NCBI GenBank assembly: GCA_041694835.1
Contig: JBGFRZ010000049.1
Location: forward strand, 1-30,341
DNA length: 30,341 nt
DNA from: Ignavibacteria bacterium
Lineage (GTDB): Bacteria > Elusimicrobiota > Endomicrobiia > PHAN01
Reading direction: 5' to 3'
The translations under genes and the position numbers were made by a program. Shown one piece after another: positions 1-30,341 of this stretch (within the stretch, counting starts at the first letter, position 1; each line of letters begins with the position of its first letter). The notes under the pieces were generated by a model. The model worked only from the letters and a program-made list of their open reading frames with translations. It was not told the DNA's origin and did not search any database.

Positions 1-120
1 CCTGAATGTTTCCTATATACTTTTGAAACTATATCTGTGCTCGCACTTGCGGCACTTGTATCTACCGTCTTTAAGCCTCCATGCCCAGCAGTGAGAACAT
101 TGGGGACATTGTCGTTTCAC
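1..120 (-). pseudogene. IS1595-like transposase N-terminal zinc-ribbon remnant (runs off the window start)
   Basis: Manual translation from GTG at 120 gives MKRQCPQCSHCWAWRLKDGRYKCRKCEHRYSFKSI, then TAG at 15-13, then ETFR. The CxxC...GRYKCxxC ribbon resembles IS1595-family transposase N-termini. The DDE core is not visible. Confidence 0.45.
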
Positions 121-244
121 AATGTCTTATTTTAGCATAATTTTAGTCCGTTTTCTTTGGCTATTACCAAATGTTAAATTCTTTTATTGCAAAATCAAGG
201 AGTTATAGAAACTAACTAAGTTGCCAAGTCGCTGAGTCGCTGAT

Positions 245-541
245 ATGTTTATAGCAAAAGTAGTCGGAAATCTTTGGGCAACAAGAAAGCATAAATCGCT
301 TGAAGGATTAAAACTCCTTTTGGTTCAGCCGATAGATGGAATAACCGGCGATGGCCGTGGAGATACGGTCCTCGCAGTCGAAAAGAATCTTTCCGCCGGG
401 CTCGGCGACATTGTTCTTGTCATGGATGAGGGGAACTCCGCGCGGCAGATTCTAAACGACAAAAAAGCCCCTGTAAGAACCGTGGTATGCGGCATAATAG
501 ACTATGTCTTATCAAACGGCAAGACGAAAAAATGGCATTGA
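245..541 (+). CDS. eutN: EutN/CcmL family bacterial microcompartment vertex (BMC-P) protein
   Basis: MFIAKVVGNLWATRKHKSLEGLKLLLVQP...AGLGDIVLV..EGNSAR...PV..VVCGIID matches the EutN/CcmL pattern. Confidence 0.88.
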   Translation: MFIAKVVGNLWATRKHKSLEGLKLLLVQPIDGITGDGRGDTVLAVEKNLSAGLGDIVLVMDEGNSARQILNDKKAPVRTVVCGIIDYVLSNGKTKKWH

Positions 542-604
542 TGTAATCCCCTGCCGCTCACAATCTCTTCCGAAAAATTTAAAATAAAATCGCACAGTGA
601 TATT

Positions 605-632
605 TTGACGCTGTTATTTTTTTTGATATACT
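605..632 (+). promoter_or_regulatory. Putative sigma70 promoter for the HD-tgt operon
   Basis: TTGACG (605-610), 16-nt spacer, TG-extended TATACT (627-632), 24 nt upstream of ATG 657. Confidence 0.5.
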
Positions 633-656
633 TATCCGATATAATCGCAATAAAGT

Positions 657-1310
657 ATGGTCAGTTTTGATGATATAAAGAGCAACAGGGAAATTCAGGT
701 GTATCTTAAAACCGCTGACGACAACTTCGCGGCGATAGGATACAAAGACCACGGCATCAGACACGCCAAGCTTTCAGCAGATGTTTCCGGACATATTCTG
801 GAGTCACTTGGATATTCCAAAGACGCATGTGAACTTGCTAAAATTGCCGCTTACCTGCATGACATAGGAAATGCGATAGGTCAGGAAGATCACGCTCAAA
901 ACGGTGCAGTGTTGGCGTTGAATTTGCTTGAAAATATACTCTCTTACGACGATATAATCAAAATAATAAGCGCCATAGGCAGCCACGAAGACAAGGATCT
1001 GGATCCGATAAGTCCAATATGCGCCGCCGTCATTCTTGGCGATAAATCCGATGTCCACAGGGCCAGAGTCAGACAGAAAGATATGACGAAGTTTGAAACC
1101 CACGACAGGGTTAATTATGCCTGCCTGAATTCACACTTTGACGTGGACAGCCGAAACAAAATTATCGCACTTAAACTCATCGTCGATGAGGATATATGCA
1201 CTGTCATGGAGTATTTCGACATCTTTCTTGCCAGGATAAAGTACTGCCGCAGCGCCGCTAAGTACCTTGGATGTGAATTTGAGTTTTACATAAACAATAC
1301 CAAATTATAA
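657..1310 (+). CDS. HD-domain metal-dependent phosphohydrolase (paralog 1)
   Basis: HGIRH...AYLHDIGN...DH...SH..ILGDKSD metal-binding motifs. Its stop overlaps the tgt start (TAATG). Confidence 0.85.
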   Translation: MVSFDDIKSNREIQVYLKTADDNFAAIGYKDHGIRHAKLSADVSGHILESLGYSKDACELAKIAAYLHDIGNAIGQEDHAQNGAVLALNLLENILSYDDIIKIISAIGSHEDKDLDPISPICAAVILGDKSDVHRARVRQKDMTKFETHDRVNYACLNSHFDVDSRNKIIALKLIVDEDICTVMEYFDIFLARIKYCRSAAKYLGCEFEFYINNTKL

Positions 1311-2452
1311 TGTCGGATTTTTTTAGAGTACTGAAAAACGACTCTTTGACATCTGCGAGAACCGGGGTTATAAAAACGTCGCGCGGCGAGATAAAAACTC
1401 CGGTTTTTATGCCTGTCGGAACCCAGGGCACCGTCAAAACTCTTAGTGTTCCCGAGCTCAAAAGCTTGGGCGTAGAGATTATCTTAAACAACGCCTATCA
1501 TCTCTTTTTAAGGCCCGGTATGGAAGTGATAAGGAATGCCCGTGGTATTCACTCATTTATCTCTTGGGACAAGCCCATACTTACGGATTCCGGGGGATTT
1601 CAAGTTTTTTCTCTGGCGCAGTTCAGGAAAATATCTGAAGATGGCGTCTTGTTCAGGTCTCACATGGATGGCTCAAAAATTTTTTTGTCGCCCGAGATAA
1701 TGACGGAGTTTCAGACGCTACTGGGCGTAGACATAATGATGTGCTTCGACGAATGTTCGGACTACCCCATAACTTACAAGAAGGCAAAGGACTCGATGGA
1801 GCTTACTTTGAGATGGGCGAAGAGATGCAAAGAAAAGTTTAGAGAACTTGAAAAAAATTCCCAACGCTCAACACTCAACTCTCAATTTCTTTTCGGCATA
1901 GTTCAGGGCTCTGTCTATTCAGATTTAAGGCGCGAAAGTGCGAGAAAAACCGTTGAGATGGGTTTTGATGGCTACGCCATAGGAGGGCTTTCCGTCGGCG
2001 AGCCAAGGAACGAGATGTTTGATGCTTTGAACGCCGTTATGCCGGAGTTTCCGGAACAAAAGCCCAGATACTTCATGGGTTTGGGCACACCCGAGGATAT
2101 ATGGGAAGCTATCGAGGCTGGCGTTGACATGTTCGACTGCGTGCTTCCCACAAGAAATGGTAGGAACGGGCAGGCGTTTACTTTTGATGGAAAAATAAAC
2201 ATAAAAAATGCGCAGTATCAAAATGATTTCTCACCTCTCGACGAAAAATGCGGTTGCCCCGCGTGCGGAAATTATTCCCGCGCTTTCATAAATCATCTGT
2301 TCAAGGTCAAAGAGTTTCTCGCCGGGCGGCTTTTGAGTTTGCATAACATTAATTTTTTGATAAAATTAATGTCAGTTGTAAGAGATGCTATTTCAAAAGG
2401 GGAATTTAAAGATGAAAAGGATAGGTTTATTAAGAGATATTCCGCCGGGTAA
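1310..2452 (+). CDS. tgt: tRNA-guanine transglycosylase
   Basis: TPVFMPVGTQGTVK, TDSGGFQVFSL, GIVQG, GGLSVGE, DMFDCVLPTRNGRNG, and a CGCPAC Zn site. Confidence 0.97.
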   Translation: MSDFFRVLKNDSLTSARTGVIKTSRGEIKTPVFMPVGTQGTVKTLSVPELKSLGVEIILNNAYHLFLRPGMEVIRNARGIHSFISWDKPILTDSGGFQVFSLAQFRKISEDGVLFRSHMDGSKIFLSPEIMTEFQTLLGVDIMMCFDECSDYPITYKKAKDSMELTLRWAKRCKEKFRELEKNSQRSTLNSQFLFGIVQGSVYSDLRRESARKTVEMGFDGYAIGGLSVGEPRNEMFDALNAVMPEFPEQKPRYFMGLGTPEDIWEAIEAGVDMFDCVLPTRNGRNGQAFTFDGKINIKNAQYQNDFSPLDEKCGCPACGNYSRAFINHLFKVKEFLAGRLLSLHNINFLIKLMSVVRDAISKGEFKDEKDRFIKRYSAG

Positions 2453-3524
2453 AAAAAGCGTATTTTTCATATTTTTTATAACATTGCTTTTTCTTGCCAA
2501 AGGTATATCGAAAGAAACGGCATCTAAAAAAATTCAAGAGTCCGAAGAAATCGCCAACATATATGCCGCTTTGAAAAGCCAGTCGGGTGATGTGAGGATG
2601 AGAGCGATTGAGATAATAAAAGCGAATCCTTCGAGATTTCAAATTTCAAGGTTAAAGCCGCTCCTTGAGGATAAAGACAACAATGTAAAACTGCATGCCG
2701 CCACCGTTCTGGCTATGAACCAGGATAAATCCGGGCAGGAATATTTAAGAACTCTCGCTTCAAGGAAGGTTGTAATTCCCGATGCTCCGACAGTCGTTGA
2801 GAGAGTAAAGTATTTCTCGGCCCAGAACCTTAAGATAAAGGGGATAATGGCCATAGGGGAAACCAGAGACACGGCTTCCATACAGACTTTACTTGATTTG
2901 ACAAAATCCGACGACCCGAGGGTTGTTGATGCAGCGTGGATGGCGCTTGCCAGGATGGGGAATAAAAAAGGAGCGGATGTATTTGTTTCCGGTTTGAAAA
3001 GCTCGGATCCGTCTGCCAGGGCAAAGTCGGCGGAAGTTCTCGGCGATCTGCGCGTAGCGGAAGCCGGATATCAGCTCAGAGGAAGATTGAAGGACTGGAA
3101 TCAGGATGTCAAACTCAGTGCAATAAAGAGTCTCGGAAAACTCAAAGACAGGGAGAGTTTACCCTCCTTGAGAGATTTTCTTGCGACTGCGAAGGAACAG
3201 TCGATTCGCGAGGCTGCGGCGAAATCCATCGGGTTGATAGGTGATAAAACAAGCGTCGAATTTTTGAAAAAATTTGTCGACGACGAAAACGGCGTCGTCC
3301 GCCTTTCGGTGTGCGAATCTTTGGCGATTCTCGGCGATTTTTCAGGTAAGGACTTCATAATAGCAAACATAAAGAAGGCGACGGAGAAAGAAATTCGCTA
3401 TCGTGCACTTCGCGTCCTCGTTTATTTCGATCTCACGAAAAGCGACATAGTTTTGCTCGAAGAGTTGAAAAAAGACCCTGATGAAATGATGGTTCTTGAA
3501 GCATCAAACGTCTTGCTTCAGTAA
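2412..3524 (+). CDS. HEAT-repeat protein with an N-terminal membrane anchor/signal
   Basis: Hydrophobic stretch VFFIFFITLLFLA followed by repeated D.d..VR..AA.aLG units. Start is uncertain (2385 or 2412). Confidence 0.8.
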   Translation: MKRIGLLRDIPPGKKSVFFIFFITLLFLAKGISKETASKKIQESEEIANIYAALKSQSGDVRMRAIEIIKANPSRFQISRLKPLLEDKDNNVKLHAATVLAMNQDKSGQEYLRTLASRKVVIPDAPTVVERVKYFSAQNLKIKGIMAIGETRDTASIQTLLDLTKSDDPRVVDAAWMALARMGNKKGADVFVSGLKSSDPSARAKSAEVLGDLRVAEAGYQLRGRLKDWNQDVKLSAIKSLGKLKDRESLPSLRDFLATAKEQSIREAAAKSIGLIGDKTSVEFLKKFVDDENGVVRLSVCESLAILGDFSGKDFIIANIKKATEKEIRYRALRVLVYFDLTKSDIVLLEELKKDPDEMMVLEASNVLLQ

Positions 3525-3586
3525 AAATAGTCCCACCATCCGACGAGACGCATGCCATGAGGCGGATGCTATATAAGGAGGATAAA

Positions 3587-3928
3587 ATGTTAGGTTTATT
3601 TAGTCAACCGGTTGTTTGTGCACAATCATCGGGCGGAGGGGATTTTTTAGGCGGGATATTTCCGATGCTGGTGATTTTTGTCATTTTTTATATATTCCTC
3701 GTTCTCCCGCAGCAGAAAAAAGCCAAAGAGCATCAGAAACTTCTAAATTCGTTAAAAAAGAGCGACAGAGTGCTTATGTCGGGCGGAATTTACGGAACGG
3801 TAACGAATGTAAGAGGCGATATCGTCGATGTCAAAATAGCGGAGAATGTTCAGGTGGAGGTTTTGAAATCGGCTATTACAAGCGTCATACGTCAAGAGGG
3901 TGCCATAATTCCGGAAGTCGTGAAGTAA
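3587..3928 (+). CDS. yajC: Preprotein translocase subunit YajC
   Basis: FYIFLVLPQQKKAKEHQKLLNSLKKSDRV...GGIYG. RBS AAGGAGG precedes ATG 3587 (the ORF track starts at 3557). Lies in tgt-yajC-secDF synteny. Confidence 0.95.
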   Translation: MLGLFSQPVVCAQSSGGGDFLGGIFPMLVIFVIFYIFLVLPQQKKAKEHQKLLNSLKKSDRVLMSGGIYGTVTNVRGDIVDVKIAENVQVEVLKSAITSVIRQEGAIIPEVVK

Positions 3929-3929
3929 A

Positions 3930-4274
3930 CCCCGTTAGAAATCCAATACCAAAGGCATTGGCGTTCCGATAGGTGAGATTATTGAAAAAGTTCTTCTACC
4001 ACACAAGACGCAAAAAAATGTGTAAGAAATTTTTTGCAACAAAGCACAAGTTTTGTAGTTGCAGACCTTGGTCTGCACAAGTGCACAAGGCACTGTAAAT
4101 CCCCCTGCTTCGCTTCCCCCTTTACAAAAGGGGGATAGAGGGGGATTTTCCGTGATTTCCAACTTTCGTGCTTTCGTGGTTCAAATCTTTTTTCATCTGC
4201 GTTTATCTGCGTCCAAAAATAAAAAAGGTGAGGTTTTTCAGTGGTCTCATAGGTCGGGATTATTTCTAACGGGG
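3930..4274. mobile_element. MITE-like element with TIR CCCCGTTAGAAAT / ATTTCTAACGGGG
   Basis: Perfect 13-bp terminal inverted repeats, flanked by TAAA (3926-3929) and TAAG (4275-4278). The non-coding interior is made of palindromic modules. Confidence 0.75.
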
Positions 4275-4308
4275 TAAGTGGAATTTTTATTTCGCAAACC
4301 TAAAAATT

Positions 4309-4974
4309 ATGTCCGACATAACGTTGGAAAAAGTCAAAGAGCACTTCCTTGTAAAAAAGTTCATAGAGCAAGCCAACATATATCTTGGTTCCATAGGTTT
4401 TACGGAGCACGGATTCAGACATGTAAGCCTTGTTTCGGCGATAGCGAAGAATGTGCTTGATCATCTGCGTTATCCTAAGGAAGTCTGCGAGCTTGCCTCT
4501 ATCGCGGGATATCTCCACGACATAGGTAACGTCGTAAACAGGAAAGACCACGGCCAGTCGGCTGCGCTGATTTCAATGAGGATATTAAACGAGCTTGGCG
4601 CAACGCCCGAAGAGACCGCTATGATAATATCTGCGATAGGAAACCATGAAGAAGAAGTTGGCGAGCCGCTGAACCCCATCGCCGCTGCTCTTATTCTTGC
4701 CGATAAATCCGATGTCCACAAAACAAGAGTGAGAAATCCGAGCCTGATAGCTCTCGACATTCACGACAGAGTCAACTACGCCGTCGAGAGGTCTTTCTTA
4801 AGGGTGGATAACGAGAAAAAGACAATATCGCTTGGTCTGACTATAGACACAAAAATATCTCAAGTGATGGAGTACTTTGAGATATTTATGACGAGGATGC
4901 TCATGTGCCGGCGTGCGGCGAAGTATCTGGGATGCCACTTCGAACTTGTAATAAACGAAAAAAAGGTATTGTAA
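4309..4974 (+). CDS. HD-domain metal-dependent phosphohydrolase (paralog 2)
   Basis: HGFRH, GYLHDIGN, LILADKSDVH and HDRVNYA. Colinear with 657..1310. Confidence 0.87.
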   Translation: MSDITLEKVKEHFLVKKFIEQANIYLGSIGFTEHGFRHVSLVSAIAKNVLDHLRYPKEVCELASIAGYLHDIGNVVNRKDHGQSAALISMRILNELGATPEETAMIISAIGNHEEEVGEPLNPIAAALILADKSDVHKTRVRNPSLIALDIHDRVNYAVERSFLRVDNEKKTISLGLTIDTKISQVMEYFEIFMTRMLMCRRAAKYLGCHFELVINEKKVL

Positions 4975-5056
4975 GAGCGATGAGATAGCAGCGAATTGCG
5001 AAGGTCCGATTCGTCATTGTTCGTTCGTCATTTTCAATTATAGCGGAGAAATCGCC

Positions 5057-6472
5057 ATGACAAAACTTCAAATCAAGCTTCTTGTGATAATTTTGGTGTT
5101 CGGCACATCCGTTTATCTTCTTTACCCATCAATAAATTGGATGTTCAGTTCCGAAGAAGAGAGATATCAGATGGAGCTAAAGCGCGACAGGATTCTCTCG
5201 AAAATTTTGAATTTGGGTCTTGACCTTAAAGGTGGTTCCCATCTTGTACTCGAAGTTGAAACTGAGAAAATGCCCGGGGAATCTGACATTTCCGAATCGC
5301 TTACAAGGGCGATTGAGGTCATCCGAAACAGGGTTGACCAGTTCGGCGTGACAGAGCCGCTGATAGCGAAACAAGGCGAAAGATGGATTGTCGTTCAGCT
5401 GCCCGGGGTGAAAGATCCGAAAAGAGCGAAAGAGCTTCTTGGAAAGATGGCGTTGTTGGAGTTCCGCCTCGTTGACGATTCGAGAGCCATAGTTGAAATA
5501 TCCGATAAGCTTCGCGAAAAAAGTCTTTCATTTTCGGATTTGGATAATAATCCGGAAATTAAAAGAATTATTCCGTCAGGATATGAGGTGTTTCCGGGCA
5601 GGGACAATAGATACTACTTGCTGAAAAGCACCGCTTCGTTGACAGGCGCATATCTTGTTAACGCGAAAGTTCAAATCGGAGGAGAATATGGTTTTCCATA
5701 TGTATCTCTTGAGTTTAATGACGAAGGTTCAAAGATATTCGCAAATGTAACCGGGGCGAATGTTGAGAAAAGCCTTGCGATCGTTCTTGACGGCGTCGTC
5801 CAGTCGGCGCCGGTAATAAAATCAAGGATACCGGACGGCAAGGCGATTATTGAAGGTAACTTTATGGAAGAGGACGCAAAGCTTCTTGCGATGGTTTTGC
5901 GGGCTGGTGCGCTTCCCGCGCCCGTAAAGATAATAGAAGAAAGAACCGTCGGCCCAACGCTTGGCGAAGACTCTATAAGAACAGGCGTCATATCCGCTCT
6001 TCTCGGCGGGCTCCTCGTATTTCTTTTTATGATAGTTTATTATAGGCTCAGTGGGATGATAGCCGATGTCGCGCTTGTTCTGAACCTGCTTATCCTTCTT
6101 GGAATAATGGCGTATTTCAGATTTACGCTTACTCTTCCGGGAATAGCCGGGATAGTACTGACTCTCGGTATGGCTGTGGATGCCAACGTTTTGATACTCG
6201 AAAGAATAAGAGATGAACTTAAAGTCGGAAAAACAATCAGAATCGCTCTTGATACGGGCTATTCAAGAGCGCTCGGAACAATCGTCGATTCGAATCTAAC
6301 TACTTTGGTAGCGGCTTTGTTTTTGTTTCAGTTCGGTACGGGGCCCGTCAAGGGTTTCGCCATAACACTTACGATAGGAATAATAATCAGCATGTTCACG
6401 GGCATATTCGTAACGAAAGTGATATATGACTACGCTTTTTCAGGCGGATATCTGAAAGAACTTAAATATTGA
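5057..6472 (+). CDS. secD: Protein translocase subunit SecD
   Basis: LGLDLKGG, RNRVDQFGVTEP, LRAGALPAP, VGPTLG, TLTLPGIAG, GMAVDANVLILERIRDE. Confidence 0.97.
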   Translation: MTKLQIKLLVIILVFGTSVYLLYPSINWMFSSEEERYQMELKRDRILSKILNLGLDLKGGSHLVLEVETEKMPGESDISESLTRAIEVIRNRVDQFGVTEPLIAKQGERWIVVQLPGVKDPKRAKELLGKMALLEFRLVDDSRAIVEISDKLREKSLSFSDLDNNPEIKRIIPSGYEVFPGRDNRYYLLKSTASLTGAYLVNAKVQIGGEYGFPYVSLEFNDEGSKIFANVTGANVEKSLAIVLDGVVQSAPVIKSRIPDGKAIIEGNFMEEDAKLLAMVLRAGALPAPVKIIEERTVGPTLGEDSIRTGVISALLGGLLVFLFMIVYYRLSGMIADVALVLNLLILLGIMAYFRFTLTLPGIAGIVLTLGMAVDANVLILERIRDELKVGKTIRIALDTGYSRALGTIVDSNLTTLVAALFLFQFGTGPVKGFAITLTIGIIISMFTGIFVTKVIYDYAFSGGYLKELKY

Positions 6473-6496
6473 GACAGTTGACGCTTCTCTATAACA

Positions 6497-6553
6497 GAGC
6501 ATAAGAGCACAAGGCACAAGAGCACAAGTTTTAACTTGCGCACTTATGCACTT
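6497..6553. repeat. Short octamer array (GAGCACAA-type) with an inverted arm between secD and secF
   Basis: GAGCATAA GAGCACAA GGCACAA GAGCACAA, then CTTGCGCA CTTATGCA CTT. Confidence 0.6.
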
Positions 6554-6567
6554 CGGAGGTAGGTCGG

Positions 6568-7473
6568 ATGGAGATTTTCTCTGAAACAAAGATTGATTTT
6601 ATTTCAAAACGGTATGTTTATTTTATAGCATCCACCGTTATGATTTTTGCTGGAATCGCGTCCCTTCTACTTAAGGGCGCCTCATGGGGGATTGACTTTA
6701 GCGGCGGCTATCTCCTTCAGTTAGGACTTTCAATGCCTGTCGAGATAAACGAGATGAGAACGGCAGTTGCTTCCGCCGTATCGAATTTTGAGATACAGAA
6801 CATCGTCGGAAGCGATGACATCATCATAAGAGTTGAAAAGACCGAGAAGGTCACTGAAGAGATGCTCTCCGCCATAGAATCGAAGGTGTTTGAGAAAATT
6901 CCAAACTTAAAAATCAGATGGGACAGAGTCGAGTATGTCGGACCCACTGTCGGGGAATTTCTGATAAGACAGGCGATGTATGCCGTTATTTTTTCACTTC
7001 TTGGAATTGTTTTATATGTTGCAATAAGATTCAAATCTTTTATGTGGGGCGCCGCCGGCGTTTTGGCTCTGGCTCACGATGTTTTCATAGTTTTTGGATT
7101 ACTCTCACTCCTTAACCGCGAGATAACCCTTACCGTTGTAGCGGCACTTCTTACGCTTGCCGGCTATTCGATTAACGATACAATAGTCATTTATGACAGG
7201 ATAAGGGAAAAAATGAAGATATTGCCAAAGGAGAAACTCTCGAATGTTATAAATATCAGCATAAACGATACGCTTTCAAGAACTCTGGTTACTTCCCTGT
7301 CGGCATTTTTCGTTGTGGTTGTTTTGTTTTTCCTTGGCGGACCTGTCTTGCACGACTTCGCCCTCGTGCTTATGGTTGGAATCGTTGTGGGAACTTATTC
7401 GTCGATATGCGTAGCTGCCCCGATAGTATACGAGTGGCAGACCAGAAAAGCGGAAGGCAGAAGCAAGAAATGA
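6568..7473 (+). CDS. secF: Protein translocase subunit SecF
   Basis: GIDFSGG, VGPTVG, ALAHDV, GYSINDTIVIYDRIRE, TLSRT, GTYSS. Confidence 0.97.
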   Translation: MEIFSETKIDFISKRYVYFIASTVMIFAGIASLLLKGASWGIDFSGGYLLQLGLSMPVEINEMRTAVASAVSNFEIQNIVGSDDIIIRVEKTEKVTEEMLSAIESKVFEKIPNLKIRWDRVEYVGPTVGEFLIRQAMYAVIFSLLGIVLYVAIRFKSFMWGAAGVLALAHDVFIVFGLLSLLNREITLTVVAALLTLAGYSINDTIVIYDRIREKMKILPKEKLSNVINISINDTLSRTLVTSLSAFFVVVVLFFLGGPVLHDFALVLMVGIVVGTYSSICVAAPIVYEWQTRKAEGRSKK

Positions 7474-7479
7474 GAAAAT

Positions 7480-8031
7480 ATGCCCAAAATCAAAAAATTT
7501 AATCTAAAGTTATCGGTTTACAGCATCCAACAGCAACTCAAGAAGGCGAAATACAATGTATGCGAAGAGACGATATCTGACATAAAAATAATGGCAGATG
7601 AACTGAGGGAAAAGCTCACCCCCGCCGTATATTTCCAAAACTTCACCGCAAGGAACAACCTCGGCATAGATTTTCCGCAGGAGGCTGTAGCGGCGAGCGT
7701 AGTGGTTTCTGGCGTCGGCTCGGGGGCGGAGGATTTTATAAACGCCTACAGCGGTTCCGATAAATATGAGATAGCGAAAGCGGTTCTCTATCAGGCTGTC
7801 GACGAAACGAAGAAATTTGCGTGGCGACTTATCGCCGGGGAATCAAGTGAGGAAAAAAGCGCGCTTTCCGAAAAAGTGACTATAAATGAGCAGGAAAAAT
7901 TAAATCAAATGAAGGACATACTTTCAAAAATAGATATTTATCCCTCGCAAAACGGGCTGAATCCAGCTTACTCTTTTGTGGAAGTCGCGTTTTGGATACC
8001 TGTAAAAAAGAAATCCAAAAATCGAATCTAA
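7480..8031 (+). CDS. Hypothetical protein, distantly like the methionine synthase B12-activation domain
   Basis: Tightly packed 183-aa ORF in the operon. The P(A)VYF / VVVSGVG / LNPAYS pattern is loosely like stand-alone MetH activation-domain proteins. The family call is tentative. Confidence 0.5.
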   Translation: MPKIKKFNLKLSVYSIQQQLKKAKYNVCEETISDIKIMADELREKLTPAVYFQNFTARNNLGIDFPQEAVAASVVVSGVGSGAEDFINAYSGSDKYEIAKAVLYQAVDETKKFAWRLIAGESSEEKSALSEKVTINEQEKLNQMKDILSKIDIYPSQNGLNPAYSFVEVAFWIPVKKKSKNRI

Positions 8032-8049
8032 GACAATATCATTTTATCC

Positions 8050-9294
8050 GTGCTTATCCGCCCAATATACAACATTGTGTACTTTATATTGCTTTTTGTC
8101 GGGGGTGGGCTTTTTCTTCTCATAAATCCCAGAAGGGCGGTAAAGGAGCTTAAAAAATCATTTTTCCAAAGAATCGGTTTCTATCCGAAGTTCAGCCGCG
8201 GAAAACCCGCTTTGATACTGCGATGCGCGTCGCTCGGAGAAGCCAAAATAGCGGCTAAAATAAGCGATGCCCTTAAAGATTACCCGCTCATAATTTCCGT
8301 GGGGACGGTTTCCGCGTACGAATACGCCGAGAAAAACGGCTTTGGCGATATCGTAGTTTTCACCCCTCCGGACATTTACCCTCTTACAAAGAATTTTTTC
8401 AGACATTTCAAATCTCAAAATCTCATTCTGATAGAAAGCGAGTTGTGGCCCGAGCTTCTGTGGTCGGCCAAAGATCTCGGCGTGAAGGTCTTCCTGGTAA
8501 ACGGACGGTTTTCAATGAAGACGGTGTCTGCGGTCAAAAGGCTCAGATGGCTTTTGAATAAAGTGGTAAAAAACGTCGATTATTTTTTCGTTAGATATCC
8601 GTCTGACAGAGACTCCCTTAAGTTAGTGAACGTGCCCGAAGAAAAAATAATGGTGACTGGAAATATCAAAAACGTTTATGAAACCCATATACCGCTGGCG
8701 GCAAGGGAGGATTTCGGATTAAAACCATCCGATTTCATAATCACCGCCGGGAGCACTCACAAGGAAGACGAGAAGGTGATAAGAACGGTATTTGGCGACC
8801 TGAAGGAGAAATACGACGATTTAAAATTAATAATTGTCCCGAGACACGTGGAAAGAGCCGACCGTGTTATGCGGACATTCCGGGATTCCGCCGCAATGAA
8901 TTTCGAAAGCGATAAAAGAGGGTTTAACACCGATAAAAAATGCCTTGTTGTTGAACGTTTTGGCGTATTAGACAAACTCTACAGCATAAGTGATGTTGTG
9001 TTGGTGGGCGGCTCTTTCGGCTGTAGAGGCGGGCAGGATCCGGTTGAAGCGGCTTACTTCTCGAAACCCGTCATATTCGGGCCAAATATGAAAAACTTTG
9101 CTTATGAATCCGAAAAACTTTTGTCTCTGGGCGCGGCGTTTGTTGTTAAAACCGCCGATGAATTGAAAGAAAGAATCGTACTTTTGAAAGAAAAGCCGGA
9201 GGTCAAAAAGAAAATGGGCGAAAACGCCAAAACATTTATAGAAACTTCCTCGAAGAAGAAGACGATTAATCGGCTCTTGGAAATGCTCAAATGA
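8050..9294 (+). CDS. waaA: 3-deoxy-D-manno-octulosonic acid (Kdo) transferase
   Basis: ASLGE, ESELWP, NGRFS, TGNIK, AGSTH, VPRHVER, GGSF..GGQDPVEAA, GPNMKNF. Confidence 0.92.
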   Translation: MLIRPIYNIVYFILLFVGGGLFLLINPRRAVKELKKSFFQRIGFYPKFSRGKPALILRCASLGEAKIAAKISDALKDYPLIISVGTVSAYEYAEKNGFGDIVVFTPPDIYPLTKNFFRHFKSQNLILIESELWPELLWSAKDLGVKVFLVNGRFSMKTVSAVKRLRWLLNKVVKNVDYFFVRYPSDRDSLKLVNVPEEKIMVTGNIKNVYETHIPLAAREDFGLKPSDFIITAGSTHKEDEKVIRTVFGDLKEKYDDLKLIIVPRHVERADRVMRTFRDSAAMNFESDKRGFNTDKKCLVVERFGVLDKLYSISDVVLVGGSFGCRGGQDPVEAAYFSKPVIFGPNMKNFAYESEKLLSLGAAFVVKTADELKERIVLLKEKPEVKKKMGENAKTFIETSSKKKTINRLLEMLK

Positions 9295-9935
9295 TGAAAT
9301 TATATTCTTTTATTGGCTGGCTCATAATATATCTTTTGTCTAAAACTATAAGGGTCAAAACCATCAACGACTCTTCATGGAAGGATTTAAAAAATGTCAT
9401 TTTCACATTCTGGCACGGCGAGCAGTTTATATTATGCCACCATCACAGGAATCAAAAAATAGCGATAATGACAAGCCTTTCAAAGGACGGAGAACTCCAG
9501 ACGGGAATACTTGGAAGATTTGGCTACTATATAGTCAGAGGGTCATCGTCGAGAGGCGGGGCCAGGGCCATTATTGAGATGAAAAATGCGATGAAAGCAG
9601 GATACTCGGCGGCTTTTGCCGTAGACGGTCCGCGGGGACCACTTTACGAGGTTAAGCCTGGAGTAATTTTCCTTGCCCAAAAGACCGGTTTTCCTATAAT
9701 ACCAATGAAGATTTTTTATTCGACAGCGATAATGTTGAAAAAAACATGGGATAAATATCGAGTGCCGCTCCCTTTTTCGACAGCGATTGTTGTCTACGGG
9801 AATCCCGTTTATATTTCGGGAGAACTTTCGGAAAGCGAAGTCAAGTCGAAGTGTGAAGAACTAAAAAGAACAATGTCAGGTCTTATCGACTTAAAGACAT
9901 GTAAATTTCAAAATAGACGGCGGTGGAAAAAATGA
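9291..9935 (+). CDS. DUF374 / lysophospholipid acyltransferase family protein (LpxJ-like lipid A acyltransferase candidate)
   Basis: FWHG, SLSKDGE, VRGSSSRGG, DGPRGP, TWDKYRVPLPF. Overlaps waaA. Confidence 0.85.
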   Translation: MMKLYSFIGWLIIYLLSKTIRVKTINDSSWKDLKNVIFTFWHGEQFILCHHHRNQKIAIMTSLSKDGELQTGILGRFGYYIVRGSSSRGGARAIIEMKNAMKAGYSAAFAVDGPRGPLYEVKPGVIFLAQKTGFPIIPMKIFYSTAIMLKKTWDKYRVPLPFSTAIVVYGNPVYISGELSESEVKSKCEELKRTMSGLIDLKTCKFQNRRRWKK

Positions 9936-10186
9936 ATAAATCCCACTTGATACTTGCTTTAACGAGGGTTTTATCTACGAGAAAAGAATGCTCGGACGCT
10001 CTTGAAAAGATATTCGGCGAGATGTCCAAAGCGCTCGCTCGCGGGGAAAAAGTTACGATATCCGGATTCGGAAGTTTCCACCCATACATCGCAAAAGCAA
10101 GAAAATGCATTAATCCGAAAACGAAGCAGAAGATAACCGTGCCACCGAAGAGAAAAGTCAGGTTCATACCATCTAAACCCCGTTAG
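9932..10186 (+). CDS. HU/IHF family DNA-binding protein (C-terminus altered by MITE insertion)
   Basis: MNKSHL...GEKVTISGFGSF...R...NPKT...F.PSK. ATGA overlap with the upstream gene. Same gene order as the ihfA-merR-tRNA-Pro arrangement. Confidence 0.9.
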   Translation: MNKSHLILALTRVLSTRKECSDALEKIFGEMSKALARGEKVTISGFGSFHPYIAKARKCINPKTKQKITVPPKRKVRFIPSKPR

Positions 10187-10633
10187 AAATCTTTTATGGT
10201 TGGCAAAATTGTCAAAACTTTTAATTACACCTTAAGAACCTTGCAATTTCGGGTCTTCGCCAATTTTGTCAACATCGGCATTGAGCTGCGTCCAAAAATA
10301 AAAAAGCGGTTGTAGAAATAGGACGCAGATTTTTGCAGATGAGTTTATAGTTGCTTTAATCTGCGTTTATCAAAGTTGTTTCTGCGTTTATCTGCGTTCA
10401 ATTATTTTTTAGAACGCGGACTTTCGCAGATTTGGTAGATATTAAGGGTCTTCTCCATTTTTTGTTGTGCGTATAAAAACAAAGTGTTTGAGCGGGTTTA
10501 ATCAAGTGTGAACGCTTGATTACCCCACCCCCGATTTATCGGGACGAGAATGAGCGAAAATATCAGCGGTATTGCAAAATCCTTACCCAATGTTACAACA
10601 ACATTTGGAGAAGAGCCGTAATTTCCAACGGGG
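10178..10633. mobile_element. MITE-like element, same TIR family, with a TAAA target-site duplication
   Basis: CCCCGTTAGAAAT (10178-10190) and ATTTCCAACGGGG (10621-10633), with TAAA at 10174-10177 and 10634-10637. Confidence 0.8.
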
Positions 10634-10684
10634 TAAAAATTTGTTTTAAACTTAAAGTTTTGCTTTAATATATAACGATGTAAA

Positions 10685-10797
10685 CCCCGCACCGCAGAAA
10701 GCCCCGGCTTTCAGTCGGGGTAAAGTTCCTTTTGCAAAGGTGGGGTTTAAAGCCCCACTCGCGCAGACCTCGCATCACGCATAAGTGTGGTGTGGGG
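10685..10797. mobile_element. Short MITE-like element with CCCCGCACC / GGTGTGGGG ends and a TAAA duplication
   Basis: TAAA at 10681-10684 and 10798-10801. The 9-bp inverted ends have 1 mismatch, and there are internal hairpins. Confidence 0.65.
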
Positions 10798-10822
10798 TAA
10801 ACATCCGCTGGAATTTTTTATT

Positions 10823-11185
10823 ATGATTGAACTCTTTATCCCCGAGAAGGAATTTTTTTCGATAGGAGAGGTCTCCAAGATAACCGGTCTTCCGTCGTAC
10901 ACACTCAGATACTGGGAGACTGAGTTTAGTATACTCAGACCCGCCAGAAGAGTTACGAAGCACAGAAAGTACACAAAAAAAGACATAGAAAGAGTTGCTA
11001 AAATACAAGAGCTCCTGCACAAAAAAAAATATACGATAGAAGGCGCTAAAAAAGCGCTTGTTAAGGAAGAAAAAGAGAAACACAAACAACTTAATCTCGA
11101 TTTCGCTCACGCAAGCGCGGCGGTGTCGGTATTAAAAGAGATAAAAAAGGATATCGGGGGAGTTTTGGAAAGATTGAAAAATTAG
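10823..11185 (+). CDS. MerR family transcriptional regulator
   Basis: FSIGEVSKITGLPSYTLRYWETEF..LRP...HRKY...YTIEGAKK. The ATG at 10823 is preferred because the longer ORF starts inside a MITE. Confidence 0.92.
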   Translation: MIELFIPEKEFFSIGEVSKITGLPSYTLRYWETEFSILRPARRVTKHRKYTKKDIERVAKIQELLHKKKYTIEGAKKALVKEEKEKHKQLNLDFAHASAAVSVLKEIKKDIGGVLERLKN

Positions 11186-11315
11186 ATATTTTTGAATGAG
11201 GCATTGTTTTTGCGGCGGAGCATAAAAAATGCTATACCGCTCTATAAAATTCGGGGCTTATTTCAGTTGGAAGAGTTCAATTTCTTCGGGATTGCCCATC
11301 ACTAAATTTTGATAT

Positions 11316-11352
11316 CGGGGAGTGTCGCGGTGGATTAGCGCGCACGGTTCGG
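11316..11352 (+). pseudogene. Degenerate 5' half of a tRNA-Pro(CGG)
   Basis: CGGGGAGTGTCGCGGTGGATTAGCGCGCACGGTTCGG. The last 13 nt are identical to 11399-11411 of the intact tRNA. Confidence 0.5.
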
Positions 11353-11373
11353 CTCCTCCCACACCTTTTCTTC

Positions 11374-11448
11374 CGGGGCATGGCTCAGTTGGTTTAGAGC
11401 GCACGGTTCGGGACCGTGAGGTCGGCAGTTCGAATCTGCCTGCCCCGA
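11374..11448 (+). tRNA. tRNA-Pro (CGG)
   Basis: Acceptor CGGGGCA/TGCCCCG, anticodon arm CACGG-TTCGGGA-CCGTG, T arm GGCAG-TTCGAAT-CTGCC. CCA is not encoded. Confidence 0.96.
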
Positions 11449-11479
11449 TTGTGAAGGTGCGGGAGAACTGAGTCCGCGG

Positions 11480-11879
11480 GTTCACCCCGTTAGAAATTAT
11501 AGTTGCATTGATGATTTTGTAACCACAGAATAGACTGAATTTTAACCATCGAGAAAATCAGCAACATAAAAACTAATTGAACGCAGATTAACGCAGAAAC
11601 AACTTTGATAAACGCAGATGAAAAAAGATTTGAACCACGAAAGCGTGAAAACACGAAAATACTTGTAAAGAATTTTGTGATTTCTAATTTTCGTGATTTC
11701 GTGGTAAAGTTTTTAATCTGCGATAATCCTGTAAATCTGCGTCCTGAAAAATAATTGAACGCAGATGAACGCAGAAACAACTTTGATAAATGCAGATTAA
11801 ACATTCATAAAATCATTCGCGACAATCTGCGAAAATCTGCGTCCAAATGTATCTTTCTGTGTTCACTCCGTTAGAAATT
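11480..11879. repeat. Repeat-rich block bounded by two direct copies of the MITE left end
   Basis: GTTCACCCCGTTAGAAATT (11480-11498) and GTTCACTCCGTTAGAAATT (11861-11879). The interior has ACGCAGAT/ATCTGCGT and CACGAAA/TTTCGTG modules. Confidence 0.7.
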
Positions 11880-11965
11880 TTAGATGTATGAACAACAATT
11901 TAGGATATTTCTAGTGCTTTGTCTCGCAAATAACTGTCAATACCGATGGCACAATCCCACTTTGC

Positions 11966-12124
11966 AAATCCCCTGCGCGGAGTTTACCCCGCACAGTTAT
12001 TGTGCGGGGCTTCCCACCAAATCCCCTTTTATTCCCCCTTTGAAAAAGGGCACCACTCTACTCATTCCCCCTTTAATAAAGGGGGGGGATTTAGGGGGAA
12101 TAAAAGGGGAATTAAGAGGGATTT
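11966..12124. repeat. Composite palindromic (REP-like) cluster, sister of 25413-25710
   Basis: CCCCGCACAGTTATTGTGCGGGG hairpin plus CCCCCTTT...AAAGGGGG hairpins. About 58 bp recurs inverted near 25650-25709. Confidence 0.75.
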
Positions 12125-12193
12125 AATGGAAGCACCGCTGAAAGAGCAGATATTAAAGAGACAGAGCACTATCGGAGTTCTTATATTTTAATT

Positions 12194-13333
12194 ATGACAT
12201 CTGAAATACTTTTGGTTTATGCCGCAAAACCCTCCGGCCATCAGAAAGCGGCCGAGTCTATTCGGATGGCCATAAAAAACATAAATCCAAAAGTATGCAT
12301 CAACGAACTCGATTTTTTCACAGACGGATACCCCATTTTGGGGCCGGCCATAGCGTCGCTTTATTTAGAAGTAGTTCAAAAAGTTCCAAATCTTTGGAAT
12401 CAAATCTATAACGGTGGACAAAATCTTCAAAACTCAAGCAGGGAAGCGAGGGGCTTCTTTAATTTTTTACAGCTTCCCAAAATTAGAAGTTATCTGAAGA
12501 AATACAAACCTTCAGTTATTGTTTCCACGCATGCGGCCACGAGCGGGATTCTTGCGGTGGAAAAGACGCTCAACAAATCATCTAATTTTTTTCTATCAAG
12601 CGTTGTAACCGACTTCGGAACTCACGATTACTGGCCGCAAAAAGGCGTTGATGCATATTTCGTGCCGACGGATGAAGTGAAGAGTGAATTTATAAAAATG
12701 GGGATATCCCGTGAAAAAATAGAGGTCACCGGTATCCCGGTAAATCCCGAGTTTTCTTTGTCTTCAGGTTCAACCGAATCGGTGTATCAGGAATTCATGC
12801 TGAAAAAAAATATATTCACAGTTCTTGTCATGGGTGGCTCGCACGGACTTGGTGGCGTCGAGAAAATAATAGAAACGATAAACAAATCCGGCGCACTCTT
12901 CCAGACTCTGGTTGTATGCGGCCACAACGAGTTCTTATATAAAAATCTCTTAAAAAACTACTCTCAACTGCCTTATGTGAAGATAATAAAATACACTCGC
13001 AAGGTTCACAAACTCATGGAAGTTTCCGATGTATTAATAACGAAAGCGGGTGGTATCACGATAGCAGAAGCCGCTCACAAAGAACTGCCGCTTATAATAT
13101 TTAATCCCCTGCCGGCCCAGGAGGAGAAAAACACCCGGTATCTTTTGAAACGGAAAGCGGCCATTTACTGTAAAAATACGGAGGAACTTTCGACGGTGTT
13201 GAAAAAATTTGCGATAAAGCCGACAAAACTCTCCGTTTACAGAGATAAAATAAAAAACATAATGTTTCTCGACGGTTCGAAAAAAATTGCGAGATATATT
13301 TTGAGGGAATTAAATGTACACGGAAGAGCGTGA
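12194..13333 (+). CDS. MGDG-synthase/UgtP-like diacylglycerol glycosyltransferase (GT28)
   Basis: SGHQKAAE, VVTDFGTHDYW, TGIPV, MGGSHG, ITKAGGITIAEA, PAQEEKN. Confidence 0.88.
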   Translation: MTSEILLVYAAKPSGHQKAAESIRMAIKNINPKVCINELDFFTDGYPILGPAIASLYLEVVQKVPNLWNQIYNGGQNLQNSSREARGFFNFLQLPKIRSYLKKYKPSVIVSTHAATSGILAVEKTLNKSSNFFLSSVVTDFGTHDYWPQKGVDAYFVPTDEVKSEFIKMGISREKIEVTGIPVNPEFSLSSGSTESVYQEFMLKKNIFTVLVMGGSHGLGGVEKIIETINKSGALFQTLVVCGHNEFLYKNLLKNYSQLPYVKIIKYTRKVHKLMEVSDVLITKAGGITIAEAAHKELPLIIFNPLPAQEEKNTRYLLKRKAAIYCKNTEELSTVLKKFAIKPTKLSVYRDKIKNIMFLDGSKKIARYILRELNVHGRA

Positions 13334-13952
13334 ACAAATGGTACGGTTTCAGCTTGTCGCAAGGGGCATAAAAAACAAAAGAGTTATAGACGCTTTTAGA
13401 AAAGTTCCGAGGCATCTTTTCGTGAACGAACGCTTCAGAGACGATGCCTACGGAGACCATCCACTTCCAATAGGTGCCGGGCAGACTATTTCGCAGCCTT
13501 TCATCGTGGCGAGGATGACCGAGTTTCTTGAAGTAACCGAGGATACGAAAGTGCTCGAGATAGGCACTGGCTCCGGTTATCAGACGGCGATTCTGGCCGA
13601 ACTCGCCAAAGAGGTTTACACGGTCGAAAGGATAGAGTCACTTCTTGAAGGGGCAAAAAAAATACTTGACAATCTTGGCTACAAGAACATTCGTTTCAAA
13701 ACCGGCGACGGAACATTGGGATGGCGAAAGTTTGCCCCTTTCGACAGGATAATAGTTACAGCGGCTGCCCCAGACATAACTCAGACGCTTTTTGAACAGC
13801 TGAAAGAAAATGGTAAAATGGTGATGCCGCTCGGCGAGCGTTTTTCTCAAGTTTTGACTGTCGTCGAAAAAGCCAGGGGCAAAAAGAAAGTTTATAAAAG
13901 CGACGGATGCATCTTCGTCCCTCTAATCGGCGAATACGGATTTGAGCAATGA
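13314..13952 (+). CDS. pcm: Protein-L-isoaspartate O-methyltransferase
   Basis: VPRHLFV, GQTISQP, VLEIGTGSGYQTA, GDGTLGW, APFDRIIVTAA, FVPLIG. Confidence 0.96.
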   Translation: MYTEEREQMVRFQLVARGIKNKRVIDAFRKVPRHLFVNERFRDDAYGDHPLPIGAGQTISQPFIVARMTEFLEVTEDTKVLEIGTGSGYQTAILAELAKEVYTVERIESLLEGAKKILDNLGYKNIRFKTGDGTLGWRKFAPFDRIIVTAAAPDITQTLFEQLKENGKMVMPLGERFSQVLTVVEKARGKKKVYKSDGCIFVPLIGEYGFEQ

Positions 13953-14437
13953 AGGAAGCGATTATTAAATATTTGACGGATTTTTTGTCGCCGGAAGTGG
14001 CTACGATATTACTTTCGGCGATGCCAGTTTCTGAGTTAAGGGGTGCGTTGCCTGTCGCTATGAAAATCTTCAACTTCACACCTATGAAGGCGTATGTTTT
14101 GTGCGTCATAGGCAACCTTATCCCCATAATCCCGCTGCTTTTCTTTCTGAATTACATCTCGCATCTTCTGATGAAAATCGGGGTTTTCAAAAAATTCTTC
14201 AATTGGTGGTTCAAAAGGACGAGGAAACATTCTAATCTTGTCGAAAAATACGAAATTCTGGGTCTTATGCTTTTTGTGGCGGTTCCTCTTCCGATGACAG
14301 GGGCATGGAGCGGTTGTGTGGCCGCTTATCTTCTCGGAATCAAATTCAGGCATGCTCTTGTGGCGATAACGTCCGGGGTTCTTATGGCCGGCGTCATAGT
14401 TGTCGTTGTAACGCTCGGGGTATTCAAAATTTTATAG
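13949..14437 (+). CDS. COG2426 / small multi-drug export family membrane protein
   Basis: PVSELRGALP, FVAVPLPMTGAWSG, and several TM segments. Confidence 0.85.
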   Translation: MKEAIIKYLTDFLSPEVATILLSAMPVSELRGALPVAMKIFNFTPMKAYVLCVIGNLIPIIPLLFFLNYISHLLMKIGVFKKFFNWWFKRTRKHSNLVEKYEILGLMLFVAVPLPMTGAWSGCVAAYLLGIKFRHALVAITSGVLMAGVIVVVVTLGVFKIL

Positions 14438-14532
14438 TAGCCGTGCAAAATCTGTGAATGAGATATATCTTTTTAAGGCAGTCCGTTTTGAACCGCGTAA
14501 GCATAATGTAATATCCTCCTTCCAATGCCCTC

Positions 14533-14562
14533 TTGACACAACCTTGTTTAATTTGCTATAAT
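14533..14562 (+). promoter_or_regulatory. Consensus sigma70 promoter of the chemosensory cluster
   Basis: TTGACA (14533-14538), 18-nt spacer, TG-extended TATAAT (14557-14562), 31 nt before ATG 14594. Confidence 0.75.
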
Positions 14563-14593
14563 TACACTAATTACAATTTTTATATTTCAAACT

Positions 14594-15208
14594 ATGGACA
14601 GGTTTTATACGACATTTGAAGTGAGCAAACTTTGCGGCGTCGCTCTTACGACGGTGATATCGTGGGTCAACGGCGAGAAACTTCCCGCGTTCAAGACGCC
14701 CGGCGGGCACAGACGCATAAAACAAGATGACCTGCTTAACTTCCTTAAAAAATACGAGATGCCAATCCCGGGAGTGCTTGCACGCAATAAACCTGATGAA
14801 CCCAAAATTCTCATAGTAGACGACGACGCCCTAACATTAAAAATCCTCTCCAAAACCCTCCGCGGAACCGGTCGTATAATTACGGCAGCCGACGGCTTTA
14901 CAGCCGGAACGCTTGTGGAAAAAGAACTGCCCGACATCATACTCCTTGACATATTTTTGCCGGGCATTGACGGCATAGAAATCTGCAGGCGCATAAAATC
15001 GTCTCAAAAAACCAGGCACATAAAAATCATAGGAATGACCGCTTACTTCAAAACCGGAGTAAGGGAAAAAATTTTGGCCGCAGGTGCCGACGAATGCCTT
15101 TCAAAACCTTTCGATCCGGATTATATAAGAAAGCGGGTGGCCGCTATAGTTGGCGCCCCGCAGGTCGCCGCAAAAAAAATTATGACGGAGGCGTTTAACT
15201 ATGGCTAA
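14594..15208 (+). CDS. Response regulator with N-terminal excisionase/MerR-like HTH and C-terminal receiver
   Basis: YTTFEVSKLCGVALTTVISWV..LPAFKTPGGHRRI, then ILIVDDD...ILLDIFLP...SKPF. Confidence 0.9.
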   Translation: MDRFYTTFEVSKLCGVALTTVISWVNGEKLPAFKTPGGHRRIKQDDLLNFLKKYEMPIPGVLARNKPDEPKILIVDDDALTLKILSKTLRGTGRIITAADGFTAGTLVEKELPDIILLDIFLPGIDGIEICRRIKSSQKTRHIKIIGMTAYFKTGVREKILAAGADECLSKPFDPDYIRKRVAAIVGAPQVAAKKIMTEAFNYG

Positions 15209-15740
15209 TGAAAACGACAGACGCACAACAGTCATTGAAGACCGCCAAATCGTGGCTTTCAATCTCGGCGAAGAGGAATACGGCGTGGACATAATGCAAG
15301 TGCAGGAAATAGTTCGACTGCCGGAAATCACAAGAATCCCGCAGATGCCCGATTTCGTAGAAGGGGTTATCAACCTCAGAGGCAAAATCATCCCCATAAT
15401 AGATTTGCGCAAAAGATTCAACATATCCGAAAAAGAACGCACCGAAAAGACGCGCATCGTCGTGGCGGACGCGGGTGTACAGACGATAGGTCTGATAGTG
15501 GACGGCGTTTCGGAGGTCCTAAGAATAAATGAAAACTCCATAGACACAATCCCGCCGTCAATCGCTTCAATAGACACTGAATACCTAAACGGCGTCGCGA
15601 AGTTTTCCGAAACCCGATTGATAATACTTCTGGACTTAAAAAAGTTGCTTACGGAACTGGAAAAAGAGGCCGTATCAGGCATATCTTCGTCGGAGAATGC
15701 CGCAGTCGGAGAGGTTCCCGGGGCGGATACTGCTATCTAG
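15201..15740 (+). CDS. cheW: Chemotaxis coupling protein CheW
   Basis: FNLGEEEYGVDI..VQEI, ITRIP...GVINLRGKIIPIIDLR, GLIVDGVSEV. Confidence 0.96.
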   Translation: MANENDRRTTVIEDRQIVAFNLGEEEYGVDIMQVQEIVRLPEITRIPQMPDFVEGVINLRGKIIPIIDLRKRFNISEKERTEKTRIVVADAGVQTIGLIVDGVSEVLRINENSIDTIPPSIASIDTEYLNGVAKFSETRLIILLDLKKLLTELEKEAVSGISSSENAAVGEVPGADTAI

Positions 15741-15766
15741 CACTGCTGATAGGATGCAATAAAAAA

Positions 15767-15988
15767 ATGGCTAATATCACAATATCAAAAGAAGAATATC
15801 AGAATCTTAAACAACAAGCAAAAGCATATCAAAAATTATCAGGTAGTCTTTTTGAATCTATAATTAGGGACCATGTAGAAGAAGTGGTTGAAGATTTTCG
15901 CAGGACAAATATTTATACCGACGGATTCCTCAGGGATTTAGAAAATGGGTTGCGTAAATCTTCCTATGCACGAGCAACAAAAAGATGA
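15767..15988 (+). CDS. Putative type II antitoxin
   Basis: 73-aa AT-rich ORF (ITISKEEY...) with an ATGA overlap to a downstream RelE/YoeB-like frame. Confidence 0.6.
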   Translation: MANITISKEEYQNLKQQAKAYQKLSGSLFESIIRDHVEEVVEDFRRTNIYTDGFLRDLENGLRKSSYARATKR

Positions 15989-16236
15989 AATTAAAACCAC
16001 TCAGAGGCGACCTCGTCAGATTTCTTGATACACATAACATAGCAAGGAAATGGAAGAAAGTCCGTTATCTTTTTGAAAGGGATTTAAGGCATCCATCATT
16101 ACATACAGAATTGCTTAACCCTCATTGGCGTGGCATCTAATCCTTTCGGGTAGATAAGAAATATCGGGCATTGTTTTTTATTACCAAAGAAGGAATGGCA
16201 GAAGTGTTTGCGATTACAAGTCATTACAAAAAATGA
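15985..16236 (+). pseudogene. RelE/YoeB-like toxin interrupted by a nonsense codon
   Basis: MKLKPLRG...RHPSLHTELLNPHWRGI*SFRVDKKYRALF...ITSHYKK. In-frame TAA at 16138-16140 falls where a Tyr is expected (GIYSFR). Confidence 0.75.
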
Positions 16237-16311
16237 ATTGGTGGCGGTGCGATTAAGAGCGCATCCCGATGGGGCGGGATAGTTGCCAGTTGAGCGGGGG
16301 GAGTAAATAAT

Positions 16312-16388
16312 AGGTGATTAGGATATTAAGAAATCAGGTTACCATGGAAACCCCCTAATCACCCAATCGCTTAATCGCTTAATCGCCC
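16312..16388. repeat. Inverted octamer array ((A)GCGATT / AATCGCT type), copy 1
   Basis: Degenerate left arm AGGTGATT..., right arm TAATCACC CAATCGCT TAATCGCT TAATCGCC. Confidence 0.7.
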
Positions 16389-16443
16389 GAATAATATCGT
16401 GTAATTCGCAGTTAAATTTTATCATAAGGAGGAGGAATGTTTT

Positions 16444-16851
16444 ATGGCACTCATAACATGGAGTCAAAATTTTAGCGTAGGAGTAAAAGACATAGACGAG
16501 CAGCATAAAAAATTAATAACGCTTGTCAACGAACTTCACGACGCAATGTCGGTGGGGAAAGGCAGGGAAGTGCTTGGAAAAATTCTATCAGACCTCATTT
16601 CTTACACCGTCTATCATTTTAAGCACGAAGAAGACCTTTTCGAAAAATACGCTTATCTTGGATATATCGCCCACAAAACCGAGCACGACAAACTCGCAGG
16701 ACAGGCCGGCGATATTAAGAAAAAATTTGACTCGGGCGAAGCGGTGCTTACCATAGAAGTAATGAATTTCCTGCGCGACTGGCTCAACAACCACATACTC
16801 GGCTCCGACAAAAAATACGGACCGTTCTTAAATTCAAAAGGCGTATCTTGA
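16444..16851 (+). CDS. Single-domain bacteriohemerythrin
   Basis: W...SVGV..IDEQH, HFKHEE, HKTEH, WLNNHILGSD diiron ligands. Strong RBS AGGAGGAGG. Confidence 0.95.
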   Translation: MALITWSQNFSVGVKDIDEQHKKLITLVNELHDAMSVGKGREVLGKILSDLISYTVYHFKHEEDLFEKYAYLGYIAHKTEHDKLAGQAGDIKKKFDSGEAVLTIEVMNFLRDWLNNHILGSDKKYGPFLNSKGVS

Positions 16852-16858
16852 ATTTTAT

Positions 16859-16935
16859 CCCCTCTAACAAGAGGGGTGTCCCCGATTTATCGGGGACGGG
16901 GTGTGTCCCCTCTATTAAGAGGGGTAGGGGTGTGT
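16859..16935. repeat. REP-like hairpin cluster (CCCCTCT-N4-AGAGGGG ... GGGGTGTGT)
   Basis: Two CCCCTCT/AGAGGGG hairpins plus the GTCCCCGATTTATCGGGGAC palindrome. Confidence 0.8.
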
Positions 16936-16967
16936 GCAAAAAAAGGGAGGGGGGATTTCATAAGAGG

Positions 16968-17050
16968 ATGATTAAGCAATCAGCGATTAGGTTTTTACAC
17001 TCAATCGCTTAATCGCTTAGTCGCCTAATCGCTCAATCATCGCCCAATCA
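16968..17050. repeat. Inverted octamer array, copy 2
   Basis: GATTAAGCAATCAGCGATTAGG...CAATCGCT TAATCGCT TAGTCGCC TAATCGCT CAATC. Confidence 0.75.
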
Positions 17051-17068
17051 CTTTACAGGAGGAACTAT

Positions 17069-18664
17069 ATGCGTCTTACAATCGCCAAAAAACTTTACGG
17101 CGGATTTGGAATCATCATCGTCCTTACACTGGCATTTGCCGGCTATATTATCAGCGGATTCAGAACATTCAGAACCGATTTGAGCGAACTGAAAAGAATG
17201 AAAAGCGAACTCGCCGAGATGCTTGAATTAACAGCCCAACTGAGGGAAATTCAGGTGATTCATTATCGATGGCTACATGCCTTAGAAATTGCCGTCCAAA
17301 ATAAAACCGAATTTACCGGAGAAATGGACCCCACCAAATGCGGTTTCGGCACATGGTATTACAACTTCAAAAATCCCTACCCCGAAATTGACCATTTGCT
17401 CAAATCGCTTGAAATTCCTCATAGACATTTTCATGAGACTGGCGCCGAGATACTTAAAGCCACTAAAGCCGGCAGGCGGGCGCGTTTGGATGAACTTCAA
17501 AGCGCCATGTTTAATGAAGTTCTCCCTCAGTTGATGAAACCATACGAGACAATGATGGACGGACTGCTCCCAGTCCAGGAAAAGGAAAAAGCGGATATTA
17601 ACAAATTAGTGGAAAAAAAATATACCGCTATAAGAGAAAAAATCACCGTCACCGTTGTAATGGCGCTACTTGGTTTATTGCTAAGTTTAACCATATCTTT
17701 TTTAACTGTCCGAAGGATAACCAAACCTCTTTCGCTTGTAGTGTCAAATGCCGCGGCAATATCCGACGGCGACCTCAGAGGCGAAAATATGACGGTGCGT
17801 TCCAGAGACGAAATAGGTGAACTCTGCCGGATATTCAACAAAATGCAGGACTCTCTTAAAAATCTCATAAAGACATTATCGCAACTCTCCAATTATACCG
17901 CCTCCTCCGCCGCCAATATGTCTCAGACGACCGAACAATCCGCTCAGACGATGGAACAAATCCAGAATTCAATCCAACAAGTCGCGGCGGCCACCACACA
18001 AGTGGCAAAAAGTTCTCAGGAAATAGCCCACCTCGTCAATAACACAAATAAAATCGTGGAAGCCGGCGCTCAAAAAGTAGACGATGTAATTGTAAAATTT
18101 CAAACCGTTGGCGATATGCTCGATGTCTCGGCCGGACTTGTGGAAAAACTCAACAGAAGTTCGTCGGAAATTTCCGAAATCGTCGGATTCATCACAAAAA
18201 TCGCCGACCAGACAAACCTCTTGGCGCTCAACGCCGCCATAGAAGCCGCTCGTGCGGGCGAAGCCGGCAAGGGTTTTGCCGTAGTTGCCGACGAGGTCCG
18301 GAAACTCGCCGAATCGTCCAGCCAGTCGGCTGAGCGGATTACAAAAATAATCAAAGAAATACAGTCCGACACAACCTCCGTTGTGGAAGCGTCGCACAAA
18401 TCTAAAACGGAAAGCGCGGCAGTTATGGGGCTTGCTCAAAAAATGCAACAGGGTTTCGCCGAGATAACGACGGCAATCAAAGGCATATCGCAACAGGTGG
18501 AACAGATAGCGGCCACATCCGAAGAGACGGCGGCTTCCGCCGAGGAAATAACCGCGAGCGCGGAAGAGCAAACCGCCGCGAACACCGAAATCGCCACCTC
18601 ATCCAACGGTTTGTCGGAACAGGTGTCAAAACTAAAAGACGCCATCGGAAGATACAAGGTGTAA
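17069..18664 (+). CDS. Methyl-accepting chemotaxis protein (TM1-CZB-TM2-HAMP-MA)
   Basis: TM1 at about aa 10-30. CZB motif HYRW...CGFGTWYY...HRHFH. TM2 at about aa 192-214. HAMP (DEIGEL). Signalling tip [38 protein letters not shown]. Confidence 0.95.
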
Positions 18665-18677
18665 ATTTCCCTTTTTT

Positions 18678-18741
18678 CCCCTTTTATTATAGGGGATTAA
18701 GGGTTATGTCCCCTCTAAAAAGAGGGGATTAAGGGGTGTGT
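18678..18741. repeat. REP-like hairpins immediately upstream of the DUF559 gene
   Basis: CCCCTCTAAAAAGAGGGG-ATTAA-GGGGTGTGT (18710-18741) ends 2 nt before the ATG. A degenerate copy lies at 18678-18703. Confidence 0.8.
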
Positions 18742-18743
18742 AA

Positions 18744-19121
18744 ATGACCAAAATCTATTACAACCCAAAACTAAAAGAACTTGCTCGTCAATTGCGCAAC
18801 CAAAGCACACGAACTGAAATAAAATTATGGAAATGTCTAAAAGGTAAAAAGTTTTATGGATATGACTTTCACAGGCAAAAGCCAATTGACAATTACATAG
18901 TTGATTTTTTTTGTCCCGAACTAAAATTGGCGATTGAATTAGATGGATACACGCACGGATTTGAAAAAGTTTTTGAAAAGGACAACATCAAAATGCAAAA
19001 ATTATCTGAACTAGGAATAATGGTTTTGAGATTTGTCGATGATGATGTAACAAAAAATATAGATGGTGTGTTGAAGTGTATAGAGGAATATATTCGTAAA
19101 CACACCCCCGGCCCCTCTTAA
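18744..19121 (+). CDS. DUF559 / Vsr-like (very short patch) endonuclease domain protein
   Basis: ARQLRNQST.TE.KLW..L..., FHRQKPIDNYIVDFFC..LKLAIELDG.TH, LGIMVLRF. AT-rich relative to the flanking che genes. Confidence 0.92.
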   Translation: MTKIYYNPKLKELARQLRNQSTRTEIKLWKCLKGKKFYGYDFHRQKPIDNYIVDFFCPELKLAIELDGYTHGFEKVFEKDNIKMQKLSELGIMVLRFVDDDVTKNIDGVLKCIEEYIRKHTPGPS

Positions 19122-19306
19122 TAGAGGGGAAGTGACAAAGAGTTGTCTCCCCTCTTAATAGAGGGAGGTGACAAAGAGTTGTGTCCCCTCTTAATAGAGG
19201 GGAAGTGACAGAGGATTGTGGCACCTCTTAATAGAGGGGCGGTGACAAAGAGTTGTGTCCCATCTAACAAGAGGGGTGTCCCTGATTTATCGGGGACGGG
19301 GTGTGT
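19100..19306. repeat. Tandem 36-37 bp hairpin array (5 units) bounded by ACACACCCC / GGGGTGTGT
   Basis: Units start at 19112, 19149, 19185, 19222 and 19259. Consensus CCCCTCTTAATAGAGGGG-rrGTGACAAAGAGTTGTGT. Confidence 0.9.
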
Positions 19307-19327
19307 ACAATTTCATAGGAGTCAACA

Positions 19328-19390
19328 ATTAGGCGATTAAGCAATCAGCGATTAGTTTTTTACACCCAATCGCTTAATCGCTCAATCGCC
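19328..19390. repeat. Inverted octamer array, copy 3
   Basis: AGGCGATT AAGCAATC AGCGATT AG...CAATCGCT TAATCGCT CAATCGCC. Confidence 0.75.
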
Positions 19391-19408
19391 CGCGCGGTTT
19401 TTTTACTA

Positions 19409-20326
19409 ATGACCACATCGTCCCAATACAAAAAACTCGTCAAATTCATCAATGACTCTCTTAAATTTGACTGTGAAGAATATAACGAGTCATACATAAA
19501 GCGTCGGTTAAATTCCAGAATGCTCGCATTAAATATCCCGTCGGAAAATTATGAAAAATATCTCGACCATTTGACCAAAAATCCAGCGGAAACCCGCAAA
19601 CTCTACGACGCCCTTACCATAAACGTCACCCAGTTTTTTAGAGACCTCACATTGTGGAATTATCTGAAAGACGATTTACTGCCCAAAATAGCGGGGGAAA
19701 AACTTCGTAATGGCGCCCCACCGTTTTTGGTATGGTCGTGCGGATGTTCGTCGGGCGAAGAGCCATATTCTCTCGCCATTCTGCTTTTGGAAATTTTCAA
19801 ACCAATAGCCGCGCCTTTCAAAATAATGGCAACCGACATAGATGTCCTCTCGTTGGAAAAAGCCAAGCGGGGCATATACGATATGGCCGCGTTCCCCACG
19901 ACTCCGAAAGAATTTCTCGTCAAATACTTTCATCAGGTAAAAGACGAGCGGGGGCAACTGAAATACGAAATAGACCCCTCCGTCAAAAAATATGTTGAAT
20001 TCCGCATTGAAAATTTTTTTCGCGACGCTCCTCCCGTCTCAAATGCCGACTTGATAATCTGCCGGAATGTAATAATATATTTTACGCCCGAAGCGAAAGA
20101 CAAACTCTTGTCCATATTTTCTCGTTCACTTGCGGATCACGGCTTTCTTATACTCGGGAAATCGGAGGTTCTCTTTACGACCAAATCGCAACATAAATTT
20201 TATTTATACAATACAATAGAGCGCGTCTATCGGAAAGAAAGACGGGAAGAGCGGGAGGAAATTTCAGACGACCGCCGGCGCAACTGGTGGCACGGTTATC
20301 AGGACGAGATCGCGCGCGAAAAATAA
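19409..20326 (+). CDS. cheR: Chemotaxis methyltransferase CheR
   Basis: LTINVTQFFRD, WSCGCSSGEEPYSLA, ATDID, DLIICRNVIIYF, LILGKSE. Confidence 0.96.
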   Translation: MTTSSQYKKLVKFINDSLKFDCEEYNESYIKRRLNSRMLALNIPSENYEKYLDHLTKNPAETRKLYDALTINVTQFFRDLTLWNYLKDDLLPKIAGEKLRNGAPPFLVWSCGCSSGEEPYSLAILLLEIFKPIAAPFKIMATDIDVLSLEKAKRGIYDMAAFPTTPKEFLVKYFHQVKDERGQLKYEIDPSVKKYVEFRIENFFRDAPPVSNADLIICRNVIIYFTPEAKDKLLSIFSRSLADHGFLILGKSEVLFTTKSQHKFYLYNTIERVYRKERREEREEISDDRRRNWWHGYQDEIAREK

Positions 20327-20336
20327 ATATCCGCTC

Positions 20337-20506
20337 ACACACCCCCGGCCCCTCTTAATAGAGGGGAGGTGACAAAGGATTGTGTCCCCTCTTGATAGGG
20401 GGAAGTGACAAAGAGTCATGTCCCCTCTTAATAGAGGGGAGGTGACAAAGAGTTGTGGCCCCTCTAACAAGAGGGGTGCTCCGATGAACATCGGAGCGGG
20501 GTGTGT
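20337..20506. repeat. Tandem hairpin array (4 units), same family as 19100-19306
   Basis: Units start at 20349, 20386, 20422 and 20459. The terminal palindrome is the variant GCTCCGATGAACATCGGAGC. Confidence 0.9.
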
Positions 20507-20538
20507 TAAGGTTGATGGCCCCGACGATGATTTTTGAA

Positions 20539-20594
20539 GTAGAGCCTTTAGACTCGTCTAACGGGCGTAAACGCCCTACTCCTAAAGGGGCTAC
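20539..20594. repeat. GTAG-ended inverted repeat (REPIN-like)
   Basis: GTAGAGCCTTTAG ... CTAAAGGGGCTAC (11/13 complementary), with internal GGGCGTAAACGCCCTAC. Confidence 0.55.
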
Positions 20595-20644
20595 CATGAA
20601 GGACGAGGTGTTAGAGGGAGATTAAATCTTCAAGAGGTGATAAA

Positions 20645-21019
20645 ATGGCAAAAATTCTCGTTGTAGATGATTCGCAATTTATGCGACTTACGCTTAAAAA
20701 TTTTCTTGAAAAAAATTCAAGAGGCGCTCATCAAATAATCGGCGAGGCGGAAACAGCCGAAGAATCAGTGCGAAAATACACCGAACTAAAACCCGAAGTC
20801 GTAACTATGGACATAATAATGCCCAAAGAAGTCGGCATAGAAGCCGTAAAAAAAATCATAGCCATTGACCCATCCGCCAAAATCATAATGGTTTCCGCAA
20901 TGGGTCAGGAAAAAGTAGTTGAAGAAGCAATGGCGGCCGGCGCAAAGGCATTTGTCACAAAACCCGTAAAACCCGAAACGTTGCTTGCGGCAGTGACGAA
21001 AGTAATTTCACAAAAATGA
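20645..21019 (+). CDS. cheY: Chemotaxis response regulator CheY
   Basis: ILVVDDSQFMR, VTMDIIMP, MVSAMGQE, FVTKP (Firmicutes/Thermotoga/archaeal-type CheY). Confidence 0.92.
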   Translation: MAKILVVDDSQFMRLTLKNFLEKNSRGAHQIIGEAETAEESVRKYTELKPEVVTMDIIMPKEVGIEAVKKIIAIDPSAKIIMVSAMGQEKVVEEAMAAGAKAFVTKPVKPETLLAAVTKVISQK

Positions 21020-22065
21020 TAAAACTCCTGCTCACAGACGATTCTCCGTTTGTAAGAAAAATACTGAGGGAAATTCTTTCTGGCGACGGTGAAATAGAAA
21101 TTATCGGCGAAGCGGAAAATGGCAGGGATGCCATAGATAAAATCGCCCGACTTAAACCCAATGTGATAACGCTCGACATAATAATGCCGGGTGTTGATGG
21201 CATATGGGCGCTTGAAGAAATAATGAAACAAAACCCGGTGCCGACCATAATAGTAAGTTCCGTCGGAGTGCCGTCTTCAGAGATAATACGTCACGCCTTC
21301 CGTCTTGGCGCAATCGACGCGGTGCTTAAGCCCGAAGGTGAAAATAATCTGCGTGCATTTGCCGAGGAACTAATTGTCAGAATAAAATCAGCGGCCGCGA
21401 CCGGACCGGCGCGACTCAAAGAGCATGCCGCCGCAAGAAGGACCGCCAAAGAACAAAACATTCTTTCGGAAAATTTACCGGCGCATGAGGTCGTGGTAAT
21501 AGCGTCGTCTGCCGGAGGTCCCGTATCTCTTTACGATGTCATTTCTGGTTTTTCGCCCGAGTTATACGCCGGAATCCTTATAGCACAACATATGCCCCCC
21601 GCTTTCATAGAACCGTTCGCGGCGCACGTTCAAACACTCACACATATAAAAATCAAAATAGGTGAAAGAGGCGACATCCTGCGTTCAAAAAACGCCATAT
21701 TTTCTCCGACAAATTCAACACTGAAAGTCCACAGGACGAAAAAAGGCGCCATCATTGAACTTGTTGATGCGAAAATACGACTCCATCCACACATAGACAC
21801 ACTCATCAATTCCGCTGCGGAAACTTTCCGTTCACGCATGGTGCTTGTCGTTTTGTCGGGTCTCGGCGACGACGGAGTGAAAGGCGCCCAAGTCGTCAAA
21901 CAAATGGGAGGCAAAGTCATCGCCGAAGATAAAACGACGGCGGGGGTGTATGTAGGGATGCCGTATCATGTCTATAAATCCGGTTACTGCGACGCCGTCC
22001 TGCCGAGCAAAGAAATACCAAAGTTCGTTGAAAAATATTTTTTAAATAAAAGTAGAAATGGTTAA
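21016..22065 (+). CDS. cheB: Chemotaxis methylesterase CheB (REC + methylesterase)
   Basis: REC DDS...TLDIIMP...KP. Catalytic motifs SSAGGP, QHMPP and GLGDDG. Confidence 0.95.
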   Translation: MIKLLLTDDSPFVRKILREILSGDGEIEIIGEAENGRDAIDKIARLKPNVITLDIIMPGVDGIWALEEIMKQNPVPTIIVSSVGVPSSEIIRHAFRLGAIDAVLKPEGENNLRAFAEELIVRIKSAAATGPARLKEHAAARRTAKEQNILSENLPAHEVVVIASSAGGPVSLYDVISGFSPELYAGILIAQHMPPAFIEPFAAHVQTLTHIKIKIGERGDILRSKNAIFSPTNSTLKVHRTKKGAIIELVDAKIRLHPHIDTLINSAAETFRSRMVLVVLSGLGDDGVKGAQVVKQMGGKVIAEDKTTAGVYVGMPYHVYKSGYCDAVLPSKEIPKFVEKYFLNKSRNG

Positions 22066-22076
22066 TTTCACAAGAG

Positions 22077-22188
22077 TCGGCGATTAAGCAATCAGCAATT
22101 AAGCGATTGGGCAATTGAGTGTAAAAACCTAATCGCTGATTGCTTAATTGCTTAATCGCTTAATTAATCGCTCAATCGCTTAATCGCC
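22077..22188. repeat. Inverted octamer array, copy 4 (longest)
   Basis: GGCGATT AAGCAATC AGCAATT AAGCGATT GGGCAATT...AATCGCT GATTGCTT AATTGCTT AATCGCTT...AATCGCC. Confidence 0.8.
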
Positions 22189-22214
22189 AAATATCAGAAT
22201 AGCACAAAATAACT

Positions 22215-23855
22215 ATGGACGAACTGGACCTCTCGCAATTCAAAGACGCCTTTATCGCCGAAGCGAAAGAGCACCTGTCATCTCTGAACGCCGCCACGCT
22301 TGAACTTGAAAAAAATCCTTCAAGCCCCGAAATCATAAACGAGCTCTTTCGCGCAGCTCACACATTAAAAGGCATGTCCGCCACGATGGGTTATGAAAAA
22401 ATCGCTACGCTTACGCACTACATGGAAGACCTCCTGGACAAATTGCGCAAAAACGTCATCACCGCCTCGCCGGACATAGTGGACATAATTTTTGAGTGTT
22501 TTGATTATCTGGAAAAACTCGTCGTAGAAATAGAAACCGGACAAGACGCCGGACTCAAAATCTCGTATCTGTCCGAACGTATTCAGAACAAAATAAACGC
22601 GGAAGAAAATCCGTCCGAACTCCAAATGACATCGGCCCAATCCGACGATAAAAGCGCCGCATTCGCCGCCTCTCCGAAATCCGGTGCGCCCGCTTCAAGA
22701 GCGTCAAGCACTATCCGCATTAACACCACCCATCTTGATGCGATAATGAATCTCGTCGGAGAAATGGTCATAGCCAAAGCCCAGCTTGAACAAATCGCTG
22801 CTGACCATAAAATAGAAACTCTAAGTGCGTCCTTACAACAATTTGATAGGATAGCGATAGATTTGCAGGAAGCCGTTCTTAAAACACGGATGGTCCCCGT
22901 CTCTCATGTGTTTGACAGATACCCCAGGATGATGCGGGACCTTTCAAAGAAATTGGGCAAAACCGCGGAGTTTGAAATTGTCGGCTCGGAGATAGAAATC
23001 GACAGAATTTTATTGGACGAAATCAACGAGCCGCTTGTCCATATATTGCGAAACGCTCTGGATCACGGCATTGAACCGGCCGACCAAAGAATGTCCGAGG
23101 GGAAAAATCCGGCGGGAAAAATAATCCTTGAAGCCCGTCGCGAGCGCGGGCACATTTCAATAATAATTTCGGACGACGGCAAAGGACTTGACGCCGAACT
23201 CCTGAAAAATAAAGCCGTTGAAAGAAACATCATCGCCGAAGATAAAGCTCGCGCGCTCTCCGACGACGACGCCTATTTGCTTATATGCGACCCAAGATTT
23301 TCCACCGTTGAAAAAATCACCGATGTATCGGGCCGCGGCGTCGGAATGGACGTCGTAAAAACCATGATAGAGTCCTTCAACGGACATCTTTACATAGTGT
23401 CCCAAAAAGGCGAAGGGACGAAGTTTATTCTCAACCTGCCGCTCAGTATGGCGATAATTTCGGTCTTGCTGGTAAAAGTGGGCAATGAGAAATACGCCAT
23501 ACCCATAAACAACATCACAGAAATACTCGCCTGCGACACGGAAAAAATCAAAACGATAGAAAACAGCGAGGTTGTTATGTTTCGCGACGAAGTGCTTCCT
23601 CTTGTACGTCTCAGGCAAAAATTCGCTTTGCGGGCGGAAAATTTTTCTAATTCACAAATGTCCGACGGATACTTACTTCGCGTTGAAAGCGCAAACAAAA
23701 AAGCCGCATTAGTTGTTGACGGATTTCACGGACGCAAAGAAATAGTTCTTAAAACCCTCGGGGGCATATTAAGGCACGCAAAAGGATTTTCGGGAGCCAC
23801 AATAACCGGCGATGGCTCGGTAATATTGCTCATAGACATACTCCACTGGCTTTGA
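22215..23855 (+). CDS. cheA: Chemotaxis histidine kinase CheA
   Basis: Hpt FRAAHTLKGMS, dimerization MNLVGEMVI, HILRNALDHGIE, DDGKG, SGRGVGMDVV, and a C-terminal CheW-like P5 domain. Confidence 0.97.
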   Translation: MDELDLSQFKDAFIAEAKEHLSSLNAATLELEKNPSSPEIINELFRAAHTLKGMSATMGYEKIATLTHYMEDLLDKLRKNVITASPDIVDIIFECFDYLEKLVVEIETGQDAGLKISYLSERIQNKINAEENPSELQMTSAQSDDKSAAFAASPKSGAPASRASSTIRINTTHLDAIMNLVGEMVIAKAQLEQIAADHKIETLSASLQQFDRIAIDLQEAVLKTRMVPVSHVFDRYPRMMRDLSKKLGKTAEFEIVGSEIEIDRILLDEINEPLVHILRNALDHGIEPADQRMSEGKNPAGKIILEARRERGHISIIISDDGKGLDAELLKNKAVERNIIAEDKARALSDDDAYLLICDPRFSTVEKITDVSGRGVGMDVVKTMIESFNGHLYIVSQKGEGTKFILNLPLSMAIISVLLVKVGNEKYAIPINNITEILACDTEKIKTIENSEVVMFRDEVLPLVRLRQKFALRAENFSNSQMSDGYLLRVESANKKAALVVDGFHGRKEIVLKTLGGILRHAKGFSGATITGDGSVILLIDILHWL

Positions 23856-23866
23856 ATCAATCGCTC

Positions 23867-24000
23867 ACACACCCCCGGCCCCTCTTAATAGAGGGGAAGT
23901 GACAAAGAGTCATGTTCCCTCTTAATAGAGGGGCGGTGACAAAGAGTTGTGTCCCATCTAACAAGAGGGGTGTCCCTGATTTATCGGGGACGGGGTGTGT
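23867..24000. repeat. Tandem hairpin array (3 units), same family
   Basis: ACACACCCCCGG-CCCCTCTTAATAGAGGGG ... GTCCCTGATTTATCGGGGACGGGGTGTGT. Confidence 0.9.
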
Positions 24001-24020
24001 ACAATTTCATAGGAGTCAAC

Positions 24021-24100
24021 AATTAGGCGATTAAGCAATCAGCGATTAGTTTTTTACACCCAATCGCTTAATCGCCTAATCACCTAATTACTCAATCGCT
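24021..24100. repeat. Inverted octamer array, copy 5
   Basis: Identical to copy 3 up to 24075, then CTAATCAC CTAATTAC TCAATCGC, ending just before the cheC RBS. Confidence 0.75.
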
Positions 24101-24112
24101 TATAGGAGCGCT

Positions 24113-24721
24113 ATGGACAGAAACAAGATAGACATACTCAAAGAAATCTCAAGCATCGGGACATCCCACGCCGCAAGCGCTCTATCCCAGATGCTCGGAT
24201 GTAAAGTTATGATAGAAGTTCCGTCGGTGCAACTGCTGCCCCTATCGGAAGTCGCAAACAACCTCGGCGGTCCGGAAAAACCCATAATAGGATTGCATTT
24301 CCAGATACTCGGCGACCTGAACGGCCGTATCATGCTGATACTGGACCGCAAGAGTGGCCACAAAATCGCCGCAATGCTTGTCGGCGACAATCCGTCGGAC
24401 GAATCGCGCCTTGAAAATCTTGACGAATCCGCCATAAAAGAACTCGGCAACATAGTAACCAATTCTTACTTGAACGCCATCGCCGAACTTCTCGGCGTCA
24501 AACTGATGCTGTCGGTGCCCTTTTACGCCGAGGATATGATGGGTGCTGTAATAGATTTGCTCCTGATAGAGATTTCCCAAATCGCCAATCATGCCATACT
24601 TCTTGAAACTAAAATAACCGCTGAGGCGTCGAATTTATCGGGGAGTTTCATAATTTTCCCGGATGAAAAATTTTTGGAGGAACTTTTCGCAAAGACCGAT
24701 TTTATAGCCGACGACAAATGA
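24113..24721 (+). CDS. cheC: CheY-P phosphatase CheC
   Basis: DILKEISSIGTSHAASALSQM and SAIKELGNIVTNSYLNAI repeats. Confidence 0.92.
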   Translation: MDRNKIDILKEISSIGTSHAASALSQMLGCKVMIEVPSVQLLPLSEVANNLGGPEKPIIGLHFQILGDLNGRIMLILDRKSGHKIAAMLVGDNPSDESRLENLDESAIKELGNIVTNSYLNAIAELLGVKLMLSVPFYAEDMMGAVIDLLLIEISQIANHAILLETKITAEASNLSGSFIIFPDEKFLEELFAKTDFIADDK

Positions 24722-25221
24722 TCAAAATAACTGTCAATCTCGGAGAATATAAAGTCGCAAGTGCCCCTGCTTCTTTAATCACGCATTCGCTCGGCTCATG
24801 CGTCGGCGTGACGCTTTACGACCCGACGACAAAGCTCGGAGGCTTGGCCCACATAATGTTGCCCAAAGCGCCCGACACAATAAATTGTCTCGGAAATCCC
24901 TCAATCACCCCCTCCGGAAAATACGCTTCAACCGCTGTCAGGTCGTTATTTGATGAATTAATAAAAAGCGGGGTGAACAAAAAACATATCGTCGCCAAAA
25001 TCGCCGGCGGCGCTTGTATGTTTTCCGGTTTTGGCAATTTAAGTGAAAATATGAAAATCGGAGAAAAAAATATTGAAGCCGTCCATGAATCATTGGCTTC
25101 GCTTGAAATACCTGTAATATCGCAAGACGTCGGTGGAAATACAGGCAGAACCGTGGAACTGCGCACCACCGACGGAAAACTGATAATAACATCGGCGTTT
25201 CTGCCGCGAAAAGAAATTTGA
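24718..25221 (+). CDS. cheD: Chemoreceptor glutamine deamidase CheD
   Basis: SLGSCVGVTLYD, GGLAHIMLP, AKIAGGACMF, IGEKN, DVGGNTGR. Confidence 0.95.
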   Translation: MIKITVNLGEYKVASAPASLITHSLGSCVGVTLYDPTTKLGGLAHIMLPKAPDTINCLGNPSITPSGKYASTAVRSLFDELIKSGVNKKHIVAKIAGGACMFSGFGNLSENMKIGEKNIEAVHESLASLEIPVISQDVGGNTGRTVELRTTDGKLIITSAFLPRKEI

Positions 25222-25234
25222 TAAAAAATAGCAT

Positions 25235-25317
25235 TGGCGATTAAGCAATCAGCAATTAAGCGATTAGGCAATCAGCAATTAGGTTTTTTCACTCAATCGC
25301 TAACTCGCTCAATCGCT
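25235..25317. repeat. Inverted octamer array, copy 6
   Basis: GGCGATT AAGCAATC AGCAATT AAGCGATT AGGCAATC...CAATCGCT AACTCGCT CAATCGCT. Confidence 0.75.
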
Positions 25318-25412
25318 CCCGAATAATATCGTGTAATTCGTGCTAAAAAGAACAAAACACTAATGCTCTGTGACATAAGTCTTTGATAGTGCCACTCACA
25401 AGTGTCGGTAAT

Positions 25413-25710
25413 AAATCCCCCTCAGTCCCCCTTTGTTAAAGGGGGAAGAAACAAGAGAAACCCCCTTTGGAAAATGGGGAAGTAATGTAGGGAGAAAATC
25501 CCCCTGTATCCCACTTTAATAAAAGGGGAAAAAATTGAGGAAAAGTGTCCCTCTTAATTCCCTTTTGAAAAGGGCACCACTTTTTTTATTCCCCTTTTGC
25601 AAAGGGCCACACTCTTCTCATTCCCCCTTTTGTAAAGGGGGGAAGGGGGGATTTTGTGGGAAGCCCCGCACAATAACTGTGCGGGGTAAACTCCGCTCAA
25701 GGGGGATTTA
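25413..25710. repeat. Composite CCCCCTTT/AAAGGGGG hairpin cluster
   Basis: At least six C-tract/G-tract hairpins plus GAAGCCCCGCACAATAACTGTGCGGGGTAAA. Confidence 0.8.
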
Positions 25711-25800
25711 TAAAAGGAAACCAAAGTCGGCAATGGTGTTAAAAAATCCACCACCTAATATAAAAAACTAACTTAACAAAACACAAACACCGGAGGGAAT

Positions 25801-26172
25801 ATGGCAAAAATACTTGTAGCCGACGACGCCGACCTGATGAGAAAAATAGCCAGAATGTCGCTTGAAAAAGGCGGACATCAGGTGATAGAGGCGTCTGACG
25901 GAGCGGAGGCGCTCTCGGTGGCAAAAAGCGAAAAACCTGACATTATTCTTCTTGACGCCGAAATGCCCGAGATGGACGGATGGGAAGCCGCAAAAGCCAT
26001 AAAATCGTTGCCGGAGATGGCGTCAACTCCTATTTTAATGTGCACCGGGCACGACCTTTCAGGCGAAGAAGAACAACTAAAAAGCGTTGAAGCCGCGGGA
26101 TTTATATCCAAGCCATATAATCCCGCCACAATGATTGAGAAGATAAAAGAAATATTAGGGATGGGCGATTGA
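25801..26172 (+). CDS. Single-domain response regulator (CheY-like)
   Basis: ILVADD, ILLDAEMPEMDG, MCTG, SKPY. RBS GGAGGG. Confidence 0.92.
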   Translation: MAKILVADDADLMRKIARMSLEKGGHQVIEASDGAEALSVAKSEKPDIILLDAEMPEMDGWEAAKAIKSLPEMASTPILMCTGHDLSGEEEQLKSVEAAGFISKPYNPATMIEKIKEILGMGD

Positions 26173-26214
26173 GCGAGTTAGCGATTAAGCGATTAATTAC
26201 AGGAGGGAAAAATC

Positions 26215-27411
26215 ATGGCTAAAATTTTAATTATGGACGATGAGCCCGGTTTACTAAACGTCACATTCAATATGCTTAAATCCACGGGACATTCTTTGTT
26301 TCTAGCGGAAGACGGGAAACAGGCGATAGAAATCGCTCAAAAAGAAAAACCGGACCTGGCGATTCTGGATATGAGAGTGCCTGACTATGACGGACTGGAG
26401 GTTCTTGCAGAACTTAAAAAAATGGATTCGACAATTCAATGCGTTATGCTCTCTGGCTTTGGCGACGTTGAAACCGCCGTCGGCGCCATAAAAAAGGGAG
26501 CGTTTGATTACATCTCCAAACCGTTCAAAGTCGATGAAGTGCTTTCAGTTATCAACAAAGCGCTTGCCGCAAAACAAAAATCGCCCCAACCCACCTCCAC
26601 CGGTTCCGTTGCGGAGAGCGCAAAAACCAGCCCTGCTGCCACGGCCATAAATGTTCCGTCGTCTTACATCCAGCCTAAAAAACTTCCGACCGCAGTGTTT
26701 GGCGGCATTGGGGCGCTTGTGCTTGTTGTGCTTGGCGTGATTTTCTTTGCGACAAGAGGCATCTCAAGACAAGAATATAAACTCACATATTCATCTCCGG
26801 CGGCGATTGCATTTGACGGAAAAAATCTCTGGATATCCGAGTGGGTGGAACGCTCGGTGTATAAACATAAATTAGACAAAAAATTGTCGATTGAAAATGT
26901 CGTTTCGTCTCCCAATCACACACCTATCGGTTTTGCGTGGGATGGTTCGCATTTCTGGTCCTGCGACAATATGACAGGAATCATAAAAAGACATCTGCCC
27001 AACCAAAATTTAAGTGAAATACAGACATTTGAAACTTCGCTTTCTCCGTCGGTCGTCGGGTTTGACGGGGGAGTCCTCTGGGTAGGTGACACGGCGGGTA
27101 AAATTTATAGATTTCGCATAACTCCCGGCGGTCTTGAGACTATCGGTGCGTTTCAATCAGACGCAAAACAAATTTCGGGTGTATTTTTCTACAACAACAA
27201 TGTGTGGCTCTCCGATTCAGGAACCGGTAAAATTTATAAATATGACCCCAAAAGTTTTTCAATTATCGCAACATACATCTTAAAACCATACAGCAAAAAG
27301 AAGGAGCGAATCGCAGGGCTCACTTACGACGGCAAATATATATGGAGTTGTGTAGATGGAGCCGGTAAAGTTTACCGTCATCCCACATCGGATTTAATAC
27401 CAGACAAATAA
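26215..27411 (+). CDS. Receiver domain - linker - TM helix - beta-propeller protein
   Basis: REC (MDDE, ILDMRVP, LSG, SKPF), a P/T/S/A linker, TM VFGGIGALVLVVLGVIFFA, and repeats FDGKNLWIS, WDGSHFWSC, FDGGVLWVG, YNNNVWLS, YDGKYIWSC. Confidence 0.88.
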   Translation: MAKILIMDDEPGLLNVTFNMLKSTGHSLFLAEDGKQAIEIAQKEKPDLAILDMRVPDYDGLEVLAELKKMDSTIQCVMLSGFGDVETAVGAIKKGAFDYISKPFKVDEVLSVINKALAAKQKSPQPTSTGSVAESAKTSPAATAINVPSSYIQPKKLPTAVFGGIGALVLVVLGVIFFATRGISRQEYKLTYSSPAAIAFDGKNLWISEWVERSVYKHKLDKKLSIENVVSSPNHTPIGFAWDGSHFWSCDNMTGIIKRHLPNQNLSEIQTFETSLSPSVVGFDGGVLWVGDTAGKIYRFRITPGGLETIGAFQSDAKQISGVFFYNNNVWLSDSGTGKIYKYDPKSFSIIATYILKPYSKKKERIAGLTYDGKYIWSCVDGAGKVYRHPTSDLIPDK

Positions 27412-27947
27412 TCAAACCCGCAAGGGTGGACGCGATCATCCCGTGTTCGCCCATATTTAGCCCCATTTCGCTAAGTGATTATTTGTTCGACTGACAAGTT
27501 TACTTGTGTGTCATTGCGAATAAATTGCATCAAGGACTGGAATCCCCCCGCTTCGCTTCCCCCTTTATTACATGAGAACACTGACTTAATGAAGTGGTGC
27601 TGTTTGCCACGAGAAAAAATCTTTGTAATTTTTGCTTCCATAAACTTTTTCCAAAACTCCTTGCTTTCTTGCAATTTTTTTCTTTAAAATCTTAAAATCT
27701 CGTTATGAAATGGATTTTTCAACGGTTTCATGATTTGATTCGAATTTTTTATTTTCCCGCCAAATAATGTATAATTCACTATCGCTCTCACTCGCTAGAC
27801 TTCAATTGTCTGATGAAAACCGGTGCCATATTCAAAACAACGGGTTTTCAGGTGATACCATGACGCGTCATAAGATGTCGCGAAAAAGATGCCCGAAGTC
27901 GGTTTTCCGACGAGAAAATGCTGTTCTTAGTTATTCAATAACGAAAT

Positions 27948-28022
27948 CGGGGCGTGGCTCAGCTGGTCCAGAGCGCTCGCTTGGGGTGCGAGAGATCGCT
28001 GGTTCAAATCCAGTCGCCCCGA
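27948..28022 (+). tRNA. tRNA-Pro (GGG)
   Basis: Acceptor CGGGGCG/CGCCCCG, anticodon arm CTCGC-TTGGGGT-GCGAG, T arm GCTGG-TTCAAAT-CCAGT. Confidence 0.95.
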
Positions 28023-28084
28023 TAAATCTATACATTGCGAATTTTGCGAGCAGTTTGTTTTAATGATTCAATAAAATAATCACT

Positions 28085-30341
28085 ATGACCAAAGAACAAA
28101 AATTTTATAAGGCATTACAGGATGTTTTCATCGGCGCCAAGATTGAGGGCGAAGGCGGTTTTGTTAATTTGATGAAGATAAAATCAAATTACTACCGCAA
28201 GATTGAGGACATTCTCAAAAAAGATATTGAAGCGGCGATAGAAAACTACCCTACATTCAGGGATGAACTTTTTGACAAGCTCTATTCATTTTTCAGCCGA
28301 TACTTTACGGAAAGCGGATCAATCTATTTCAACCAAACGCCTTTTCACAACAACATCTACGAAAAGGTTTATACCGATGAAAAGGATGTCATTCTTTTTT
28401 GGAAAACGCAGATGCTTTACTATGTCAAAACCGACCGGATTTTCAGAAGTTTGCCTGTCGAGTTTGAAAATTCCCATTCCATGAAGGGGTGGCAGGAATT
28501 CCCCTCTTTAGAGGGGCAGGGGTGTTTTCCTGACGGGGTAGTTAAGTTTTACTTTGACGCTTCAAAAATAGAAAGCAAAAAAGCCAACGAAAAACGCTCA
28601 CTCATTTTTGAATTAAACAAGGTCCGCGAGGACGGGACGATTGTTTTGGGCGTTCAATACTCCGAGAGGGGCGCGAAAACAAAACAAGACGAGATACTAA
28701 AAGCCATAAAACGGAAAGGCATTGTCATTACCGAAGAACAGCTTGAGCGTGCTTTTAAGGTTTTTGAAAAGCAGAGCGAAGTTGATTTCTTTATTAACAA
28801 AAACGCCAAAGCATTTTTGCAAGAGCAGTTTAAGCTCTGGAGTTATCAGTATTTCTGGGAAGGGGCGAAAGAGTGGGGCGCGGACAGAGTCAATCAACTG
28901 CAAATCCTGAAAAGTATCGCTTTCAAAATCATAGACTTTATCTCGCAGTTTGAAGATGAGCTGGTAAAAATCTGGAACAAGCCGAAGTTTGTCAAAAACT
29001 CAAACTATGTGATTACGCTAGACAGAATCGCGGACCCCGAAGGAAAGCCTTCGGCTTCCAGCGGGGCAGGTAAAAAACTCGTTGAGAAAATCAAAAAGCA
29101 CAAAAACTTTTCGGAACAATTAAAAGAGTGGCAAGAATTGGGCATAAATAAAGACAATCCCAAAGCACCGATTGATACCAAGTATTTTAAGGACTTGGAG
29201 CTCGAAATTTTGAGCCAGTTTGAGGACTTGGATAAATCATTAGACGGATGGCTGATAAAAAGCGAAAACTATCAGGCGTTAAACACAATTCTGCCGAAAT
29301 TCAAAGAAAAAGTGCAGACGATTTATATTGATCCGCCGTTTAATACTGGGAAGGATTTTGATTACATAGACAAATTTCAGGATGCAAGTTGGTTGAGTTT
29401 AATGAAGGATAGAACAGATCTAAATAAAAATATTCTTAATAAAGAAGGCGTATTATTACTACATCTTGATGAAAAATCTAATTATTATGGCAAACTTCTT
29501 TTAAATAATATTTTTGATGAATACATAAATGAAATAGTATGGCATTACTTTATGGGAGGAAAGACGCAAAAAGGATTTTCGAAAAAACATGACTCAATAT
29601 TAGCTTATGCGAAAAATGATTTATTCTATTTTAATGATAATGTATTAGAATCGGTTCGATATTTATTTGATAAGCCGTCTTTGGGTAGTCATAAAGATAT
29701 TGAAGAATTAGGATGTAGTAAGTGCGGCCAAGGTCAAAAAATCTGGATGAGTAAGGTAAAAAAAGATGATGTATGGGATATTTCGGGAGTTTTTAATATG
29801 GCAAATGAATTTTATGATTTTGACACACAGAAACCAGAGTCTTTGTTAAGAAACCTCATAGAGTCGTTTTCTAGAGAAAGTGATTTTATTCTTGATAATT
29901 TCGCAGGGCTTGGCACTACTATGGCTGTTGCACATAAGCTGAGAAGAAAATGGGTTGGTATTGAAATGGGTAATCACATAAATGAGTTTTATATAGACGA
30001 TAAGAAAATCAAGATTGGTATAAAAGGAAGAATGAAGCAAGTATTAGCAGGGAAAGGAAAAAATGAACCAACGGGGATTTCAAAAGATGTTAATTGGCAG
30101 GGCGGTGGGTTTTTCAAGTATTACGAGCTTGAGCAATACGAGGAAGCGCTGGCGAATTGCAAATATGGCGACAGCGATTTGTTCAATTCGCCCTCAAAAA
30201 CTCCATATCAGGAATATGTCTTTATGAAAGACGAAAAAATGCTCAAGGCAGTAGAGATTGATTATGAAAAAGATAAGGTCAAAGTTGATTTAGCGAAACT
30301 TTACCCGAATCCCTCGGCTCCGCTCGGGACAAGCATAGACA
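28085..30341 (+). CDS. mod: Site-specific adenine DNA methyltransferase, type III Mod-like (beta class), 3'-partial; absent from the ORF track
   Basis: ATG 28085 (MTKEQKFYKAL...) stays in frame to the window end at the points checked. Motif IV IYIDPPFNTG (about 29321-29350) precedes TQKPE and motif I DNFAGLGTT (about 29894-29920). Confidence 0.88.
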   Translation, partial: MTKEQKFYKALQDVFIGAKIEGEGGFVNLMKIKSNYYRKIEDILKKDIEAAIENYPTFRDELFDKLYSFFSRYFTESGSIYFNQTPFHNNIYEKVYTDEKDVILFWKTQMLYYVKTDRIFRSLPVEFENSHSMKGWQEFPSLEGQGCFPDGVVKFYFDASKIESKKANEKRSLIFELNKVREDGTIVLGVQYSERGAKTKQDEILKAIKRKGIVITEEQLERAFKVFEKQSEVDFFINKNAKAFLQEQFKLWSYQYFWEGAKEWGADRVNQLQILKSIAFKIIDFISQFEDELVKIWNKPKFVKNSNYVITLDRIADPEGKPSASSGAGKKLVEKIKKHKNFSEQLKEWQELGINKDNPKAPIDTKYFKDLELEILSQFEDLDKSLDGWLIKSENYQALNTILPKFKEKVQTIYIDPPFNTGKDFDYIDKFQDASWLSLMKDRTDLNKNILNKEGVLLLHLDEKSNYYGKLLLNNIFDEYINEIVWHYFMGGKTQKGFSKKHDSILAYAKNDLFYFNDNVLESVRYLFDKPSLGSHKDIEELGCSKCGQGQKIWMSKVKKDDVWDISGVFNMANEFYDFDTQKPESLLRNLIESFSRESDFILDNFAGLGTTMAVAHKLRRKWVGIEMGNHINEFYIDDKKIKIGIKGRMKQVLAGKGKNEPTGISKDVNWQGGGFFKYYELEQYEEALANCKYGDSDLFNSPSKTPYQEYVFMKDEKMLKAVEIDYEKDKVKVDLAKLYPNPSAPLGTSID

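What the first reader, a model, noticed from the sequence alone, without database searches (positions are those of the whole stretch)
18678..19306. DUF559 nuclease gene bracketed by inverted REP-like hairpins that have spread through the operon: a RAYT-like arrangement with a non-HUH enzyme
Seen: hairpin CCCCTCTAAAAAGAGGGG followed by GGGGTGTGT ends 2 nt before the DUF559 ATG. The mirror motif ACACACCCC plus hairpin begins inside the last codons, and the stop TAA lies in the hairpin loop. The gene is AT-richer than the che genes it interrupts. The same repeat family occurs without the gene at 16859, 20337, 23867 and 28469. Established: a nuclease gene flanked by inverted REPs, with dispersed gene-free copies, is the layout of RAYT/REPIN systems, whose enzyme is an HUH tyrosine transposase. 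DUF559 is instead Vsr-like. Inference: DUF559 is either the enzyme that recognises, nicks or propagates these hairpins, or cargo mobilised between them. Either way it is a candidate selfish REP-nuclease module.
Basis: partly seen in the sequence, partly recalled or inferred. Interest (0 to 1): 0.85.

Follow-up and report, generated by a model that had tools for sequence, protein, structure and literature searches.

The report
Nuclease gene cassette with triplex-repeat ends
A small DNA-cutting enzyme gene wedged into a chemotaxis operon is bracketed by two inverted copies of a folded DNA repeat of a long-known but unexplained kind, and the same gene-plus-repeat unit recurs across many bacterial phyla, which makes this enzyme a candidate partner for those repeats.

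Summary
A 125-aa DUF559 gene (18744-19121) lies between hairpin+GGGGTGTGT, which ends 2 nt before the ATG, and ACACACCCC+hairpin, with the TAA stop in the loop. Gene-free copies lie at 16859, 20337, 23867 and 28469.

The repeat is more specific than "REP-like". It has the Y-arm / R-arm / G-T-tail layout of BoxC/PIT/"TM" class II intrastrand-triplex motifs, and the tail follows the triplex mirror rule across 47 of 80 arm variants.

The bracket, with tails facing the gene, recurs in 47 of 78 close homologs from about 12 phyla (shifted controls 5 of 291). It also recurs in 15 of 25 HMM-picked genes from this phylum.

In Flavobacterium the whole 447-bp repeat-gene-repeat unit sits at a gene junction that is 10 nt or less in 57 of 80 other species.

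The genome's one RAYT-like gene has its own, different repeat. The protein keeps the full EDxHD/Vsr-like active site.

Unproven: that DUF559 moves the repeats. Two relatives hold 34-44 repeats without any such cassette.

This scan has met the same pairing on other DNA (240 notes). My literature searches found no paper describing the pairing.

The parts
18678..18709 (+). Degenerate upstream triplex-motif unit. It has hairpin CCCCTTTTattaTAGGGG, then attaa, then the decayed tail GGGTTATGT.
   Evidence: (2 mismatches to the hairpin pattern)
18710..18741 (+). Left end of the cassette, TM(+). Order: Y-arm CCCCTCT, loop aaaa, R-arm AGAGGGG, spacer attaa, G/T tail GGGGTGTGT. The tail faces the gene and ends 2 nt before the ATG.
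   Evidence: In the DNA fold the tail stays unpaired (z -4.6).
18744..19121 (+). DUF559 (Vsr-like, EDxHD-type PD-(D/E)XK) nuclease gene, 125 aa. The last 6 codons (HTPGPS) are encoded by the right-hand repeat.
   Evidence: - Pfam PF04480, E 3.2e-30.
- PDB 3HRL 5.6e-16 and I-Bth0305I 3R3P 0.0064.
- AF2 model pLDDT 87.2; Foldseek 3hrl 1e-7, 3r3p 1.7e-4.
- Conserved E25, D54, D67, H71, D80.
- G+C 31.7%.
19100..19129 (-). Right end of the cassette, TM(-). It reads ACACACCCC, cgg, CCCCTCTtaatAGAGGGG, which is the reverse complement of the left end, so the tail again faces the gene. The TAA stop lies in the hairpin loop.
19100..19306 (.). Gene-free double-ended repeat element abutting the gene. It starts with ACACACCCC and holds 5 hairpins at 37-nt spacing. 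It ends with a second hairpin (tccctgatttatcgggga) and GGGGTGTGT.
   Evidence: (period 37, 4.5 copies, score 232)
16859..16935 (+). Gene-free copies between the hemerythrin and MCP genes. The first is hairpin, second hairpin, GGGGTGTGT. The second is hairpin, ta, GGGGTGTGT.
20337..20506 (.). Gene-free double-ended array between cheR and cheY. Ends are ACACACCCC and GGGGTGTGT, with 4 hairpins.
23867..24000 (.). Gene-free double-ended array between cheA-W and cheC (3 hairpins). It matches the 19100 array, including 15 nt of 3' flank.
28469..28527 (+). Copy of the same family (CCCCTCTttAGAGGGGcaGGGGTGT), read through in frame inside the N-terminal part of a DNA methylase ORF (28085-30340).

Best explanation
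The stretch 18710-19129 is a small selfish DNA cassette. It holds one Vsr-like (EDxHD-type) DUF559 nuclease gene. Two inverted copies of a class II purine-motif intrastrand-triplex repeat enclose the gene. Each copy has a pyrimidine arm, a purine arm and a G/T third-strand tail, and both tails point at the gene.

The cassette has been inserted between the MCP and cheR genes of a chemotaxis operon. Its gene-free relatives are single units and double-ended arrays. They populate other intergenic gaps of the operon and about 25-40 sites in the genome.

Shown here:
- The anatomy of the cassette.
- The triplex-rule covariation of arm and tail.
- The orientation-specific bracket in many phyla.
- Insertion of the whole repeat-gene-repeat unit at an otherwise tight gene junction in Flavobacterium.
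- Co-occurrence of the repeat family with the cognate gene clade.
- An intact catalytic motif.

Inferred, not shown: the nuclease recognises the folded or palindromic repeat ends, probably as a dimer, and nicks or cuts there. Host recombination or replication repair then copies or moves the cassette. In trans the same activity moves the gene-free repeats, as RAYT does for REPINs and a homing endonuclease does for its own gene.
For: (1) Anatomy.

(2) Triplex design.
- Of 296 gene-proximal hairpins with an asymmetric purine arm, 199 have a perfect antiparallel mirror-rule tail (G to G, A to A/T) within 40 nt.
- The direct-repeat control of equal degeneracy gives 55 of 296. Foreign arms give 25.6 of 296 expected.
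- The rule holds for 47 of 80 distinct arm types.
- The layout equals the class II motif defined in PMC4666352 (passages read).

(3) Conserved bracket.
- TM(+) upstream in 58 of 78 loci, TM(-) downstream in 61 of 78, both in 47 of 78.
- The opposite orientation occurs on both sides in 6 of 78. Shifted controls give 5 of 291.
- Inverted-repeat score of 12 or more: 40 of 79 against 7 of 296 controls.
- In an HMM-picked sample of the phylum both ends are present in 15 of 25, and the opposite orientation on both sides in 0 of 25.

(4) The unit moves as a whole. The Flavobacterium X|Y junction is 10 nt or less in 57 of 80 species. It holds a 447-bp TM-DUF559-TM unit in L028, L029 and L035.

(5) Co-occurrence. 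Hairpin+GGGGTGTG is present at 3 or more copies only in G000, G001, G018 and G022. These are exactly the four of 41 relatives whose DUF559 is at least 57% identical to the window's.

(6) Not RAYT-driven.

(7) Active-site residues E25, D54, D67, H71 and D80 are conserved. They align to the catalytic residues of I-Bth0305I and Vsr (PMC3239194 passages).

(8) The gene has foreign composition (31.7% G+C) and a cross-phylum tree. The window groups with L004 and is nested among Nitrospirota rows.

(9) The three arrays in the operon are near-identical, which points to recent local copying.
Against: - No biochemical or population evidence links the protein to the repeats.
- No empty MCP-cheR site was found, and public reads were uninformative.
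- No target-site duplication is visible at the Flavobacterium junction.
- The most abundant triplex-repeat family of this genome has R-arm AAAGGGGG: 50 pattern matches and 64 of the 114 motifs found. It has no cognate DUF559 gene here.
- Relatives G031 (34 copies, 99% complete, no PF04480 match) and G012 (44 copies, only two non-cassette DUF559 domains) carry that family without a cassette.
- E. coli K-12 ycjD has a triplex-like repeat only downstream.
- 8 of the 25 phylum-sample genes, and the distant homologs L009, L011 and L017, have no bracket.
- Repeat class follows the protein tree only modestly: 38 changes against 45.5 in shuffles.
Confidence: 0.5

Rival explanations
1. Homing-type selfish gene. 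DUF559 is a free-standing homing endonuclease. It cuts a palindromic site made by two head-to-head repeats (GGGGTGTGT|ACACACCCC) and is copied into the break by recombination. The triplex repeats themselves arise and spread by some other, host-driven process and are only its landing pads.
For: - Sequence and fold similarity to the I-Bth0305I homing endonuclease catalytic domain. That enzyme reads a pseudopalindromic site as a dimer (PMC3239194 abstract and passages).
- The two tails that abut the gene form a perfect palindrome when joined.
- No gene-free tails-inward pair is left in this genome: 0 found, against 7 tails-outward pairs.
- Repeats thrive in genomes without the gene.
Against: - In Flavobacterium both repeats arrived together with the gene at a junction that holds no repeat in 57 of 80 other species.
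- The protein is only the catalytic domain. It has no NUMOD/HTH-type DNA-binding extension.
- No uninterrupted target allele was seen anywhere.
Confidence: 0.2
2. Passive cargo. The repeat-bounded cassette is moved in trans by an unrelated enzyme, such as an IS transposase, an integrase, a RAYT or host recombination at hairpins. DUF559 has a cellular job of its own, such as Vsr-like mismatch nicking, repair or defence.
For: - Earlier notes of this scan describe DUF559 cassettes carried inside IS-ended elements (not tested here).
- Repeats persist without the gene.
- Holder et al. found no mobility genes near E. coli TMECO copies (PMC4666352 passages).
Against: - The cargo between inward-facing repeats is specifically DUF559. 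Shifted windows around other genes in the same loci give 5 of 291.
- The pairing holds across about 12 phyla and across repeat variants.
- G018, with 44 copies, has no Y1 transposase match.
- The genome's RAYT has its own repeat.
- No methyltransferase partner lies next to the gene.
Confidence: 0.17
3. Invertible switch. The flanking inverted repeats serve site-specific or homologous inversion of the 0.4-kb segment, turning the gene on and off.
For: 'DUF559 domain-containing protein' is listed as enriched (odds ratio 14.3) among predicted programmed-inversion targets in PMC9881135. I saw only that table row.
Against: - There is no invertase gene nearby.
- The same enrichment is expected from any gene whose ends overlap inverted repeats.
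- Orientation relative to the flanks is fixed: tails inward in 47 of 78, outward in 6 of 78.
- It does not explain the gene-free dispersed copies or the triplex-rule tail.
Confidence: 0.05
4. Coincidence or regulatory hairpins. The hairpins are ordinary terminators or RNA elements common in intergenic DNA, and the gene merely sits between two of them.
For: Hairpins lie in several intergenic gaps of the operon.
Against: - None is followed by a T-run. The terminator scan flags only 19384-19399.
- No Rfam family reaches its gathering score.
- The bracket is conserved across phyla and is orientation-specific.
- Copies are also read through in frame inside ORFs.
Confidence: 0.03

Closest known systems
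BoxC / PIT elements / TM (TMECO) intrastrand-triplex repeats. Source: Holder et al. 2015, NAR, PMC4666352. I read the abstract, section 15 and search passages. Its references to Bergler and to Hoyne/Maher were seen only as cited there.
   Same: - Same three-block class II purine-motif layout: pyrimidine arm, purine arm, then a G/T(A) third-strand block antiparallel to the purine arm.
- Short loops, tens of copies per genome, mostly intergenic.
- Relatives of this gene in Alphaproteobacteria are flanked by units that fit the published TMECO consensus type (GGGAGAGGG ... GGGTGAGGG).
   Different: - The arms are shorter and differ in sequence: 7 triplets, CCCCTCT/AGAGGGG/GGGGTGT.
- The units are often built into 37-nt tandem arrays or double-ended elements.
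- The paper reports no associated mobility gene. Here the repeats form the inverted ends of a nuclease gene cassette.
- Triplex folding of this variant is untested.
REP/REPIN elements with their RAYT (REP-associated tyrosine transposase, Y1/HUH, PF01797). The description is recalled from Nunvar 2010, Bertels & Rainey 2011 and Ton-Hoang 2012, which were not read here.
   Same: - One small nuclease-type gene flanked by inverted copies of a hairpin repeat.
- That repeat is also dispersed gene-free in tens of copies, partly as inverted doublets.
- Different gene clades go with different repeat variants.
   Different: - The enzyme is a Vsr-like PD-(D/E)XK/EDxHD nuclease, not an HUH tyrosine transposase.
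- The repeats carry a triplex-type third block.
- The cassette shows cross-phylum transfer and insertion polymorphism rather than a domesticated single-copy pattern.
- This genome also has a true RAYT-like gene with its own, different repeat.
EDxHD homing endonucleases, prototype I-Bth0305I (PDB 3R3P). Source: Taylor et al. 2011, PMC3239194; abstract and passages read.
   Same: - Homologous Vsr-like catalytic domain (phmmer 0.0064, Foldseek 1.7e-4, TM 0.80 over the target).
- All five active-site positions are conserved.
- A selfish gene whose flanks join into a palindrome, as expected for a dimeric cutter.
   Different: - No N-terminal NUMOD/HTH DNA-binding region.
- Not inside an intron or intein.
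- It carries its own structured inverted repeats.
- Gene-free repeat copies exist.
- No cognate uninterrupted target is known.
NGO0050-type DUF559 proteins (PDB 3HRL) and E. coli YcjD. YcjD-like proteins were predicted to be PD-(D/E)XK nucleases in PMC1189080 (passages read).
   Same: Same Pfam family and fold. E. coli ycjD also has triplex-type repeats downstream.
   Different: These proteins have no assigned function or repeat partner in the papers I could search. K-12 ycjD lacks the upstream repeat.

Membership tests
DUF559 (PF04480), Vsr-like PD-(D/E)XK nucleases | Match to the Pfam model above its gathering score | tested here: met
   104.7 bits against a cut-off of 20.6; E 3.2e-30; residues 9-117 cover 2-108 of 109 model positions.
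DUF559 (PF04480), Vsr-like PD-(D/E)XK nucleases | Vsr-like alpha/beta nuclease fold | tested here: met
   AF2 model pLDDT 87.2, pTM 0.80. Foldseek: 3hrl E 1.1e-7, 3r3p E 1.7e-4, 1vsr E 0.05.
EDxHD / Vsr catalytic motif | Conserved Glu, Asp, x, His, Asp active-site residues. In Vsr these are E25, D51, H64, H69, D97. In I-Bth0305I they are E170, D196, N208, H213, D222. | tested here: met
   E25, D54 and H71 are invariant; D67 and D80 are at least 90% conserved in 39 sequences. Positions were mapped through the 3R3P alignment and the residues named in PMC3239194.
EDxHD homing endonucleases (I-Bth0305I type) | N-terminal sequence-specific DNA-binding region (NUMOD/HTH) | tested here: not met
   The protein is 125 aa. 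Pfam finds only DUF559, plus a sub-threshold REase match.
EDxHD homing endonucleases (I-Bth0305I type) | The gene interrupts its own recognition site, and an uninterrupted cognate allele exists | tested here: inconclusive
   No gene-free tails-inward repeat pair in this genome. No empty MCP-cheR allele found. The Flavobacterium empty sites hold no repeat.
BoxC / PIT / TM class II intrastrand-triplex motifs | Order is pyrimidine block, purine block, reverse-Hoogsteen block. Stems are 6-15 nt, loops 1-6 nt. Triads are G.G:C and A/T.A:T (criteria quoted from PMC4666352). | tested here: met
   - 18710-18741 reads CCCCTCT / aaaa / AGAGGGG / attaa / GGGGTGT: 7 of 7 triads.
- Genome-wide there are 114 such motifs against 1 in the reversed-sequence control.
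- Mirror-rule covariation: 199 of 296 against 55 and 25.6.
BoxC / PIT / TM class II intrastrand-triplex motifs | Match to the E. coli TMECO consensus CCCTCNCCC N3-6 GGGNGAGGG N3 GGGNGAGGG | tested here: not met
   The window's units have different and shorter arms. TMECO-type units flank more distant DUF559 genes.
BoxC / PIT / TM class II intrastrand-triplex motifs | Formation of a triplex by the isolated strand (CD, NMR, melting) | not testable with these tools
   The nearest-neighbour fold only shows the hairpin with the tail left free.
RAYT / REPIN systems | The flanked gene encodes a Y1 (HUH) transposase, PF01797 | tested here: not met
   The flanked gene is DUF559. The only PF01797 gene (C41:8758-9468) has its own repeat, AATTGGGGACGGTCCTCAATT.
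RAYT / REPIN systems | Gene flanked by inverted copies of a hairpin repeat that is also dispersed gene-free, partly as inverted doublets | tested here: met
   25 hairpin+tail units in the genome and 7 double-ended elements.
TIR transposons / MITEs | Target-site duplication and a cognate DDE-type transposase | tested here: inconclusive
   No duplication is evident at the Flavobacterium filled site against the empty sites, but these come from different species. There is no transposase inside the cassette.

The most novel reading that the evidence does not exclude
DUF559 proteins are the long-missing partner enzymes of the BoxC/PIT/TM intrastrand-triplex repeats. On this reading they are a new class of structure-reading, Vsr-like nucleases. 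They recognise a folded triplex or hairpin end and use it to move their own minimal cassette (repeat-gene-repeat, about 0.42 kb). In trans they also move the gene-free repeats. This would be a third kind of repeat-plus-enzyme partnership in bacteria, beside RAYT/REPIN and IS/MITE, and the first natural enzyme system built around an intrastrand DNA triplex.
Probability: 0.35. Interest if true: 0.9.

Novelty: new variant of a known kind. Interest (0 to 1): 0.72.

Why it matters
BoxC/PIT/TM repeats have been known in E. coli, cyanobacteria and hundreds of other genomes since the 1990s. The one systematic study I could read found no function for them. It states that no transposase or integrase was ever found beside them (PMC4666352).

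DUF559 is a very large family with solved structures and no assigned role. A conserved, orientation-specific physical pairing of the two gives a concrete experiment for both puzzles: does the nuclease bind and cut the folded repeat, and does it mobilise it?

The pairing would also explain several things. It would account for the odd proline/glycine-rich C-terminal tails of many annotated DUF559 proteins, which are translated repeat. It would explain why these genes turn up as 'programmed inversion targets'. It would explain why such repeats sit in frame inside other genes. If the enzyme reads DNA shape rather than sequence, it may also be useful as a structure-specific tool.

Tried and rejected
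- Empty MCP-cheR junction. CheR was not found with this query in G001, G002, G018, G022 or G004. The metagenome scan gave only 31-36% identical CheR. No empty site for this locus.
- G001 against G002 synteny around the closest cassette (L004). G002 has other genes in that variable gap, so it is not a clean empty site.
- Public reads. One run held a small share (0.14) of the stretch. Laying its contigs showed only conserved MCP pieces and repeat fragments. No joint across the cassette, and nothing can be concluded.
- RAYT as driver: rejected.
- Terminator or known RNA family: rejected.
- Direct-repeat and Watson-Crick models for the tail score worse than the mirror rule. A first, cruder covariation test was weak because one arm type dominated and arms carried flanking bases. 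It was redone on trimmed arms and a wider sample.
- 'Stop codon in the hairpin loop' and 'tail 2 nt before ATG' as conserved design. The first is rare (2 of 92). The second is only a tendency (median 15 nt, many at 2-20).
- E. coli K-12 ycjD as a full cassette: only the downstream side carries triplex-type repeats.
- Literature. These searches returned no paper linking the nuclease family to the repeats: 'DUF559'+'repeat', 'DUF559', 'intrastrand triplex'+'endonuclease', 'ycjD', 'TMECO', 'Vsr-like'+'inverted repeats'+'selfish'.
- Limits of the literature check. Subscription papers are outside the library. Supplements are closed, including those of PMC4666352 and PMC9881135, which may list the gene neighbours of the repeats.
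- Integron attC cassettes were considered but not tested. The neighbours are operon genes, not a cassette array.
Full report
**1. The observation**

- The hairpin CCCCTCTaaaaAGAGGGG is at 18710-18727.
- After attaa comes GGGGTGTGT at 18733-18741.
- Two bases later comes the ATG at 18744.
- At the other end, ACACACCCC (19100-19108) lies in the last codons.
- After cgg comes the hairpin CCCCTCTtaatAGAGGGG (19112-19129), whose loop holds the TAA stop (19119-19121).

The ORF is DUF559 (PF04480, E 3.2e-30). Its core is 31.7% G+C against 42-47.5% for its neighbours. Those neighbours are a hemerythrin gene, an MCP gene, cheR, cheY, cheB, cheA-W, cheC and cheD, as identified.

The hairpin pattern occurs at 16 sites in the window where 0.31 strand-matches are expected.

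Gene-free copies lie at four places:
- 16859-16935.
- 20337-20506.
- 23867-24000.
- About 28469-28527. This copy is read through in frame inside a DNA-methylase ORF.

The array ends in a second hairpin plus GGGGTGTGT at 19298-19306. The three arrays in the operon are near-identical, including some flank.

**2. What the repeat is**

Each unit has three blocks:
- A pyrimidine arm (CCCCTCT).
- A purine arm (AGAGGGG).
- After 2-5 nt, or after a second small hairpin, a G/T block (GGGGTGT).

The G/T block is the mirror image of the purine arm with A written as T. This is the layout of a class II purine-motif intrastrand triplex. Holder et al. define it for BoxC/PIT/'TM' repeats (PMC4666352; abstract, section 15 and passages read). 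The lead came from earlier notes of this scan, and I tested it independently.

I examined 296 gene-proximal hairpins with an asymmetric purine arm. They came from 121 DUF559 loci in about a dozen phyla.
- 199 have a perfect mirror-rule tail within 40 nt.
- A direct-repeat model of equal degeneracy gives 55.
- Arms borrowed from other loci give 25.6 expected.
- The rule holds for 47 of 80 distinct arm types.

Examples:
- GGGGGAGG goes with GGTGGGGG.
- GGGAAGGGG goes with GGGGATGGG.
- GGGAGAAGG goes with GGATGAGGG.
- AAAAGGGG goes with GGGGTATTT.

A general finder gives 114 such motifs in this 1.9-Mb genome and 1 in the reversed-sequence control. In a single-strand DNA fold the hairpin forms and the tail stays free. 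Whether a triplex really forms cannot be tested here.

**3. Is the bracket a property of the gene family?**

Yes, for a large part of it. A scan with the window's protein returned 80 loci at 52-68% identity. They come from Nitrospirota, Bacteroidota, Planctomycetota, Thermodesulfobacteriota, Cloacimonadota, Ignavibacteriota and other phyla.

78 of the 80 loci had enough flank; two were dropped at contig edges. Results:

| Arrangement | Loci |
|---|---|
| Triplex motif on the gene strand upstream | 58 of 78 |
| Triplex motif on the opposite strand downstream | 61 of 78 |
| Both, tails facing the gene | 47 of 78 |
| Reverse arrangement on both sides | 6 of 78 |
| Both, tails facing the gene, in windows shifted by 650-1000 nt | 5 of 291 |

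A plain inverted-repeat score of 12 or more was reached by 40 of 79 loci against 7 of 296 controls.

I also took a sample picked by the Pfam model rather than by likeness to this protein. PF04480 matches 54 of 151 genomes of the phylum. The tool returned 30 loci, and I dropped the five already examined. Of the remaining 25, 15 have both ends, 17 have at least one, and none has the reverse arrangement on both sides. The eight without a bracket include the four weakest matches.

More distant DUF559 genes (L009, L011, L017) and DUF559 domains inside large proteins (L227, L229) lack the bracket.

**4. Is it a mobile unit?**

Three Flavobacterium genomes (L028, L029, L035) share one insertion. It is a 447-bp repeat-gene-repeat unit between a 307-aa gene and the next gene.

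I looked at 80 other genomes that carry the upstream gene.
- In 57 the two genes overlap or lie 10 nt or less apart.
- In 21 they are separated by 11-1229 nt of unrelated sequence.
- In 2 the downstream gene was not found.
- None of the 80 has DUF559 there.

So both repeats arrived with the gene. No target-site duplication is evident, but the filled and empty sites come from different species.

Among the window's own relatives, the closest cassette (G001, 75% identity) sits in a different context, and its sister genome has other genes at that spot.

On a tree of 116 proteins the window's gene pairs with G001's (support 95). The pair is nested among Nitrospirota rows. Phylum labels change 27 times against 70 in shuffles. 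Descent is therefore mostly within phyla, with clear transfers between them.

**5. Does the repeat track the gene?**

Among 41 relatives the unit 'hairpin+GGGGTGTG' occurs as follows:

| Genome | Copies |
|---|---|
| G000 | 25 |
| G018 | 44 |
| G001 | 3 |
| G022 | 3 |
| G002 | 1 |
| G007 | 1 |
| the other 35 | 0 |

The four genomes with three or more copies are exactly the four whose DUF559 is at least 57% identical to the window's.

The repeat does not track a RAYT. This genome's single Y1-transposase gene (C41:8758-9468) is flanked by its own inverted repeat, AATTGGGGACGGTCCTCAATT, which has four further copies. G018 has no Y1 match.

**6. Evidence that cuts the other way**

The commonest triplex family of this genome is a double-sided palindrome: AAATCCCCC...CCCCCTTT-loop-AAAGGGGG...GGGGGATTT. 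It gives 50 pattern matches, four of them sites in this window. It has no cognate DUF559 gene here, since one search finds only one DUF559 gene in the genome.

Cognate cassettes for this family do exist in G001 (L013), G115 and G042. But two relatives carry the family without one:
- G031 has 34 copies, is 99% complete and has no PF04480 match.
- G012 has 44 copies and only two non-cassette DUF559 domains.

So the repeats can persist, and perhaps spread, without a resident cassette. That fits non-autonomous relics after loss of the gene. It equally fits a model in which the gene only exploits the repeats.

Three further points:
- E. coli K-12 ycjD has triplex-type repeats only downstream.
- Repeat class follows the protein tree only modestly: 38 changes against 45.5 in shuffles, minimum 43.
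- No empty MCP-cheR site or informative read data could be found.

**7. The protein**

PDB sequence search finds 3HRL (a DUF559 structural-genomics entry, 5.6e-16). It also finds the catalytic domain of the homing endonuclease I-Bth0305I (3R3P, 0.0064).

An AlphaFold model built from a 39-sequence alignment has pLDDT 87.2. It matches 3hrl at 1e-7, 3r3p at 1.7e-4 (TM 0.80 over the target) and Vsr at 0.05.

Conserved residues:
- Invariant: R18, E25, W29, Q45, D54, F55, E65, H71.
- At least 90% conserved: D67, G68, D80, R96, F97.

Through the 3R3P alignment, E25, D54, D67, H71 and D80 fall on the five EDxHD positions named by Taylor et al. (PMC3239194; abstract and passages). The enzyme therefore looks active.

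It has no extra DNA-binding domain. The C-terminal HTPGPS is translated repeat. Many homologs end in HTPNPS, PTPNPS or similar, and 44 of 92 ORFs read right through the downstream repeat.

**8. Mechanism**

Shown:
- A compact cassette with triplex-type inverted ends, tails inward.
- Gene-free elements with the same ends, tails outward. There are 7 in this genome and no gene-free tails-inward pair.
- Insertion of the cassette as a whole.

Inferred: the nuclease recognises the folded or palindromic ends and nicks there, and host repair copies or moves the unit. I put this at about 0.5. The rivals are:
- A homing-type gene that uses pre-existing repeats as targets: 0.2.
- Passive cargo of another mobility system: 0.17.
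- An inversion switch: 0.05. 'DUF559 domain-containing protein' is listed as enriched among predicted inversion targets in PMC9881135; I saw only the table row.
- Chance or regulatory hairpins: 0.03.

**9. Novelty**

Six literature searches found no paper that links DUF559 or YcjD-like nucleases to BoxC/PIT/TM or REP-like repeats. Holder et al. state that they never found transposase or integrase remnants near TMECO sites.

The library lacks most subscription papers, and supplements were closed. The claim is therefore 'not found', not 'not published'.

This scan itself has noted the same pairing many times on other DNA: 240 notes in at least 218 genomes. The present window is one more clean, intergenic instance. 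It adds three things: the operon-wide arrays, a genome with two triplex families and only one cassette, and a resident RAYT as an internal control.

I rate it a new variant of a known kind. It is a repeat-plus-nuclease selfish module with a new enzyme family and a new, triplex-type end structure.

Noticed in passing
window 4098-4147, 12031-12101, 25414-25479, 25587-25653; genome-wide: A second and more abundant triplex-repeat family. It is a double-sided palindrome, AAATCCCCC..CCCCCTTT-loop-AAAGGGGG..GGGGGATTT. Pattern matches: 50 in G000, 36 in G001, 44 in G012, 34 in G031, none in the other 37 relatives. It has no cognate DUF559 gene in this genome. Cognate cassettes exist in G001, G115 and G042.
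   Followed up: yes
G000 contig C41:8709-9458 (locus L002 1420-2170): A RAYT-like Y1 transposase gene (236 aa, PF01797 E 1.3e-12). It is flanked by inverted AATTGGGGACGGTCCTCAATT, with four further copies on C27, C81, C86 and C89. This is a separate, classical REP/RAYT-type system in the same genome.
   Followed up: partly
window 28469-28527, inside ORF 28085-30340: A copy of the CCCCTCT/AGAGGGG/GGGGTGT repeat is read through in frame (..MKGWQEFPSLEGQGCFPDG..) in the N-terminal region of a DNA methylase (N6_N4_Mtase) gene. I did not check whether homologs lack this insert.
   Followed up: partly
window 16365-16386, 17003-17050, 19330-19390, 22139-22187, 24062-24102, 25237-25318: Runs of 8-base words (AATCGCTT, CAATCGCT, TTAATCGC and similar) fill the same intergenic gaps as the triplex arrays.
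   Followed up: no
G000 contigs C7:9387 and 12503, C27:949, C31:14690, C62:11459, C67:36544: The hairpin+tail unit is embedded in a longer mosaic, with two other small hairpins (..gcgggcgaattgctattcgcc.. and ..gggatagcaatccc..). This resembles the BIME-like modular build of enterobacterial repeats.
   Followed up: no
L016/L228 (G001:C21:88222-88533); L046; L007/L255 (G010:C6): DUF559 units lie inside very long open frames (3018 aa, 634 aa, 957 aa) with a triplex repeat at the downstream side. These are possible in-frame cassettes inside other genes, as earlier notes of the scan describe.
   Followed up: no
L221 5040-5840 (E. coli K-12, ycjD-fabI gap): Downstream of ycjD its last ~45 nt are duplicated (..ggagacggtgctggagaatattc..), and each copy is followed by a triplex-like unit. 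A full BoxC/TMECO-type unit lies about 180 nt further on. There is no such unit upstream.
   Followed up: partly
window 25560-25639: A 32-nt tandem repeat (2.5 copies) built on another hairpin, CCCTTTTGAAAAGGG, next to the second triplex family.
   Followed up: no
L141-L220, Flavobacterium X|Y junction: The same tight gene junction has been hit by other inserts in other species. One is an ~80-nt AT-rich palindromic element (L142, L143, L144, L164; doubled in L153). Another is a 630-675-nt insert with an ORF (L150, L151, L200). The junction looks like a hot spot.
   Followed up: no
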